Virus record (IMG/VR): IMGVR_UViG_3300009963_000014
Span: 1-42,286 of that record
DNA: 42,286 nucleotides
From: a virus
Strand: one strand, 5' to 3'
Shown: piece after piece, positions 1 to 42,286 of the stretch
How the letters are laid out: every line of letters begins with the position of its first letter
Numbering within the stretch: position 1 is the stretch's first letter
Notes under the pieces: generated by a model
Told to the model about the DNA's origin: nothing
Databases searched by the model: none
Seen by the model: only the letters and a program-made list of their open reading frames with translations
Made by a program: the position numbers and the translations under genes

Positions 1-127
1 ATGCGACCTGCTCCACGGAATGAACTGCATTTTTAGCTAGGATTTCAGCGATTTTGACAGTCTTTTCACCACCCTCTTTGATGAGGTACTCCTTGACCGC
101 TTTGACTGCGATGCCAAGCAAAATAAT
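1..127. repeat. Terminal duplication copy 1 (identical to 42160-42286)
   Basis: Same 127-nt string atgcgacctgctccacgg...gccaagcaaaataat read at both ends of the window. Confidence 0.95.
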
Positions 128-175
128 TGCAATGCTTACGGCTCCGTTTGTGATAATTTCATTAATTTGTTGCAT
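1..175 (-). CDS. Holin, LL-H-like, 5' portion (gene split by window origin; continues at 42159 downwards)
   Basis: ATG at 175-173 with AAAGGAG 8 nt upstream. Encodes [30 protein letters not shown]..., an N-terminal TM helix. Joins in frame with ORF 41999-42280. Confidence 0.8.
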   Translation of the reverse strand, partial: MQQINEIITNGAVSIAIILLGIAVKAVKEYLIKEGGEKTVKIAEILAKNAVHSVEQVA

Positions 176-178
176 TTA

Positions 179-595
179 TTATTCTCCTTTATTTTTGTCA
201 TCATCGTTCTCAAGCAATCGTTGGAATGCTTTCAAGATTGGCTGAAAAAGAGTGACATTTCCTTTTAATTTGCGATAATTCTCAATGAGTGATTGAAAAG
301 TAAATGCGATGTACCCGAGATAGATCGAGTACAAGAATGCGAAGCCTGTCTTCTCAGGCAAGAGTACAGACATCGGGATGAGGATCATCAGTAAAAGGAC
401 CCCTAGAATTTTGCGAAGGAGTCCATTAATACCGATTTTGCTCTTATACTCGATGTCAGGATTTGCGATAGCAGCAATCGTCCCTGTTACAAAATCAATG
501 ATTTCCATTGAGACAATCAATGCCAGAGCGTACAAGACCAGACCATCTTCAGTCTGGACGACGCTTCGGAAAAAATTGAAAAATTCAATTTGCAT
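179..595 (-). CDS. Holin (phage_holin_4 / TcdE-like, multi-TM)
   Basis: ORF-track 179-601. The ATG at 595 has GGAGG 5 nt upstream. Several hydrophobic helices. Lies next to the second holin and the lysin. Confidence 0.85.
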   Translation of the reverse strand: MQIEFFNFFRSVVQTEDGLVLYALALIVSMEIIDFVTGTIAAIANPDIEYKSKIGINGLLRKILGVLLLMILIPMSVLLPEKTGFAFLYSIYLGYIAFTFQSLIENYRKLKGNVTLFQPILKAFQRLLENDDDKNKGE

Positions 596-604
596 ACACA
601 CCTC

Positions 605-1225
605 CTATTCTTTAGGTTCGTACTTCCATGCTGCGCCTGTTCCGTCCATTTCAAGACGACCATTTCGGGCAAAGTCGCTGACTGGTTCACCGTTATAAGT
701 AAATTCCTTGTTCAACTGAATCAAGATACGCTTACCTTCGCCGTCTACCTCAACGTGCGCTGGGTCTTCGATGGTAATCAAGTCATGTGCCATGTAACGT
801 TTTCCAACCTCAGCCAGTGGAATCAACTCTACCAATTCCTTGTAGTTTGTTCCATAAGCGATTGTCTTACCTGCTACGGCATTTAAAACGACCGCATGGA
901 TGATTTTACCATAGCGGTCTGTTTCTTCTTGATTATGCTTAACTGCTTGGTCTGTAGCCGTTTGTTTAGCCTTTGTCGCAGCCAATTCCTGTTCAGCCTC
1001 TTGAAACTTGGCTTGCACTTGCACGATGGCGCTCGTTGGGTCAAGCTCTGTACGGATATGGTCCAGCACTGCTTGAATCAAAGTCGCTTCATTGTCCTGT
1101 GTATGGTCGCCGTGAAGTTCTACTTGCTCGTAAGAATAGCGTCCGTTGTTTTCCATCTTGATTGCGACTACTGTTGTGTTTTCTGCACCTTTAACATATG
1201 GTTTAATTGCTACTTCGTAATTCAT
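605..1225 (-). CDS. Hypothetical phage protein between tail fibre and holin (conserved streptococcal prophage position)
   Basis: 206-aa ORF packed tightly in the late operon. No motif recognised. Confidence 0.7.
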   Translation of the reverse strand: MNYEVAIKPYVKGAENTTVVAIKMENNGRYSYEQVELHGDHTQDNEATLIQAVLDHIRTELDPTSAIVQVQAKFQEAEQELAATKAKQTATDQAVKHNQEETDRYGKIIHAVVLNAVAGKTIAYGTNYKELVELIPLAEVGKRYMAHDLITIEDPAHVEVDGEGKRILIQLNKEFTYNGEPVSDFARNGRLEMDGTGAAWKYEPKE

Positions 1226-1437
1226 TAGTTAGTTCCTTTCATTTTAGCTTGTGTTTCTTCAAATAGCTCTTTTAGAGCTGGGTCATATTCTAGAACCTCT
1301 TTCATCGTGTGCAATTCGCTTGCTGCATACAAATAAAGAGCCTCATGCTTAGCTGATTCTTGCTCACTGCCTGCTAGTTTTTTAGTTAGTGAATCAAGTG
1401 TTAACTGATTTACTACTGCGTCCATGTTGTTATTCAT
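1225..1437 (-). CDS. Hypothetical small coiled-coil protein
   Basis: 70-aa ORF. Start and stop overlap the flanking genes (translational coupling). Confidence 0.65.
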   Translation of the reverse strand: MNNNMDAVVNQLTLDSLTKKLAGSEQESAKHEALYLYAASELHTMKEVLEYDPALKELFEETQAKMKGTN

Positions 1438-4400
1438 GCTATTGTTTTCTCCATTTTTTCTATTTTTTGATTTAATTCTTGGATGGCCTTAATTAAGTAA
1501 GGTACAAGTTCAAATGTGCGATATGAGTATGCACCATCAGGGTTTTCAAAAAATGCTTCAGGGGCATATTTCTGGACATCTTGTGCCATGATACCGCAAG
1601 AGATATCCTCAATTTTGCCATCGTACTCTTTACGATAGCTGTATGTTTTTAAATTATTGATAGCATCTAGACCAGATACTTGACTATCTTGAATATTGGA
1701 TTTATAACGACGGTCCGAGATTTCTTTATTCATCTGAATCCAATCTCTACCACTGTTACCTTGTCTATCCAAATATAGCCACTCACCGCCTTGTGAATAA
1801 TCTTTCCATAATTTATTGTATATAGGTGAGTAAAGCCACTCACCGCCACTATAAGTAATACGACCAGACACATTCAAACTACCATTTATCACTGCTCCAT
1901 TTGAAAACGACGGTTGACTATAAAAATTCACTGTTGATCTATTCGAAAAGTCGACCTTCCCGTGGAAATCCGCTCCGTTTCGGCAATACATATTTCCAGA
2001 CGTTGTCACATACCAAGCATTGGGACCAGGATAGTTCCAACTGTAACCCCAGTTCGCCCAAAATGCAGTATTTTCGCCATTATAACTGCCACCTTCGCCG
2101 TTTCCCATACCAACTGAGAATTGGTTGATACCAGAAATCCAGCGACCTCTTCCTTGGTCAAAACGCCCAATAGTGAATCCACCGATTCGGCCTTGGTAAG
2201 CTTCTAGGAATGTTGAGGTAGAAATGACGGACTCGACTTTTGTCGCAAAAATTTGTTTAGATGTCAGTTGTTCAATAAAAGCTTCATTTGTAATCATTTT
2301 CCTAATAAACGCATTATCAAATTTCACTTTCTCGGCCGTGACCGCTTCAGCGTCTAATATCGCAGTCGTGACCGAACTAGATTCAAAATTGGCTGTCTTC
2401 AGCTTATCAACCATAGCTGACTTGATAACCGCATTATCAATCAAGGTCTCGCCAGTTATATGAAATGTTTTTCCTATAAATCTATTGCGACCGTCAGCAC
2501 CCAGATTGATCCCAGAGATGATATCCCCAGCTGAGTTGATGTTCTGAACTGCCCATGAACCCGCAATCTGTGTGACTTGTGTCCGTATTGCTTCCGCTGT
2601 CCTTTTTGCTTCTTCAGCCTTTTCAGCAACTTGAATTGCCCGTGTTTGAGCGCTTTCTGCTAGTTCTTTAGCTTCTTTTGTCTGTTTGTACGCGTCATCA
2701 AATTGGCTAGGCTTGTACGTTCCTGTTCTACTACCTCTAACTAAAATAGGTTCTTTGAACTCAATCCAACCATTTTTGGCTAAATATATGTAAAATGGAT
2801 AGTTTGCGTCTTCACCAAAAGCGAAATCTTCTCGGACGGTAAAAGTTTTTTGAAACTCTTGCCATTCGTTTAATGCTGACTGTTCCTTACCGATATCAGA
2901 AGAAAGCAAGGTTTTATTTAAACCGTGATTTTTGATATTGAAAGCAAACGTACTATCTGGATATTCCTTGATACGGTATTTAAAACCTAGCGTATATGTT
3001 TCACCTTGATAGATTTTTTTAACGTAAATAGGTAGTGAAAATCCTGACCAATTATAACTGGTAAGACCCTGTGCCTTAATTGTAAAGATACCATTATTAA
3101 CAGAAATATCAGCTTTAGGATTGCTATTTCCGATAAGTGTATGCTTGCCCATTGTCATGGAATTGACAATCAAGTTGTTATCATCTGTTACATACTTTCC
3201 AACTTCCGTCTGGAAAATCTCGCTACTCATGACAAGCCGTGATAGCTTGTCAGGTGCTCCTGTTTCGGATGTGCCTAAAATGCGCTCGTATAACTGGCTT
3301 GTCTCTTGGACTCGCTGGAAGTCAGTAGTCTCTACTTTTCGCGCTAGTTGATTGGTCACATTCTTAAATTGACTATCAGCATCCGCTTTGTTTGCAGAAA
3401 CCTGATCAGATATTATATCCATTTGTCGTTCAGCATTATCCTTGTTTGTAGCAACCTGAGTCTTTAAATTTGAAATCTGATTATCTGTACCTTCTTTGTT
3501 ACTGTTTATCCGATTTGAAAGATTTGAAATCTGAGTAGTGGTTCCTTGCTCACTGCTTGTAAGTCTATTTGATAGACCACTGATTTGACCGCCCACATCT
3601 TGCTTATAAGTAGTTATCTGACTGGAAATATCCGTGAATTTCCCATCGACTGTCTGCCGATAATTCGCAAGTCGAGTTGTAAGTTCATTGCTTGCATTTT
3701 TCTTGGCTTCTTCGATTCGTTGGTTGATTCCGCGGACATCTTCCTGATAGGTTACCTTCCCGACAAAATCACGGCTCACAAGCTCACGGACTGTTGTCGC
3801 TTGTCGGGCGCTCTCATCACGAGAATATTTTCGTAAAGCTTCTTGTCTCTGTCCGTCTTGGCTGACATAGCTTTCAACCGCTGCTAGCTTCATAGACAGA
3901 CCTTCGGCGGTCTTCTCAAATTCAGATTTGGCAACGACCAGATCCGTCTTGCCATCTTCGGGGGCAGGACCCGCATCTATACGAGTAGAACTTCTGGTCA
4001 ATTCAACCTTGCGAAAGGCTACATGACCAATCTCGTTATAACCGAGAATGATTCGCCAGAGATCGAAATTATCAGGCTTGGTCAGCGCTGGTATAGTGAC
4101 TTGATAAGTCTGCCAGCTAGACGTAAGATTAAAATTGCCAGATATAATCTCAGGATTGCCAGGTACTGTTCGATTGGCTCTTAAAGAGACCCAAACCCTT
4201 GGATTTCCAGAGTGACACATAGCTTGAAAAGAAAGCGTATAAGTTTCGCCAAGTTCCAAGTCTAGAAGAGCTGTCGAACTCTTACCTGAAGCTTGACTTC
4301 CTTCTTTCGAATGGATTTGCAACTGTTTCCAAGTCTTCGTGGTTCCTTTTACATTATATTCTCCGTTTGAGATAGTCCAATCTCGAGGGCTGTTATCACC

Positions 4401-6932
4401 TTGATTATAGTGCCAAAGTCCTCTTGAAAAGTCGTAGTCTTCAGCATAGTTACGACTACCGACCTTCATTTTTGAAAATTCTTCTCGCAATTTCCCAGCT
4501 TCAGCCACAACCAAGGTCTTATCTGCCTTGTCCTTAGTTGCGTTCAGGATTTCCTGACGAATAGAGCCAGCCTGCACTTCAAATTCAGCCTGACTCAATT
4601 TCTGATCCAGCTTGTTCTGCGTGCTTGTTTCCAAACTCTTCACGGACTGCTTGATATTCTCGGCAGTCACGTTGAGTGCGCTGATATCCGCCTTGGTTCT
4701 GAGACCTTCAGTCAGACTTCTCACACCAGCATCAAGTGAATCGGCCCGTTGCTTAAAGGTTGATTCGACAGCTGAGATTTGGTTTTCAGTATCTTCTGGA
4801 GCTTCTTTGGGACTTGTCGCTAAACTCCCGTTTTCCAACTGAGGCGCAAGAACATCTAAGTATTCTCCAGCATCAGCATTTACGAGATATACATAGCCAA
4901 TTGATACGGTTCCAGCTTTTTTTCGCTCGTTTGAAAATGTCAAATATGTCCATTTATCATCTTTCAAGATAAAATATGGACTTATACCTGTTTCATCGTC
5001 AGGCTCCCAGTAAGTTTGTAACTTAACTCTTTGCCCAACTGAACCTTTTACCCAGACAGACACAGTATAGGTTCCTGGCATTATTTCAAACCTGTCCTGA
5101 GCAATGCCGATTTGGCCTCTAGCGTTACTTGAGGTCAATCGTATTGCTTTATCAAATCCAGTCGCTGGACTATTTGGTACTTCAATAGTCTTTGCTGTTC
5201 CAGTTCCTGATGGCCTAAAGGTACTTGATGTCCACAATCCGCTGGCTAGAGCCATGCGTCTTGTTCCTCGGATATAATTCCGCCCCCCAACCTGCACACT
5301 CGCTATCTTACTAGCCAGCTCCTCCGCAGTCTGCGTGAGTTCTGACTTGCTGGCTTTACCATTGGCCAAGTTGGTCAGCTCTGCCAATCTGCGAGTCGTT
5401 GTCTCTTCATACGTCGCTTGCGCTGACTTCACACCAGACAAATCATTCTTGGTCTTGTTAAGTGCTTCGACTTGCTTGGCAATCTCAGCTTCAGCCTGTG
5501 CCTGCTTCGGTCGAATATCATTCGCGATGGTTCGTTTCAGAGCATCCAAATCACCCGACAAGGCCGTTTGGGCGCTCGTAGTCTGCGTCTTGAATGCTTC
5601 AAGCTTGGCAACAGAATCTAACCCAATCCGTTTAGCTTCCTGAGCAAGCAAGCTGCTTGCGCCAGCGTTCCTCAAGGCTTCTTCAGCCCTGCGCTTGACT
5701 TCTTGTAATGGGCCGTTGTCAAAGCTGTTGAATCGCTGATTGATAGTATCCGATAGTTCTTGCTTGACTTCTTCCGCCTTAGCCTTGGCAAGTTCGATAC
5801 CGTCATCTATCTCTTTTTTACGCTTTTTGAACTCGGCATCAAAGGCTGCGTCTGCTGCTTCAATCTGCGCTTGGATTTTTGCTTCAATGCCATCTTGTTG
5901 TTTTATCTGCTTGGTAATCGTACCCTCGTAAGAATACTGAGTATCGTTTCCAGATTTACTATCTGCACTGATACGACCTCTCAGACCACCTTTAAAAGTA
6001 AAGCTCTGACTTAACACAGGAACTTTAAAAGTCTCTTTCTTATTGGTCTGAATGGTTACCCACTGCCCAACCTCAAGCAGTAAATGCCCTTGGTAGTTGA
6101 GATTGTAAGGATAGTAAGTCAGGTTTTTCAGTTTGTAGTACAGGTCATTTAAAGCGCTCTGGATCATGAAGACATTGTCCAGTTCCAAAGACCGACCTGT
6201 CTTCATACCGACCGTTAGAGACTTCTTGTCCGTCTTACAAGTGATACCTGCTATCTGATACTCAATCTCGCTCTTGATTAAACCATGTAGGAAGTAACTA
6301 TCTGCGTTGATTGTGATATTTGACTCAGTTAAATCACGGATTTCCATCTTACCTTCTCGGTTGAAGAAACAAGACATTCCAATCATCTGAGTCATGGAGC
6401 TTAACATATCCCTGAAGGAAAGTTTCTTGCCTCCAGGAATTTGCTCGACATGATAGCGCATAGCGCTGATTCCGAAATAGTCATTTGCTAACTCAATGCC
6501 TGTTTTTAGGCAGATTTCCTGAATAACCTCTCGTACTTCAGCTGGGAAATGCAAATCTGTCACATACTCACGATTGAGCTTAAACATACCGTCCATGAGC
6601 TCCAGCGTGGTTGTGTTGCGGTTTCGGTCAATCTCAATATCGTTGATGAAGTATTCTCCCATCTTAACCCACTGGTAGGTATCCCCAACCAGTAGCCCAA
6701 TCTCAGGATGTAGGATATCCAGCTTATTGAATGTGGTTATGATGCTGGTAAAGGTAATCTTACCGCTACCAGCACAGGTTCCACCGGGCTTATAAGTATC
6801 ACCCTTGATATAGCCATACTCAAAACTAGCCTCTTTGATATCCCGTGAAGCATAATCACCAACACGGATATCCAGCGTCCTCTCCTTGGCAAGCATGGCT
6901 CTGTCAAATTGTCGTCTAGTTAAAGCGTCCAT
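1434..6932 (-). CDS. Tail fibre / host-specificity protein, PblB-like, with C-terminal intramolecular chaperone (peptidase S74) domain
   Basis: 1832 aa, downstream of the tape measure. Coiled-coil stretches. Three jelly-roll/CBM-like modules. C-terminus SDRRYKSNI...GIMAQDV...LVPYLIKAIQEL is typical of the endosialidase-chaperone domain. Confidence 0.85.
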   Translation of the reverse strand: MDALTRRQFDRAMLAKERTLDIRVGDYASRDIKEASFEYGYIKGDTYKPGGTCAGSGKITFTSIITTFNKLDILHPEIGLLVGDTYQWVKMGEYFINDIEIDRNRNTTTLELMDGMFKLNREYVTDLHFPAEVREVIQEICLKTGIELANDYFGISAMRYHVEQIPGGKKLSFRDMLSSMTQMIGMSCFFNREGKMEIRDLTESNITINADSYFLHGLIKSEIEYQIAGITCKTDKKSLTVGMKTGRSLELDNVFMIQSALNDLYYKLKNLTYYPYNLNYQGHLLLEVGQWVTIQTNKKETFKVPVLSQSFTFKGGLRGRISADSKSGNDTQYSYEGTITKQIKQQDGIEAKIQAQIEAADAAFDAEFKKRKKEIDDGIELAKAKAEEVKQELSDTINQRFNSFDNGPLQEVKRRAEEALRNAGASSLLAQEAKRIGLDSVAKLEAFKTQTTSAQTALSGDLDALKRTIANDIRPKQAQAEAEIAKQVEALNKTKNDLSGVKSAQATYEETTTRRLAELTNLANGKASKSELTQTAEELASKIASVQVGGRNYIRGTRRMALASGLWTSSTFRPSGTGTAKTIEVPNSPATGFDKAIRLTSSNARGQIGIAQDRFEIMPGTYTVSVWVKGSVGQRVKLQTYWEPDDETGISPYFILKDDKWTYLTFSNERKKAGTVSIGYVYLVNADAGEYLDVLAPQLENGSLATSPKEAPEDTENQISAVESTFKQRADSLDAGVRSLTEGLRTKADISALNVTAENIKQSVKSLETSTQNKLDQKLSQAEFEVQAGSIRQEILNATKDKADKTLVVAEAGKLREEFSKMKVGSRNYAEDYDFSRGLWHYNQGDNSPRDWTISNGEYNVKGTTKTWKQLQIHSKEGSQASGKSSTALLDLELGETYTLSFQAMCHSGNPRVWVSLRANRTVPGNPEIISGNFNLTSSWQTYQVTIPALTKPDNFDLWRIILGYNEIGHVAFRKVELTRSSTRIDAGPAPEDGKTDLVVAKSEFEKTAEGLSMKLAAVESYVSQDGQRQEALRKYSRDESARQATTVRELVSRDFVGKVTYQEDVRGINQRIEEAKKNASNELTTRLANYRQTVDGKFTDISSQITTYKQDVGGQISGLSNRLTSSEQGTTTQISNLSNRINSNKEGTDNQISNLKTQVATNKDNAERQMDIISDQVSANKADADSQFKNVTNQLARKVETTDFQRVQETSQLYERILGTSETGAPDKLSRLVMSSEIFQTEVGKYVTDDNNLIVNSMTMGKHTLIGNSNPKADISVNNGIFTIKAQGLTSYNWSGFSLPIYVKKIYQGETYTLGFKYRIKEYPDSTFAFNIKNHGLNKTLLSSDIGKEQSALNEWQEFQKTFTVREDFAFGEDANYPFYIYLAKNGWIEFKEPILVRGSRTGTYKPSQFDDAYKQTKEAKELAESAQTRAIQVAEKAEEAKRTAEAIRTQVTQIAGSWAVQNINSAGDIISGINLGADGRNRFIGKTFHITGETLIDNAVIKSAMVDKLKTANFESSSVTTAILDAEAVTAEKVKFDNAFIRKMITNEAFIEQLTSKQIFATKVESVISTSTFLEAYQGRIGGFTIGRFDQGRGRWISGINQFSVGMGNGEGGSYNGENTAFWANWGYSWNYPGPNAWYVTTSGNMYCRNGADFHGKVDFSNRSTVNFYSQPSFSNGAVINGSLNVSGRITYSGGEWLYSPIYNKLWKDYSQGGEWLYLDRQGNSGRDWIQMNKEISDRRYKSNIQDSQVSGLDAINNLKTYSYRKEYDGKIEDISCGIMAQDVQKYAPEAFFENPDGAYSYRTFELVPYLIKAIQELNQKIEKMEKTIA

Positions 6933-6936
6933 TTTC

Positions 6937-7287
6937 TTACCTCTCTACCAGATTAAATTTAGCGCCAGACCAAGGTTTAAACTTCTCAGTAAAGGTATAG
7001 CTTGGAGCCGTTCTATCGCCGACGTAAAAAGTCCCAGTCGTCTGACCTTTAACAGGGTCAGGGTATGAAACCTCAAAAAAGACTGCTGACACGGCATTTA
7101 AAAGCTGACTCATTTCTTCCTGAGTCAGCATGCCCCATTCACAGTCTAGTTTGCGTTTGGTCGTGATACGGTCACGCACCATGTCTCCATTGGCGTTACG
7201 CCCTGTTTCTCCATCGATATCCTGAATACCGACTTGAAAAGATTTGGGAGGCTTCACAGCCACCCCATTGATTCTCAATTGTGCCAT
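6937..7287 (-). CDS. Small distal-tail-region protein (hypothetical)
   Basis: 116-aa ORF between the tape measure and the fibre gene. Confidence 0.7.
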   Translation of the reverse strand: MAQLRINGVAVKPPKSFQVGIQDIDGETGRNANGDMVRDRITTKRKLDCEWGMLTQEEMSQLLNAVSAVFFEVSYPDPVKGQTTGTFYVGDRTAPSYTFTEKFKPWSGAKFNLVER

Positions 7288-7295
7288 TTAACCTC

Positions 7296-10200
7296 CTAAA
7301 TCTTGAGCAAGGTTTGACCTGCTCGTTCGTGTTCCTTGTTGATTTCTTGAATTGCTACCCGTCCGAACTCATGGCCTGCGATTTGGATAACAATATCACC
7401 AGCTGGTAATGAATAGCCTGCAGGGGCATTGTTAACAGGCATTCTTTCAGCTACTTTCTGAGCCAAAGTAGAAATCCAACCTGTATTCCGTTCAAGGGGC
7501 ATTACCGCTTCTTGACCAGCTTCTCCGACCCCGATAATGCTAGGTGAGTTGAATACACCACCTCGTGCATACCAAGAAATATCAAAGCTAGGAAAACTAG
7601 GTGGATTCAAACTAAAACCGCCAGTTATATTAATGTGAGGCAACTCAAGTTTTGGCAAGTGCCACTCGAAATCAAAAATACTCTTAAGCGCATCAACACC
7701 TGATTGTACTGCGCTTTTTGCGTTATCCATTGCATCATTAAACAGATTCTTGAACCAGTTAGGGATTTCTTTCAAGGCATCTTGCATGTCTTTCCATCTA
7801 TCGCCAAACCAAGAGCCGATTTTTTGGAAAGGATTCTGAGTTTTCTCTTTTGCACTCTCAAATTTCTCTCCAAACCATGTATCAGCTTCTTTTACTCCAT
7901 CTTTGATATCATTCCATCTATCACCGAACCAAGAGCCAACTTTTTCAAAAGCGGAATTCACTTTATCTCTACCAGATTGGAATTTCTCTCCAAGCCAAGT
8001 GTTTGCTTCGGCAAGCGCGTCTTTAGATTCATTCCAACGGTCACCAAACCACGAACCCAACTTGCTAAATGTATTGCTAATTGCATCCCAACCTTGCTGG
8101 AATTTATTGCCTAACCAAGAACCAACTTCTGTCAAAGCATTAGTCACATCAGCCCATCTCTCACCGAACCATGAACCTAAATTACTGAAGATATTAACGA
8201 TACCGTCCCAACCTTCTTGGAACTTCTCGCCAAACCATTGACCTATCGGCTCAAAGATTTCTTGTAGCTTCATCCATAGACCGCTGAAAAATTCGCCAAT
8301 CGCTTGACAAACACCACTGATAAAATCACATAGTCCTTGCCATGCTGTTTTAGCAAACTCAACAACAGTATCCCAGTTTTGGTAGAGCAAGACACCGATA
8401 GCAATTAAGGCTGCGATTGCTGCAATAACTAAAGTTATCGGACTGGTCAATACCGCAATGGCTCCATTGAGTGCCCATGTTGCAGCTGCTGCAACTCCTG
8501 CTGCAACCGATTGAGCGATTTCCGCTGCTGCTGCAAGTCCCATTTGTGCTGCATGAACACCCCAAGCTAGTGCTGATTTACCAAGTTCTAGAGCAGTTTT
8601 TCCTAACTCTACAATCAATTTACCTGAATTGACCACAAAGTCTTTTGCATACAACGCATTCAAATAGATGGTTTCACCGAAGCTAACCAATTTATCAAAT
8701 GTCAAAGCTTTCAAAGCTAGTCCAAGATCTTTAATTCCGCTAACAATAAATGAAACCTTACCACTTAATAATTCGAATGCTCCTGCAAGTCCTCCAGCTT
8801 GTTCAGCCCAAGACAAGAGCTTAATTCCTTGCCATACGGTTGCAAGTGTACCAATCACATTAGCGACCGTAGAGATAATCTCTTTATTTTCTTTACACCA
8901 ATCTGAAAAAGCAGTAAAACCATCAGCCACTAGCTTGATTGTATCAGCTAGTAACTTCAATGATTCCAGTATGATACCGCCTAGTAAATCAGCGACGGTT
9001 TCAATACTTATGCCGAATGTGTTAGACAAGAACTCTGCGAAAGGCTTCCAACTTCCTTCCCAAAGTATTAGAATAATATCAATTAGTCCATTAAAAGCAT
9101 TAGCAATAGAGTCAATAGCAGGGGCTACATGTTCATCGTAGACACTACTCAACCCATCGCCAAACTTATCAACAACACTTTCAATAGTTTCAAATATCGG
9201 AGCTACAATGTCCAAAAGACTTTGAAGCATTGATGAAATTTTAGGAGCGCTTGTCACAACGACTTTTTCAAAACCTTTAAACAAACTTCCTGCTAATTTG
9301 CTACCGACTTCAACAATGGTAGATGTCAAACTTAATAGAGTTGACACAATAGCGCTACCGATACGAACCGCACCAGTTGAAGTAATGACATCGTAGAAAG
9401 CACTAGAAAAGGCCTGAGCGATGTTCCCTACAGCCTCTGCAATGTTACCAATATTATCAAACAAAGCGACTAGCGCCCTGATAATGCGTTCTTTCTGCCT
9501 TTCAAGGCCGTTCGCAATACTTTCAGTAAGGAGTACACCAATACCAACTCCGATAGTGGCTAACGAACCAGCAATTTGGCCCAAAGCATAAGCGATTTTT
9601 TCGGTCATGCGGTTAAAGGCATTTACAACTCTTGGATCAGTAGCGATTTCTTCAAGAGTTTTCTTGATTCGTTCTAAAGCAGCTTTAATACGCTCTAAGC
9701 CTTCTGGTCTAAACGCTGCATCAAAACCTTTTTTGAAGAGATCAAACAACCCTTTCAGCTTATCTCCAAGACCATCAAAAATGCTCTTGAATTTGTTGTC
9801 CATGTCGGTCAACTCGACTTCTGGCAAGATGTCTTTGAAAGGTCCGCCACCGCCTCCCTTTCCTTTACCACCTTTGCCTCCGCCACCGCCTCCACCACCT
9901 CCAGAACCGCCTGCGTCGTCGTCTTTTGGTTTTTGTAAGATGTTAATCTCATCAAATCCCAAAAGACCTAGCAATTCTTTAGCAGCCTTCTTAGCGTTTT
10001 TGGCTGAGTCTCCAAGATTGTCAGCAAGTCCTCCTGCTGAATCTCCAGCGTCATCTACTGCGTCAGCAAGGTCTCCTGCTCCGCCTGCAGCATCCTTCAT
10101 GGCGTTACCCATGTCTCCAACTGCTCCACCGACACCGTCTTTCACTGTTGCCTTCTTGTTGAACATCAAAGCGATAAACTCAGCAAGTTTAGCAGTCACG

Positions 10201-11045
10201 TTCTTCAATACCATTGCAAAAGAATTCAAGACAGGCATAATGGCATTGATAATCGGTAACATAGCATTACCCAGATTCAATGCACTATCTTTCATCAGTG
10301 ACTTAAACAGGCTGATACTGCCGTTGACTGAGTTGGATAAGGTATCTCCATACTTGGCTGTAGCCTGTTCCAAAATAGCCATAAGACGGATTTGTTGCTG
10401 GGTTTGATAGTCCAACTGTTGCCAGCTTTGTCCGTTTGCGAACTTCTTAAAGGCTTCAGTAGACTCAATCATAGCAACTCCAACGTTGATTCCTAGATCC
10501 TCAATTGCTTCGGTGTTCCCTAGTAAACCTGAGCGAATACGCTCCATAACGTCTGTAATGCTACGCCCTGAGCCCTCGGCAACAACTGCCGATGTCTGCA
10601 ACATCTTAGCGGTATAAGCACTTAGCTTGTTGGTGTCTTTGATAAATCCAGAAAATAGGTTTGAGTAGACTGCACCGTAGTTAGTAGCCTCACCCACCCC
10701 CATATTCATAGCGTTGGCGTTATCGTTAACCCATTTTAAGAAAGATTGCGAACTCTCGCCCATCTGTCGCTTGATTTGGTTCATAGACGCTGCTACTTCA
10801 AGAGCTGTCTGCGTTGAATACATCCCAACATCAAGCAATTTCTTACCAAGGATTGCAAAACCAGCGAACTTAGCCAGCTTGCCAAACGCACTACCGATAG
10901 AATTCGACTGTTCACGAACTTTTGCAGTCGCGTTCTTCACTTGGTCAGATGTTCCTTTGACCTGATTCTCGACTTCTTTCATCTTCTTCCTGAAAGGCGC
11001 TATCTCAGCGTCAATCATGACTTTCAATTCGTCAAGAGTTGCCAT
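7296..11045 (-). CDS. Tail tape measure protein
   Basis: 1249 aa. Hydrophobic central segments, a poly-Gly tract, four 40-aa GSWFG[DE]RW repeats, and its position after the tail chaperones. Confidence 0.9.
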   Translation of the reverse strand: MATLDELKVMIDAEIAPFRKKMKEVENQVKGTSDQVKNATAKVREQSNSIGSAFGKLAKFAGFAILGKKLLDVGMYSTQTALEVAASMNQIKRQMGESSQSFLKWVNDNANAMNMGVGEATNYGAVYSNLFSGFIKDTNKLSAYTAKMLQTSAVVAEGSGRSITDVMERIRSGLLGNTEAIEDLGINVGVAMIESTEAFKKFANGQSWQQLDYQTQQQIRLMAILEQATAKYGDTLSNSVNGSISLFKSLMKDSALNLGNAMLPIINAIMPVLNSFAMVLKNVTAKLAEFIALMFNKKATVKDGVGGAVGDMGNAMKDAAGGAGDLADAVDDAGDSAGGLADNLGDSAKNAKKAAKELLGLLGFDEINILQKPKDDDAGGSGGGGGGGGGKGGKGKGGGGGPFKDILPEVELTDMDNKFKSIFDGLGDKLKGLFDLFKKGFDAAFRPEGLERIKAALERIKKTLEEIATDPRVVNAFNRMTEKIAYALGQIAGSLATIGVGIGVLLTESIANGLERQKERIIRALVALFDNIGNIAEAVGNIAQAFSSAFYDVITSTGAVRIGSAIVSTLLSLTSTIVEVGSKLAGSLFKGFEKVVVTSAPKISSMLQSLLDIVAPIFETIESVVDKFGDGLSSVYDEHVAPAIDSIANAFNGLIDIILILWEGSWKPFAEFLSNTFGISIETVADLLGGIILESLKLLADTIKLVADGFTAFSDWCKENKEIISTVANVIGTLATVWQGIKLLSWAEQAGGLAGAFELLSGKVSFIVSGIKDLGLALKALTFDKLVSFGETIYLNALYAKDFVVNSGKLIVELGKTALELGKSALAWGVHAAQMGLAAAAEIAQSVAAGVAAAATWALNGAIAVLTSPITLVIAAIAALIAIGVLLYQNWDTVVEFAKTAWQGLCDFISGVCQAIGEFFSGLWMKLQEIFEPIGQWFGEKFQEGWDGIVNIFSNLGSWFGERWADVTNALTEVGSWLGNKFQQGWDAISNTFSKLGSWFGDRWNESKDALAEANTWLGEKFQSGRDKVNSAFEKVGSWFGDRWNDIKDGVKEADTWFGEKFESAKEKTQNPFQKIGSWFGDRWKDMQDALKEIPNWFKNLFNDAMDNAKSAVQSGVDALKSIFDFEWHLPKLELPHINITGGFSLNPPSFPSFDISWYARGGVFNSPSIIGVGEAGQEAVMPLERNTGWISTLAQKVAERMPVNNAPAGYSLPAGDIVIQIAGHEFGRVAIQEINKEHERAGQTLLKI

Positions 11046-11382
11046 TTACTTCCTCCTTCCTTTTTCGATTATGCCTCTCTGCAAATTCACGCATCCGTTC
11101 CCTATGCAACAAAAGCGCTTGTCTCTGTCGTTCCTGTTCTACCGCTTGTTGTTCTTCTACAAACAACTCAGGCGCATATTCCCAAAACTCAAAAACCTTA
11201 GCATCTTTGGATAACAATAAGGAAATGTGGTTGGATATCATCTGCGAAAGTCTGTAAGAGTCAATAATCTTCTCTTTACGCTCTTGGATTTTGACACGGT
11301 TGTAGCTTTCAATCATTTCTCTGATTTCAAGCACCGTTAAATCCCAAAAATCAAGAGGCTTACCTCCGATGTCCAAAAACAT
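11032..11382 (-). CDS. Tail assembly protein, Gp15-like (gpT-equivalent; possibly also made as -1 frameshift fusion)
   Basis: 116-aa ORF directly upstream of the tape measure. Its frame stays open back into the 3' end of 11421-11801. Confidence 0.75.
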   Translation of the reverse strand: MFLDIGGKPLDFWDLTVLEIREMIESYNRVKIQERKEKIIDSYRLSQMISNHISLLLSKDAKVFEFWEYAPELFVEEQQAVEQERQRQALLLHRERMREFAERHNRKRKEEVNGNS

Positions 11383-11420
11383 AGGATAAAGCCTCTCAAT
11401 AATCTGCGTTACTGTTAAGA

Positions 11421-11801
11421 TTACTCGACTACTGTCATTTTCTTCTTGGAAGTTTTCTTGTCCTTGCTTCCTCGTGGAGTAAAACCCGATACTTCAAATA
11501 GTGGCATTAAAACCTCTGTCATGAAGGTTGTTTGGTCTCCACCGTTATCCACGTATTCATCGTATAGATCGTAGACATCCTCAAAAGAATACCCATGTTC
11601 GTACTGCTGCAAGGCGCCGTGAACTAACAACAACATAACTTTCAAAGGCGGTAAAGTGAACTCTTCGCCAGCCTCAGGCATGAAAATCTTCAGCAAGTTC
11701 ATGCCGATTTTTTCTTCCACAGTTGCAGCCTGATGAGATGTCAAACGTAGCTTCAACTCTTTTTCGTCAGTAACTTTCCAAGTTGTGTATTTTAACGCCA
11801 T
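11421..11801 (-). CDS. Tail assembly chaperone (gpG-equivalent)
   Basis: 126 aa, acidic, between the major tail and Gp15-like genes. Confidence 0.75.
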   Translation of the reverse strand: MALKYTTWKVTDEKELKLRLTSHQAATVEEKIGMNLLKIFMPEAGEEFTLPPLKVMLLLVHGALQQYEHGYSFEDVYDLYDEYVDNGGDQTTFMTEVLMPLFEVSGFTPRGSKDKKTSKKKMTVVE

Positions 11802-11805
11802 CTAA

Positions 11806-12219
11806 TTAACCTCCAATACCATCAACAAATGTCAATTCAGACTGCAATGCAATTTTAAGCGTGAACTCGATAACGGCATTGACACCGCCACCGCCAAGCT
11901 TAACAGATACTTGACCTTCAAAAGTGACCTTAGTACCGTCTGGGTAGGTTTGCTCAAAGTAGAGTTTTTTCTTGCCATCTGCTGCCTTACGTAATACACG
12001 GTAAGGAGCTGTTGCGCTTGAATTATTATAAGCGAACTTGTACTCAAGTTCTCCTGCGTCCCCGATACCAAACTCGTACTTCTTCACCGTATCTGCAAGA
12101 GTAGTATTTTCTACTTTTTCGGGCTCGATACCAAATTCAGGTACTTCCTTAAGCCCTACAAGATTCTGATAATTGCCCTTCGTTTCACTAAAGGCCAATT
12201 TAATTCCATTTGCTAACAT
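11806..12219 (-). CDS. Major tail protein
   Basis: 137 aa. Position and N-terminal sequence resemble phi13/TP901-type major tail proteins. Confidence 0.75.
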   Translation of the reverse strand: MLANGIKLAFSETKGNYQNLVGLKEVPEFGIEPEKVENTTLADTVKKYEFGIGDAGELEYKFAYNNSSATAPYRVLRKAADGKKKLYFEQTYPDGTKVTFEGQVSVKLGGGGVNAVIEFTLKIALQSELTFVDGIGG

Positions 12220-12221
12220 GT

Positions 12222-12590
12222 TTAATTCTCCATTCTAAATTGAAAAACAAGCTCTGAGTGTAAATCAACGATACCTTCAAAACGCATGACCTTATGTCTC
12301 AAATGAGACGGATCTGGCACGTCTTGGCAGTCGGTTCTTCTCAAACCTAAAGACTCAAAAATCTGATTGATTTTAACAGCTAACTCGCTAGTGCTGGTAT
12401 CATCAAAAATATCCACCTTATAGCGGATAGAGGATTTTTGTTCCTTGTCATCAAACCAATCACCGGGCTTGTTTTGTTCTTCCAAAAAAATAACGACTGG
12501 GAAATTCTCCCAATCGCTAGGATAAGTATCAGTCACATTATCTGCGACCTTTTGCAATTCTTTATAAATAACAGGCTTGATATTGATCAT
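12222..12590 (-). CDS. Tail completion / head-tail joining protein
   Basis: 122-aa ORF in the connector gene block. Confidence 0.65.
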   Translation of the reverse strand: MINIKPVIYKELQKVADNVTDTYPSDWENFPVVIFLEEQNKPGDWFDDKEQKSSIRYKVDIFDDTSTSELAVKINQIFESLGLRRTDCQDVPDPSHLRHKVMRFEGIVDLHSELVFQFRMEN

Positions 12591-13099
12591 TATATTTGTT
12601 CTCTTATCTTTCTACGGACATAATTCGAAATATTCTTAGACACACACTCTTGATTGTCTCTCAAAGCTGGATAAAGATAAGGCTGAGCAGGTTGACCATA
12701 CATCTTGTAGAACTCCCCAATTTTTTGAAAGTGGTACGGTCCTACATTGATTTGGTCTTCATGCACATACCACGGGCTAGAGCGATAAGACACGCTGACC
12801 TCTGGTGATATACCTGAATGGCTAGCTTGTCCTTTTGGCCCTGTACCAAACTCTACGTATGGAGCATAGTGTAGATTTGTGTAAACCTCTCCTATAGCCT
12901 TATCTCCGTCCATTTTAACCCTAGTCTTGATACTATTTCTAAGTTCTCCATTGTTGCCTGGTGCCAGTCTTTTAGCATCGGCTTGAACAATGGTTTTAGC
13001 TGCATGATGAACCGCCTTTGAAACAATGTCTCGTTGTGTAACATCTGACAACTTTCTGAACTTAGCTATAAGTCTATCTGCCCCTAGTAGCTCTGACAC
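12590..13099 (-). CDS. HK97 gp10-family head-tail component
   Basis: 169 aa. GTG start with GGAG upstream. Order and size are typical of gp10-like proteins. Confidence 0.65.
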   Translation of the reverse strand: MSELLGADRLIAKFRKLSDVTQRDIVSKAVHHAAKTIVQADAKRLAPGNNGELRNSIKTRVKMDGDKAIGEVYTNLHYAPYVEFGTGPKGQASHSGISPEVSVSYRSSPWYVHEDQINVGPYHFQKIGEFYKMYGQPAQPYLYPALRDNQECVSKNISNYVRRKIREQI

Positions 13100-13412
13100 G
13101 CTCTAACTCCAAGACTTGATGATGTGTGTAGACCTTTTTAGAAATAACCCTGTGAGTTACTTCCGTCGGGCTATCGATACACACACCATCTTTCACTTTG
13201 ATAGTAGCTGACTTGTTGGCATTTGCATTCAAAATATCATTGACACGCTCGCCATACAATTCAGATTGTAACTTGCTACTAGCTGGCCACAACTCAAGAC
13301 GGACTGTCTCAGCTTCCTTGGCATATCCTTCTTTTGCGACACCTTCCTCTGTAACAGTCTTCTCAAACCGTCTCATTGGATAAGGTTTCAGTCTACTCTG
13401 CTTCAAAAACAT
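13074..13412 (-). CDS. Head closure / adaptor protein
   Basis: 112-aa ORF overlapping both neighbours in the connector block. Confidence 0.6.
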   Translation of the reverse strand: MFLKQSRLKPYPMRRFEKTVTEEGVAKEGYAKEAETVRLELWPASSKLQSELYGERVNDILNANANKSATIKVKDGVCIDSPTEVTHRVISKKVYTHHQVLELERVRATRGR

Positions 13413-13704
13413 GGCCTGCCACCCTTGCTAGTCTGTGCATGCGGATACGCTGTAGAAGACCCGTAGACAGGCCGTTTTCTCCGTACACTACTGCTATACC
13501 ACCCTCGGTTCTAGAATGCTCTCCTTCCGCTCCTGAGCGATTGTGGAGCTCGATAGCAACCTCAGGTATTAAGAGACTTAAAGCAGGTGTCAAAGATGTG
13601 CGATTAGTCTCTGACAAGATAAGATTTGTAGCCCTCGTTTGGAGCAACATGAGAAGCTGAGTATCTTCTTCGCCTGTTAATTTCTTCAGCAACTCTATAG
13701 ACAT
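13393..13704 (-). CDS. Head-tail connector (gp6-like)
   Basis: 103-aa ORF, positioned after the capsid gene cluster. Confidence 0.6.
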   Translation of the reverse strand: MSIELLKKLTGEEDTQLLMLLQTRATNLILSETNRTSLTPALSLLIPEVAIELHNRSGAEGEHSRTEGGIAVVYGENGLSTGLLQRIRMHRLARVAGHVFEAE

Positions 13705-13705
13705 A

Positions 13706-13894
13706 TCAATCCTCTTCTAAGAACTCAGGTTCAGGGAGGATTTCCTCAAGAACATCTGAGATAGCGACACCGTTGCTGGCAAAATTGTCAGCCAGCTCAG
13801 CATAACGCTCCTCAGTAATCTCAAGTTCCTCTCCTGCCAGTCGTTTCACATTTGATTCCCAATCATAGAAATCTTGTTTGATTTTAAATTTCAC
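13706..13894 (-). CDS. Hypothetical small acidic protein
   Basis: 62-aa ORF in operon context. Confidence 0.55.
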   Translation of the reverse strand: MKFKIKQDFYDWESNVKRLAGEELEITEERYAELADNFASNGVAISDVLEEILPEPEFLEED

Positions 13895-14066
13895 TTTTTA
13901 AATCCTCCAACACCTCTACAATTTCAGCTTTTGATAACTTATAGGCGCCAGCTATGCCAGCTTCTTTGGCTAGATTCTTCAACTCTTCTAGAGTCTTATT
14001 CTCTAAATCAGAATACTGGCCAGCTTGCTCCTCTTGGATATAATGACGTCGTAGCAATAAGCTCAT
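13884..14066 (-). CDS. Rho-N/HeH-motif small protein
   Basis: 60 aa. LEELKNLAKEAGIAGAYKLSKAEIVEVL resembles the Rho N-terminal/SAP-like motif often encoded next to capsid genes. Confidence 0.6.
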   Translation of the reverse strand: MSLLLRRHYIQEEQAGQYSDLENKTLEELKNLAKEAGIAGAYKLSKAEIVEVLEDLKSEI

Positions 14067-14077
14067 ATCGTCACCTC

Positions 14078-14920
14078 TTACTCACCGAATTTTACAACTC
14101 GTGTAGGGTCGTATAGGTAAACGCCATAGTGTTCATCGCCAGTGATAACCGTTGTCTTTTTAAGGATGTCACGGTCTGTTTCGATAGCCACATCACGTTT
14201 TAGCATAATCACAAATGCACCGTATTTATTGGCGTCATCTGTCTGAGTTTGGCTAGGAGATACTTTGACGATAAAGCCTTTTCCTTTTTCAACTTTCTTA
14301 GTACGGACGATTTGAACACCTCGTGTTTCTCCAAATGTACCAGAAACAACTGTATTCGCTCCTACTTCTGTGCCTGAAATCCATTCTTTCACAGTGTTAG
14401 CACGCAAATCAATGGCATCTGCTGGATTGATAAGAGCTACATATTTTGCGTCTTCTTCATCGTCAAAAATAGCAAGTGCTTTATCAAGAGCTGCTCCTGT
14501 TGTTGGAGCTTCTGAAATGTGTTGAGTAGCTGTTTTAGCAACTTCTACAAGATCATCATCAATCTTGTTAGCAATAGCCAAACCAAGCTGATAAGTAGCT
14601 TGACCTAGTGGGTCGCCAAGACCTGACAAAAGAGCTTCATCGGTAATTTCATAACCTTTAGCAGCCTTTTTGATTGTCATAGTAGTCTTTTTAGTAGTCA
14701 ATTGGTCTGGAGAAATAGCTTGGCCTTCTCCAACCTCTGTCGCATCTCCTGCGTACTCCCAAGCTGGAACTGTTAGAGTGTTACCCGGTTGGCCTTGGAG
14801 CGCTGTCTCCACATAAGCAAGCGGAGTGAATTTAATCAATTTAGGTAGTTTAGCGGAAACCATGTCCGCCATCACTTCTGGGTTAACCATAGTGGCTAAT
14901 TTAGTTTGTCCTGCTGTCAT
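14078..14920 (-). CDS. Major capsid protein
   Basis: 280 aa, immediately after the scaffold gene. Confidence 0.85.
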   Translation of the reverse strand: MTAGQTKLATMVNPEVMADMVSAKLPKLIKFTPLAYVETALQGQPGNTLTVPAWEYAGDATEVGEGQAISPDQLTTKKTTMTIKKAAKGYEITDEALLSGLGDPLGQATYQLGLAIANKIDDDLVEVAKTATQHISEAPTTGAALDKALAIFDDEEDAKYVALINPADAIDLRANTVKEWISGTEVGANTVVSGTFGETRGVQIVRTKKVEKGKGFIVKVSPSQTQTDDANKYGAFVIMLKRDVAIETDRDILKKTTVITGDEHYGVYLYDPTRVVKFGE

Positions 14921-14925
14921 TTATT

Positions 14926-15510
14926 TTAACCTTTCAATTTCTTATAGAGTTCTGGGTTCTTTTGATAGAGTTCATTTCGACTCTGATAACCCATACGAGC
15001 AAATTCTTCTTTTGTGATACCGTCACTATCAACTGGTGCTTGCTTCATTGGAGCTCCGCCTTTTAGCTTTTCTTGTACGCCTTTTTGTACGGCTTGCTCC
15101 CATGATTTCTGCAATACAGCGACAGATTCAGATACCGTCTCTGCGCTTGTCAAATCAACTACATTTACTAATTCAACAGGTAAGTCACGTTCACTTAGCA
15201 TTGCTTTAGCTTCTGCGGTCAATTCTTTACGAGCAATAGCCTTTTCACGGTCAGCCAATTCTTGCTCACGCTGATCCAACTGATATTTCTGTTTCTCATC
15301 AGAGTTCATCTTAGCAAGCTTCTTAGCTTCGTTTTCCTTGGCTTCTTGCTCAGCTTCCCATTTAGAGCGTTCGGCAGATAGCATCTTACCGATTTCAGCA
15401 CGAGTGAAAGTTCGTTCGTGCTTTTCTTCCTGCACTGTATCAACATTTTCTTGAGTGTCGACAGTCTCAGTTGATTCAGTAGATACAGTTGCATTGATTT
15501 CTTCTGACAT
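14926..15510 (-). CDS. Capsid scaffolding protein
   Basis: 194 aa, highly charged with coiled-coil character (E/K rich), preceding the capsid gene. Confidence 0.8.
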   Translation of the reverse strand: MSEEINATVSTESTETVDTQENVDTVQEEKHERTFTRAEIGKMLSAERSKWEAEQEAKENEAKKLAKMNSDEKQKYQLDQREQELADREKAIARKELTAEAKAMLSERDLPVELVNVVDLTSAETVSESVAVLQKSWEQAVQKGVQEKLKGGAPMKQAPVDSDGITKEEFARMGYQSRNELYQKNPELYKKLKG

Positions 15511-15611
15511 AATTGTCCTCCAGCGATTACGTCGCCACTCGATAATCTCGCTTTACGTCCGGCGACGGAACAGTACAGCTTTTAATGTCATCGGTACAGT
15601 TTGGACAATAT

Positions 15612-15639
15612 AAAAACCGCATCGAATTCGACACGGTTT
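15612..15639 (-). terminator. Rho-independent terminator (minus strand)
   Basis: On minus-strand RNA aaaccgugucga/ucgaugcgguuu forms a 12-bp stem, using two G-U pairs that would be C-A mismatches on the plus strand. A U run follows. Confidence 0.6.
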
Positions 15640-15700
15640 ATAGCAATTTACAGTAATTTATAGCAGTCTATTCCTGCAAGTCAAGATGTTGGATTACCTC

Positions 15701-15952
15701 CTAATCTTTAATGGCGTGATTTGAAACCTTGGCGTAAACATCCACATAAGTCTCTTTCTTGTCTCCATTATGCGTGATTTCTGCATAATCTCCACAAGTC
15801 TCGCTTGATGTAATTGTGTTCGTACTAACAAGAGCTTTCCAGTTTTGCAGGGTCTTGCTAAACCAAACTACAAAGCAATCTTCTGCTTTGATTTCACGAC
15901 CTGACAAGCGCGAAAATTCTTGTGATGCCAATTGTTTTGCTTTTTCTAACAT
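15701..15952 (-). CDS. Hypothetical protein (moron-like cluster between MuF and scaffold)
   Basis: 83-aa ORF. Confidence 0.65.
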   Translation of the reverse strand: MLEKAKQLASQEFSRLSGREIKAEDCFVVWFSKTLQNWKALVSTNTITSSETCGDYAEITHNGDKKETYVDVYAKVSNHAIKD

Positions 15953-15980
15953 TTTTATTCCTCCGTTTTGTGGTTAGATT

Positions 15981-16193
15981 TTATAATTTAATTTCTTCAA
16001 TTTTTGCACGCTGTTCTAGAGTTGAAAGATAATCCCACATAACCGAACGTTGCCTCTTTAACAAATCGATCGGACATTTAGGTTCAAACTCAAGTTGCCC
16101 TTTTTCGTATTTCCCAATCATCATATCTAACTTCTGGAATCGTTCTTTCAATTCGTAGTATTCTTTTTTAAAGCGCTCTTTCCAATCTTTCAT
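15981..16193 (-). CDS. Hypothetical conserved phage protein
   Basis: 70-aa ORF. ATGA start/stop overlap with the upstream small ORF. Confidence 0.65.
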   Translation of the reverse strand: MKDWKERFKKEYYELKERFQKLDMMIGKYEKGQLEFEPKCPIDLLKRQRSVMWDYLSTLEQRAKIEEIKL

Positions 16194-16312
16194 TTTTTCA
16201 ATCCTTTCTTTACACCTTTAATTATTCCGCTGATTACGGCCATAATAATAAATATTAACAACAAAAATACCAACCACCCGAAAGCGATTGATACCCAATC
16301 CCATATAAACAT
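16190..16312 (-). CDS. Small membrane protein (40 aa, one TM)
   Basis: Not in the ORF track. AAAGGAG RBS 6 nt before the ATG at 16312. Encodes MFIWDWVSIAFGWLVFLLLIFIIMAVISGIIKGVKKGLKK. Stop overlaps the next ATG. Confidence 0.55.
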   Translation of the reverse strand: MFIWDWVSIAFGWLVFLLLIFIIMAVISGIIKGVKKGLKK

Positions 16313-16333
16313 GTATTTACTCCTTTCTAAGCA

Positions 16334-16624
16334 TCATTTTTGAGGCTTAGCATTCTTGTCCACCCATTCTTTGAAAGCATCAAAAGTATTCATGTTTTTA
16401 AGAGACAAATACTTTTCAACTTCTTCAATAGCTTTATCGACCGACTTGTCGTCAAAACAATAGCCATTACCCGATAAATCAAAAATTTTATTTTGTTTTT
16501 TCTTATCAACAATCCACAAATTTTTTCCAGTCCAAGCACTCTGTGGGTCATAACATTTCTTCGATTGTATTTCAAGTCCGTTATCTTCAATCAATTCTAT
16601 CAATTTTTTGTACTTGTTGTTCAT
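16334..16624 (-). CDS. Hypothetical protein
   Basis: ORF-track 16334-16645. The internal ATG at 16624 (MNNKYKK...) has AAAGGA upstream and lies just after a terminator hairpin. Confidence 0.6.
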   Translation of the reverse strand: MNNKYKKLIELIEDNGLEIQSKKCYDPQSAWTGKNLWIVDKKKQNKIFDLSGNGYCFDDKSVDKAIEEVEKYLSLKNMNTFDAFKEWVDKNAKPQK

Positions 16625-16646
16625 TAAAATTTCCTTTCTTGGCACG

Positions 16647-16674
16647 AAAAAAGCACTAAACGATTGTTTAGTGC
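16647..16674 (-). terminator. Rho-independent terminator-like hairpin (minus strand) inside the late operon
   Basis: Minus strand gcacuaaac-aauc-guuuagugc (9-bp perfect stem) followed by UUUUUU. Confidence 0.65.
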
Positions 16675-16775
16675 ACAGATAGGCAGGACTGTCGGGGCTC
16701 CTGCATTTCTCGACCCACTATAAGTGGCGCGTTGGTGACAGATTCTCAACCTCTATCTTTACTGAAAGTATAGCA

Positions 16776-18326
16776 CTATTTTCCCTTTTTGTAAAGCGTC
16801 AACATATTTTTTTCATTCTTTTTAACTTGACGAATCCCCACCTTGTTAAAGTGAATGACTAGCATTTCATCTCGTGGCACCATCACCGCTTCCATAATGA
16901 CCTTATCTTTGTTAGGTATTTTTACATATGAAATAATTGATTTTTCAACCCTCTCTGAATTATCTAGAATCAAATAAGGTTTTTGAACTGCCTCTTTTAT
17001 TAACATAAACTCATCTAAGGAATACTGTTGTCCATGTCTCACTAATGAAGTAGCTAAACTGCTAACATCTATATAAGCAGAACTTACTCCTATCAATTTG
17101 GTTATATCACTCGAAAAATTACCTAATTCATATTCAGATTCTAGCAAGTCTACAAGTTGTTCTTTCGATAATCCACCCCTCCCAATTTCATCCCATGCGT
17201 TACTAACATCAGAAAACAATTTTGGGGTATTATATCTTGAAACGGTTTTGTCACTTTTCTTATAATCTTGTATTTCATTTTTTACATCTTTCGCAACATA
17301 CTTGTTATACCACTCTTTATAAGTCATATCAGCAGGTACTAGCTCGGTCTTACCTGTTACTGGATTCCTTGCTCTGCGCTTCAACTTGCTGTAGTCTACG
17401 TCCTCATCGTATCCGACAGTAGTAGACCTACACCAAGGGTGCATAGGCGGACAATTGACACCAGGGACAGCCTTATCCCTATCATAGACCTGATTGTCAT
17501 GTTCCTGACAGATGCGTGATGTACGCTTGTCTAAGACGGCCACAAAGATATACTTTTCTATGTCTGCTTCTTCATAGCTAAGTAGTTCCATTTGGTTGTG
17601 AAAAAAGGCTGATTCCGTCCGGACCAAACGCCTAGCATCATTCTGACCTACATTGAACCGCTCAGCAATTGCTTGTGCAGTTTCTCGTGTTCCTCGTCCT
17701 GTCATGAGGCTCATAAGTAGTTCATCTTTTATGCTTGATGTAAGCTTCCCTGTATTCTTCCAGATGTCTGTAGAGTAGGTTCTTCCATCTCCTAACCAAC
17801 TAAAAGACTGTAGATGTTTTATCTCGCTCTCAGGAAGCCCAGAAAAGCCATATGCCAGCCCTGTCTGCTGTTGCAGGTCAAAGGTAGCCTTGTAGTAGCT
17901 ATCCTTCATCAGGTCGCTATAAAAGGCATCTGAGCCTGTCTTCTCTGAATGATAGATAGATTCACGCATACGGTCTAAATCGTCGCTCAAACGTTCTAGG
18001 CGCTTCATACGGAAAGAATAAGCTGGACTATCTAAGTCAGCCAGCAACCTTTGGATATTCGGGTCATTCGGTCTCGCTTCAAGCACCTTACGAAGTTCAT
18101 TCAAGTCTTTCTTGTCTTTCATGTTCTTCAAGACTTGTCTAGCATCTACCTGACTTAAACCATAATCACGCTGGAATCTATCGAAAATCTTATTGATTTC
18201 CTTATCCAAGTAAGTCTTAGCTTCTTGATAGACCTTATCGAACTGGTCTGCCTGCTTTTCGGCCTTGTCCATCTGTTGGTAAATCAGATTGGCTTTCCTC
18301 TTCGCCCAGTACTCCTGATTCTTCAT
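16776..18326 (-). CDS. Minor head protein, SPP1 gp7/MuF family, with about 210-aa C-terminal extension ending in a PBECR-like nuclease-type domain
   Basis: 516 aa, located after the portal. MuF-type core ends near PMHPWCRSTTVGY. The C-terminus ...SLVRHGQQYSLDEFMLIKEAVQKPYLILD...TLYKKGK resembles phage Barnase-EndoU-ColicinE5/D-RelE-like (PBECR) modules. Confidence 0.8.
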   Translation of the reverse strand: MKNQEYWAKRKANLIYQQMDKAEKQADQFDKVYQEAKTYLDKEINKIFDRFQRDYGLSQVDARQVLKNMKDKKDLNELRKVLEARPNDPNIQRLLADLDSPAYSFRMKRLERLSDDLDRMRESIYHSEKTGSDAFYSDLMKDSYYKATFDLQQQTGLAYGFSGLPESEIKHLQSFSWLGDGRTYSTDIWKNTGKLTSSIKDELLMSLMTGRGTRETAQAIAERFNVGQNDARRLVRTESAFFHNQMELLSYEEADIEKYIFVAVLDKRTSRICQEHDNQVYDRDKAVPGVNCPPMHPWCRSTTVGYDEDVDYSKLKRRARNPVTGKTELVPADMTYKEWYNKYVAKDVKNEIQDYKKSDKTVSRYNTPKLFSDVSNAWDEIGRGGLSKEQLVDLLESEYELGNFSSDITKLIGVSSAYIDVSSLATSLVRHGQQYSLDEFMLIKEAVQKPYLILDNSERVEKSIISYVKIPNKDKVIMEAVMVPRDEMLVIHFNKVGIRQVKKNEKNMLTLYKKGK

Positions 18327-19704
18327 CCTCTACCTCGTCTTCGGGTTTCGTGTTGTCTTGGTTAAACACTGGCATGCGTTCCATGTTCTTCTCTTTCTCC
18401 TCTTCCAAGGCTTCCAGTTCAGCGTCAGGATCTTCCACAAACGGCAAGAGTGAAATAAGCTGTCTATTGGTCACTTTGCCTTCCAAGTTGTTCACAATCT
18501 GAGAGATTTCCAGTAAGTTCTTAGGTAAACCGCGGCTAAACTGCGGAACGATTGAATGAGACTCTAGTGCAATCTGCTTCATGCCTAGGTAATGAGCAAA
18601 AATCGCAATCCGCTGTCTTAATCCACGCTTGTAGTTCGCTTCCTTGGTTTTAGTAATCATCTCAAGGCCCATCAGCTTGAATTCCATGGCTACGCCCGAT
18701 GTGTTCCCTGCGAAATTCTCATCAGTCAAGTTAGGCACATGGCTGAATGTGTAGATATCCTCCTTCAAAGCCGTACGCAAGATTTCAGTAGCACTTTCGT
18801 CCAGCGTGTTCTTCAAGAACTCCGCTCTTGCACTATCGCCGGGTAACTCCAAAAGACCTTCTTCAGAAAGAATCTTCATCGCTACCTTAGCATCTTCTGG
18901 CGTGTCTGCTAACTGCGTACCATACAAGACAAGGATAGACTCTACTGCCTGCTCCTTGTCATTGACTCGGTTACCCATCAAGGAATTATAGGCATCAATC
19001 AAACTGATCTGTTGCTCGTAGTCGCCAATCGCAAAATGATTATTGCGATACTCGATAATCGGGATTTGACCAAGGTTATGAGGTGTTGCCTCTTCAATCT
19101 GAGATGTCCCTGAATCTGTACTTCTCAGCACCATATGATAATGCAGATTCTCAGTAAAGACTTCTGCCTGGTACTTAGTAGTATCTTTCGTATCATCTTT
19201 GACCTGGTAGTAATAGACCGCAAATAAAGGCTTCCGCTCAATACTATCATCATAGACCATGAAAGTATTCTCTGGGTCAATACTAGTTGAGTCCAACTCA
19301 GTCACTCCCTCTTTGGCATAGATGTACTCATAAGCGCGACCATAGATGGCCATGTTCAAAGCGTTCTGCGCATCTACTTGGTCAATCTCAGCACCGTCAA
19401 AGGCTGTAAGTAGTTCATCAATATCACCTTCGGCAGTATTGTTGTACTTGATAGGATTGCCCATAAAATAGCCTGTAGCCGTGTCTGCGATATCCTTGGC
19501 ATGATTGGCTACTGTCTTGTAATTGGGTGCGTTCTCGTTGCGTCTCTTGTGATTTAAGATAGCATGCTCACCCAAGTAGTAGCTTTTAAGTTTCTTCAAA
19601 CGTGAGCCTTCAGTGCTATGTTTCGTTATCAATTTGTAAATCAGATCTTTCTTCAAAGAACCCTCATCATATCCATCTCGTGGATAAGTTAAATATTGGT
19701 ACAT
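18235..19704 (-). CDS. Portal protein (SPP1 Gp6-like)
   Basis: 489 aa, immediately after terL, with an acidic C-terminus. Confidence 0.9.
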   Translation of the reverse strand: MYQYLTYPRDGYDEGSLKKDLIYKLITKHSTEGSRLKKLKSYYLGEHAILNHKRRNENAPNYKTVANHAKDIADTATGYFMGNPIKYNNTAEGDIDELLTAFDGAEIDQVDAQNALNMAIYGRAYEYIYAKEGVTELDSTSIDPENTFMVYDDSIERKPLFAVYYYQVKDDTKDTTKYQAEVFTENLHYHMVLRSTDSGTSQIEEATPHNLGQIPIIEYRNNHFAIGDYEQQISLIDAYNSLMGNRVNDKEQAVESILVLYGTQLADTPEDAKVAMKILSEEGLLELPGDSARAEFLKNTLDESATEILRTALKEDIYTFSHVPNLTDENFAGNTSGVAMEFKLMGLEMITKTKEANYKRGLRQRIAIFAHYLGMKQIALESHSIVPQFSRGLPKNLLEISQIVNNLEGKVTNRQLISLLPFVEDPDAELEALEEEKEKNMERMPVFNQDNTKPEDEVEDEESGVLGEEESQSDLPTDGQGRKAGRPVR

Positions 19705-19715
19705 GTCTTTCCTCT

Positions 19716-20939
19716 CTATAGACCATAATCAGAACGTCTGCGGACGGTTGCTTTTGGTTGAGAATGTTGCGAATAAATCGCATAACGCACCGCATCTAGC
19801 ACGTCGTCATTCTCTTTAACTGGCTCGCCTGTCTTTTCATTCCAGATGTACTGATAGACTTCATCTTTAAACTTGCTGACCTTGTTCGAAACAACAAAAA
19901 AGCGCCCAGCTTTCATCAGCTTAGCTACTTCTTCAATACCAGACAATACCGCTTTATTAGCGTTGAATGTCCTCAACTGCTCTCTTTGAAATCTTGCAAC
20001 GTGTTCAGGTCGTGCGCTATCTGCCCAGAACGTAATATTCCCGTATCGTTCCTTGATATTCTTAGCGAGGTCTACCCAAAAGTCTATCTCTTTGTACTGA
20101 TGTGCATGTTCCTCTAACAGATAAACCGAACCGTCAGATGCTTCTCCAATAACAACGATTGAGCCAAAGTGTTCATAACCCCAGTCAACTCCTGCGTATA
20201 CTTTGGTAATATCTTCTGGTACGTTATCTACAAACATATTCTCGCTAAAATCACGATAGACAACCCCTTCGCCAGTTACCCACAAACCAAGGATGTCTCT
20301 GTCGTAAAAAACACCAGCTGGCGTAGCATTTTTGATATTCTCACGGTATCTATCAGACATGAATGTATTATCATCTAGCTTGAAATGAAAGTCTATGATC
20401 ATATCATCCCCAGAGTTGATATAATCCCGTCTGAGCCAGTGTGTAGGAATGTCTGGGTTACTATCCCAAACAATACGTGCGCCCTCTCCTGAACAACGTG
20501 AGATAATTTCTTTAAACACCTGTTCATTAGCAAGGGACGCCTCGTTTACATAAGCTCCAAATGCAGTAAAACCACGGGCTCGCTTCAAACCTGAAATCGA
20601 ACCAGTATAGACCTGAACCACCTTAACACCACAAAGGGTAAAAGCTCCATGCTTATCGTATTTAGGTTCAATATCAAACATGTTATACAATTCCTGAATG
20701 ATATTATTTTGTATCGATGTCGAAGATGTCCCAGCTAAGATATACATCGGCTCATCTATGTTTAATCTATCCGCTGTTTCTCTCACTCGTGCAATCTCAT
20801 TCATGAAGACCATGTTGTTTAAAACAGTTTTACCTGAACGTTTTGCACCGTGAAGCCCACAAATAAAGAAATCATCGTTCAATACTCGTGTAAGCACTTC
20901 TTCTTGTCGTTTTGTAAATTTATTTGTCGTCAAAAGCAC
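19716..20939 (-). CDS. terL: Terminase large subunit (PBSX/Terminase_3-like)
   Basis: 407 aa. Walker A-like GLHGAKRSGKT. Position between terS and the portal. Confidence 0.9.
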   Translation of the reverse strand: MLLTTNKFTKRQEEVLTRVLNDDFFICGLHGAKRSGKTVLNNMVFMNEIARVRETADRLNIDEPMYILAGTSSTSIQNNIIQELYNMFDIEPKYDKHGAFTLCGVKVVQVYTGSISGLKRARGFTAFGAYVNEASLANEQVFKEIISRCSGEGARIVWDSNPDIPTHWLRRDYINSGDDMIIDFHFKLDDNTFMSDRYRENIKNATPAGVFYDRDILGLWVTGEGVVYRDFSENMFVDNVPEDITKVYAGVDWGYEHFGSIVVIGEASDGSVYLLEEHAHQYKEIDFWVDLAKNIKERYGNITFWADSARPEHVARFQREQLRTFNANKAVLSGIEEVAKLMKAGRFFVVSNKVSKFKDEVYQYIWNEKTGEPVKENDDVLDAVRYAIYSQHSQPKATVRRRSDYGL

Positions 20940-21414
20940 CTCTCAAAGCCTTAGCAAATTCTATCAGCTTATCGTCTTGTTCATTATCCACACCGATTTG
21001 TGATTTGAGTTTTTCGATTTCAAGTTCTAGCTTTTCAGCTTGTTTAGCAGTCGGATAACGCTTTAATATCTCAGCTATCGCTTTAATAACTGTGTTATTG
21101 TCTGCTTTTTTTGTAACTCTATCAACTTCTCCAGTGACAGGGTTCATCATCAAAACCTCTTCAAGTCGCTTGCCTCTTGCAATGTCCGAGAGAATTGAAA
21201 GAGCCTCTTTAGCGCTCAAAATGTTTTCATCATGCATCTTTTCAGTTTCGGTTTGTATAAACGTTTTAATGCTTGCATTTTCTAGCAATTTACTAGCTGT
21301 TGTCTTAGCATACGCTTCACTATAACCTGCGAATATTGCGGATTGATAGACATTTCCAGTCCTCAAATACTCGCTCGCAAACATCTTTTGTCTTTGATTT
21401 AACCCAATGTCCAT
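20920..21414 (-). CDS. terS: Terminase small subunit
   Basis: ORF-track 20920-21447. The ATG at 21414 (MDIGLNQRQKMFASEYL...) has AAAGGTGGTG upstream. N-terminal HTH typical of Terminase_2. Confidence 0.85.
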   Translation of the reverse strand: MDIGLNQRQKMFASEYLRTGNVYQSAIFAGYSEAYAKTTASKLLENASIKTFIQTETEKMHDENILSAKEALSILSDIARGKRLEEVLMMNPVTGEVDRVTKKADNNTVIKAIAEILKRYPTAKQAEKLELEIEKLKSQIGVDNEQDDKLIEFAKALRGAFDDK

Positions 21415-21501
21415 CACCACCTTTTTAATAATCAAAAAAAGCCACACGATGTGCGACCTTTCTGCAAGACGACTACAACCTTGCGTGTTAATTACGTTAG
21501 A

Positions 21502-21630
21502 TTATTTATAAACAACAATATACGTCAGTTTATTCTTAATCATTACAGGTTCTTTGATACACAACAATTCTTTTACAGTTTTCGCAAATTGTTTTGCATC
21601 TTCCAATTTATTAAACATTGCTTGCTTCAT
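21502..21630 (-). CDS. Possible 42-aa ORF upstream of terS
   Basis: Not in the ORF track. ATG at 21630 with GAGG upstream. Encodes MKQAMFNKLEDAKQFAKTVKELLCIKEPVMIKNKLTYIVVYK. Confidence 0.35.
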   Translation of the reverse strand: MKQAMFNKLEDAKQFAKTVKELLCIKEPVMIKNKLTYIVVYK

Positions 21631-21663
21631 TTTAAATACCTCGTTGCAAAATATAATATAAAC

Positions 21664-21736
21664 GGCGATGCCCGGAATCGAACCGAAAAGTTTGAAAATA
21701 CATTGGAGAGAAAATCACTTTACGCCTGTCATCGCC
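21664..21736 (-). other. tRNA-sized, tRNA-derived element: 7-bp acceptor stem plus canonical T arm, but no D or anticodon arm
   Basis: Minus strand reads GGCGATG...TTCGG-TTCGATT-CCGGG-CATCGCC and is 73 nt. The central 40 nt cannot be folded into D or anticodon arms by eye. Confidence 0.4.
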
Positions 21737-21846
21737 AAAACGAGGCCGAAACCTCGGAAATAAAATGAAAAAATAAAGGAGATGTCAAATAACCTATCAC
21801 TTGACAATACTATTTTATCATGTAAAATAAGCCATTTCCTAGCAAT

Positions 21847-22293
21847 TTACTTGCAAATATCTCCCAAAAATTTACGAAAGACAATCAACTTACCTTTTCG
21901 ATAGGCTTCCGCAAATTCCAAAGCACCTCTGCTAAGCATGCGGTAGAACTCGCTCTCAGAATAGCCTAAATCCATATAGATAGCCTTGTCTGATAATTGG
22001 ATTTTCATATCCATGTACTTCTTTGCTATAACCTGCCGAACGTATGGATCCATAATGCAGTTGACTGCTCTCTCAATCTCCAAAACCTCTGCCTCTGCAT
22101 CCACATGTTCGATAACCATATTCTCGGTAGCTGTGTTCTTACCAGTAAATGTCTTTGGCTCAAATGAGTAGGTCGTTGTGATTTTAGGTAAATACTCAGC
22201 GCCTGCCATTCGGACATACGAACGATAGCTCTCTAGAACATCATAGACATTTTTCTTGGTGAATTGCACGTCAACCTTTTTTAATAACCTCAC
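21847..22293 (-). CDS. arpU: ArpU-family late transcriptional regulator
   Basis: 148 aa. GTG start with AGGAG 7 nt upstream. Position just upstream of terS. Sequence resembles ArpU/RinA-class regulators. Confidence 0.8.
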   Translation of the reverse strand: MRLLKKVDVQFTKKNVYDVLESYRSYVRMAGAEYLPKITTTYSFEPKTFTGKNTATENMVIEHVDAEAEVLEIERAVNCIMDPYVRQVIAKKYMDMKIQLSDKAIYMDLGYSESEFYRMLSRGALEFAEAYRKGKLIVFRKFLGDICK

Positions 22294-22323
22294 AACATAG
22301 CTCCTTTATGATATAATATTTTT

Positions 22324-22365
22324 ATTGGGTATATCACAAAGGAGTCAGCTGTGCTGGCTTTTTTT
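22324..22365 (+). ncRNA. Candidate ~40-nt cis-antisense RNA opposite the arpU leader
   Basis: TGaTATAAT at 22309-22317, then hairpin gucagc-ugu-gcuggc (22344-22358; its G-U pair forms only on the plus strand) plus U7. Confidence 0.35.
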
Positions 22366-22393
22366 ATTTTATTCTTTATTCGTGATCACACTT

Positions 22394-22558
22394 TTAAATT
22401 ATTTTCCCATCAAAAACTAATGTTATTGTACCTGTACCATCTTTGTGCTTAGAGACTAAAGCACGACAATCTGAGCCCAATTCAACGCCCTCAATTGTGA
22501 TACTGCGCTTTATCCTGTCAACATTGATGATTGTTCCCATTGATGTTTTAATTCTCAT
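22394..22558 (-). CDS. Hypothetical 54-aa protein
   Basis: Not in the ORF track. ATG at 22558 with GGAG upstream. Encodes MRIKTSMGTIINVDRIKRSITIEGVELG.... Confidence 0.5.
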   Translation of the reverse strand: MRIKTSMGTIINVDRIKRSITIEGVELGSDCRALVSKHKDGTGTITLVFDGKII

Positions 22559-22573
22559 GTTCCATCTCCTCGT

Positions 22574-23005
22574 TCATTCCTTATCCTCCAAAAGTTCAAG
22601 GTTTTCATAGATGTTGCCAAGTACTTCATTTTCATCAATTTCAGACCACAAATTCACTGCGTCACTGCCAGTATCAATAACCCAAGATCCTTCAAGAACC
22701 TTTACAACTCCTAAATAATCTTTCTCATATTCATAGAAACCGCCAATTTCGTCAGCTCTACCCAAAAATCTAGTAGTTCGTACAATGTCCCCCTCAAAAA
22801 TCTCCTTGCCGTTCTTGTCAACCAATCCTGTTGATTGCATGAGTTCGATTTCGTCAAGCTTCACTAACCCACCATATATATTCCCATTATATATATTTCT
22901 ACGGAAAGATAGATGAAATATTTCTCCTGATTTTTTGTAACGAATAAAGGTTATCCGACCCATTTCTTCCCACGTCTTGTGCCACGCTCTATATCTTGGT
23001 GTCAT
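22574..23005 (-). CDS. YopX-family protein
   Basis: 143 aa. YRAW...STGLVDKNGKEIFEGDIV motif is typical of YopX. Confidence 0.75.
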   Translation of the reverse strand: MTPRYRAWHKTWEEMGRITFIRYKKSGEIFHLSFRRNIYNGNIYGGLVKLDEIELMQSTGLVDKNGKEIFEGDIVRTTRFLGRADEIGGFYEYEKDYLGVVKVLEGSWVIDTGSDAVNLWSEIDENEVLGNIYENLELLEDKE

Positions 23006-23016
23006 GTTAAATCCTC

Positions 23017-23439
23017 CTAAGCATTAACAACTGGAAAATGAATATCACCAATCACTAAAGAGCCTACGCTGTAATAATAGCCACTATGCTCTGCTTCACA
23101 ATTGGCAATAGCTACAGGGTTCTGATTATGGAAGATAGTTACTTTGTTTTTATAACCAGTTCCCCAATGGTCGGGGATTTCTTCCGGTTCTCCAATTTCA
23201 ACATTAGTAATCACAGCGTCAAGTGATACATCTTGGAACTCCCCACCTGCTGAGGCACAGCAATCATTTTCAGACATTTCAATAGTGACCTTTGTGCCGT
23301 CTTCAAGCAGCAAAAAGTCCTTATCCCATTTCACAATACGCTTAAAGAGCAACAATTCTTTAAGCTCTTCCAACGACCCGTACCTTGCATTTTTCCAATC
23401 AGGCGCATAATAGTCTGGTAGTTTAATAGTTTCTGTCAT
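23017..23439 (-). CDS. Hypothetical protein
   Basis: 140-aa ORF in operon context. Confidence 0.7.
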   Translation of the reverse strand: MTETIKLPDYYAPDWKNARYGSLEELKELLLFKRIVKWDKDFLLLEDGTKVTIEMSENDCCASAGGEFQDVSLDAVITNVEIGEPEEIPDHWGTGYKNKVTIFHNQNPVAIANCEAEHSGYYYSVGSLVIGDIHFPVVNA

Positions 23440-23696
23440 AGTAACACCTCATCCCCAATTTTCACCTTGTCATACACGTCCTTCGTAACTACGAAAATCC
23501 CATAATCTCTAATAGTCACTGTATACAACTTGCCATGCCGTCCTTTCTCGACGACCTTTCCGAATATCTCAGCGCCTGCGTTATCTGCCTTATAGATAAC
23601 CAGCGGCTTATTCTTTTCTAGTTCTGCAATTCTGTCCGACTGCCAGATGTTCAATCCAGCAGATAGCAGAATCCAGATAGCGATAAAACGTTTCAA
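23436..23696 (-). CDS. Hypothetical protein with N-terminal signal/TM segment
   Basis: 86 aa. TTG start after AAGGAGGTCACAAA. N-terminus MKRFIAIWILLSAGLNIW. Confidence 0.65.
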   Translation of the reverse strand: MKRFIAIWILLSAGLNIWQSDRIAELEKNKPLVIYKADNAGAEIFGKVVEKGRHGKLYTVTIRDYGIFVVTKDVYDKVKIGDEVLL

Positions 23697-23845
23697 TTTG
23701 TGACCTCCTTGTCCTTAATTTCTCCAGTAAGTCTATTTTCTAAAATATGACTTGTATAGCAAATATCGTTTTTATATGTATAGTGATTAACAGTTTCTTC
23801 AGCCCATTGACTTCGTGTGTAAGGGTATCGTTCTGGTCGCTTCAA
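23693..23845 (-). CDS. Hypothetical 50-aa protein (TTG start)
   Basis: Not in the ORF track. AAGGAGGTCACAGA-TTG. Start and stop overlap the neighbours (ATTGA junctions). Confidence 0.5.
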   Translation of the reverse strand: MKRPERYPYTRSQWAEETVNHYTYKNDICYTSHILENRLTGEIKDKEVTN

Positions 23846-24006
23846 TCTGTGACCTCCTTTTCAATCGTGATAGTAAAATCATGATCATTTATATTTAAAG
23901 GCAAAACTGCCCCTGCTTTTGAGTCGTTTTTTAGCAAATCCAAGACAATCTCTAAAACTTGCTTACCTAAAATCAATTGTGTCTCTAAAATGTTTTGCTC
24001 ATCCAT
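23842..24006 (-). CDS. Hypothetical 54-aa protein
   Basis: Not in the ORF track. ATG at 24006 preceded by AAGGAGGTGGAGTG. Encodes MDEQNILETQLILGKQVLEIV.... Confidence 0.5.
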   Translation of the reverse strand: MDEQNILETQLILGKQVLEIVLDLLKNDSKAGAVLPLNINDHDFTITIEKEVTD

Positions 24007-24018
24007 CACTCCACCTCC

Positions 24019-24183
24019 TTAAAGCGCCCAGCCATTTTTGGACTTATTTCTTTTGAATATAGGATTCTTCTTTTCTTTTTTCTTCTGCTTGTGATATTCA
24101 CTGTCTTTATTGAAGATAATATCTTCATCTTCAATCAGCTCAGGAATGAAGTATTCAGACGTGTATCGTTCAGGCTGTTTCAT
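24019..24183 (-). CDS. Hypothetical 54-aa lysine-rich protein
   Basis: Not in the ORF track. ATG at 24183 preceded by GAGGTGGTAAT. Encodes MKQPERYTSEYFIPELIEDED.... Confidence 0.5.
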   Translation of the reverse strand: MKQPERYTSEYFIPELIEDEDIIFNKDSEYHKQKKKEKKNPIFKRNKSKNGWAL

Positions 24184-24184
24184 A

Positions 24185-24523
24185 TTACCACCTCATATAT
24201 AAATATTTCGTGTCAATATCTTGTTCTAAAATACACTCTTTCAACGACTTTAAAACCTTCAATGCACCGCTAACTGTTCCCCATCTATTTTCAGGTTCAT
24301 ACTGCACATACTTTTCAGGGTACAGTTCTAATTCAGAGATACCGCGTTGGATATTATCTAAAATGTCAGCAATGTTGTACGTAGTGTCTTGGTCAAAATC
24401 CCAATCCATAGCAATTCTAAACATTTTCCCAAGATTGTAAGTCGGAGAACTATATCTAGGTTCAGCAATACAAATATAATCTCCACTCTCTATTTTCGCT
24501 AAGATTTCCAAATCATAACTCAT
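24185..24523 (-). CDS. Hypothetical protein
   Basis: 112-aa ORF. Confidence 0.7.
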   Translation of the reverse strand: MSYDLEILAKIESGDYICIAEPRYSSPTYNLGKMFRIAMDWDFDQDTTYNIADILDNIQRGISELELYPEKYVQYEPENRWGTVSGALKVLKSLKECILEQDIDTKYLYMRW

Positions 24524-24675
24524 CCTTCCAGCTCCTCCATCTTTATTTTATACATTCGATCACCTCGATACTTGCTCTCGAGCTGAGCCTTGCATTTTGC
24601 AGCATCACCTTCTTTCTTAAAAAAGTGGGTTTCATCTACCATGTTGTCAAAATATAGTGTTACTGTGTATGACAT
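24520..24675 (-). CDS. Hypothetical 51-aa protein
   Basis: Not in the ORF track. ATG at 24675 after GAGGTAAAA. ATGA overlap with the next gene. Confidence 0.5.
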   Translation of the reverse strand: MSYTVTLYFDNMVDETHFFKKEGDAAKCKAQLESKYRGDRMYKIKMEELEG

Positions 24676-24696
24676 TTTTACCTCTTTTTTCTAAAC

Positions 24697-24976
24697 TGCT
24701 ACCGTGCTACCGATAAATTCTAAAAAGTAAAAAGTTTTTTTCAAGAATCCCTATTTTATAGACTTTCTTTATTATTACTATTATTTTATATACTTTTTTT
24801 AAAAATATAGGTAGAAGAGTAGCATTATATATAAATATTAAATAAAAGTCAGTAATATCAAGGGGTTAGACTGCTACCGATGTGCTACCGATGTCTCATT
24901 TTATCGGTAGAATGCTACCGTTCTATACCCTCAACTGCTACCGATGACTACCGATAAATTTTTAATTGCTACCGAT
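24697..24976. repeat. Iteron-type replication origin (9 direct and 1 inverted copy of TGCTACCGAT flanking a ~155-bp AT-rich spacer)
   Basis: Direct copies at 24697, 24705, 24872, 24883, 24913, 24936, 24946 and 24967, with an inverted copy at 24903. Lies immediately downstream of the primase-helicase gene. Confidence 0.7.
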
Positions 24977-26318
24977 TAGATTTTTCCGAATCTTTCACTC
25001 TTACGAACCCTTTTGTGCTTTTACCACCTGCCCGGAAAACACTTTTTTTCCAATCAGGATGATTATCCATGATCATGTTTATCTTTGTCGAAAGTTTCCT
25101 ATCATTTGAATTTCTCATAAATAAGTTGTACATCATTTCACGAGTCGAGACCTTATCTAGTTTTTTGATACCAGGTTCAAAGTCGCTACTATTATCAAAA
25201 TATTTACTTGTGTATTGATGTTGTTGCTGAATAGACCAGTTTTGCCAATTTTCAGGGACGGGCATATCAAGATATTCAAGCACCTGTAATTCAACTTCAT
25301 CACGATACATGAACCGCTCTCGATAGATGTTCAGCTCTTCTTCTGTCTTCTTATCAAACATCAAATCAACACCAGTTTTATAGATTGTGACAGCCTCGCC
25401 CCAAATCTGCTCAATTGTCTCAGGTTCGATTTCCATCGGATGTCTCTTCTGCTTGCTAGCATCTGCCATCACAGATAAGAACCGTCGTTCCCCTGTCTTA
25501 TCCTTAAGGTATTCTTTTTGGTTCGTCGTCCTTGCTAAGATGAAGTTCTTAGCGAACTCTTCGGTACGCTTCATGTAAGGCTTACGATACCGTAAGCTAG
25601 TTTTTGATATAAAGGCTTTCGTTTCAGCAAAGCTCATCCTATTACTGGCCACCATTTCATCATCGTTGACGATTAAACTTTTTAACATAATGTCGTAATT
25701 ATCTTTATTAGAGAAATCTGTTACGGCATCCGTATACCATTCGCCACCCAATTTTTGAAGGAGGGATGTTTTCCCAACTCCTTGTCCACCGACCAGGTCC
25801 AGAACATAGTCAAACTTAACGTATGGATCATAAACTTTAGCAACTGCACCAACTAGCCACATTTGAGCGATTTTAGAAATTAAAGGGATATCTTCAGCGC
25901 CGAGATATACTTGAAGCATGCGGTCAATCCGGTTTCTGCCGTCCCACTTTTCAGCTGCTCTCTCCATATACTCAACAACTGGATTGTATGATCTTTCTGA
26001 AAAGAAAGTCTCCATGCCATCAAGCATCGCTTGGTTTGAGAAAGCAACACCTAATACACTTTCAAAGTAAACTTTTACGACTGAATCAAAGTTAGAAGGG
26101 AGCTCACCTTTTTTAAAAAGAGTATTGCCAATCTTGATATCTTTAAGGAGTTCATGTTCCTGGGAAAAATCATTGTGTTTTAAATAAATACTTAGTTGAT
26201 CATCAGCTTTAAACGCTACAAGTACATTCATCGGGCTGTTCGCTTTGATGTCACCTTTTGCATTTGTGATCATTCTGTCTTGTGAATTTATACTCACTAC
26301 ATCACCGATTTCTCTCAC
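24969..26318 (-). CDS. VirE / D5-P4-type primase-associated helicase
   Basis: 449 aa. Walker A GGQGVGKTS and Walker B LIVNDDE. Follows the PrimPol gene. Confidence 0.85.
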   Translation of the reverse strand: MREIGDVVSINSQDRMITNAKGDIKANSPMNVLVAFKADDQLSIYLKHNDFSQEHELLKDIKIGNTLFKKGELPSNFDSVVKVYFESVLGVAFSNQAMLDGMETFFSERSYNPVVEYMERAAEKWDGRNRIDRMLQVYLGAEDIPLISKIAQMWLVGAVAKVYDPYVKFDYVLDLVGGQGVGKTSLLQKLGGEWYTDAVTDFSNKDNYDIMLKSLIVNDDEMVASNRMSFAETKAFISKTSLRYRKPYMKRTEEFAKNFILARTTNQKEYLKDKTGERRFLSVMADASKQKRHPMEIEPETIEQIWGEAVTIYKTGVDLMFDKKTEEELNIYRERFMYRDEVELQVLEYLDMPVPENWQNWSIQQQHQYTSKYFDNSSDFEPGIKKLDKVSTREMMYNLFMRNSNDRKLSTKINMIMDNHPDWKKSVFRAGGKSTKGFVRVKDSEKSNR

Positions 26319-27136
26319 CTCCTATCTTTTTTAATCATACTTTCAACAGTACGCATTACTTCCTTTTCTGATAGAGGATTTCGACTGTTAGTATTTGCCA
26401 GTCTTGCAAGTTGAATTACTACTTCATCATCAACTGCTCGATATAATAGACCACCTACGAATTTTGCTAGTTTGTCATTTCGCCCACCCTCATCACCAAA
26501 GCCAAGGCAGATGGTTTCAAAGAGATCTGTAGTCTGTGTTCGTTCTCTAGTATGTGAACGTCTAGCTAAGTCCCTAAGACCATCCTTACCATCATACTTA
26601 TAGCCATGAGTTTCGCCATACTGTTTTTTAATAGCCTGGATTAATTCTTTTGAAGGAGTAATCATAGTACCACCTTCCTTAGATTTTTCCAGATCCCACT
26701 CATACTGCCCTTTTTCTGTTGCTGACGGAGCAACCAAAACATAATTGTTTTCATGGGCTTTGATGTCAACACCTGGTAAGAAATTAATCATTTGAGTGAT
26801 AGGGGTATCCTCTCTCTTAAAATAAAAGAGGTGTTTCCCACCGCTTGCCGTCTTAGCTTGCAGTGTCGGTTCAATCAATCCCAAATATTTCCATTTTTTA
26901 AGTGACTCAAAGCCGTTGGAATTGCCGTGCTTATCGATATCGATAACAAAAAAGTTAGTTGTTTTTAAAGCTATATTTGCATTAGGGTAGCCATCCCAAA
27001 AGTTTTCAATTTCAGCTGTAGTCATGGCAGGCTTGTCGGCAAATTCAATCAAAGGCATCTTATTCTTTGGATTGATGGGTATTACTGAAAATCCCAATTT
27101 TTGATACTGCAATGCGTATTCTTTCATTGACGGCAT
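26315..27136 (-). CDS. Bifunctional DNA primase/polymerase (PrimPol, AEP family)
   Basis: 273 aa. LGFSVIPI... and FFVIDIDKH motifs. Confidence 0.8.
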   Translation of the reverse strand: MPSMKEYALQYQKLGFSVIPINPKNKMPLIEFADKPAMTTAEIENFWDGYPNANIALKTTNFFVIDIDKHGNSNGFESLKKWKYLGLIEPTLQAKTASGGKHLFYFKREDTPITQMINFLPGVDIKAHENNYVLVAPSATEKGQYEWDLEKSKEGGTMITPSKELIQAIKKQYGETHGYKYDGKDGLRDLARRSHTRERTQTTDLFETICLGFGDEGGRNDKLAKFVGGLLYRAVDDEVVIQLARLANTNSRNPLSEKEVMRTVESMIKKDRR

Positions 27137-27308
27137 GATTACTTCTCCTCTTTGTAAATATAAACAAGTTCTTGGGCCATATAATTTGATTGATATTCAT
27201 CTTCAGTCATTTTTAAATAAAATAACAACGATTGATAAGCGTCTTCAAATGTATTGAATGGTCCTAATCTTTCATCAGTTTCATCAATGACCCAAAACTT
27301 ACTATTAT

Positions 27309-27842
27309 TTAGAAAGGGAGGTCATCATCATCAAATTTTGGTGTTGCTTCGACTTTGTTTCCAATATATTCTTCAAGATCATAATTGTAACCTGTCGATT
27401 TGTCACGTTTGGTGTATTCATCAATAACCAAGATAAATTTTGTACCGACTGCCTTACGCTTCAAAGCCTCTTCCATAGACTTATTGTCCTCAAGGTCTGC
27501 ACCACGCATTTTGTCATCTGCTAGTTCAAGAGTTTTTTGGAAAAATTTGACCGTTGTTTCAACCATATTTGTCAAATCCATCTTCTTACCGTCTTTTACC
27601 CAATCAACAAGGGTTCCCATACCAATGAATTGTGTACGACCGTTGAATGGACTTTCTGGATCACGGACTTCGAAGGCGTAATTGATAGATTCCCATTTGC
27701 TATCAGCAATACGGGCCTCAACACTTGTTAAAATAACCTGATATTCACCACCGGGAAGATGCTGGTTTCCGTTATTAACTTTGTCTTTCCGTGGATCATA
27801 TCCGTTAGCCTTTAATTGTTTTGCAATATCATATAAACTCAT
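27309..27842 (-). CDS. DUF669-family phage protein (probable ssDNA-binding/recombination accessory)
   Basis: 177 aa with an acidic C-terminal tail DDDDLPF. Conserved partner of the AAA_24 ATPase. Confidence 0.7.
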   Translation of the reverse strand: MSLYDIAKQLKANGYDPRKDKVNNGNQHLPGGEYQVILTSVEARIADSKWESINYAFEVRDPESPFNGRTQFIGMGTLVDWVKDGKKMDLTNMVETTVKFFQKTLELADDKMRGADLEDNKSMEEALKRKAVGTKFILVIDEYTKRDKSTGYNYDLEEYIGNKVEATPKFDDDDLPF

Positions 27843-27861
27843 ATTTTTTCTCCTCTATTTC

Positions 27862-28635
27862 TTAAAAAATATCATCTTCAGCAGCTACTTCAACTTCTTT
27901 AGGTGCTTCTGTTTTTGGGGTCTTTGTTGATTTGGTAGCTGTCATAGTAACAGCACCGTCAATTGTCTGCAAAATCTTCAAAATTGCCTTATCGTCAATC
28001 TGGTCAGATTTGTAAGTTTTACGTTTGCGGATAACCTCTCGGTTGTAGTTGTTCCCAAGTTTTTCAGTCCGAATCATCAAGTCTGAGTTTCCATTGATGA
28101 GGTTGACATATTTCTCACGTAAACTTGGTAAAGTCTTAACTGCTTTTCCATCGTCATTGTATTCAGTGATTTCACGGCTGATGTAGATAACATTCATTGG
28201 TAGAGCTTTAAGATCAATAACCAATTCTGTCAAAGCTTGATTGAAATAATCATAACCTTTACCGTATCCGATTTCTGATAGTGACTTAACATCAAATTCA
28301 CCACATACAGCAATTTTGATCATGTCAATAACATCGTCAATAACATCAACTACTACTGTTTCATAAGTATGTTTTTGTGTTTGAAGAGCCAGTAAGATTT
28401 CACTAAGCTGCTCAATCACTGATTTTATGATATGACCGTTCTTGTCCTTTTCGTTAACAAGTTGGATTGCTGGAACACTATTTGCGCTAGCGTTTCCGTC
28501 CGTATTTAAAATGATAGGGTTTGGAAATTCGTTGGCCAGGTAAGATTTTCCGCTCATTGTAGCCCCATAGAAAAAAAAATTTCTTGGAGTATCCACTGGA
28601 ACTCGTGGTTTATTTGCTGGAAGTGTAAATGCCAT
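27862..28635 (-). CDS. RecA-like AAA ATPase (AAA_24 family)
   Basis: 257 aa. Walker A GATMSGKS. Confidence 0.8.
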   Translation of the reverse strand: MAFTLPANKPRVPVDTPRNFFFYGATMSGKSYLANEFPNPIILNTDGNASANSVPAIQLVNEKDKNGHIIKSVIEQLSEILLALQTQKHTYETVVVDVIDDVIDMIKIAVCGEFDVKSLSEIGYGKGYDYFNQALTELVIDLKALPMNVIYISREITEYNDDGKAVKTLPSLREKYVNLINGNSDLMIRTEKLGNNYNREVIRKRKTYKSDQIDDKAILKILQTIDGAVTMTATKSTKTPKTEAPKEVEVAAEDDIF

Positions 28636-28952
28636 TAGAGAAGCCCTCCAATAATATCCTTAATCATGTCCTCAATTGATGAACGGTCACGCTTGATAGG
28701 TTCAACTTCTGAGCCATTCGGATAGGTCAATTTGTATTCCGCTTCAACAGCGACAATTTCACAGTCAAAAGCTGCAGCAAGAGCCTTGTAAGTCTTTTTG
28801 TTGTCTTCGTATTTTTTACGAGGAAGCTTCAAACAATGTTCCAAGCAGCAAAAGTCAGCTACAAATGCCAAAGAACTTTTGTCCTTGTAAGATTTAAGAA
28901 ATTCTCCAGTTTTACGGCTACGCAATACGATCATTCCAGTTGTTTTATTCAT
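28635..28952 (-). CDS. Hypothetical protein
   Basis: 105-aa ORF, coupled to its neighbours. Confidence 0.7.
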   Translation of the reverse strand: MNKTTGMIVLRSRKTGEFLKSYKDKSSLAFVADFCCLEHCLKLPRKKYEDNKKTYKALAAAFDCEIVAVEAEYKLTYPNGSEVEPIKRDRSSIEDMIKDIIGGLL

Positions 28953-28969
28953 TTTGTTTTCCTCTTTTT

Positions 28970-30163
28970 TTAACTTTCTTTATAATAAAATTCAATTACA
29001 TTTACATCATGTTGCTGACGACTTCCTGTTATGCGCCACAGCAATTGTCGATAGTCGTCATATTCCCCAGAACTTTCTTCTACAGGGTCCAGAACAACGA
29101 TTGTTTGGTATTTGTGTTGTAAGCCATCAACACCCACTCCCAAGACTTGGTTGGTAGCAACGACCACTTGATTACCAAGACCGTCTTGAATATCCCCTGT
29201 CCATATGCCAATATCTGGATGACGTTCTCGAATAACATTTACAATCTGCTTGGACTTGCTGACAATCAGCATATCGTGTGGTGCTCGTTCGATTAGTCCA
29301 TCTAATTTTAATAGTAAGGGCGTATCAGCGTTGACTGGTTTTAATTTTGGGAAATCGACTGCTACGCCCGTTTGATTAAGATAGCGCTCAAAAGTCTTCC
29401 TTCCAAATGATTGTTTAGCCATTGCAGTCTTGCCACCTACCCTTACAAGATTTAGCCTTCTAAATTCCGCCAGCTTATCGCTGTTCCCTGGTTCTACCTT
29501 GACTGGATAAAATTTAATTTCAAAACCGTTGTTTTCAACTGCATTTTCGATTTCTTCGATTTCTTCCCATCTGAAGAAATTTGGTAAATCTGAGATGTAT
29601 TTCTCATAATCTCTGAAATCTTCCCACTTTTCTTTTGAATAACTAAATGGATCATAGACCATTTTTCCATGAGTCTTTTGCCAGTCAAATTTATTATTTG
29701 GGGTTGCCCAACCAAATACCGTTTTTTCAAGCGGATAGAAATTTTGTCCTTTTTTCCGAATTGGTGTCGCTGAAAGACCTATCGTGTATTTTCGCTTTAT
29801 TTTGCGATATAAGGCCACCTGTTTGTCAGAAGACATATTCTGCCATTCGTCTACTATCAGCACATCACAATCTAATTTATGCCCCTTTTTGACTTGATTT
29901 TGAAGATATCTATCTGTCTGAATGATAATCTCAACACCTTTATCAAAATTCATAAACTTGACTGCATCTATCCAACCATTCAGAATAGCTAGTCGATTGT
30001 TTGTGATGATGATTTTTTTAGCTTTTTTATGTTTTGCAATAGCAAGTGCACAGATAGTTTTGCCTCTGCCTCCAAGAGCCTCTAAAAAGATTCCATTAGA
30101 TAAATGTTCACTTCTTTTAATCGCTTCAGCTTGCCACTTTCTTAGCGTTATTGTGATACTCAC
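28970..30163 (-). CDS. DEAD/DEAH-box (SF2) helicase
   Basis: 397 aa. Motif I GGRGKT and motif II LIVDEWQ. GTG start. Confidence 0.85.
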   Translation of the reverse strand: MSITITLRKWQAEAIKRSEHLSNGIFLEALGGRGKTICALAIAKHKKAKKIIITNNRLAILNGWIDAVKFMNFDKGVEIIIQTDRYLQNQVKKGHKLDCDVLIVDEWQNMSSDKQVALYRKIKRKYTIGLSATPIRKKGQNFYPLEKTVFGWATPNNKFDWQKTHGKMVYDPFSYSKEKWEDFRDYEKYISDLPNFFRWEEIEEIENAVENNGFEIKFYPVKVEPGNSDKLAEFRRLNLVRVGGKTAMAKQSFGRKTFERYLNQTGVAVDFPKLKPVNADTPLLLKLDGLIERAPHDMLIVSKSKQIVNVIRERHPDIGIWTGDIQDGLGNQVVVATNQVLGVGVDGLQHKYQTIVVLDPVEESSGEYDDYRQLLWRITGSRQQHDVNVIEFYYKES

Positions 30164-30614
30164 TCACCACCTTTCCGATATCATGAACCACTTCTTCAAT
30201 ATCATTTCTCATTGCCCAAAATAATCCAAGTCTTGCCGCTGCTCGAATATCTTGATGATGACTTTTTTCAAATTTCCAAAGGTCTAATATTTTCAAAAGA
30301 TCGTTTGGAATATCCGACTTATACCCTGCATTATTCTGTAAGATTAAATTCGGATAACAAAGCTGAATATAAGCTATGGTCTCAAGCACGCTATTATCTT
30401 TGGACTTGTCATTATCTCTAACTTTGTATTCCTCAACAACGACTACATCAAATTCAAGACTCTCTCCGATTTCATGAAACCAATCAGCGAAACCTCTCAT
30501 ACCATAAGAGACAACCCAGCTATCAATTAATCTTGCATTATCCAACAAGACAACTCCTGTTGTGCTGGTTTCAATTTTATTACTGCTTGGATCAATAGCT
30601 AAAATTTTCATCAA
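30126..30614 (-). CDS. RuvC-like Holliday junction resolvase
   Basis: 162 aa. N-terminal KILAIDPSS catalytic Asp motif. Confidence 0.7.
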   Translation of the reverse strand: MMKILAIDPSSNKIETSTTGVVLLDNARLIDSWVVSYGMRGFADWFHEIGESLEFDVVVVEEYKVRDNDKSKDNSVLETIAYIQLCYPNLILQNNAGYKSDIPNDLLKILDLWKFEKSHHQDIRAAARLGLFWAMRNDIEEVVHDIGKVVSEYHNNAKKVAS

Positions 30615-30715
30615 ACACCAACTTTCTCAGTCAGCACTCCCGGATAAAGGGCAGTGTTAAACCAATTTTGTTTATTCACCTTTGCAAAGGCAAATAGCGA
30701 TTTAACTTCTTTTGC

Positions 30716-30970
30716 TTATTTTTCGAATTTTCGAATATCTTCTTCCGATTCAAAGATAGGTTTTTCCTTATATTTAGCGACTGTTACCAGCTTGTACTCT
30801 GGAGTAAATACCGGCTTTTCATTTCCTTGATCAAGATTTGTTTCATCTACTTTTACAAAGCGAATTGCAACATCAAATAGAAAACCTTCAGTAACAAGTA
30901 CTTCAATCGATTCTGGTCCAATCACAACTGCTAGTGAATCTGTTACTCGTGTTTTATTCATCAATTCCAT
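30716..30970 (-). CDS. Hypothetical protein
   Basis: 84-aa ORF. Confidence 0.65.
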   Translation of the reverse strand: MELMNKTRVTDSLAVVIGPESIEVLVTEGFLFDVAIRFVKVDETNLDQGNEKPVFTPEYKLVTVAKYKEKPIFESEEDIRKFEK

Positions 30971-31452
30971 TACTTAATCACCAACTTTTCTGTCCGGACA
31001 AGTTCCGCACCTTTAATTTTCTTACCAGTCTTCAACAATTCTTTGAGTGTTTTTTTGTCCGGTTTCGATTCAATCTTCTTAGCAAAGTACTTCTTAGGCA
31101 GTAAGTCTTCATCCACTTGAACAGACTCACGATTTTTCTGCACTTTCAAAGTCAGCGCACCACTTCTGACTTCTGTCTGACCTGTGACATTCATAGCTGC
31201 CATAATATTATCCTTGACATAATCCAGCTTTTTCTGGGCCGCCTGTTTCTTGGCTTTGAAGCTCTCTTCCTCAGCCTCATACATGGCCACGTCGGCTTCT
31301 AGATTCTTGATAACATGGGCATATCCTTCTGCTTTCTGTTCGAATTGTTCTTGCCAATCAATAGCCTCAAGCGTGTCCGTTTTTGTTTCGTCGTCAATAT
31401 CCATTTGATAAATTGTCAGAAACTGACCTGTCAGTTCGTATAAACTAGCCAT
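30970..31452 (-). CDS. Siphovirus Gp157-family protein
   Basis: 160 aa. MASLYELTGQF...DTLEAI...coiled coil is typical of Gp157. Confidence 0.75.
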   Translation of the reverse strand: MASLYELTGQFLTIYQMDIDDETKTDTLEAIDWQEQFEQKAEGYAHVIKNLEADVAMYEAEEESFKAKKQAAQKKLDYVKDNIMAAMNVTGQTEVRSGALTLKVQKNRESVQVDEDLLPKKYFAKKIESKPDKKTLKELLKTGKKIKGAELVRTEKLVIK

Positions 31453-32209
31453 CTTTTTCTACCTCTCTGATTTTGTTTGTAAGTTTTGTTAGTCCAATAC
31501 CTGATTTGGTTAAATCAGCGTTGGACGTGAATAAATGATTTTGATTCATTCTAGCAATTTCGTTTTTAGATAAACATGCCAGGTTTGAAATATCATAGTT
31601 TGTTTTATCACCGTCCAGGAAAACAATTGAGTACCCTTTTGGTATCGGCCCGTGATGATCCTCCCAGACTTTACGATGTTTCAAAACCCATCGATTAGGC
31701 TCCCCGATTTTTTCTTTTGGATAACCGTCTGTTGTGTAGTTGATAGTGCCGACAGGTACATAATTCGGAGGTCGATTACCTTTTTTAAACTGCCCGCTGT
31801 TTTTTGGCATATTGGGGTATTTCTTCCCCTTATTGTGAGGAGTCTGACCTTTCTCAAACCTCCCTGTCAACCCACTATGTAGATTATTCCTTCTCCGATA
31901 ATTCCTAATCTGTTTCTCAGTCAGTGATAATCCGAATTTTTGGTTCATTTCATTTGCGACATCACGAGAAATCTTATTTTTTTGGATCGATACAAGGTAA
32001 TCGTGTTGTTCTTTTGTCAATAATTTACCTTGATAGATTTTTCCAACCGGTAATCCAAGGCGTTCGCGTACGCCACCTATTTGAGCCTTGGTATAGTTTG
32101 TCCCAAATTTCTCATTTAGTAACCTAGTTACTTCGGGAGTTAATCGACCAGGGCATATTTCATGCATGTACTCCGTGTACTCATCCTTCCAGCAAAGCGA
32201 TCGGGGCAT
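31445..32209 (-). CDS. HNH homing-type endonuclease (HNH_3)
   Basis: The ATG at 32209 has AGGTGA upstream. C-terminus HRKVWEDHHGPIPKGYSIVFLDGDKTNYDISNL. Confidence 0.8.
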   Translation of the reverse strand: MPRSLCWKDEYTEYMHEICPGRLTPEVTRLLNEKFGTNYTKAQIGGVRERLGLPVGKIYQGKLLTKEQHDYLVSIQKNKISRDVANEMNQKFGLSLTEKQIRNYRRRNNLHSGLTGRFEKGQTPHNKGKKYPNMPKNSGQFKKGNRPPNYVPVGTINYTTDGYPKEKIGEPNRWVLKHRKVWEDHHGPIPKGYSIVFLDGDKTNYDISNLACLSKNEIARMNQNHLFTSNADLTKSGIGLTKLTNKIREVEKDG

Positions 32210-32411
32210 TGACTTCACCTACCTTGTCTTTGAACTTCTCGGCATCCAAGGCCAATTGACCTGCTTGTAAGATTTGACCTGAGATAGCGACCATTTGTTT
32301 CGAGCGCTGCAATTCCACTTTTAATTCATCATCAGTAAGATCTCTATCGTCCAACGTTTCTAGTTGGGCAAAAAGAGTATTGGTTAAATCTGTCAATTTA
32401 TTTCGAACCAT
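32181..32411 (-). CDS. Hypothetical protein
   Basis: 76-aa ORF. Confidence 0.65.
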   Translation of the reverse strand: MVRNKLTDLTNTLFAQLETLDDRDLTDDELKVELQRSKQMVAISGQILQAGQLALDAEKFKDKVGEVNAPIALLEG

Positions 32412-32753
32412 CTACTTCGTCACCTCTTTCATCAATTTATTTGCTTCTTTGATCAGCAAACGCATAACGTTGCTATCCGTTTCTTTCTCTGCTGCTCTTG
32501 TCAGCATATCCACCCACTCACGTCTAGTATCATTCTTCCAGTCGACCAACTCCGTGAGCGCTTGTGTGTGATTAAAGTAAGGCGAGTAATCGTATGACTT
32601 ATCTTCCAAGCGAACGCATCTGCCTGCCTTGATGTCTTTGGCCAGGTTCGCTCTCACATTACTATTTGTTGTACCAACGACCTCAGCTACTTCATCATAT
32701 GAGGCAGCAGGGTGCTCTCTATAATATTCCCTAATTCGTTCCGCTTGAGTCAT
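32412..32753 (-). CDS. Putative HTH DNA-binding protein
   Basis: 113 aa. SYDEVAEVVGTTNSNVRANLAKD resembles a helix-turn-helix. Confidence 0.65.
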   Translation of the reverse strand: MTQAERIREYYREHPAASYDEVAEVVGTTNSNVRANLAKDIKAGRCVRLEDKSYDYSPYFNHTQALTELVDWKNDTRREWVDMLTRAAEKETDSNVMRLLIKEANKLMKEVTK

Positions 32754-32764
32754 TTGTCCTCTCC

Positions 32765-32995
32765 TTACACGTTCATATTCACGTTTGAACTTGCATCTTC
32801 AATCAATGCTTTCAAATCGTTTTGATATTTATCAATTAGTTGTCTATTGTTGTTTACAAAATTTTCAACAACTTGTCCAAGAAATTCTTGAGTTGGAATT
32901 CCTTTGATATCAGCCAGTAATTTTACAAATTCTTTCTGTTCCTCAGTCACTTCTGCTCTGAGAAATGACTTCCCTTTATGATGTAAATCCATCAA
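32765..32995 (-). CDS. Hypothetical protein
   Basis: 76-aa ORF. Confidence 0.65.
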   Translation of the reverse strand: MMDLHHKGKSFLRAEVTEEQKEFVKLLADIKGIPTQEFLGQVVENFVNNNRQLIDKYQNDLKALIEDASSNVNMNV

Positions 32996-33080
32996 TCATA
33001 CGCCCTTCCTTTAAATTCATTTTTGATTTCCACGCTCTCACATTTCACACATTCAAGAGGTAGATAAATCCCACGCTTGT

Positions 33081-33407
33081 CTATCCCATACGATTTGCAT
33101 ATTGCACTCTCCGTGGTTCTGGCAATGCTAGAGGCTCAGGGCGCAAACCTACAGGCGGTTCGTTGTCGTATGTAAATCCCTTGAACGGACGACGAATATT
33201 CTTGCGAATTTCTTGGCGCTCTGCCTCTCTACCACGTTCGTATGCATGGTTGTACCCTTGGATAATCATAGACGCAAATTCTTGCTCTTCTCGTCTTTCT
33301 TCTTCCTTGCGTTGTTCCTGCAATTTGATATGACGACAAGCTCCTGCAAATCCAATCAGCAAACTTCCTACTCCCATTAATTGATTTAAAATCGGTGGTT
33401 CAAACAT
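33081..33407 (-). CDS. Hypothetical membrane-anchored protein
   Basis: 108 aa. N-terminal hydrophobic helix followed by a charged E/R-rich region. Confidence 0.65.
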   Translation of the reverse strand: MFEPPILNQLMGVGSLLIGFAGACRHIKLQEQRKEEERREEQEFASMIIQGYNHAYERGREAERQEIRKNIRRPFKGFTYDNEPPVGLRPEPLALPEPRRVQYANRMG

Positions 33408-33423
33408 TTGTTTCTCTCCTGTT

Positions 33424-33690
33424 TTAAATTACTAAATACGCTTGGATAAACTCATCCAATTCTTTTCTGTCAATTCTCTTGGTTCCGTCTATCTTGTAAA
33501 GATTCAATCCCATTCTTAACCATTTCCTGATAGTATTTGCACTACAATCTGAGTAGTTAGCAGCACTCTCTATTGATAGCCAACGTTTCTCCAACGTCTC
33601 ATGGTCAAGTAACTCTTGAAATGATTCCTTGAATTGAGTTCTTACATCTAATCGGATACCATTTTCACATTCTTCACTAAGTAGGTTCAC
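33424..33690 (-). CDS. MerR/excisionase-type HTH protein (possible Xis or early regulator)
   Basis: 88 aa. WLSIESAANYSDCSANTIRKWLRMGL resembles HTH_17. Confidence 0.65.
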   Translation of the reverse strand: MNLLSEECENGIRLDVRTQFKESFQELLDHETLEKRWLSIESAANYSDCSANTIRKWLRMGLNLYKIDGTKRIDRKELDEFIQAYLVI

Positions 33691-33720
33691 AATAGCCTCC
33701 TAATGTGTTATAATTCAGTT

Positions 33721-33762
33721 AGTTATATTAGTATGCGCCTGACTTCGTTAGGTGCTTTTTTT
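33721..33762 (+). ncRNA. Candidate ~40-nt RNA from a near-consensus promoter that fires directly into a terminator
   Basis: TTCACA-N17-(TGt)TATAAT at 33686-33714. Hairpin gcgccugac-uuc-guuaggugc at 33735-33755 (its two G-U pairs form only on the plus strand), then U7. Confidence 0.4.
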
Positions 33763-33770
33763 CGTTGTTG

Positions 33771-33914
33771 TCAAACTGTCTTACTTTCCAGCGCCCTGAG
33801 TTCTATCTCATGGCTGACTTGTCTAAATAGCTTCTCACACGCTATTTTTGCTTCTCTGTACGTTGTAGATTCGCTGATGAAGTAATCAGCAAGTTCAATG
33901 ACTTTATCTTCCAT
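33771..33914 (-). CDS. Possible 47-aa ORF
   Basis: Not in the ORF track. ATG at 33914 with AGGAG 6 nt upstream. Encodes MEDKVIELADYFISESTTYREAKIACEKLF.... Confidence 0.4.
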   Translation of the reverse strand: MEDKVIELADYFISESTTYREAKIACEKLFRQVSHEIELRALESKTV

Positions 33915-34030
33915 TCAGACTCCTATATCAGTCTTGAGACTGATGTTTTTTTCTCCTCGATTGCTATAATAATCTTGACTAGGACCTCTCACCGTTTTAG
34001 TCAAAATTCCAATAGAAAGGAAAAGATAGT

Positions 34031-34198
34031 ATGGCAAATACTCCAATAAAACCTGGAACAGATAATCAGAAACCTGGTCGCTATGTAGAGGTAGGACCTC
34101 GTGGTGGCAAAGTCGCTAATGGTCATACCGCAACTATCGAAAAAGGTGATCGGCTCCCTCCGACATCTGCTAAAGGCAACGGCTGGAAAAAAGTCTAA
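34031..34198 (+). CDS. YjzC-like small protein (55 aa)
   Basis: Not in the ORF track. Encodes MANTPIKPGTDNQKPGRYVEVGPRGGKVANGHTATIEKGDRLPPTSAKGNGWKKV, matching the YjzC pattern. Own TGcTATAAT promoter (33962-33970) and terminator. Confidence 0.7.
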   Translation: MANTPIKPGTDNQKPGRYVEVGPRGGKVANGHTATIEKGDRLPPTSAKGNGWKKV

Positions 34199-34338
34199 TC
34201 TTCGTTTGCGTACAATCGTTCAATGGTTGTACGCTTTTTCCATACACAAAAGCACATTCCAAAAAAATCAATTTGAATCCATGCTTCGGCGTAATCTTTC
34301 CCATTGCTGGCATAGTGAGTTATATAATGGTGAATCAT
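34195..34338 (-). CDS. Possible 47-aa ORF
   Basis: Not in the ORF track. AGGAGGAAGG RBS. Encodes MIHHYITHYASNGKDYAEAWIQIDFFGMCFCVWKK.... Confidence 0.4.
   Translation of the reverse strand: MIHHYITHYASNGKDYAEAWIQIDFFGMCFCVWKKRTTIERLYANED
34208..34239 (+). terminator. Rho-independent terminator of the YjzC-like gene
   Basis: gcguacaa-N11-uuguacgc followed by UUUUU. Confidence 0.65.
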
Positions 34339-34352
34339 TTTATTCCTTCCTC

Positions 34353-34478
34353 CTATTGAGTTACTTGAGAAGTATCATGAATGGCTTCATAGCTAAGACG
34401 CTTGAATTTTTCTAAGTCTATCTGTAAATTGATAGGCTTTTTTATTTCTCCACTATACGGATATCGTCTTGGTCTCAT
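34353..34478 (-). CDS. Possible 41-aa basic ORF
   Basis: Not in the ORF track. AAAGGAGGACGGAA-ATG. Encodes MRPRRYPYSGEIKKPINLQIDLEKFKRLSYEAIHDTSQVTQ. Confidence 0.5.
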   Translation of the reverse strand: MRPRRYPYSGEIKKPINLQIDLEKFKRLSYEAIHDTSQVTQ

Positions 34479-34532
34479 TTCCGTCCTCCTTTTTGTTTAT
34501 GGTATAATGAAATTAAAAACGAGGTAATTCGG

Positions 34533-35039
34533 ATGTTTAGTTTGATTGATATTTTGAATATTTCTGCCGCTTGGCTTGGTGCTATTACTGGTGTTGTTAG
34601 CTTGATTTACTCTTTGAAAGTCAATAGAGTGAAATTGAGTATTTCTAAATTCCGTAAAAAGAGAATGAACGAATACTCCTGTTATCAATACAGTTTTGTT
34701 TTGTCTAACCAATCCAACTCAAATGTCGTAATCAAGAATATCCAACTGTTTGACAAAAACGGAAAAGAAATTTTTGACAACGGATTTAATCCAGCTACTG
34801 CTTTTCCTGAGATAAAATCAGACCCTTTTGGTTTGGTTAGTAGTACACAGACCTTGTTTAACGTAGATTGGTACTCTACACCATTTGAAGATGAAATAGA
34901 ATTAAATCCATACTCATTCGAAAAGTTGTCATACTACCTTAACGAACCTCCACATACTATCAAGGTCAAGACCAACAGACAAATTCATTATCTTTCTAAA
35001 TCTAAATCATTCCATCCTGTCTTTAATAAAGCAAAATAG
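34533..35039 (+). CDS. N-terminally membrane-anchored protein, unknown function (candidate lysogen-expressed exclusion/defence factor)
   Basis: 168 aa. TM helix ISAAWLGAITGVVSLIYSL. Own TGgTATAAT promoter at 34500-34508. Oriented against the early operon. Confidence 0.75.
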   Translation: MFSLIDILNISAAWLGAITGVVSLIYSLKVNRVKLSISKFRKKRMNEYSCYQYSFVLSNQSNSNVVIKNIQLFDKNGKEIFDNGFNPATAFPEIKSDPFGLVSSTQTLFNVDWYSTPFEDEIELNPYSFEKLSYYLNEPPHTIKVKTNRQIHYLSKSKSFHPVFNKAK

Positions 35040-35099
35040 ATTTATTACAGCACAAACCACATTTACGCTTGTTACTATGATTAGTCCTAGCTCACTCAT
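35007..35099 (-). CDS. Possible 30-aa hydrophobic peptide
   Basis: Not in the ORF track. AAGGAGGA lies 5 nt before the ATG at 35099. Encodes MSELGLIIVTSVNVVCAVINLFCFIKDRME. Overlaps the 3' end of 34533-35039 convergently. Confidence 0.3.
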   Translation of the reverse strand: MSELGLIIVTSVNVVCAVINLFCFIKDRME

Positions 35100-35343
35100 T
35101 CTTTCCTCCTTTTCTCCTTTGCAGTAATTGCAAAATACATCCCATAACAGACCGTCTAGGAAGTAGTTCTAGCTTTTTCTGAGCTTGTTCTACTTCTTTT
35201 TTTGCTCCTTCTATAGAAATTAGAGTTGGGTTATCAAACCAATCTTTTTCTAAATAATACCTTTGCCCACGCTCAGACATATAATCAATCAATGACTGAA
35301 AATGCTTTATGCGTTCATGAAGATGTTCTTTATTTTCTTCCAT
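35092..35343 (-). CDS. Hypothetical 83-aa protein
   Basis: ORF track. GAAAGGAG RBS is supplied by the 65-bp repeat. Confidence 0.65.
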   Translation of the reverse strand: MEENKEHLHERIKHFQSLIDYMSERGQRYYLEKDWFDNPTLISIEGAKKEVEQAQKKLELLPRRSVMGCILQLLQRRKGGKNE

Positions 35344-35347
35344 CCTA

Positions 35348-35412
35348 CTCCTTTCTATTTCTAATCTCCATTTCTGCTATAATATAAGCAGAAAGGAGGT
35401 AATGTTATGACT
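35348..35412 (+). promoter_or_regulatory. 65-bp repeat copy 1: extended -10 promoter inside perfect palindrome, plus RBS and ATG ACT
   Basis: TGcTATAAT at 35375-35383. TTTCTGCT-N8-AGCAGAAA at 35371-35394. AAAGGAGG at 35392-35399. Confidence 0.7.
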
Positions 35413-35646
35413 GAAATTCACGCATGTCTTTGCGGAAATTGGGTGAATCTATCAGCTGAAGACGATTGTGTAATGGGACCAAATATGGCTAGTCCTTACA
35501 TTTGGTGGGAAGAAAATGCAGAACTCTACTCACCAATTTCTAAACCTGAAGCAAACTCGATGTACCATCAGGATTATATCTACATTCACTATCGTGGCGC
35601 TGACTATCGTATCCATCCAATTTTTATTCAAATCGTTTCTAGATAA
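35407..35646 (+). CDS. Small acidic protein (79 aa), unknown function
   Basis: ORF track. Strong RBS and promoter from repeat copy 1. Antisense to the early operon. Confidence 0.75.
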   Translation: MTEIHACLCGNWVNLSAEDDCVMGPNMASPYIWWEENAELYSPISKPEANSMYHQDYIYIHYRGADYRIHPIFIQIVSR

Positions 35647-35809
35647 CTCTTTCTAGTCTTTTAGAAATGATTTCTACATCTGAGCCGTCCAGTTTCAACT
35701 GGTCGGCTTTTTCATTTAAACGAGCTTCTACAACTTGGTTAATTTCAATCCATTCTCGTTTTGTAAATTGACTTCTGAATTTTAAAAATTCGTTTATTGT
35801 TTCTTTCAT
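35639..35809 (-). CDS. Hypothetical 56-aa protein
   Basis: Not in the ORF track. ATG at 35809 with GAAAGGAGG upstream. Encodes MKETINEFLKFRSQFTKREWIEINQVVEARLNEKADQLKLDGSDVEIISKRLERVI. Confidence 0.5.
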   Translation of the reverse strand: MKETINEFLKFRSQFTKREWIEINQVVEARLNEKADQLKLDGSDVEIISKRLERVI

Positions 35810-35817
35810 GGTTTGTC

Positions 35818-35882
35818 CTCCTTTCTATTTCTAATCTCCATTTCTGCTATAATATAAGCAGAAAGGAGGTAATGTTATGACT
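35818..35882 (+). promoter_or_regulatory. 65-bp repeat copy 2 (identical to 35348-35412)
   Basis: Exact repeat. Palindrome at 35841-35864. Confidence 0.7.
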
Positions 35883-36116
35883 TTTAAAGAATATTTGACA
35901 ATAGCAAGCAAACGCGACATCTACGATGATGGTAAAGATTTTGATTTTGAAACCATCTTTGCTAGAGAAATATTACGTTATGCACACGATTCCGAACTGG
36001 AAACCAAAACAGGTTTCTTTCGTCATCTTGAAATCATGGATGCCGAAGCTTGGTTTATCGAACTTGCTCGCTCAGTCTATCAAGATTTTGAGAAATCAAT
36101 TTCAGATTCTCACTAA
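35877..36116 (+). CDS. Small strongly acidic protein (79 aa), unknown function
   Basis: ORF track. 18 D/E versus about 10 K/R. Driven by repeat copy 2. Confidence 0.75.
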   Translation: MTFKEYLTIASKRDIYDDGKDFDFETIFAREILRYAHDSELETKTGFFRHLEIMDAEAWFIELARSVYQDFEKSISDSH

Positions 36117-36234
36117 TCGAGCGTGACTTTTTTTGATACGGCAATCTCAGAAATTTACCACCAGCGCTGACTACCTTAATGATTTTTTCAAGGTGGTCTT
36201 TTTCTTTTTCAAGAGCATCAATAAATTCTTCCAT
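36055..36234 (-). CDS. Possible 59-aa coiled-coil ORF
   Basis: Not in the ORF track. GGAGGACGG-ATG directly after the cro stop. Overlaps the 3' end of 35877-36116 by 62 nt. Confidence 0.4.
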   Translation of the reverse strand: MEEFIDALEKEKDHLEKIIKVVSAGGKFLRLPYQKKSRSISENLKLISQNLDRLSEQVR

Positions 36235-36242
36235 CCGTCCTC

Positions 36243-36434
36243 CTACTCAATCCCATAATCTTCAATCACTTGAAGAATGAAACTGTTCGCTCGTGGACCT
36301 TTAGTCGTTCCACTTAGAATATTTGTTACTTCCTGTCGTTTAAAGCCATAAGCAACCGCTAGAGTTGTTTTTTTGATCCCTTTCTCTTTCAAGAAAGTAT
36401 TAACTTTTTCACGACCGTTTGTGATATCTGGCAT
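36243..36434 (-). CDS. Cro-like HTH regulator (first gene of the early lytic operon)
   Basis: ORF-track 36243-36455. The ATG at 36434 has AAAGGAGGAACGTAT upstream. KKTTLAVAYGFKRQEVTNILSG resembles an HTH. Divergent from cI. Confidence 0.7.
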   Translation of the reverse strand: MPDITNGREKVNTFLKEKGIKKTTLAVAYGFKRQEVTNILSGTTKGPRANSFILQVIEDYGIE

Positions 36435-36537
36435 ATACGTTCCTCCTTTTTCCAAAAATAAAAAATGCCCTATCTAACTGATAGAGCATGTGATATAATA
36501 GTGACGGCACATCTGCCTTAGAAGGGAGGTGGAGCCT

Positions 36538-36627
36538 ATGGTAGATTACATCCTCACAAATATTATTCTACCCTTGGTGGTCGGTATCATCCTGATAGTC
36601 ATTGAAAAATGGCTAAACAAGAAATAG
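36538..36627 (+). CDS. Fst-family-like type I toxin peptide (29 aa)
   Basis: Not in the ORF track. AGGGAGGTGGAG RBS. Encodes MVDYILTNIILPLVVGIILIVIEKWLNKK. TGaTATAAT promoter at 36491-36499. Confidence 0.65.
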   Translation: MVDYILTNIILPLVVGIILIVIEKWLNKK

Positions 36628-36657
36628 CGACCAACCCACCTTTCTAGCGTAGACTAG

Positions 36658-36698
36658 AAAAAGCCCTTGCTTTTGTGGTTATCAGCAGGGGCTTTTTT
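36658..36698. terminator. Bidirectional rho-independent terminator
   Basis: A5-gcccuugcu-N12-agcaggggc-U6. Preceded by a second hairpin uuucuag-N6-cuagaaa at 36641-36660. Confidence 0.7.
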
Positions 36699-36727
36699 GT
36701 AGTTATAGTAGACTACATCTTCACTTC
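36658..36727 (-). ncRNA. Candidate antitoxin sRNA (~70 nt) convergent with the toxin mRNA
   Basis: TTGACA (36763-36758)-N18-TGaGATAAT (36742-36734). The RNA's 5' end pairs with the toxin start region. Ends at the shared terminator. Confidence 0.55.
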
Positions 36728-36816
36728 CCCTATATTATCTCACATGCTCTATTCAATTGTCAAGGAACAAGTAAACAAGAAACAACTAAAAATTTAACTA
36801 TTTTTCTGCATTATGC

Positions 36817-36845
36817 TTGACAACTAACACCAAATCGGCTAAAAT
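36817..36845 (+). promoter_or_regulatory. Sigma-70-type promoter TTGACA-N17-TAAAAT directed toward cI
   Basis: Read directly. The -35 overlaps one ACAACTAA motif. Confidence 0.5.
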
Positions 36846-37041
36846 GAAAGCATAATAAAAACACTAATAAATCCATAAATACCGTTCGCCAAAACATTTT
36901 TTATAATTTATTTCTTAGTTGTTTTTTTAGTTGTAACTTACTTACAAAAAACATTTTACACCTTTTGGGATAATTAGTCAACCTTTTTACACCGAATTTG
37001 TTAAATATTTTTTGTAATGTCTTAGAAAGGTTGATTTAACA

Positions 37042-37392
37042 ATGTTTGAGACATTTGAAAAAATAAAAGAATTGGCAAAAAAGCGTGGAAAATCTCTTGG
37101 ACAAGTCGAAGAAGACTTAGGTTATGGCAGAAATACACTGTATAAGATAAAAAACTCTACGCCAAATGCTGAACGTATAGCAGAAATTGCTAACTACTTC
37201 AACGTATCCACCGACTACCTGCTCGGACGAACAGATAACCCAGTTATCGCTGGGGATACCGTCACAAAAACAGAAATAGACCTCAAAAAGGACGCAGCAG
37301 AAAGCTTCTTTTACGATGGACACGAACTCAACGACGAGGATTTAGACCTCATCTCCTCACTACTAGAAGCTCGTATGAGAAATAGAAAGTAA
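37042..37392 (+). CDS. XRE-family phage repressor (cI/ImmR-like, no S24 peptidase domain)
   Basis: 116 aa. N-terminal HTH_3 ...LGQVEEDLGYGRNTLYKIKN.... Followed by an ImmA-type protease gene. Confidence 0.9.
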   Translation: MFETFEKIKELAKKRGKSLGQVEEDLGYGRNTLYKIKNSTPNAERIAEIANYFNVSTDYLLGRTDNPVIAGDTVTKTEIDLKKDAAESFFYDGHELNDEDLDLISSLLEARMRNRK

Positions 37393-37395
37393 TAC

Positions 37396-37785
37396 TTGCC
37401 TATGACAACACCCGAACAAGTCTGTTCTGAACAAGGTATCGATCTAGTTTATTTTGATGGTAGAGGTTCCCACAATAAAGGACTTTACAACCAACCCTAC
37501 AATCTTATAGCGGTAGACACTTACCTAGATGATATTGAGAAAAAGAAAGTCATCTATCACGAGATAGGGCACAAAGACCACAACCCGGAGCAGTATAAAC
37601 GAAGACGAGAAGAATACGAACTCCAAGCAGATAGAAACATGATCCACTACCTGCTAAAAGAAGAACTAGAAACGATGGATGACATCACTAATTTCAACTA
37701 CCTCCATTTCATGGAAAAATACAACCTCAAAACCATGACAAACGAAATCATGGTCAAGGAAGAATATTTATCATTAGTAAATTAA
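37396..37785 (+). CDS. ImmA/IrrE-family zinc metalloprotease (anti-repressor protease)
   Basis: HEIGH motif. Partner of the XRE repressor. Alternative ATG start at 37402. Confidence 0.85.
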   Translation: MPMTTPEQVCSEQGIDLVYFDGRGSHNKGLYNQPYNLIAVDTYLDDIEKKKVIYHEIGHKDHNPEQYKRRREEYELQADRNMIHYLLKEELETMDDITNFNYLHFMEKYNLKTMTNEIMVKEEYLSLVN

Positions 37786-37798
37786 AAAAGGAGAAAAC

Positions 37799-38221
37799 AT
37801 GAGTAGCTTTAACCAAAAGAGCAATCCGTTTAAGGAAAAAATGACCTCGATTCGAATTGTTCAACCTGAAAGTGGTCAACTCTTAGGTACAGTAACTAAT
37901 TTCGACTCATTCCCTGGCTCGACAAATCTGATCGCTTTTTTAGATTTTTTTAATTTAATCCCCGGTAAAACTTATATATTATCCGTGAATGCTTATTTTC
38001 AAGATGGCATAAATTACCCAGTCCATGCTACAAGGATTAACATACCTCAAAGTGAGTTCATAGATTTGAAAGATAATTACGGGAAATCGACAGGTCATTT
38101 TGATTTTAGTTTTACAATTCGGTTCCCGAATGATTTTTACTTTTATTTCAATCTGTCTGACGAGGATGGAAATCAGTTAGATGAAGCATATAGTTACCAT
38201 TCTTTTATAAATCAGGGGTAA
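37799..38221 (+). CDS. Hypothetical cytoplasmic protein, lysogeny-operon cargo
   Basis: 140 aa. AAGGAG RBS. No TM segment and no motif recognised. Confidence 0.75.
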   Translation: MSSFNQKSNPFKEKMTSIRIVQPESGQLLGTVTNFDSFPGSTNLIAFLDFFNLIPGKTYILSVNAYFQDGINYPVHATRINIPQSEFIDLKDNYGKSTGHFDFSFTIRFPNDFYFYFNLSDEDGNQLDEAYSYHSFINQG

Positions 38222-38224
38222 GCT

Positions 38225-38659
38225 ATGTCAGAACTACAAAACAATTTCAAACCTACTACCTCTAACGTTTCCTCTATTCATGCTTCTAAACCGTCGTTAA
38301 AAACTGTACCCATACAAAATAATGATATAATGGAGGAAACAAGAGAATTGGAGGAACGATATATGGCAAACGATACATATACCAAGACAGAAATCGATTT
38401 AAAACTTGATAAAATCAATTCTGATGTCAAACATGGTTTTGAAAAGGTTGATTTAAAATTCGACCAAACCAGAACTGAAATGCGTGATGGTTTTGAAAAT
38501 ATGGGACTTCGAATGGAAAAGATGTTCTCTGATTTCAAATTGGAGCAACAAAAAGAGAAAGAAGAAAACAAAAAATGGTTAATCGCATTAACCATCGGAT
38601 CTCTTCTTTCAATTATCGGGATTGTGGTTTCAATTATCGCTATCCTAGTACAAAAATAA
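38225..38659 (+). CDS. Tail-anchored membrane protein with coiled-coil repeats (XhlA-like architecture), lysogeny-operon cargo
   Basis: 144 aa. Internal GFEKVDLKFD / GFENMGLRME repeat. C-terminal TM WLIALTIGSLLSIIGIVVSIIAILV. Confidence 0.75.
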   Translation: MSELQNNFKPTTSNVSSIHASKPSLKTVPIQNNDIMEETRELEERYMANDTYTKTEIDLKLDKINSDVKHGFEKVDLKFDQTRTEMRDGFENMGLRMEKMFSDFKLEQQKEKEENKKWLIALTIGSLLSIIGIVVSIIAILVQK

Positions 38660-38708
38660 AAAAATCCCCACACTCGCCATCGCCAAATCTTGAGTGTGAG
38701 GATATCCT

Positions 38709-38747
38709 GTATAAGAAACAACCATTCAAAAGGTCGGTTTCTTATAC
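38709..38747 (+). terminator. Perfect 11-bp-stem hairpin between cargo genes and int (terminator or processing site)
   Basis: guauaagaaac-N17-guuucuuauac followed by CCAUUUUAUC. Confidence 0.5.
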
Positions 38748-38777
38748 CCATTTTATCAAGAAATGAGGTAAAAATCA

Positions 38778-39881
38778 ATGATTGGAAAATACCAAAAAAA
38801 TGGTACTACTGCTTATTACTTTAAAGCATATCACGGACTTGACCCTTTAACAAATCAAAAAATTATTACCAAACGTCGTGGTTTTAAAACAGAGCGTGAA
38901 GCAAGACTTGCTGAAGCAAAATGCTTAGCTGAGTATGAGAAGAAAACTTTTAGAGCAAAAAATACCACTACTACTTTTAGACAGGTATTTGAGGTTTGGA
39001 AAGAACATTATAAAGGCGCTGTCAAAGAATCGACATATATAAGCCAAATAGACAAAGCAGAGAGACTCATACTCCCGTTTTTTGGGGATAAGGCTATCAA
39101 TAAGATTAGTCTCGTCATGTGTCAAAATCAAGTCAATAAATGGGCTTCAGAATACAAGCAGTTCTTTGGGATCATCAGCATAGCTAACCAAATATTCGAT
39201 TACGCTATTTCAATGGAATTGATTGAAAATAATCCAATGAGAAAGACATTGAAGCCTAAACGACAAAAAAATAATACAGATGAACTAGAAAAGTTCTACA
39301 ACAAAGAAGAGCTGCAAGAGTTTTTTGAAATCGTTAATGATTTTGATGATATAGAGATGCTTACATTCTTCCGTCTGCTGGCATTTACTGGAATGAGAAA
39401 GAATGAAATCAGCGCCCTCAGATGGTCTGATATCGATCTGAAGAGCGGACAGATAACTGTTAATCAAACCTTGGCTAAGGGGGGAGATAATAAACTTATC
39501 TTTCAGACTCCAAAGACAAAAAAGAGTGCCCGAACAATTACCCTAGATAAAAAGACAATTGAAGTTTTAAAAGAATGGCACAAGTATAGTACTAAAGGAC
39601 TCCTCTTCAAAAACGAAAACGGCGAGCCGAAAAGTGTCGTCCATGTTAACAATATGCTTAACAGGATTTGGAGGAAGTATCCAGATTTTAAACGTATCAC
39701 ACCTCACGGTTTCAGACATACCCATTGCTCCTTGCTCTTTGAAGCTGGTGCTACCATCAAAGAGGTTCAAGAAAGACTCGGTCACGAGAACATTCAAACG
39801 ACCATGGACATATATGCTCACGTCACTCAAAAAGCAAAGGATGAAGTGGCTGATAAATTCGCTTCTTACATAGGTTTTTAA
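38778..39881 (+). CDS. int: Tyrosine integrase
   Basis: 367 aa. C-terminal HGFRHTH...LGHENIQTTMDIYAHV catalytic motif. Confidence 0.95.
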   Translation: MIGKYQKNGTTAYYFKAYHGLDPLTNQKIITKRRGFKTEREARLAEAKCLAEYEKKTFRAKNTTTTFRQVFEVWKEHYKGAVKESTYISQIDKAERLILPFFGDKAINKISLVMCQNQVNKWASEYKQFFGIISIANQIFDYAISMELIENNPMRKTLKPKRQKNNTDELEKFYNKEELQEFFEIVNDFDDIEMLTFFRLLAFTGMRKNEISALRWSDIDLKSGQITVNQTLAKGGDNKLIFQTPKTKKSARTITLDKKTIEVLKEWHKYSTKGLLFKNENGEPKSVVHVNNMLNRIWRKYPDFKRITPHGFRHTHCSLLFEAGATIKEVQERLGHENIQTTMDIYAHVTQKAKDEVADKFASYIGF

Positions 39882-39885
39882 AATA

Positions 39886-39909
39886 TGGGTACCAAAATGG
39901 GTACCAAAA
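39886..39909 (+). repeat. attP arm-type repeat copy 1 (2 x TGGGTACCAAAA)
   Basis: Exact 24-mer, repeated at 40102-40125. Confidence 0.6.
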
Positions 39910-39918
39910 CAAAAAAAC

Positions 39919-39944
39919 AGGCTCTCCGAAAACTCGGAAAGCCT
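39919..39944 (+). terminator. Hairpin after int (possible terminator)
   Basis: aggcu-c-uccga-aaac-ucgga-a-agccu, with a weak U tail. Confidence 0.4.
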
Positions 39945-40101
39945 TATTTAATGCTACTTAGAGCGATTATTTAGCGATTGGGTAAACAGAAACTTGTTTT
40001 ATAAAAATAGATTTTAATAAAGTTAAATAGCGTTCAAAGTCTTGTCAAATCAACGTTTTTATGGTTTGCGATATATAAAAAAGTGACATATAAATTACTT
40101 T

Positions 40102-40125
40102 TGGGTACCAAAATGGGTACCAAAA
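40102..40125 (+). repeat. attP arm-type repeat copy 2
   Basis: Exact copy of 39886-39909, 216 bp away. Confidence 0.6.
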
Positions 40126-40409
40126 ATCGTGATCTCTAATGCTATGTTTAAATAAAAAATCTTCATCAAAAATATTAATTTTAACAAAACACCGTTTTTG
40201 ACAATAATACCCTGCCATTCCTCCTCCCTATTCTTCAAGAAAGCGATTTTTTGAACAATAGGATTGTAATTTCTGTTTCTAATCGTTCAAAATGCGTGTT
40301 TTTGCAAAATAGAAATACAAACTCTAATTTTGTTGACGTCAACAAAACTGGCAACCAAGCGCTTTATAAAGCTAATTGTTGACTTCAACAAGTCAATTTC
40401 AGAGCAAAC

Positions 40410-40437
40410 AAAAAAACCGCAAGCCTGAGCCTGCGGT
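40410..40437 (-). terminator. Rho-independent terminator (minus strand), second of a tandem pair ending the late/moron transcript
   Basis: Minus strand accgca-N10-ugcggu followed by U7. Confidence 0.55.
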
Positions 40438-40489
40438 GAAAGAACATTTTAGAAAGTTTCCTTTCATTTTATTTTTTGAAATTTTAAAT

Positions 40490-40512
40490 AAAAAAAGGAG
40501 CATTTAAGCTCC
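40490..40512 (-). terminator. Rho-independent terminator (minus strand), first of the tandem pair
   Basis: Minus strand ggagc-uuaaau-gcucc (or the alternative 7-bp aaaggag/cuccuuu stem) followed by U7. Confidence 0.5.
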
Positions 40513-40630
40513 CTCCTTTGAAATAACGGACACTTGGCTGGTCGGTGTACCCAGCATCTCAGATACCTTTTTCAAGGTGCGGCAGGAACCTTTCTGCCCT
40601 CAAATGTCTTCCGTTAATGTTATTCTAGCA

Positions 40631-41011
40631 CTAACTGCTTTTTTTGTCAAGCTTTCTCAATCTACCAGACTTAATACGATTTTGTAACTTGAAATCTTGT
40701 AAGCGATACATGGTCGGAACATAAAAGAAATCGCCACTTTTATGTAACTTGATGGCAACGAGAACATTATCATCAAATTTTTTTACATATTCAAAACTAG
40801 CGTCTTTCTCTCGTGGATTGACCCCAACGAAATCTGGACTTCTTAGTATGAGTTCCAAGTCTTCAATATGATGGATCACATCATTATGATGGCGTTTCAA
40901 CATATGGCTTCTCAAACCTTCTTTGTTGACCTTGATTTCACTTGCTTCAAGAATAATATTAAAAATTTCTTTTACTTCATCGGTAACCTGACCGATTTTT
41001 TCATGATTCAT
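40631..41011 (-). CDS. Stand-alone PBECR-like (Barnase-EndoU-ColicinE5/D-RelE-like) putative nuclease, moron
   Basis: 126 aa. ...EGLRSHMLKRHHNDVIHHIEDLELILRSPDFV...VAIKL...GRLRKL matches my recollection of the I..H..rHpnD...I...PD pattern. Own promoter and terminators. Confidence 0.65.
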   Translation of the reverse strand: MNHEKIGQVTDEVKEIFNIILEASEIKVNKEGLRSHMLKRHHNDVIHHIEDLELILRSPDFVGVNPREKDASFEYVKKFDDNVLVAIKLHKSGDFFYVPTMYRLQDFKLQNRIKSGRLRKLDKKSS

Positions 41012-41035
41012 AATTTCCTCCGTTATTTCATAACT

Positions 41036-41044
41036 ATTATATCA
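41036..41044 (-). promoter_or_regulatory. Extended -10 (TGaTATAAT) promoter for the PBECR-like moron, overlapping the lysin 3' end
   Basis: Minus strand TTATAA-N18-TGaTATAAT, 24 nt upstream of GGAGG-ATG. Confidence 0.5.
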
Positions 41045-41048
41045 CATT

Positions 41049-41999
41049 TTATTTTGTTGTTATAAGCCCATCTGGCTCAACTGTGAACTCTGGCTTGTCT
41101 GCCATTGTTCCGTCTGGTTTAATGTAATACCAGCCTTGACCTGCTCTGACGAATTCATTAGATGCCATGTTTCCGCCCTTGCTATCAAGGTAGTACCATG
41201 TATCCTTGTATTTAACCCAACCTGTTTTCATGCCACCTTCAACGTCGAAATAGTACCACTTGTCAGCAATCTTCTTCCAACCTGTTGCCATTGCGCCTGA
41301 GTTGTCGAACCAGTACCAGTTGCCGTCTGAGTGCTTTTTCCAGCGGTCTGCAAGCATGTAGCCTGAGTTATCGAAGTAATACCAGGTTCCGTTGATTTTC
41401 TCAAACTTGTCTTTTGGATAAGAGCCGTCTGAGTGTACATACCAATAGCCTGTATCATTCTTCTGCCAGCCTGTTTCAGAGCCTAACCCGTTCTCAATAT
41501 CATGTTTAAACTGTTCACGGCTGATGCCCCATTTCGCAAGATAAGGATACGGGTCAACGTGGTCGCTACTGTTATCCGGCTGGTTGTTGGTACAGTATTC
41601 ATGTGTTTTGATACCTGCCAAGTCGTCTGTATCAAGTGTTTTCGGCAATCCTGCTTCGTCCGCAAGATTTCGCAAAAGCGGAACGTATAACCTGTAATCA
41701 CGGTCGAATTCTTCTTGTGTCTTATGACTTTCAATCAGCTCAACAGCTGCATAGGTTTCAGCGTTCCAACCGCCCCCAACGTCCCAAGATCCATTATTTA
41801 CAGGCCCGACCTGCATGACACGGCCATTCCCGACTACGTGAGAAAAGAACCCTAGTTCAGGGTCCTTTCTCCAGTGATAGTCAGCTTCATTTTGAGCTGT
41901 TGAGTTGTGGTTGCCAGTTGAGTGGGCGTGTACTTGTCGATAAGGTTGCACCCCAACTTGTGGCAAGTCCGTGCGTAGTCTGCTTGTATCGATATCCAT
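41049..41999 (-). CDS. LytA-type N-acetylmuramoyl-L-alanine amidase with C-terminal choline-binding repeats (phage lysin)
   Basis: [30 protein letters not shown]... plus six GW/YYF choline-binding repeats, near-collinear with pneumococcal LytA. The ATG at 41999 overlaps the holin stop (TAATG). Confidence 0.95.
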
Positions 42000-42286
42000 T
42001 ACTCTTGTCCTTTCCAAGCGTCATTCATCTGCTTCACTGCTGACTCTACAAAGGTGTCTAAGTCCTTATCAGTCATGCTGATGTTGTATTTTGTAAGTTC
42101 AGCTCGGACTTTATCACGAGCTTGCTCTAGCTTTTCATCACCTTTGAAGCCAGTCTCAGATGCGACCTGCTCCACGGAATGAACTGCATTTTTAGCTAGG
42201 ATTTCAGCGATTTTGACAGTCTTTTCACCACCCTCTTTGATGAGGTACTCCTTGACCGCTTTGACTGCGATGCCAAGCAAAATAAT
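41999..42286 (-). CDS. Holin, LL-H-like, 3' portion (5' end runs off the window; completed by 128-175)
   Basis: ORF-track 41999-42280. Continuous with the N-terminal TM segment encoded at 1-175 through the 127-nt overlap. Confidence 0.8.
42160..42286. repeat. Terminal duplication copy 2 (identical to 1-127)
   Basis: See copy 1. Implies a circular or terminally redundant unit of 42159 bp. Confidence 0.95.

What the first reader, a model, noticed from the sequence alone, without database searches (positions are those of the whole stretch)
35348..35882. Exact 65-bp duplicated palindromic-operator promoter driving two unrelated small acidic proteins against the lytic operon
35348-35412 and 35818-35882 are identical over 65 bp in otherwise unique DNA. 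Each copy holds four elements:
- TGcTATAAT
- a perfect inverted repeat TTTCTGCT-N8-AGCAGAAA around it (35371-35394; 35841-35864)
- an AAAGGAGG RBS
- the first two codons (ATG ACT) of a 79-codon plus-strand ORF

The two ORFs (35407-35646 and 35877-36116) show no similarity to each other. Both are net acidic, about -6 and -8. On its other flank each repeat supplies the RBS region of a small minus-strand ORF (35092-35343; 35639-35809).

A palindromic operator over the -10, a strong RBS and small acidic proteins on the lysogeny strand form the architecture of autoregulated anti-defence (acr/aca-like) loci or lysogen-expressed morons. No regulator is obviously assigned.
Basis: partly seen in the sequence, partly recalled or inferred. 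Interest (0 to 1): 0.7.

Follow-up and report, generated by a model that had tools for sequence, protein, structure and literature searches.

The report
Portable promoter heading prophage gene cassettes
The exact 65-bp repeat is two copies of a compact promoter-plus-ribosome-site module that Streptococcus prophages reuse to switch on at least 25 unrelated small genes of unknown function, all inserted backwards into the early lytic operon, which makes the module a marker for finding such accessory genes.

Summary
35348-35412 and 35818-35882 are identical, and each copy holds TcTGcTATAAT, an inverted repeat around it, a strong ribosome site and ATG ACT.

It is not a private duplication. The core TCTGCTATAAT-N5-CAGAAAGGAG occurs in more than 120 viral contigs, 110 GenBank Streptococcus phages and about 40 Streptococcus species. 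It sits 7-10 nt before the start codon of at least 25 unrelated small, mostly acidic ORFs. It almost always points with cI/integrase and against the lytic genes.

- Each cargo gene travels with its convergent minus-strand partner, while the upstream context varies. The module therefore marks the 5' edge of a shuffled two-gene cassette.
- The 79a/56-aa pair is conserved, in the same backward position, in Staphylococcus and Clostridioides difficile prophages.
- Only this phage has identical copies; 25 other two-copy genomes show 52-94%. That points to recent recombination.

Half of the palindrome is explained by the extended -10 and the Shine-Dalgarno sequence. Complementarity is nevertheless selected: a second promoter class before the same gene has swapped, compensating arms. 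I read it as a hairpin that hides the ribosome site in read-through RNA. An operator is not excluded.

No acr/aca features, regulator or known fold were found. Verdict: a new variant of the moron theme, of moderate interest.

The parts
35348..35412 (+). Module copy 1. It contains the SD of the minus-strand 83-aa gene (CTCC 35348-35351), the anti-SD arm, the extended -10 promoter, the predicted start site, the SD and the first two codons of 79a.
   Evidence: Exact 65-nt repeat. The same core lies before 25 cargo families.
35818..35882 (+). Module copy 2. It is identical to copy 1 and heads 79b. Its first bases are the SD of the minus-strand 56-aa gene.
35373..35383 (+). Extended -10 promoter TcTGcTATAAT with no usable -35. 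In copy 2 it lies at 35843-35853.
   Evidence: Read from the sequence. It is invariant in the family while the 5 nt after it vary. In many phages it follows directly on a plus-strand terminator. Function is inferred, not measured.
35390..35400 (+). Predicted transcription start A35390 (C at -1, 7 nt after the -10). This is also the first base of AGAAAGGAGGT, an 11-nt complement of the 16S rRNA 3' end. The leader is 17 nt. In copy 2 the stretch is 35860-35870.
   Evidence: Spacing read. The 16S 3' end sequence is from general knowledge. The start site is predicted only.
35366..35398 (.). Inverted repeat CTCC-a-TTTCTGCT / AGCAGAAA-GGAG with the -10 in its 8-nt loop. In copy 2 it lies at 35836-35868.
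   Evidence: Plus-strand RNA folds at -18.4 kcal/mol, z = -3.95. Minus-strand RNA folds at -16.9 kcal/mol, z = -2.36. Compensating arm classes exist.
35407..35646 (+). Cargo gene 79a (79 aa, phrog_3240), predicted as a small beta-rich domain.
   Evidence: PHROG match E = 2e-40. Homologues at 55-72% identity occur in Staphylococcus, C. difficile, Paenibacillus and Trichococcus. AF2 mean pLDDT is 93.4. There is no PDB fold match.
35682..35714 (+). Intrinsic terminator of the 79a unit. It lies inside the coding sequence of the convergent 56-aa gene and has a T-run on the plus strand only.
   Evidence: the region folds at -32.8 kcal/mol, z = -7.7.
35639..35809 (-). 56-aa gene (phrog_1534). It is the convergent partner of 79a and their 3' ends overlap by 8 nt.
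   Evidence: The partner is homologous in Staphylococcus (54% identity, E = 5e-20) and weakly in C. difficile. It is linked to 79a in 13 of 14 instances.
35877..36116 (+). Cargo gene 79b (79 aa, phrog_7607), predicted as five helices.
   Evidence: PHROG match E = 3e-51. Homologues are confined to Streptococcus. AF2 mean pLDDT is 88.5. Best fold match is 2o6k (UPF0346), TM 0.70-0.76 but E = 3.
36055..36234 (-). 59-aa gene (phrog_6987). It is the convergent partner of 79b and their 3' ends overlap by 62 nt.
   Evidence: It is the most common partner of this cargo, 9 of 14 instances, plus truncated variants.
35092..35343 (-). 83-aa gene (phrog_6248), the next early-direction gene after cassette A. 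It starts 5 nt from copy 1.
34488..35039 (+). A related backward unit: promoter TATGGTATAAT-N8-AAAAACGAGG followed by a 168-aa gene with an N-terminal membrane segment (phrog_4989).
   Evidence: The cassette is absent from the close relative L239.
33961..34234 (+). Another backward unit: TTGCTATAAT, a hairpin leader, a 55-aa ORF (34031-34198) and a terminator (34208-34234).

Best explanation
**What it is.** Each 65-bp copy is a portable expression module read by the host's own machinery.
- An extended -10 sigma-A promoter (TcTGcTATAAT, no -35) is predicted to start transcription at A35390 / A35860.
- That start is the first base of an 11-nt perfect Shine-Dalgarno sequence. The mRNA therefore has a 17-nt leader and needs no phage factor.

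**What it heads.** The module opens a two-gene cassette inserted backwards into the early lytic operon of Streptococcus temperate phages.
- A small cargo gene is transcribed with cI/integrase. Here the cargo genes are 79a and 79b.
- A convergent, 3'-overlapping small gene is read with the lytic operon. Here these are the 56-aa and 59-aa genes.
- 79a also has its own one-way terminator, which makes it a complete moron-type unit.

**How it evolves.** Phages exchange, reorder, gain and lose these cassettes by recombination at the conserved module. The 100% identity of the two copies here is the trace of a recent recombination or gene conversion event. It is not a conserved design feature.

**The inverted repeat.** It places a complement of the start-site and SD region (CTCC-a-TTTCTGC) just upstream of the -10.
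- RNA started at the module's own promoter lacks this arm and is freely translated.
- RNA that crosses the module from outside contains both arms and folds a 12-14 bp hairpin. This applies to read-through from an upstream plus-strand unit and, on the other strand, to the lytic transcript.
- On the plus strand that hairpin buries the SD. The repeat would thus insulate each cassette from its surroundings.
- Oncoming lytic transcription would be expected to shut the backward promoters down on induction.

**Status of each step.**
- Shown: the repeat, its anatomy, its distribution, cargo diversity, orientation, linkage and the predicted fold.
- Inferred: promoter activity, the start site, the insulating role of the hairpin and interference by lytic transcription.
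- Unknown: what the cargo proteins do.

**Confidence.** About 0.7 for the module-and-cassette reading as a whole, and about 0.4 for the insulating role of the hairpin.
For: **Distribution**
- It is in 110 GenBank Streptococcus phages, including S. pyogenes T12 and 315.2.
- It gives 54 matching stretches among species-representative genomes, mostly Streptococcus.

**Cargo**
- 152 instances precede 25 unrelated ORF families of 53-176 aa, 21 of 24 scored families being net acidic.
- The start codon lies 7-10 nt after GGAG.

**Evidence that it is a promoter**
- In many phages the module follows directly on a plus-strand intrinsic terminator. That leaves no room for another promoter.
- TcTGcTATAAT and CAGAAAGGAG stay invariant while the 5 nt between them vary freely.

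**Orientation**
- 102 of 111 informative left flanks carry minus-strand long ORFs.
- 104 of 123 informative right flanks carry plus-strand long ORFs.

**The cassette as the unit of exchange**
- Each cargo has one dominant convergent partner: 26/27, 13/16, 13/14, 10/13, 6/7 and 6/6.
- Each cargo has 3-5 different upstream contexts.
- Cassette order differs between phages, and the 168-aa cassette is missing from relative L239.
- The 79a/56-aa pair is kept in the same backward, 3'-overlapping layout in Staphylococcus and C. difficile prophages.

**Terminator.** 35682-35714 on the plus strand only.

**Exact identity is unusual.** Copies within one genome are 52-94% identical in 25 other genomes.

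**Inverted repeat**
- The hairpin is -18.4 kcal/mol with z = -3.95 and encloses the SD.
- The outer CTCC/GGAG pairing is kept even where the upstream side is a terminator rather than a divergent RBS.
- A second promoter class before the same cargo gene has arms TTCAGAC/GTCTGAA. Four of seven pairs are changed on both sides, and it has its own -35 (TTGTTA) so the left arm has no promoter role.
- Further complementary variants are TCTGAA/TTCAGA, TTTCTGTT/AACAGAAA and TCTGA/TCAGA.
- Predicted folds have 69 G-U pairs on the plus strand against 23 on the minus strand.
Against: - No transcription data were available. Promoter activity, the start site and expression in lysogens are predictions.
- Inside the main class the arms hardly vary, so covariation rests on a few alternative classes. 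Those may be only a handful of independent events.
- The innermost pairs are often broken (AGT, AAC and CTAG variants).
- The excess of plus-strand G-U pairs could reflect C-to-T mutation bias rather than selection.
- The hairpin forms about equally well on the minus strand. Mean energies are -11.7 kcal/mol (plus) and -12.1 kcal/mol (minus).
- Tight linkage of cargo and partner could simply reflect the absence of intergenic DNA between overlapping genes.
- In C. difficile, the promoter of the 79a homologue carries a different 16-bp palindrome just downstream of the -10 and faces a small HTH gene. That layout looks like an operator.
- The leftward early transcript has to cross terminator-like hairpins before cro. 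How the minus-strand partners are transcribed is therefore not settled.
Confidence: 0.7

Rival explanations
1. The inverted repeat is an operator. A dimeric DNA-binding protein, phage or host, sits on the -10 and co-regulates all module-headed genes, as Aca proteins do at anti-CRISPR promoters. Under this reading the cargo genes are anti-defence genes switched on briefly at infection.
For: - The repeat is centred on the -10, and complementarity is kept in alternative arm classes.
- In 50 of 152 instances the divergent neighbour is a small Cro-like HTH protein of family U00 or U01. T12 annotates this neighbour as 'putative Cro repressor'.
- The C. difficile homologue of 79a has a different palindrome at its promoter and a divergent 65-aa HTH gene.
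- Small acidic proteins with a strong promoter, a strong RBS and a terminator match the features used to pick Acr candidates in Streptococcus prophages (PMC7229843).
Against: - The same arms occur next to unrelated HTH families, next to non-HTH genes and next to terminators.
- No similar site lies in the cI/cro intergenic region of the window.
- Phages with different repressor types share the module. T12 has a cI-type repressor and the window has an ImmR/ImmA-type pair.
- Class 2 arms are the same tetramers in everted order. One protein would not read both.
- There is no HTH gene within the plus-strand units.
- There are no hits to defence or anti-defence families or to solved structures.
Confidence: 0.2
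2. The module is a symmetric two-way promoter. The near-palindromic -10 also fires leftwards (TATTAT, 35384-35379) and drives the adjacent minus-strand genes of 83 and 56 aa. The arms would be the mirrored start regions of the two transcripts.
For: - The consensus scan finds ATAACA-18-TATTAT on the minus strand in both copies, 9 of 12 matches.
- TATAAT followed by A always gives a minus-strand hexamer with the key A at -11 and T at -7. This follows from general knowledge of symmetric bacterial promoters.
- Minus-strand genes start 5-9 nt from the repeat.
- Terminator-like hairpins upstream of cro suggest the early genes may need extra promoters.
Against: - The minus-strand -35 and TG are not conserved in the family.
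- The module is just as conserved where no minus-strand gene follows, in the terminator contexts.
- The symmetry axis of the arms (35382.5) is 1.5 bp away from that of the overlapping -10 hexamers (35381).
- Cargo is only loosely linked to the divergent gene.
Confidence: 0.15
3. The hairpin works in the lytic (minus-strand) mRNA. There the antisense of the cargo SD reads CCUCCUUUCU, a mimic of the 16S rRNA tail that could mask the SD of the next early gene. The second arm would neutralise it, or the stem would be an RNase processing or stabilising site between early genes.
For: - The minus-strand fold is -16.9 kcal/mol, z = -2.36, and leaves the downstream SD (35350-35358) free.
- Across 94 variants the minus-strand hairpin is on average slightly more stable than the plus-strand one, and it is the more stable of the two in 48 of 94.
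- Every module lies in the path of the early operon.
Against: - G-U pairs favour the plus strand, 69 against 23.
- In class 2 the plus-strand fold has 12-13 pairs and the minus-strand fold 7-11.
- No cleavage or stability data exist.
Confidence: 0.2
4. The repeat is a neutral recent duplication with no function of its own.
For: The copies are 100% identical, as expected for a young duplication.
Against: - The DNA between and beyond the copies is unrelated, so this is not a tandem duplication.
- The same module is conserved across Streptococcus species and hundreds of phages, always directly before an ORF.
Confidence: 0.02

Closest known systems
Morons of temperate phages: independent promoter-gene-terminator units added between phage genes (definition as in the abstract of PMC3594210, seen)
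   Same: - Self-contained promoter, and for 79a a terminator.
- Small accessory genes of unknown role.
- Present, absent or reordered among otherwise related phages.
- Transcribed in the prophage direction.
   Different: - Here many unrelated morons share one nearly invariant 45-nt promoter/SD module that carries an inverted repeat.
- They are arrayed backwards inside the early lytic operon.
- Each is locked to a convergent, overlapping lytic-direction partner gene.
Anti-CRISPR (acr-aca) loci, including the Streptococcus prophage proteins AcrIIA20 and AcrIIA21 (PMC7229843)
   Same: - Small acidic proteins behind a strong promoter and RBS, often ending in a terminator.
- Hypervariable gene content at a conserved position.
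- An inverted repeat at the promoter.
   Different: - No aca-type HTH gene in the unit.
- No sequence or fold match to any known family.
- S. pneumoniae, a main host, lacks CRISPR-Cas (general knowledge).
- The sequences of AcrIIA20 and AcrIIA21 could not be obtained for comparison.
Extended -10 promoters of Streptococcus pneumoniae (TnTGnTATAAT, active without a -35; general knowledge)
   Same: Exact match to the consensus, with no -35 in the main class.
   Different: Those are ordinary chromosomal promoters. Here the promoter is fused at its start site to a maximal SD and is flanked by an arm complementary to that SD.
Conserved boundary or linker sequences between genes of lambdoid phages, proposed to guide modular exchange by homologous recombination (general knowledge)
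   Same: A short conserved intergenic sequence lies at the junction where unrelated genes are swapped.
   Different: Here the conserved sequence is itself a working expression signal, and it marks only the 5' edge of a two-gene convergent cassette.
Convergent promoter switches such as pR/pL of coliphage 186, which act by transcriptional interference (general knowledge)
   Same: Lysogenic-direction promoters face the lytic transcript head-on, so each can damp the other without a dedicated regulator.
   Different: In 186 the convergent pair is the genetic switch itself. Here the cI/cro switch lies elsewhere (36770-37040), and up to four backward units are scattered along the early operon.
Integron gene cassettes with attC sites
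   Same: An array of unrelated small genes, each bounded by an imperfect inverted repeat in which pairing is conserved more than sequence.
   Different: - No IntI-type integrase dedicated to the array.
- The repeat lies at the 5' end and carries the promoter, whereas integron cassettes are promoterless.
- Homologous recombination is enough to explain the mosaics seen.

Membership tests
Moron (independent accessory transcription unit in a prophage) | Own promoter directly upstream of the gene | tested here: met
   TcTGcTATAAT lies 23 nt before each ATG. In other phages it follows a terminator with no room for another promoter. This is sequence-level evidence only.
Moron (independent accessory transcription unit in a prophage) | Own terminator downstream | tested here: inconclusive
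   79a has a clear intrinsic terminator at 35682-35714. 79b has only a weak hairpin plus a T-run near 36109-36135, z = -0.5.
Moron (independent accessory transcription unit in a prophage) | Present or absent between otherwise similar phage genomes | tested here: met
   Cassette order differs in L232, L090 and L008, and the 168-aa cassette is missing from L239. The same module precedes 25 cargo families.
Moron (independent accessory transcription unit in a prophage) | Expressed from the repressed prophage | not testable with these tools
   No transcriptome of a lysogen carrying the module was available. The published SpSL1 and SF370 data could not be mapped to a module.
acr-aca anti-CRISPR operon | An HTH (Aca) gene in the same operon as the small inhibitor genes | tested here: not met
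   Each plus-strand unit holds one ORF. No HTH was found in 79a or 79b.
acr-aca anti-CRISPR operon | Inverted-repeat operator at the promoter, bound by Aca | tested here: inconclusive
   An inverted repeat is present. No binder was identified, and the neighbouring HTH families vary while the arms stay the same.
acr-aca anti-CRISPR operon | Similarity to a known Acr or Aca protein | tested here: not met
   No Pfam, NCBIfam, PADLOC or PDB sequence hits. No Foldseek hit at E<=0.001. No dedicated Acr database was at hand.
Pneumococcal extended -10 promoter | TnTGnTATAAT consensus | tested here: met
   T35373 C T G C TATAAT 35383, and the same at +470.
Pneumococcal extended -10 promoter | Activity independent of a -35 element | not testable with these tools
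   The best -35 candidates at 16-18 bp are poor (CTATTT, TCTATT). Activity was not measured.
Symmetric bidirectional promoter | Opposed -10 hexamers sharing the A(-11)/T(-7) base pairs, with start sites about 18 bp apart | tested here: inconclusive
   Minus-strand TATTAT lies at 35384-35379, which predicts starts at 35390 and about 35372. The minus-strand -35 and TG are not conserved.
Integron-like cassette array | Dedicated IntI integrase and attC at the 3' end of promoterless cassettes | tested here: not met
   The only integrase is the phage integrase at 38778-39881. The repeat is at the 5' end and carries the promoter.
Type I toxin-antitoxin (Fst-like) unit | Short hydrophobic toxin with an overlapping antisense RNA | tested here: not met
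   79a and 79b are soluble and acidic, and they are predicted to fold with high confidence. A true Fst-like locus lies next door at 36465-36765.

The most novel reading that the evidence does not exclude
The module is more than a constitutive promoter. Its structure-conserved inverted repeat would make it sense the direction of transcription, or respond to a regulator. It would keep an array of prophage-encoded effector genes on in lysogens and at entry, and switch them off when the lytic operon fires.

The obligate convergent gene pairs, for example 79a/56-aa conserved from Streptococcus to Staphylococcus and Clostridioides, would then be matched effector/counter-effector sets. These could serve anti-defence, superinfection exclusion or control of induction.

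Under this reading the 26-nt motif would define a previously unrecognised, mineable class of cassette array in Firmicutes prophages.
Probability: 0.15. Interest if true: 0.8.

Novelty: new variant of a known kind. Interest (0 to 1): 0.55.

Why it matters
- **A search handle.** TCTGCTATAAT-N5-CAGAAAGGAG pulls out dozens of families of uncharacterised small proteins. Clinically important streptococci carry them in their prophages: S. pneumoniae, S. pyogenes, S. agalactiae, S. suis and the mitis group. Some are present in hundreds to more than a thousand sequenced contigs. These are natural candidates for anti-defence, exclusion or host-modulating functions.
- **An unusual genome layout.** Up to four backward genes are interleaved with early lytic genes, each locked to a convergent partner. 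This raises a testable question about how convergent transcription and SD-hiding hairpins insulate genes in compact phage genomes.
- **A target family.** 79a and its 56-aa partner are conserved across three genera at 55-72% identity. That level of conservation suggests a conserved host target worth finding.
- **A practical tool.** The 45-nt module is a compact, factor-independent expression signal for streptococci.

Tried and rejected
- **Known protein families.** Pfam, PHROGs, NCBIfam and PADLOC scans of all neighbouring ORFs gave only PHROGs of unknown function. Sub-threshold Pfam hits (DUF6761, DUF5806, Phage_C) were discarded.
- **Solved structures.** PDB sequence search found nothing for 79b and one E = 0.28 hit for 79a. 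Foldseek against PDB found nothing at E<=0.001. The SH3-like hits to 79a have TM below 0.41. The 2o6k match to 79b (TM 0.70-0.76, E = 3) is kept only as a lead.
- **Other cargo families.** A Pfam scan of ten gave one KTSC domain. Source names of ten are all 'hypothetical'.
- **Rfam.** No family matched in 32500-38000.
- **Is an inverted repeat around the -10 general?** In 55 unrelated phage promoter families with the same TGnTATAAT-N8-AAAGGAGGT layout it is only weakly enriched (9 observed against 4.4 expected, p = 0.03). The repeat is therefore specific to this family.
- **Formal covariation count.** Not run. Within the main class the arms are nearly invariant, and any cross-class alignment would be fitted to the structure.
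- **12-nt match inside the cI-like gene.** ATTTCTGCTATA at 37176-37187 (I8/I9) lies within the coding sequence of that gene, so I read it as a chance match.
- **Non-streptococcal genome hits.** Matches in Lachnospiraceae, Oscillospiraceae and Roseburia are ordinary host promoters, some with a -35, before LysR- or XRE-type genes. I treat them as chance.
- **Literature.** Four searches found no description of this module. Papers on pneumococcal prophage regulation, SpSL1 RNA-seq, S. pyogenes sRNA-seq and GBS CovR were read and do not map to it.
- **AcrIIA20 and AcrIIA21.** Their sequences were sought for comparison, but no supplement is held.
Full report
**1.

- Positions 35348-35412 and 35818-35882 are identical over 65 nt, and identity ends exactly there.
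- The 24-nt palindrome TTTCTGCT-N8-AGCAGAAA matches only these two places, even with three mismatches allowed. None are expected by chance.
- Copy 1 reads as follows:
  - CTCC (35348-35351) is the Shine-Dalgarno sequence of the minus-strand 83-aa gene, whose ATG is at 35343.
  - A second CTCC lies at 35366-35369.
  - TcTGcTATAAT is at 35373-35383.
  - AGAAAGGAGGT is at 35390-35400.
  - ATG ACT is at 35407-35412.
- Copy 2 is the same at +470 and abuts the 56-aa gene.
- The two 79-codon plus-strand ORFs are unrelated. Their net charges are -6 and -8.

**2. Setting**

The window is a Streptococcus temperate phage of the pneumoniae/mitis group.
- Structural, replication and early genes run on the minus strand.
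- On the plus strand lie a cI-like HTH gene (37042-37392), an ImmA-type metalloprotease gene (37396-37785) and the integrase gene (38778-39881).
- A Cro-like HTH gene (36243-36455, minus strand) opens the early genes.

Between it and an excisionase-like gene (33424-33690), minus-strand small genes alternate with four plus-strand units. The units are a 55-aa ORF, a 168-aa ORF, 79a and 79b. All six small ORFs around the repeat fall into PHROG families of unknown function with E-values from 1e-23 to 3e-51, so they are real, recurrent phage genes.

**3. The repeat is a widespread module**

*Distribution*
- BLAST with the 65-mer finds 110 Streptococcus phage records at 77-95% identity. They include phages of S. 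oralis, S. mitis, S. pseudopneumoniae, S. parasanguinis, S. dysgalactiae and S. pyogenes T12 and 315.2.
- The core TCTGCTATAAT-N5-CAGAAAGGAG hits at least 120 IMG/VR contigs, where the scan stopped at its limit.
- It also gives 54 matching stretches among species-representative genomes, mostly Streptococcus. A dozen hits in Clostridia are ordinary host promoters.

*Cargo*
- In 152 instances the module lies 7-10 nt before the start codon of ORFs that fall into 25 unrelated families of 53-176 aa. Most are acidic.
- Apart from one KTSC domain, none has a Pfam family or a name other than 'hypothetical'.
- Several are very common in clinical genomes.

*Orientation*
- Orientation is fixed. Long ORFs upstream of the module are on the opposite strand in 102 of 111 informative cases.
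- Those downstream are on the same strand in 104 of 123.

**4. Why I read it as a promoter plus ribosome site**

- TnTGnTATAAT is the pneumococcal extended -10 consensus, which is known to work without a -35 (general knowledge).
- Seven nucleotides after the hexamer, C-A gives the usual pyrimidine/purine start.
- That A is the first base of AGAAAGGAGGT, an 11-nt complement of the 16S rRNA 3' tail (general knowledge). The start codon follows GGAGG after 7 nt.
- In many phages the module comes straight after a plus-strand intrinsic terminator (GCGCCTGA...TCAGGTGC-T6). Only about 10 nt lie between the T-run and the left arm, which leaves no room for another promoter.
- The hexamer, TCTGC and CAGAAAGGAG are invariant, while the five bases between them vary freely.
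- None of this is a measurement. Promoter activity remains an inference.

**5. The unit that moves is a two-gene convergent cassette**

- Each cargo family has one dominant convergent minus-strand partner:

| Instances with the dominant partner | Family |
|---|---|
| 26/27 | – |
| 13/16 | – |
| 13/14 | 79a with the 56-aa protein |
| 9/14 | 79b with the 59-aa protein, plus truncated forms |
| 10/13 | – |
| 6/7 | – |
| 6/6 | – |

- What lies upstream of the module varies, with 3-5 contexts per cargo. These are Cro-like HTH genes of two families (50 instances), other small genes, or a terminator.
- Cassette order differs among phages, and the 168-aa cassette (34493-35144) is absent from the close relative L239.
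- 79a has its own terminator at 35682-35714. It is embedded in the 56-aa gene and has a T-run on the plus strand only.
- The 79a/56-aa pair is old.
  - 79a homologues at 55-72% identity occur in Staphylococcus, C. difficile, Paenibacillus and Trichococcus.
  - In the Staphylococcus and C. difficile prophages examined, the gene is again the lone backward gene in the early operon. It overlaps the 3' end of a 55-59 aa partner homologous to the window's 56-aa protein (E = 5e-20 for Staphylococcus and about 1e-5 between C. difficile and Staphylococcus).

**6. The exact identity is local and recent**

- Among 26 genomes with two or more copies, only the window has identical copies. The others are 52-94% identical over the same 65 nt.
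- The 56-aa gene is usually followed by a 63-aa cargo. Here it is followed by 79b, with the junction inside the module.
- Recombination or gene conversion at the conserved module explains both facts.

**7. The palindrome**

*What is already explained*
- Three left-arm bases belong to TnTG.
- Five right-arm bases belong to the start and SD region.
- The innermost pairs are often broken in relatives (AGT, AAC and CTAG variants).

*Why pairing is nevertheless selected*
- The pairing extends outwards to CTCC/GGAG. This outer pairing is kept even where the upstream side is a terminator and no divergent ribosome site could account for it.
- Orthologous 79a genes (86% identical) in another set of oral streptococcal phages have a different promoter: -35 TTGTTA, 17 nt, TATAAT. 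Its arms are TTCAGAC and GTCTGAA, so four of seven pairs are changed on both sides and the left arm has no promoter role.
- Further complementary variants occur: TCTGAA/TTCAGA, TTTCTGTT/AACAGAAA and TCTGA/TCAGA.
- Unrelated phage promoters of the same layout show only a weak excess of such repeats.

*What the pairing would do*
- On the plus strand the fold (-18.4 kcal/mol, z = -3.95) buries the SD.
- RNA started at the module's own promoter lacks the left arm. Only RNA entering from outside would be silenced.
- Predicted folds have three times more G-U pairs on the plus strand than on the minus strand. This leans towards a plus-strand RNA role, but mutation bias could produce the same pattern.
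- I give this insulator reading about 0.4.
- The alternatives are an operator, a role in the lytic mRNA, and a two-way promoter. None is excluded, and they are partly compatible with one another.

*Evidence against a phage regulator*
- The arms are the same beside different HTH families and beside none.
- There is no similar site in the cI/cro switch region.
- Phages with different repressor types share the module.

**8. The cargo proteins**

- 79a is predicted with high confidence (mean pLDDT 93.4) as a small beta-rich domain. It has invariant Trp, Pro and Tyr positions and no significant PDB neighbour.
- 79b (mean pLDDT 88.5) is a five-helix bundle. Its only notable neighbour is the uncharacterised UPF0346 protein 2o6k (TM 0.70-0.76, E = 3).
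- Nothing links either protein to known defence or anti-defence families.
- Small acidic proteins behind strong promoters and ribosome sites, often with terminators, are the features by which Acr candidates were picked in Streptococcus prophages (PMC7229843). The anti-defence idea therefore stays open, but it has no positive evidence here.

**9. Comparison with known systems, and verdict**

- The units meet the sequence-level criteria of morons, as defined in the abstract of PMC3594210.
- Three features differ from textbook morons:
  - one near-invariant module with a structure-conserved repeat is shared by at least 25 cargo families;
  - the units are arrayed backwards inside the early lytic operon;
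  - each is bound to a convergent partner gene.
- Four literature searches found no description of this.
- I class it as a new variant of a known kind, with interest 0.55.
Its regulatory reading is only partly right, and the function of the proteins is unknown.

Noticed in passing
36465-36765: An Fst-like type I toxin-antitoxin locus lies between the cI-like and cro-like genes.
- 32-aa hydrophobic ORF at 36529-36627 (+).
- Plus-strand promoter TGTGATATAAT at 36489-36499, facing a minus-strand promoter at 36763-36734.
- A 20-nt, 95% inverted repeat at the two 5' ends (36481-36500 / 36733-36752).
- A two-way terminator at about 36665-36700.

The homologous stretch of phage SF39 is annotated 'type I toxin/antitoxin, Fst family'.
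   Followed up: partly
36465-36489 and 36665-36700 (minus strand): Two terminator-like hairpins lie between the likely leftward early promoter (TTGACT-17-TAAAAT, 36981-36953) and the cro-like gene (ATG 36434). How the early operon is transcribed past them is unclear.
   Followed up: no
33686-33762: Promoter TTCACA-17-TGTTATAAT is followed about 20 nt later by an intrinsic terminator (33735-33755 plus a T-run). This would give an RNA of about 40 nt. The same terminator type precedes the module in many other phages. A 42-nt prophage-associated sRNA with a promoter and terminator is reported in S. pyogenes (PMC4829319), but the sequences were not compared.
   Followed up: no
33961-34234: A second recurrent promoter/leader class: TTGCTATAAT, then the hairpin TTGACTAGGACCTCTCACCGTTTTAGTCAA (z = -3.26), then the 55-aa ORF 34031-34198 and a terminator at 34208-34234. 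The same leader precedes other unrelated ORFs in other phages, and in one phage it precedes 79a itself.
   Followed up: partly
34493-35144: The cassette with the 168-aa protein (N-terminal membrane segment, phrog_4989; promoter TATGGTATAAT) is cleanly absent from the otherwise 98% identical relative L239. It may be a superinfection-exclusion or abortive-infection protein. This was not tested.
   Followed up: partly
34353-34478 (minus strand) and related loci: Many minus-strand small ORFs in this region of different phages begin MRP(K/R)(K/R)YPYSG and then continue with unrelated C-termini. This looks like another conserved junction that reaches into coding sequence.
   Followed up: no
35630-35673: A strong 14-bp-stem hairpin covers the overlapping stop codons of 79a and the 56-aa gene, just upstream of the 79a terminator. 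The whole 35620-35730 stretch folds at -32.8 kcal/mol, z = -7.7.
   Followed up: no
L216-L218 (C. difficile prophages), 3945-4000: The promoter of the 79a homologue carries a different, 16-bp near-perfect palindrome (ATATAAATATGGAATA/TATTCCAAATTTATAT) immediately downstream of TGGTATAAT. It faces a 65-aa HTH gene. This layout looks like an operator and differs from the streptococcal module.
   Followed up: no
38396-38499: A 50-nt direct repeat at 54-nt spacing (70% identity) lies inside the 144-aa ORF 38225-38659. It is an internal 18-residue protein repeat (D2).
   Followed up: no
L317 (Tenericutes MAG contig), 1384-1409: The same module core precedes a 66-aa ORF (MTVYVNLLGQWTALTDDDNINGMPP...) whose N-terminus resembles 79a. 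The cassette may therefore reach beyond Firmicutes proper.
   Followed up: no

What the first reader, a model, noticed from the sequence alone, without database searches (positions are those of the whole stretch)
36467..36763. par/Fst-like type I toxin-antitoxin module embedded in the cI-cro genetic switch
An unannotated 29-codon ORF at 36538-36627 encodes MVDYILTNIILPLVVGIILIVIEKWLNKK, one TM helix plus a basic tail. Its P-x-x-V-G and W-L-N-K-K features recall Fst-family toxins. It has a strong RBS and a TGaTATAAT promoter with a poor -35.

A convergent minus-strand promoter, TTGACA-N18-TGaGATAAT (36763-36734), would produce a ~70-nt RNA. That RNA ends at the same bidirectional terminator (36658-36698).

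36705-36724 is a direct repeat of the toxin start region 36538-36557 (17/20 identical). The sRNA 5' end can therefore pair with the toxin start codon region, with 17 Watson-Crick plus 2 G-U pairs out of 20. The two promoters also share a 20-bp inverted repeat (36481-36500 versus 36733-36752, 19/20).

Convergent RNAs, a shared terminator, 5' direct repeats and a strong antitoxin versus weak toxin promoter together make up the pAD1 par layout.

I could not find another convincing promoter between this module and the cro ATG (36434). A further hairpin plus U-run sits at 36467-36487. The antitoxin promoter may therefore double as the lytic promoter PR, and cro expression may depend on terminator readthrough. 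That would couple a toxin to the lysis-lysogeny decision.
Basis: partly seen in the sequence, partly recalled or inferred. Interest (0 to 1): 0.75.

Follow-up and report, generated by a model that had tools for sequence, protein, structure and literature searches.

The report
Fst toxin–antitoxin cassette upstream of cro
A small, self-contained RNA-controlled toxin–antitoxin cassette of the known Fst/par kind sits between a streptococcal prophage's early lytic promoter region and its cro gene. The toxin type is ordinary and already annotated, but the conserved position raises an open question about how cro gets transcribed.

Summary
Window 36448-36768 is a ~320-bp Fst/par-type type I toxin-antitoxin cassette: a 29-aa toxin ORF, a convergent ~70-nt antisense RNA, a shared bidirectional terminator, and direct repeats that let the sRNA 5' end pair across the toxin start codon.

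Five divergent sister cassettes keep this layout. Their repeat sequences covary, so cognate duplexes score -26 to -40 kcal/mol.

The exact peptide is already named "Fst family" in NCBI, and phage SF39 carries the same annotation. The toxin-antitoxin call is therefore right but not new.

Cassette-less relatives (IPP27, MM1) show it is an insertion between the operator/promoter region and the cro ribosome-binding site. It holds this position in prophages of S. pneumoniae/mitis, S. pyogenes, S. agalactiae and S. suis.

The idea that the antitoxin promoter doubles as PR is not supported. A conserved PR-like promoter (36981-36953, minus strand) lies upstream of the cassette. A cro-proximal minus-strand terminator (36489-36454), with stem wobbles that pair only in the minus-strand RNA, looks built to stop antitoxin-promoter readthrough.

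PR transcripts must therefore cross two terminators. A possible origin-specific antiterminator (the 19/20 inverted repeat) is speculative.

The parts
36448..36768 (.). Whole cassette: the extent of the insertion relative to cassette-less phages IPP27 and MM1.
   Evidence: Alignment A1. The flanks align at 84-94% identity and the cassette is absent from IPP27 and MM1.
36454..36489 (-). cro-proximal intrinsic terminator on the minus strand. Hairpin 36489..36465 (ATGCTCTATC-AGTTA-GATAGGGCAT) followed by a U-run. It overlaps the -35 position of the toxin promoter.
   Evidence: Found by the terminator scan; -12.5 kcal/mol. In 24 unique prophage-type sequences every stem pair is Watson-Crick or G-U on the minus strand and none is A-C. 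100% of cells are paired with 2 compensatory pairs. The hairpin is degenerate in chromosomal S. mitis copies.
36491..36499 (+). Toxin promoter: extended -10 (TGaTATAAT) with no -35.
   Evidence: the -10 is invariant across the 7 aligned cassettes. Internal cassettes in arrays have a full TTGACA -35 instead.
36506..36699 (+). Predicted toxin mRNA (~193 nt), equivalent to RNA I. The ends are inferred.
   Evidence: Minimum free energy -69.6 kcal/mol, z-score -5.4. The Shine-Dalgarno sequence (36524-36532) pairs with the anti-Shine-Dalgarno stretch 36636-36645. Shine-Dalgarno sequestration is predicted in all 5 cassette types.
36538..36627 (+). Fst-family toxin ORF, 29 aa: MVDYILTNIILPLVVGIILIVIEKWLNKK.
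   Evidence: The ORF is intact in all ~60 related loci. pN/pS is 0.35-0.64 in 4 of 5 comparisons.
36658..36698 (.). Shared bidirectional intrinsic terminator.
   Evidence: It is conserved in position, with compensatory sequence change, in all cassettes.
36658..36727 (-). Predicted antitoxin sRNA (~70 nt), equivalent to RNA II. The ends are inferred.
   Evidence: Promoter found. The fold is a free 5' tail, a small hairpin and the terminator.
36705..36724 (-). sRNA 5' segment complementary to the toxin start codon and codons 2-7 (direct repeat of 36538-36557).
   Evidence: 17/20 identity. Duplex -29.7 kcal/mol against a shuffle mean of -11.8. Cognate versus non-cognate matrix.
36734..36763 (-). 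Antitoxin promoter: TTGACA-N18-TGaGATAAT.
   Evidence: 11/12 plus TG. Conserved in all cassettes.
36733..36752 (.). Right arm of the 19/20 inverted repeat; the left arm is 36481-36500. In a minus-strand RNA that starts upstream, it is complementary to the 5' arm of the cro-proximal terminator.
36953..36981 (-). Candidate early lytic promoter PR: TTGACT-N17-TAAAAT. It lies outside the cassette and is conserved in cassette-less phages.
   Evidence: 10/12. Identical in IPP27. Equivalent TTGACA-type sites lie 60-90 bp before cI in other switch types.
36817..36845 (+). Candidate cI promoter: TTGACA-N17-TAAAAT, face-to-face with PR.
   Evidence: 11/12. Conserved in all switch types.
36243..36434 (-). 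cro-like helix-turn-helix gene, the first gene in the lytic direction.
37042..37785 (+). cI-type repressor (37042-37392) and ImmA-like Peptidase_M78 protease (37396-37785).

Best explanation
Window 36448-36768 is an autonomous Fst/par-type type I toxin-antitoxin cassette. It is carried as a moron-like insertion in the transcribed leader between the switch promoters and cro of a pneumococcal/mitis-group prophage.

**Proposed mechanism**
- A promoter with only an extended -10 makes a ~193-nt toxin mRNA.
- The ribosome-binding site of that mRNA is sequestered by an anti-Shine-Dalgarno stretch just after the stop codon.
- A strong convergent promoter makes a ~70-nt sRNA that ends at the same bidirectional terminator.
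- The sRNA's single-stranded 5' tail pairs with the toxin start codon and codons 2-7, and the terminator stem-loops of the two RNAs are complementary. Together these block translation of the 29-aa membrane peptide.
- By analogy with pAD1 par, the module most likely acts as an addiction or stabilisation element for the prophage. It may also give some stress or abortive-infection benefit.

**Prophage-specific additions**
- The cassette always abuts the operator/promoter region.
- On its cro side it carries a minus-strand intrinsic terminator. This most likely insulates cro from the constitutive antitoxin promoter.
- The true lytic promoter lies upstream of the cassette, so lytic transcripts must read through the cassette's terminators to reach cro.

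**Shown here:** the sequence features, the homology, the conservation and covariation, and the position of the insertion.

**Inferred:** the transcript ends, toxicity, the addiction role, the insulation role, and readthrough.
For: **Family**
- Fst_toxin is the only Pfam hit (E = 1.7e-3).
- NCBIfam type_I_tox_Fst scores 24.3 bits. The sister cassette toxin scores 47.1 bits against a cut-off of 26.
- The exact peptide is named an Fst-family toxin in NCBI, and the 93%-identical peptide is annotated the same way in phage SF39.
- A profile of six prophage toxins hits pAD1 Fst (PDB 2KV5) first, over residues 5-29.

**Architecture**
- Convergent promoters and a shared terminator are present.
- The direct repeats cover the start codon.
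- The mRNA fold sequesters the Shine-Dalgarno sequence (z = -5.4). This is predicted for all five cassette types.

**Covariation**
- Five cassette types have different repeat sequences, but each sRNA matches its own toxin.
- Cognate duplexes score -26 to -40 kcal/mol and non-cognate ones -10 to -28. The two cassettes within SF39 are orthogonal: -31 for cognate pairs against -10 and -13 for cross pairs.

**Insertion and position**
- IPP27 and MM1 lack the cassette: their cro-cI spacer is ~296 bp, against 607 bp here.
- Arrays lie between cro-type and cI-type genes in 16 phage records, 8 of 22 genome loci and 41 of 47 IMG/VR loci.

**Terminator before cro**
- It was found by the terminator scan.
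- All stem pairs are Watson-Crick or G-U only when read on the minus strand, and two pairs show compensatory change.
- It is decayed in chromosomal copies.
Against: - There is no expression or toxicity data for this cassette.
- The window peptide falls below both curated cut-offs: Pfam 18.7 against 36 bits, NCBIfam 24.3 against 26 bits.
- It has Leu where the APUU(A/V)GUU motif has Ala.
- No Rfam antitoxin family matches the sRNA.
- pN/pS is only moderately below 1 and equals 1.1 in one pair.
- An addiction role for a single-copy prophage is an analogy, not a result.
- Two intrinsic terminators in front of cro are hard to reconcile with efficient lytic induction unless readthrough or antitermination occurs. 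That was not demonstrated.
Confidence: 0.85

Rival explanations
1. One reading: the antitoxin promoter is itself the lytic promoter PR, and cro is expressed by readthrough of sRNA transcription. The toxin would then be wired directly into the lysis-lysogeny decision.
For: - There is no promoter between the cassette and cro.
- The antitoxin promoter is the nearest strong minus-strand promoter to cro.
- An ACAACTAA operator-like repeat lies ~20 bp upstream of its -35.
Against: - The same antitoxin promoter occurs in chromosomal cassettes with no switch nearby.
- Cassette-less relatives keep the switch region, including a better-placed TTGACT-N17-TAAAAT promoter.
- A constitutive sRNA promoter cannot also be a repressed PR without leaving the toxin unneutralised in lysogens.
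- A dedicated extra terminator sits between it and cro.
Confidence: 0.06
2. The cassette is functionally integrated into the switch by origin-specific antitermination.
- RNAs that start at PR include the transcribed copy of the antitoxin-promoter spacer (36752..36733).
- That copy is 19/20 complementary to 36500..36481 and would sequester the 5' arm of the cro-proximal terminator.
- PR transcripts would then enter cro, while antitoxin-promoter readthrough RNAs, which start at ~36727, would terminate.
For: - The inverted repeat is 19/20.
- In equilibrium folding, terminator probability is 0.99 for RNAs that start at the antitoxin promoter. It is 0-0.27 for RNAs that start ~95 nt upstream, in 7 lineages or arrays.
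- The helix is 92.5% paired across 15 distinct sequences, and 5 pairs change on both sides.
- The inverted-repeat sequence differs between the mitis, pyogenes/GBS and suis types but matches within each.
- It does not covary with cI/cro type, which argues against it being an operator.
- The outer ends of arrays keep the repeat whatever cassettes lie inside.
Against: - Toxin and antitoxin promoters of internal cassettes also resemble each other (L045 cassette 2, L007 cassette 2). The repeat may therefore be only promoter homology, kept uniform by recombination at these junctions.
- L045-L047 have an outer promoter that does not match the terminator arm.
- The two arms are 250-650 nt apart, so a local hairpin should win kinetically.
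- The idea does not explain passage through the central terminator.
- The folding result follows trivially from the repeat.
- There are only about three independent lineages.
Confidence: 0.2
3. The peptide is not an addiction toxin. It would be a small membrane protein serving the prophage in another way, such as superinfection exclusion, abortive infection or holin-like timing. The antisense RNA would only tune its level.
For: - It has a single transmembrane helix with a basic tail.
- It sits next to the immunity genes, where exclusion and defence morons are common.
- Arrays carry 1-2 orthogonal cassettes drawn from at least six toxin types, a diversity typical of conflict systems.
Against: - It is homologous to Fst toxins that are toxic when tested (PMC2887945, PMC3543317).
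- The near-identical cassette also persists in chromosomes with no phage context.
- This reading is not mutually exclusive with a toxin-antitoxin mechanism.
Confidence: 0.12

Closest known systems
par (Fst / RNA I - RNA II) of Enterococcus faecalis plasmid pAD1
   Same: - Convergent toxin mRNA and ~65-75-nt sRNA share a bidirectional terminator.
- Direct repeats at both 5' ends pair over the translation initiation region (PMC4147584).
- The toxin is a single-helix peptide of about 30 aa with the xPUUVGUU core. The profile hits 2KV5.
   Different: - It is carried by a prophage rather than a plasmid.
- There is one contiguous ~20-nt repeat rather than the separate DRa and DRb.
- Leu replaces the motif's Ala.
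- The C-terminus is KWLNKK rather than acidic.
- An anti-Shine-Dalgarno stretch lies after the stop codon.
- An extra strand-specific terminator flanks the module.
Fst-Sm/srSm of Streptococcus mutans, located in the ICE TnSmu1 beside immR/immA
   Same: - It is a streptococcal Fst-type module with mapped convergent RNAs, direct repeats DRI/DRII over the start codon and a bidirectional terminator (PMC3543317).
- It lies next to a cI-like repressor / ImmA protease pair of a mobile element and is induced when the repressor is depleted (PMC10233336).
   Different: - There it lies beyond immA, not between the divergent promoters and the first lytic or transfer gene.
- No cro-proximal insulating terminator has been described for it.
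Chromosomal Fst-A/Fst-B of S. pneumoniae (Fozo et al. 2010, PMC2887945) and the chromosomal arrays found here
   Same: - They belong to the same toxin family and occur as tandem cassettes.
- A ~65-75-nt antisense RNA was detected, and Fst-B is toxic in E. coli.
- S. mitis chromosomal copies are nearly identical to the window cassette.
   Different: - The context is chromosomal: fcsR/adcA in R6, and a trxB-like gene/whiA or msmK/tatA in the loci found here.
- The left hairpin and the inverted repeat are absent or decayed.
Other prophage-borne type I toxin-antitoxin systems (bsrG/SR4 and yonT/SR6 on SPbeta; C. difficile phiCD630-1 modules; sprG/SprF)
   Same: They are RNA-antitoxin modules carried by prophages, proposed or shown to stabilise the element (PMC5848175, PMC6563280, PMC10579593).
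   Different: They belong to unrelated toxin families, and none is reported inside the cI-cro intergenic leader.

Membership tests
Fst/Ldr toxin family (Pfam PF13955; NCBIfam NF033608) | The protein scores above the curated HMM cut-off. | tested here: not met
   Pfam gives 18.7 bits against a cut-off of 36, with E = 1.7e-3, and it is the only hit. NCBIfam gives 24.3 bits against 26. The sister prophage toxin MMELILKTIIGPIVVGVVLRLADKWLNKDK scores 47.1 bits and passes.
Fst/Ldr toxin family (Pfam PF13955; NCBIfam NF033608) | Homology to the prototype pAD1 Fst can be detected by a profile. | tested here: met
   A profile of six prophage toxins hits 2KV5_A first (E = 0.0075), aligning residues 5-29 with 4-28. 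NCBI names the exact peptide an Fst-family toxin.
Fst/Ldr toxin family (Pfam PF13955; NCBIfam NF033608) | The conserved hydrophobic motif APUU(A/V)GUU in a single helix of ~30 aa (PMC3543317). | tested here: inconclusive
   The window peptide has L-P-L-V-V-G-I-I, which matches 7 of 8 positions with Ala replaced by Leu. P12, V15 and G16 are invariant in the six prophage toxins. Sister types have A or G at the first position.
Fst/Ldr toxin family (Pfam PF13955; NCBIfam NF033608) | The peptide is toxic when expressed without its sRNA. | not testable with these tools
   This needs inducible expression. It has been shown only for relatives: Fst-B (PMC2887945) and Fst-Sm (PMC3543317).
par-type type I toxin-antitoxin locus architecture | Convergent toxin and antitoxin promoters flank a shared bidirectional terminator. 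| tested here: met
   One search found the promoter at 36763..36734 and the terminator at 36669-36692. One search shows the extended -10 at 36491-36499. The layout is conserved in 7 aligned cassettes.
par-type type I toxin-antitoxin locus architecture | Direct repeats at the 5' ends of both RNAs pair across the toxin translation initiation region. | tested here: met
   The repeat is 17/20. The duplex covers the AUG in all five cassette types, and cognate pairs are far more stable than non-cognate ones.
par-type type I toxin-antitoxin locus architecture | The toxin mRNA structure limits its own translation by sequestering the Shine-Dalgarno sequence. | tested here: met
   This is a prediction only. 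The Shine-Dalgarno sequence is paired in the minimum-free-energy fold of all five types (z = -5.4).
par-type type I toxin-antitoxin locus architecture | Both RNAs are actually transcribed with these ends, and the sRNA is less stable than the mRNA. | not testable with these tools
Curated Rfam antitoxin RNA families | A covariance-model match to the sRNA. | tested here: not met
   No Fst or other antitoxin family matched at E <= 10 in the window or at E <= 1 in five related loci. The only overlaps were weak terminator-like hits (mir-302, SpF51, mir-4766).
Intrinsic (factor-independent) terminator: the cro-proximal element 36489..36454 | A GC-containing stem-loop is followed by a U-run on the transcribed strand, and the structure is conserved at RNA level. 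| tested here: met
   Found by the scan; -12.5 kcal/mol. 100% of cells are paired with compensatory pairs. At least 7 distinct positions are G-U on the minus strand and none is A-C. Termination efficiency itself was not tested.

The most novel reading that the evidence does not exclude
The Fst array may be a working part of the lysis-lysogeny switch in these streptococcal phages, not a passive moron.
- The cro-proximal terminator would silence readthrough from the constitutive antitoxin promoter.
- Only transcripts that originate at PR carry the upstream copy of the inverted repeat. That copy would act as an antiterminator and let them reach cro.
- PR transcription would also produce a full-length antisense to the toxin mRNA and would occlude the antitoxin promoter. 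Toxin control would then be coupled to induction.
Probability: 0.2. Interest if true: 0.8.

Novelty: new member of a known kind. Interest (0 to 1): 0.45.

Why it matters
- **Annotation.** The toxin-antitoxin cassette itself is routine. It is nonetheless unannotated in most phage records that carry it: 14 of the 16 hits list no feature under the match.
- **Conserved position.** What may matter is where it sits. Prophages of four pathogenic Streptococcus species carry one or two orthogonal Fst cassettes in the transcribed leader between the lytic promoter region and cro, bounded by a strand-specific terminator.
- **Testable question.** How do lytic transcripts reach cro through two or more intrinsic terminators?
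- **Practical relevance.** The cassette could affect prophage stability and inducibility in pneumococci and group A and B streptococci, where prophages carry virulence genes.
- **Literature.** I found no paper in the searchable library that describes this arrangement.

Tried and rejected
- **Rfam.** Searches of the window and five related loci found no antitoxin RNA family. A weak SpF51_sRNA hit on the sRNA (17.9 bits against a gathering score of 50) did not recur on the S. pyogenes homologue. I treat it as terminator-like noise.
- **Plasmids.** The plasmid collection holds no DNA match.
- **A cro promoter inside the cassette.** The only candidate is a 9/12 match within the toxin ORF (36590..36562). 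It is not conserved in the other cassette types, so I rejected it.
- **A MITE with terminal inverted repeats.** I rejected this because the 20-bp repeats lie 33 and 16 bp inside the insertion boundaries.
- **A DNA invertase site.** I rejected this because inversion would put the toxin under the strong promoter.
- **The inverted repeat as a CI/Cro operator.** This is unlikely, because the same repeat sequence occurs with at least two cro types and several cI types.
- **The inverted repeat as proof of antitermination.** I downgraded this after finding that internal toxin and antitoxin promoters also resemble each other and that L045-47 break the pattern.
- **Phage SF39.** A literature search by that name found nothing.

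Full report
**1. Context**

The window is a prophage of the Streptococcus pneumoniae/mitis group. The closest records are pneumococcal phages SF39, the IPP series and the phiARI series.

The genes around the finding are as follows.

| Gene | Coordinates | Strand | Evidence |
|---|---|---|---|
| cro-like helix-turn-helix gene | 36243-36434 | - | |
| cI-type repressor (HTH_19/HTH_3) | 37042-37392 | + | |
| ImmA-like Peptidase_M78 protease | 37396-37785 | + | |
| integrase | 38778-39881 | + | |

The finding lies in the 607-bp cro-cI spacer.

**2. Checking the observation**

All the listed features are present. The ORF, Shine-Dalgarno sequence, extended -10, convergent TTGACA-N18-TGaGATAAT promoter, bidirectional terminator, 17/20 direct repeat, 19/20 inverted repeat and second hairpin plus U-run were all found.

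The controls give these results:
- In shuffles of the 321-bp region, a direct repeat as good appears in 2 of 500 and an inverted repeat as good in 1 of 500.
- The sRNA 5' end / toxin start-region duplex scores -29.7 kcal/mol against -11.8 +/- 2.8 for shuffled sRNA 5' ends, and none of 2000 reached it.
- The predicted toxin mRNA folds with z = -5.4. Its Shine-Dalgarno sequence pairs with CCACCUUUCU (36636-36645), just after the stop codon.

**3. What it is**

*Family evidence*
- Fst is the only family hit for the peptide: Pfam E = 1.7e-3 at 18.7 bits, and NCBIfam at 24.3 bits. Both fall just under or well under the curated cut-offs.
- The exact peptide is in NCBI as a "type I addiction module toxin, Fst family".
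- The 93%-identical peptide is annotated the same way in phage SF39.
- A profile of six prophage toxins finds the pAD1 Fst NMR structure 2KV5 as its top PDB hit.

*Comparative evidence*
- Homologous cassettes at 67-71% DNA identity occur in other pneumococcal phages (phiARI0468-4, IPP55, IPP65, phiBHN167). They also occur in S. pyogenes (Javan514, from MGAS5005, and others), S. agalactiae and S. suis prophages.
- They encode related peptides in which M1, I9, I10, P12, V15, G16, L19, K24, W25 and L26 are invariant.
- Alignment shows the same order of elements in every cassette.
- The repeat sequences differ between cassette types but match within each. Every sRNA is predicted to pair over its own toxin's AUG at -26 to -40 kcal/mol, against -10 to -28 for non-cognate pairs. 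The two cassettes within SF39 are orthogonal.
- Shine-Dalgarno sequestration is predicted in all types.
- The ORF is intact in about 60 related loci.
- pN/pS is mostly 0.35-0.64.

Together this is good evidence for a functional par-type type I toxin-antitoxin system. The defining features of that type come from PMC4147584 and PMC3543317.

**4. It is an insertion in a fixed place**

Cassette-less relatives IPP27 and MM1 have a ~296-bp cro-cI spacer. The alignment places the insertion at about 36448-36768, between the cro ribosome-binding site and the operator/promoter region.

Arrays of one or two cassettes, drawn from at least six toxin types, occupy this same slot in:
- 16 phage records;
- 8 of 22 genome loci;
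- 41 of 47 IMG/VR loci.

The slot is used with several different cro and cI types.

The remaining loci are chromosomal:
- in S. mitis, between a trxB-like gene and whiA;
- in the S. salivarius group, between msmK and tatA;
- at a site next to a prophage attachment site.

Fozo et al. validated chromosomal pneumococcal Fst-B (PMC2887945). A study of group B streptococcal prophages notes fst-like systems in about 30% of one prophage cluster (PMC11357604). Fst-Sm lies next to immA in TnSmu1 (PMC10233336). I found no paper describing the placement in the cro leader.

**5. Relation to the switch**

The promoter scan finds two promoters face to face in the region shared with cassette-less phages:
- TTGACT-N17-TAAAAT on the minus strand at 36981..36953;
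- TTGACA-N17-TAAAAT on the plus strand at 36817-36845.

Equivalent sites occur in the other switch types. The lytic promoter therefore lies upstream of the cassette, and the antitoxin promoter is not needed as PR. The same antitoxin promoter is also present in chromosomal cassettes.

It follows that PR transcripts must cross the bidirectional terminator and then the cro-proximal hairpin plus U-run.

The cro-proximal hairpin shows signs of selection at RNA level on the minus strand:
- In 24 unique prophage-type sequences, all ten stem pairs are Watson-Crick or G-U when read on the minus strand.
- At least 7 distinct positions are wobble pairs and none is an A-C mismatch. Each of these wobbles would be a C-A mismatch on the plus strand.
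- The formal count gives 100% of cells paired and two compensatory pairs.
- The hairpin replaces the -35 of the leftmost toxin promoter only. Internal cassettes have a TTGACA -35.
- It is decayed in chromosomal S. mitis copies.

My reading is that it insulates cro from the constitutive antitoxin promoter.

**6. The speculative layer**

The 19/20 inverted repeat means that a PR-derived RNA carries a segment complementary to the 5' arm of that terminator.

*In favour*
- Equilibrium folding switches the terminator from probability 0.99 to 0-0.27 when the RNA starts upstream of the antitoxin promoter.
- The helix is 92.5% paired across 15 sequences and 5 pairs change on both sides.

*Against*
- Internal toxin and antitoxin promoters also resemble each other, so the repeat may be plain promoter homology.
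- L045-47 lack the match.
- The arms are 250-650 nt apart.
- There are only about three independent lineages.

I rate this reading at about 0.2.

**7. Verdict**

The toxin-antitoxin identification is correct, and the toxin is already annotated. The "antitoxin promoter = PR" idea is not supported. The dependence of cro on terminator readthrough is a sound inference from the layout and is the part worth testing experimentally.

Noticed in passing
window 35877-36116 (+) and 36055-36234 (-): Two small ORFs of 79 and 59 aa converge and overlap by 62 bp at their 3' ends. The plus-strand ORF has its own TGcTATAAT promoter near 35845. The pair matches PHROGs 7607 and 6987, both of unknown function. 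It behaves as a mobile unit: here it lies downstream of cro, but in SF39, IPP63 and several IMG/VR loci it lies between cro and the Fst array. It could be another toxin-antitoxin-like or defence moron.
   Followed up: partly
window 36817-36845 (+) and 36981-36953 (-): The two best switch promoters face each other, so the cI and cro transcripts would overlap by roughly 95 nt. This recalls coliphages 186 and P2, where promoters are arranged face to face rather than back to back. The arrangement is conserved in every related switch type examined.
   Followed up: partly
window 36783-36790, 36821-36828, 36918-36925, 36931-36938: The octamer ACAACTAA occurs twice, and its complement TTAGTTGT occurs twice. 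These are probable repressor half-sites. One overlaps the -35 of the plus-strand promoter, and one lies ~20 bp upstream of the antitoxin promoter's -35.
   Followed up: no
L005 about 700-1170 and L006 about 725-1165 (S. pyogenes Javan514; GBS phage): In these phages a ~430-540-bp unannotated insert lies between the Fst cassette and cro. Its middle is variable. It is flanked by an inverted repeat of ~17-20 bp (ACGGAAAT(CG)TTATTCTGCTC / GAGCAGAATAATTTCCGT). No Rfam hit was found.
   Followed up: no
L009 2757-2920, L007 1540-1705, L012 2152-2310, L045 1448-1597: The same arrays hold further divergent toxin types: VDTIISFLSHPLVVALAPVILTWLLDKHSDED, MNVINTILTHPLVLVAVPVLLTWLLDKFDDKD, LELLFTLILAPLLVNLATKLISDWLDSKQDKDKR (TTG start) and MCDFLLTNIVAPILVGIILIAIEKRLDKDDK. 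Each has its own sRNA promoter and terminator.
   Followed up: partly
L013-L019 about 2400-3200 (S. mitis / S. pseudopneumoniae chromosome): A tandem Fst array nearly identical to the window cassette lies between a trxB-like gene and whiA. It keeps a decayed copy of the prophage-type left hairpin, which suggests it is a fossil of a prophage-derived array.
   Followed up: partly
L012 1430-2100 and L026 1730-2400: In some phages the leader between the Fst array and cro also holds a minus-strand helix-turn-helix-like gene and a small basic plus-strand ORF (MAKNTKQTSAKVATKASKALRDGRSSARTKSIAGSALSQTRKK). The PR-to-cro leader therefore appears to be a general hot spot for inserted genes.
   Followed up: no

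What the first reader, a model, noticed from the sequence alone, without database searches (positions are those of the whole stretch)
37799..38659. Two-gene cargo between ImmA and integrase: uncharacterised candidate prophage defence/exclusion pair
Two genes follow cI and ImmA in the same operon, with tight spacing and good RBS. The first encodes a 140-aa soluble protein with no recognisable motif. The second encodes a 144-aa tail-anchored membrane protein with an internal GFE-x-[VM]-[DG]-L-[KR] repeat and XhlA-like coiled-coil-plus-C-terminal-TM architecture.

The repressor-to-integrase slot is the classic place where temperate phages of Firmicutes carry Sie, Abi and other defence genes expressed in the lysogen. 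I recognise neither protein as a described system, and their coupling suggests they work together.
Basis: inference. Interest (0 to 1): 0.65.

Follow-up and report, generated by a model that had tools for sequence, protein, structure and literature searches.

The report
Conserved two-gene cargo in streptococcal prophages
Two tightly coupled genes of unknown function sit beside the repressor of a Streptococcus temperate phage and travel together through many streptococcal prophages, making them a credible but untested candidate for a new phage-exclusion system.

Summary
Window 37799-38221 encodes a 140-aa cytoplasmic protein (A). Window 38225-38659 encodes a 144-aa tail-anchored coiled-coil membrane protein (B). 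Both follow cI and ImmA on the same strand with 3-13 nt gaps.

Neither matches a described family: no PADLOC hit, nothing in Pfam or NCBIfam above cut-off, and PHROGs of unknown function only.

- **Pairing:** of 59 phage-derived loci carrying A, 57 have a B-type gene immediately downstream, even where A is only about 23% identical.
- **Mobility:** the pair moves as a cassette. It lies before or after ImmA, and also behind a LexA-like repressor with no ImmA.
- **A:** an Ig/FN3-like beta-sandwich under strong purifying selection.
- **B:** a disordered, fast-evolving N-terminal tail, a conserved coiled coil plus TM helix, and a conserved internal Shine-Dalgarno/ATG at Met47 that predicts a 98-aa short form.
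- **Swapping:** A plus the first ~30 codons of B exchange as a unit. In one satellite lineage B is replaced by an AbiD abortive-infection protein.

Best reading (about 0.45): a lysogen-expressed module with a cytoplasmic sensor or regulator and a membrane effector, comparable to RexAB. No experiment supports this. Published work on neighbouring cargo genes in pneumococcal prophages shows that they modulate prophage induction, so that alternative stands.

The parts
36817..36845 (+). Promoter-like site (TTGACA-17-TAAAAT) about 200 nt upstream of cI. Candidate lysogenic promoter of the cI-ImmA-A-B operon.
   Evidence: Consensus scan only, 11 of 12 positions matched. No expression data.
37042..37392 (+). 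cI/ImmR-type short repressor, 116 aa. First gene of the operon.
   Evidence: Pfam HTH_19 8.5e-11 and HTH_3 6.9e-9; phrog_8 1.4e-26.
37396..37785 (+). ImmA-type metalloprotease (anti-repressor protease), 129 aa.
   Evidence: Pfam Peptidase_M78 1.1e-9; phrog_87 7e-32.
37799..38221 (+). Gene A: 140-aa cytoplasmic Ig/FN3-like beta-sandwich protein. Member of phrog_10787.
   Evidence: - ORF.
- phrog_10787 at 7e-50.
- AlphaFold all-beta sandwich: pLDDT 80.5 alone, about 97 with a deeper alignment.
- Only generic Ig-like fold matches.
- dN/dS 0.03-0.16.
- 50 sequence clusters among 1.84 billion representative proteins.
38214..38227 (+). A/B junction: AGGGG Shine-Dalgarno inside the end of A, A stop TAA (38219-38221), one codon, then the B ATG (38225-38227).
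   Evidence: Read from the sequence. A gap of 1-5 nt or an overlap between the A stop and the B start recurs in diverse loci.
38225..38659 (+). Gene B, long form: 144-aa tail-anchored membrane protein with a cytoplasmic coiled coil. Member of phrog_6701.
   Evidence: ORF; phrog_6701 at 4.7e-29; C-terminal hydrophobic window at residues 116-144; long helix over residues 54-143.
38225..38362 (+). B N-terminal tail (residues 1-46): predicted disordered and fast-evolving. It is inherited together with A.
   Evidence: - pLDDT below 50 for B residues 13-32.
- dN/dS 0.2-0.98, against 0-0.31 for codons 47-75.
- A identity tracks B N-terminal identity (rho 0.71) better than B C-terminal identity (rho 0.35).
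- Similarity to locus L063 resumes at window 38318.
38350..38365 (+). Internal GGAGGA Shine-Dalgarno (38350-38355), an 8-nt spacer after the GGAGG core, and ATG of Met47 (38363-38365). Predicted start of a 98-aa short form of B.
   Evidence: - GGAGG is kept at nucleotide level in 15 loci (14 other loci plus the window) although the encoded residues differ.
- Gene callers annotate the 98-aa form in S. mitis (P0079, a 60-member cluster).
- In phage Javan53 only this start remains.
38435..38512 (+). Repeat region of the coiled coil: GFEKVDLK (38435-38458) and GFENMGLR (38489-38512).
   Evidence: Read from the translation. Repeat number varies among homologues.
38576..38647 (+). C-terminal transmembrane helix of B (W118-L141). 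Only 3 residues follow it.
   Evidence: Hydropathy window. W118 is invariant in the family.
38664..38703 (.). Stable hairpin just after the B stop. A T-run follows it only on the minus strand.
   Evidence: RNA fold -14.8 kcal/mol, z = -4.3 on the + strand. The terminator scan did not call it.
38778..39881 (+). Tyrosine integrase. Downstream border of the cargo slot.
   Evidence: Pfam Phage_integrase 1.2e-32.

Best explanation
A and B form a two-protein cargo module that the prophage expresses in the lysogen from the repressor operon. It most likely acts against incoming phages, by abortive infection or exclusion at the membrane.

**Proposed working**
- B is anchored in the membrane by its last about 25 residues, and everything else faces the cytoplasm.
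- Its conserved coiled coil drives oligomerisation, and the TM helices form the effector part, by membrane permeabilisation or blocking of a membrane step.
- A is a soluble Ig-like beta-sandwich made in fixed ratio with B through translational coupling. It acts as the specificity or regulatory subunit, probably through the variable N-terminal tail of B.
- A second, shorter B made from the internal start at Met47 lacks that tail. It could tune the system the way holin and antiholin pairs do.

**Shown**
- The gene organisation.
- The obligate A-B adjacency and the mobility of the cassette.
- The fold of A and the topology of B.
- The disordered, fast-evolving tail of B and its linkage to A.
- The conserved internal start signal.
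- The swap of B for AbiD in one satellite lineage.

**Inferred**
- Expression in lysogens.
- A-B contact.
- Membrane damage.
- Any anti-phage effect.
For: **Operon placement.** A and B are co-oriented with cI and ImmA, separated by gaps of 3-13 nt, and no terminator was called between them.

**A-to-B adjacency.**
- Of 59 phage-derived loci with A, 56 have an HMM-supported B directly downstream.
- One more has a tail-anchored B-like protein, and 2 have AbiD.
- The pairing holds where A is only about 23% identical to the window's A (L019).

**B-to-A adjacency.**
- Six loci reached from B queries all have an A-family gene upstream.
- So do Javan155, and Javan385, where B is split into two ORFs.

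**The cassette moves as a unit.**
- Gene orders cI-ImmA-A-B-int and cI-A-B-ImmA-int both occur.
- A cassette 96% identical in DNA sits behind an HTH+Peptidase_S24 repressor with no ImmA.

**Accessory status.** Phages with 84-93% identical cI/ImmA carry other genes in the slot.

**Link to abortive infection.**
- A is followed, 2 nt after its stop, by an AbiD/Abi_2 protein (PADLOC 1.9e-26, Pfam 6.2e-26) in satellite Javan277 and its relatives.
- That AbiD carries about 14 extra N-terminal residues compared with an A-less homologue.
- Its N-terminus resembles one type of B N-terminal tail: 0 of 2000 shuffles reached the score.

**A plus the B tail behave as one unit.**
- Correlation of identities: rho 0.71 for the B N-terminus against 0.35 for the B C-terminus.
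- A recombination breakpoint lies at about B codon 32.

**Neighbouring cargo is toxin- or defence-like.** RelE, ParE, MazF-like, DEDDh/PDC-S48, Fic and a FaRel2-like toxSAS occur in the same slot.
Against: - No homology to any PADLOC model (2023 release), and no Pfam or NCBIfam family above cut-off. DefenseFinder was not available.
- No experiment or paper on these proteins was found.
- The AlphaFold run on an A-B fusion did not dock the B tail onto A. pLDDT was 40-63 there and pTM 0.53. The test was weak, because B had no alignment and the model was a monomer.
- An HMM of B N-terminal tails did not detect the AbiD N-terminus. The A of that satellite is not closest to the A whose B tail it resembles.
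- The A-AbiD pairing is a single lineage.
- A itself evolves conservatively (dN/dS 0.03-0.16), unlike many arms-race sensors.
- Other cargo genes of this slot in pneumococcal prophages regulate induction rather than defence (PMC12637031).
- An orphan A homologue sits alone between aroA and eno in a chromosome.
Confidence: 0.45

Rival explanations
1. A-B is a co-regulator of the prophage's own life cycle. Membrane-anchored B and soluble A would feed a signal (envelope state, cell density, competence) into the decision to excise, replicate or lyse, or would set lysis timing. This is what the szaL and spaL cargo genes do in pneumococcal ImmA/ImmR prophages.
For: - The pair lies inside the repressor operon. 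In many phages it sits between cI and ImmA.
- Published experiments show that other cargo genes of this module alter activation, burst timing and density dependence (PMC12637031).
- The dual-start architecture of B recalls the timing devices of lysis proteins.
Against: - The same cassette (96% DNA identity) works behind a LexA-like repressor without ImmA, so it is not tied to ImmA.
- Many phages with near-identical cI/ImmA lack it.
- A pairs with an AbiD in a satellite.
- No similarity to SzaL, SpaL or ThaL, as those are described in the paper: a surface-exposed zinc metalloprotein, a surface-exposed zinc protein, and a transmembrane HIRAN-domain protein.
Confidence: 0.2
2. A-B is a host-directed cargo gene pair (moron) that protects the prophage or benefits the host without targeting phages. 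One example would be interference at the inner face of the membrane with DNA uptake or competence, which would prevent deletion of the prophage by transformation. Another would be altered envelope physiology.
For: - Every homologue that a source names is from Streptococcus, a naturally transformable genus, or from unnamed Caudoviricetes metagenome contigs.
- Pneumococcal prophages are under strong pressure from deletion by transformation, and several interfere with competence (PMC12637031).
- The bulk of B faces the cytoplasm, where uptake motors act.
Against: Purely speculative: no link to any competence protein was found. The association with AbiD, and with toxin-like neighbours, points towards phage defence.
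Confidence: 0.12
3. A-B is a toxin-antitoxin-like addiction pair. B (or its short form) is a membrane toxin and A is its upstream, translationally coupled antidote. The pair would stabilise the prophage, with no role in phage exclusion.
For: - The layout (small upstream gene, tight coupling, downstream potentially toxic membrane protein) resembles type II TA operons.
- A also precedes AbiD, a toxic effector.
- The slot holds several TA genes.
Against: - No toxicity data.
- A is not a DNA-binding or known antitoxin fold.
- In Javan53 the short B stands without A. That would be lethal if B-short were an unopposed toxin, unless it is a relic.
Confidence: 0.1
4. B is an XhlA-like lysis accessory protein (with A as helper) that acts with the holin at the end of the lytic cycle.
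For: Coiled coil plus C-terminal TM architecture. Weak match to a PHROG holin family (E 5e-3).
Against: - The pair lies in the lysogeny module, on the strand opposite to the lysis cassette. That cassette is complete elsewhere: a holin_6_1 ORF at 41999-42280 (−) and an amidase-type lysin with choline-binding-type repeats, assigned by reading the translation, at 41049-42017 (−).
- No XhlA Pfam match at E up to 1.
Confidence: 0.03

Closest known systems
Lambda RexA/RexB (prophage abortive-infection pair co-transcribed with cI)
   Same: A two-gene module in the repressor operon of a temperate phage: one soluble cytoplasmic protein and one membrane protein, proposed to be expressed in the lysogen. 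The comparison rests on established knowledge of RexAB and on the gene organisation seen here.
   Different: - No sequence similarity, and no PADLOC match.
- B is a single-pass tail-anchored coiled-coil protein, whereas RexB is a four-pass membrane protein.
- A is an Ig-like sandwich.
- No phenotype is known.
Mycobacteriophage Sbash gp30/gp31 and similar prophage-mediated defence pairs of Actinobacteriophages
   Same: Prophage-expressed pairs near the immunity cassette, combining a cytoplasmic partner with a membrane partner that is thought to act by loss of membrane potential.
   Different: Unrelated sequences and host phylum. Specificity and mechanism are untested here.
XhlA (PBSX) and DUF1640/CCDC90-like tail-anchored coiled-coil proteins
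   Same: Coiled coil followed by a single C-terminal TM helix. Weak sub-threshold profile matches.
   Different: - Below the Pfam cut-off (19.8 bits against 33.5).
- No XhlA match.
- Located in the lysogeny module, not the lysis module.
- Always preceded by gene A.
SzaL / SpaL / ThaL, lysogeny-module cargo genes of pneumococcal prophages (PMC12637031)
   Same: Same genomic slot in phages related to the window (pneumococcal and mitis-group prophages). Expressed with the repressor. Two of them are experimentally tied to prophage activation.
   Different: These are a surface-exposed zinc metalloprotein, a surface-exposed zinc protein, and a transmembrane HIRAN-domain protein. A and B are a cytoplasmic Ig-like protein and a tail-anchored coiled coil, and form a two-gene unit.
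Ltp (S. thermophilus TP-J34) and Sie2009 (lactococcal P335 phages) superinfection-exclusion proteins
   Same: Encoded between repressor and integrase in temperate phages of lactic acid bacteria. Membrane-associated (PMC3952083).
   Different: Ltp is a secreted lipoprotein and Sie2009 has an N-terminal anchor (the Sie2009 anchor is from my own knowledge, not checked here). Both act outside or at the outer face of the membrane. B exposes only about 3 residues outside, and A has no signal peptide.
Holin/antiholin dual-start genes (for example lambda S105/S107)
   Same: One membrane-protein gene with two in-frame starts, each with its own ribosome-binding site, would give two isoforms.
   Different: The two starts here are 46 codons apart, not 2. 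The gene is not in the lysis cassette. Use of both starts is not demonstrated.

Membership tests
PHROG phrog_10787 (A) and phrog_6701 (B), unknown function | Significant full-length match to the family profile | tested here: met
   A: 7.1e-50 over residues 1-139. B: 4.7e-29 over residues 3-138.
Known anti-phage defence systems (PADLOC-DB v2.0.0) | Match of either protein to any defence-system model | tested here: not met
   No family at E up to 1 for A or B. DefenseFinder models were not available.
XhlA / holin-associated lysis proteins | Profile match to XhlA or a holin family | tested here: not met
   No XhlA hit in Pfam at E up to 1. Only phrog_689 'holin' at E 5.3e-3.
XhlA / holin-associated lysis proteins | Location in the lysis cassette next to holin and endolysin | tested here: not met
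   The pair lies in the cI operon on the + strand. The holin and the lysin ORF lie at 41049-42280 on the − strand.
XhlA / holin-associated lysis proteins | Coiled coil plus single C-terminal TM helix | tested here: met
   Hydropathy window at residues 116-144 and a long helix over residues 54-143.
DUF1640 / CCDC90-like (PF07798) | Score above the Pfam gathering cut-off | tested here: not met
   19.8 bits against a cut-off of 33.5.
Ltp-type superinfection exclusion lipoproteins | Signal peptide with lipobox, and a surface-exposed domain | tested here: not met
   Neither N-terminus is hydrophobic. The only hydrophobic segment is the C-terminal end of B.
Ltp/Sie-type superinfection exclusion | Encoded between repressor and integrase and expressed in the lysogen | tested here: inconclusive
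   The position is met. Expression is inferred from operon structure only.
RexAB-like two-component abortive infection | Soluble partner plus membrane partner co-transcribed with the repressor | tested here: inconclusive
   The organisation fits. Transcription was not measured.
RexAB-like two-component abortive infection | Sequence or fold relationship to RexA or RexB | tested here: not met
   No PADLOC or Pfam match. A is an Ig-like sandwich and B is single-pass.
RexAB-like two-component abortive infection | Infection-triggered loss of membrane potential and exclusion of specific phages | not testable with these tools
   Needs phage challenge and membrane-potential assays.
AbiD / Abi_2 abortive infection proteins | Abi_2 domain in A or B | tested here: not met
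   No match for A or B. The alternative partner of A in Javan277 does match: Pfam 6.2e-26, PADLOC 1.9e-26.
Type II toxin-antitoxin pair | Toxicity of the downstream product, neutralised by the upstream one | not testable with these tools
   Only the coupled two-gene layout is seen.
ImmR/ImmA regulatory module (genomic context) | HTH repressor followed by an M78 metalloprotease | tested here: met
   HTH_19 8.5e-11; Peptidase_M78 1.1e-9.

The most novel reading that the evidence does not exclude
A is a portable adaptor that recognises a short N-terminal peptide tag carried by interchangeable effectors. The effector is usually a tail-anchored coiled-coil membrane protein, and once an AbiD nuclease-type protein. 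The membrane effector is made in two isoforms, tagged (144 aa) and untagged (98 aa, from the internal start), whose ratio sets a trigger threshold. This would be a new class of prophage-encoded abortive-infection system with plug-in effectors, widespread in streptococcal pathogens.
Probability: 0.15. Interest if true: 0.8.

Novelty: new variant of a known kind. Interest (0 to 1): 0.55.

Why it matters
If A-B excludes phages, it adds an unrecognised system with no homology to any catalogued one. It is carried by prophages of S. pneumoniae, S. mitis, S. suis, S. pyogenes, S. dysgalactiae and S. agalactiae. That bears on phage therapy and on prophage competition in these pathogens.

The anatomy gives concrete, cheap tests:
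- an Ig-like partner;
- a disordered tag that travels with it;
- a conserved internal start;
- replacement of the effector by AbiD.

If the pair instead tunes induction, it extends the recent finding that lysogeny-module cargo genes shape when streptococcal prophages activate.

Tried and rejected
**Family and structure searches**
- Pfam, NCBIfam, PADLOC and PDB sequence searches gave nothing usable for either protein.
- Fold searches of A against PDB and viral models returned only generic Ig-like sandwiches (GH2 Ig-like domains, adhesin domains, UNC119, RhoGDI, NPC2, Wzt CBD, a Pycsar AGS-C domain) with TM about 0.3-0.55. I did not treat any as a family assignment.

**Related-locus searches**
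- The closer alignment found 7 genome loci and 42 viral loci.

**Complex prediction**
- A mixed alignment was mis-stacked by MAFFT.
- The run finally accepted had an alignment for A only, and it showed no confident docking of the B tail.

**Shared tag on AbiD**
- An HMM of B tails did not find it.
- One pairwise match is significant.
- The cognate A proteins are not specially related.
- I keep this as a lead only.

**FaRel2-like toxSAS as a regular partner of B**
- Rejected. In Javan5 and Javan292 the same toxSAS has other neighbours.
- The Javan53 arrangement is therefore juxtaposition, with loss of A and of the 5' end of B.

**The 8-residue TKTEIDLK shared by cI and B.** It is not conserved in other loci, so it is probably coincidental.

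**Literature searches** found no study of these proteins.
Full report
**1. What is at the coordinates**

The window is a temperate phage or prophage of the pneumococcus/mitis group. Its structural genes are about 90% identical to those of pneumococcal prophages.

On the + strand lie, in order:
- cI (37042-37392),
- ImmA (37396-37785),
- gene A (37799-38221, 140 aa),
- gene B (38225-38659, 144 aa),
- a tyrosine integrase (38778-39881).

The gaps are 3, 13 and 3 nt. A is preceded by GGAG. The ribosome-binding site of B (AGGGG) lies inside the last codons of A, and only one codon separates the A stop from the B start. That arrangement suggests translational coupling.

- Domain matches confirm cI (HTH_19), ImmA (Peptidase_M78) and the integrase.
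- A consensus promoter (11 of 12 positions) lies about 200 nt upstream of cI, and no terminator was called inside the operon.
- A stable hairpin follows B, but its T-run is on the other strand.
- Expression in the lysogen is therefore plausible but not shown.

**2. Neither protein is a known family**

- A matches only phrog_10787 and B only phrog_6701. Both are families of unknown function.
- PADLOC finds nothing for either. Pfam and NCBIfam give nothing above cut-off.
- The best Pfam hit for B is CCDC90-like/DUF1640 at 19.8 bits against a cut-off of 33.5. A PHROG holin family scores E 5e-3.
- 'XhlA-like' therefore describes an architecture, not membership.
- Every source name found for close homologues is 'hypothetical protein'.
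- An exhaustive profile search of 1.84 billion representative proteins found only 50 matches for A. Most are free-standing proteins of about 140 aa.

**3. The pair is a conserved, mobile unit**

I collected loci from annotated phages, species-representative genomes, viral contigs and metagenome assemblies. I then scanned their ORFs with HMMs built from A and from B.

Results for the 59 phage-derived loci that carry A:

| Downstream of A | Loci |
|---|---|
| HMM-supported B | 56 |
| Divergent 112-aa tail-anchored protein with the same Y-S-K-S-E-I-D motif (Javan23) | 1 |
| AbiD | 2 |

Many of these loci are near-identical pneumococcal prophages. About 20 distinct A/B pairs remain, spanning S. 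pneumoniae, S. mitis, S. cristatus, S. suis, S. entericus, S. salivarius, S. pyogenes, S. dysgalactiae, S. parauberis and S. agalactiae.

- The pairing survives where A is only about 23% identical to the window's A (L019).
- It holds in the other direction too. Loci reached from B queries all carry an A-family gene just upstream.
- Both gene orders occur: cI-ImmA-A-B-int and cI-A-B-ImmA-int.
- A cassette 96% identical in DNA to window 37779-38782 sits directly behind a 251-aa HTH+Peptidase_S24 repressor with no ImmA. The pair therefore does not depend on ImmA.
- Phages whose cI/ImmA are 84-93% identical to the window carry other genes in the slot: a 179-aa lipoprotein in IPP27 and a DUF4177 protein in OlisA2. 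A-B is therefore accessory cargo.

**4. Anatomy of A**

- AlphaFold gives an eight-stranded beta-sandwich. Mean pLDDT is 80.5 with 24 sequences. The ten-residue block means for A are about 95-98 (apart from its first 10 residues) with 41 sequences.
- Fold searches return only generic Ig/FN3-like sandwiches with TM 0.3-0.55. These include GH2 Ig-like domains, adhesin domains, Wzt CBD, UNC119, RhoGDI, NPC2 and a Pycsar AGS-C domain.
- A profile-versus-PDB sequence search touches FN3 weakly (E 0.018).
- A has no signal peptide or hydrophobic segment.
- It is under strong purifying selection, dN/dS 0.03-0.16.

**5. Anatomy of B**

- One hydrophobic helix occupies residues about 118-141, and only three residues follow it. 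The 115-residue N-terminal part must therefore be cytoplasmic.
- Residues 54-143 are modelled as one long helix.
- The first 46 residues behave differently. They are predicted disordered (pLDDT below 50 for residues 13-32).
- They evolve at dN/dS 0.2-0.98, against 0-0.31 for codons 47-75.
- The reading frame is nevertheless kept in every lineage, so the tail is very likely translated.

**6. A conserved internal start in B**

Met47 (38363-38365) is preceded by GGAGGA (38350-38355), with an 8-nt spacer after the GGAGG core. GGAGG is retained in 15 loci (14 other loci plus the window) even though the encoded residues differ (LEE, SEE, QED, QEE, MEE, MEA, REE). The preceding codon always ends in G.

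- On the + strand of window 37000-39900, GGAGG occurs only three times.
- Gene callers frequently annotate the 98-aa form, for example S. mitis D8852_05170 in a 60-member cluster.
- In GBS phage Javan53, a FaRel2-like toxSAS gene has replaced A and the first about 21 codons of B.
- There, the remaining B can start only at this internal ATG, which still has AAAGGAGGT upstream.
- I therefore predict two products, B-long and B-short. This was not part of the original finding.

**7. A travels with the tail of B, and B can be swapped**

- Across 153 comparisons, A identity tracks the identity of the B N-terminus (Spearman 0.71) far better than that of the B C-terminus (0.35).
- Window against L063 gives A 31%, B tail 30% and B body 92% identity. 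DNA similarity resumes at window 38318, about B codon 32.
- Physical linkage alone could produce part of this pattern.
- In satellite Javan277 and its relatives, A is followed, 2 nt after its stop, by a 351-aa AbiD/Abi_2 protein.
- A homologue of that AbiD without an A gene upstream lacks about 14 N-terminal residues.
- The extra N-terminus resembles one type of B tail. The pairwise score was 50, and 0 of 2000 shuffles reached it, among 20 comparisons.
- Against this, an HMM of B tails does not detect it, and the two A proteins concerned are not specially close.
- I treat 'A binds an N-terminal tag' as a lead. The one structure test I could run was a monomeric fusion with an alignment for A only, and it did not dock the tail.

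**8. Most likely function**

The following together fit a lysogen-expressed module against incoming phages, with A as specificity or regulatory subunit and B as membrane effector:
- the position in the repressor operon;
- accessory and mobile behaviour;
- obligate pairing of a soluble protein with a membrane protein;
- the swap of B for an abortive-infection effector;
- toxin- or defence-like neighbours in the same slot: RelE, ParE, MazF-like, DEDDh/PDC-S48, Fic and toxSAS.

This is a RexAB-like logic. I put it at about 0.45. The specific adaptor and two-isoform mechanism I put at about 0.15.

Shown: organisation, pairing, mobility, folds, topology, selection pattern and the internal start signal. 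Inferred: expression, contact, membrane action and any phenotype.

**9. Rivals**

| Rival | Confidence | Main point |
|---|---|---|
| Regulator of induction or lysis timing | 0.2 | szaL and spaL, other cargo genes of pneumococcal ImmA/ImmR modules, were shown to alter prophage activation, burst timing and density dependence (PMC12637031) |
| Host-directed cargo gene, for example against deletion by transformation | 0.12 | Speculative; no link to competence proteins found |
| Addiction-type toxin-antitoxin pair | 0.1 | Layout resembles type II TA operons; no toxicity data |
| Lysis accessory protein | 0.03 | Disfavoured by position, strand and lack of an XhlA match |

Independence from ImmA and the AbiD swap argue against the regulatory rival but do not exclude it.

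**10. Novelty and score**

The proteins are uncharacterised and unrelated to catalogued systems. The proposed logic (prophage repressor-operon pair, soluble plus membrane) is a known kind, so I class this as a new variant of a known kind.

- Candidate defence pairs are common finds, and the evidence for function is circumstantial.
- In its favour, the cassette is widespread in important pathogens. It also has an unusually testable anatomy: a co-travelling tag, effector swapping and a conserved internal start.
- Interest 0.55.

Noticed in passing
window 36539-36628 (+), with terminator-like hairpin 36669-36692: A 29-codon ORF (MVDYILTNIILPLVVGIILIVIEKWLNKK) lies in the switch region between the cro-like gene and cI. 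It has a strong GGAGG-type ribosome-binding site, an extended -10-like TGTGATATAAT upstream, and a terminator-like hairpin downstream. It looks like an Fst-type type I toxin. The Pfam Fst_toxin match is E 0.0017, below cut-off. No antitoxin RNA family was found by Rfam.
   Followed up: partly
window 40529-40608 (−) and 16675-16760 (−): Two skipping-rope RNA motifs (Rfam RF02924; 72.1 and 50.0 bits, gathering score 36.7). The first lies just downstream of the PBECR3 nuclease gene, between the lysin and the integrase.
   Followed up: no
window 40631-41011 (−): A 126-aa ORF between the lysin and the attachment region. It matches PBECR3 (phage Barnase-EndoU-ColicinE5/D-RelE-like nuclease 3), Pfam 3.8e-17. 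This is another toxin-like cargo gene.
   Followed up: partly
window 39887-39909 and 40103-40125 (+): Two exact copies of a 23-nt element (GGGTACCAAAATGGGTACCAAAA, itself a near-duplication) lie 216 nt apart just downstream of the integrase gene. None was expected by chance. They are plausibly integrase arm-type sites flanking the attachment core.
   Followed up: partly
window 37264-37287 (cI residues 75-82) and 38381-38404 (B residues 53-60): The 8-residue string TKTEIDLK occurs in both the cI linker and the most conserved motif of B, encoded by different codons. Related cI proteins have only (E)IDLKK or other sequences there, so it is probably coincidence.
   Followed up: yes
L015-L018, 5001-5420: An orphan A-family gene (P0201, 139 aa, about 22% identical to the window's A) sits alone between an EPSP synthase gene and enolase in a bacterial chromosome. 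No B-like gene, repressor or integrase is nearby.
   Followed up: partly
L076 (Streptococcus phage Javan53) 1936-2827: A FaRel2-like RelA/SpoT toxSAS gene (Pfam 2.2e-7; PDB FaRel2 1.1e-8; PADLOC candidate PDC-S33) follows the repressor with a 1-nt gap. It has replaced A and the 5' end of B. The same toxSAS occurs without B in Javan5 and in satellite Javan292.
   Followed up: yes
L075 (Streptococcus phage Javan385) 2486-2868: Here B is split into two overlapping ORFs (65 and 62 aa) after an intact A. This is either a frameshifted pseudogene or a sequencing error.
   Followed up: no
L005, L023-L031 (S. mitis group loci): In one clade, A is annotated or readable with an extra, poorly conserved N-terminal extension of 55-107 residues (forms of 193-247 aa). 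Whether the extension is translated was not examined.
   Followed up: no
window 34533-35039 (+): A 168-aa ORF with an N-terminal hydrophobic segment lies on the + strand, the strand of the cI operon. Its neighbours are short ORFs on both strands. No Pfam match at E up to 0.01. It may be another cargo gene.
   Followed up: no
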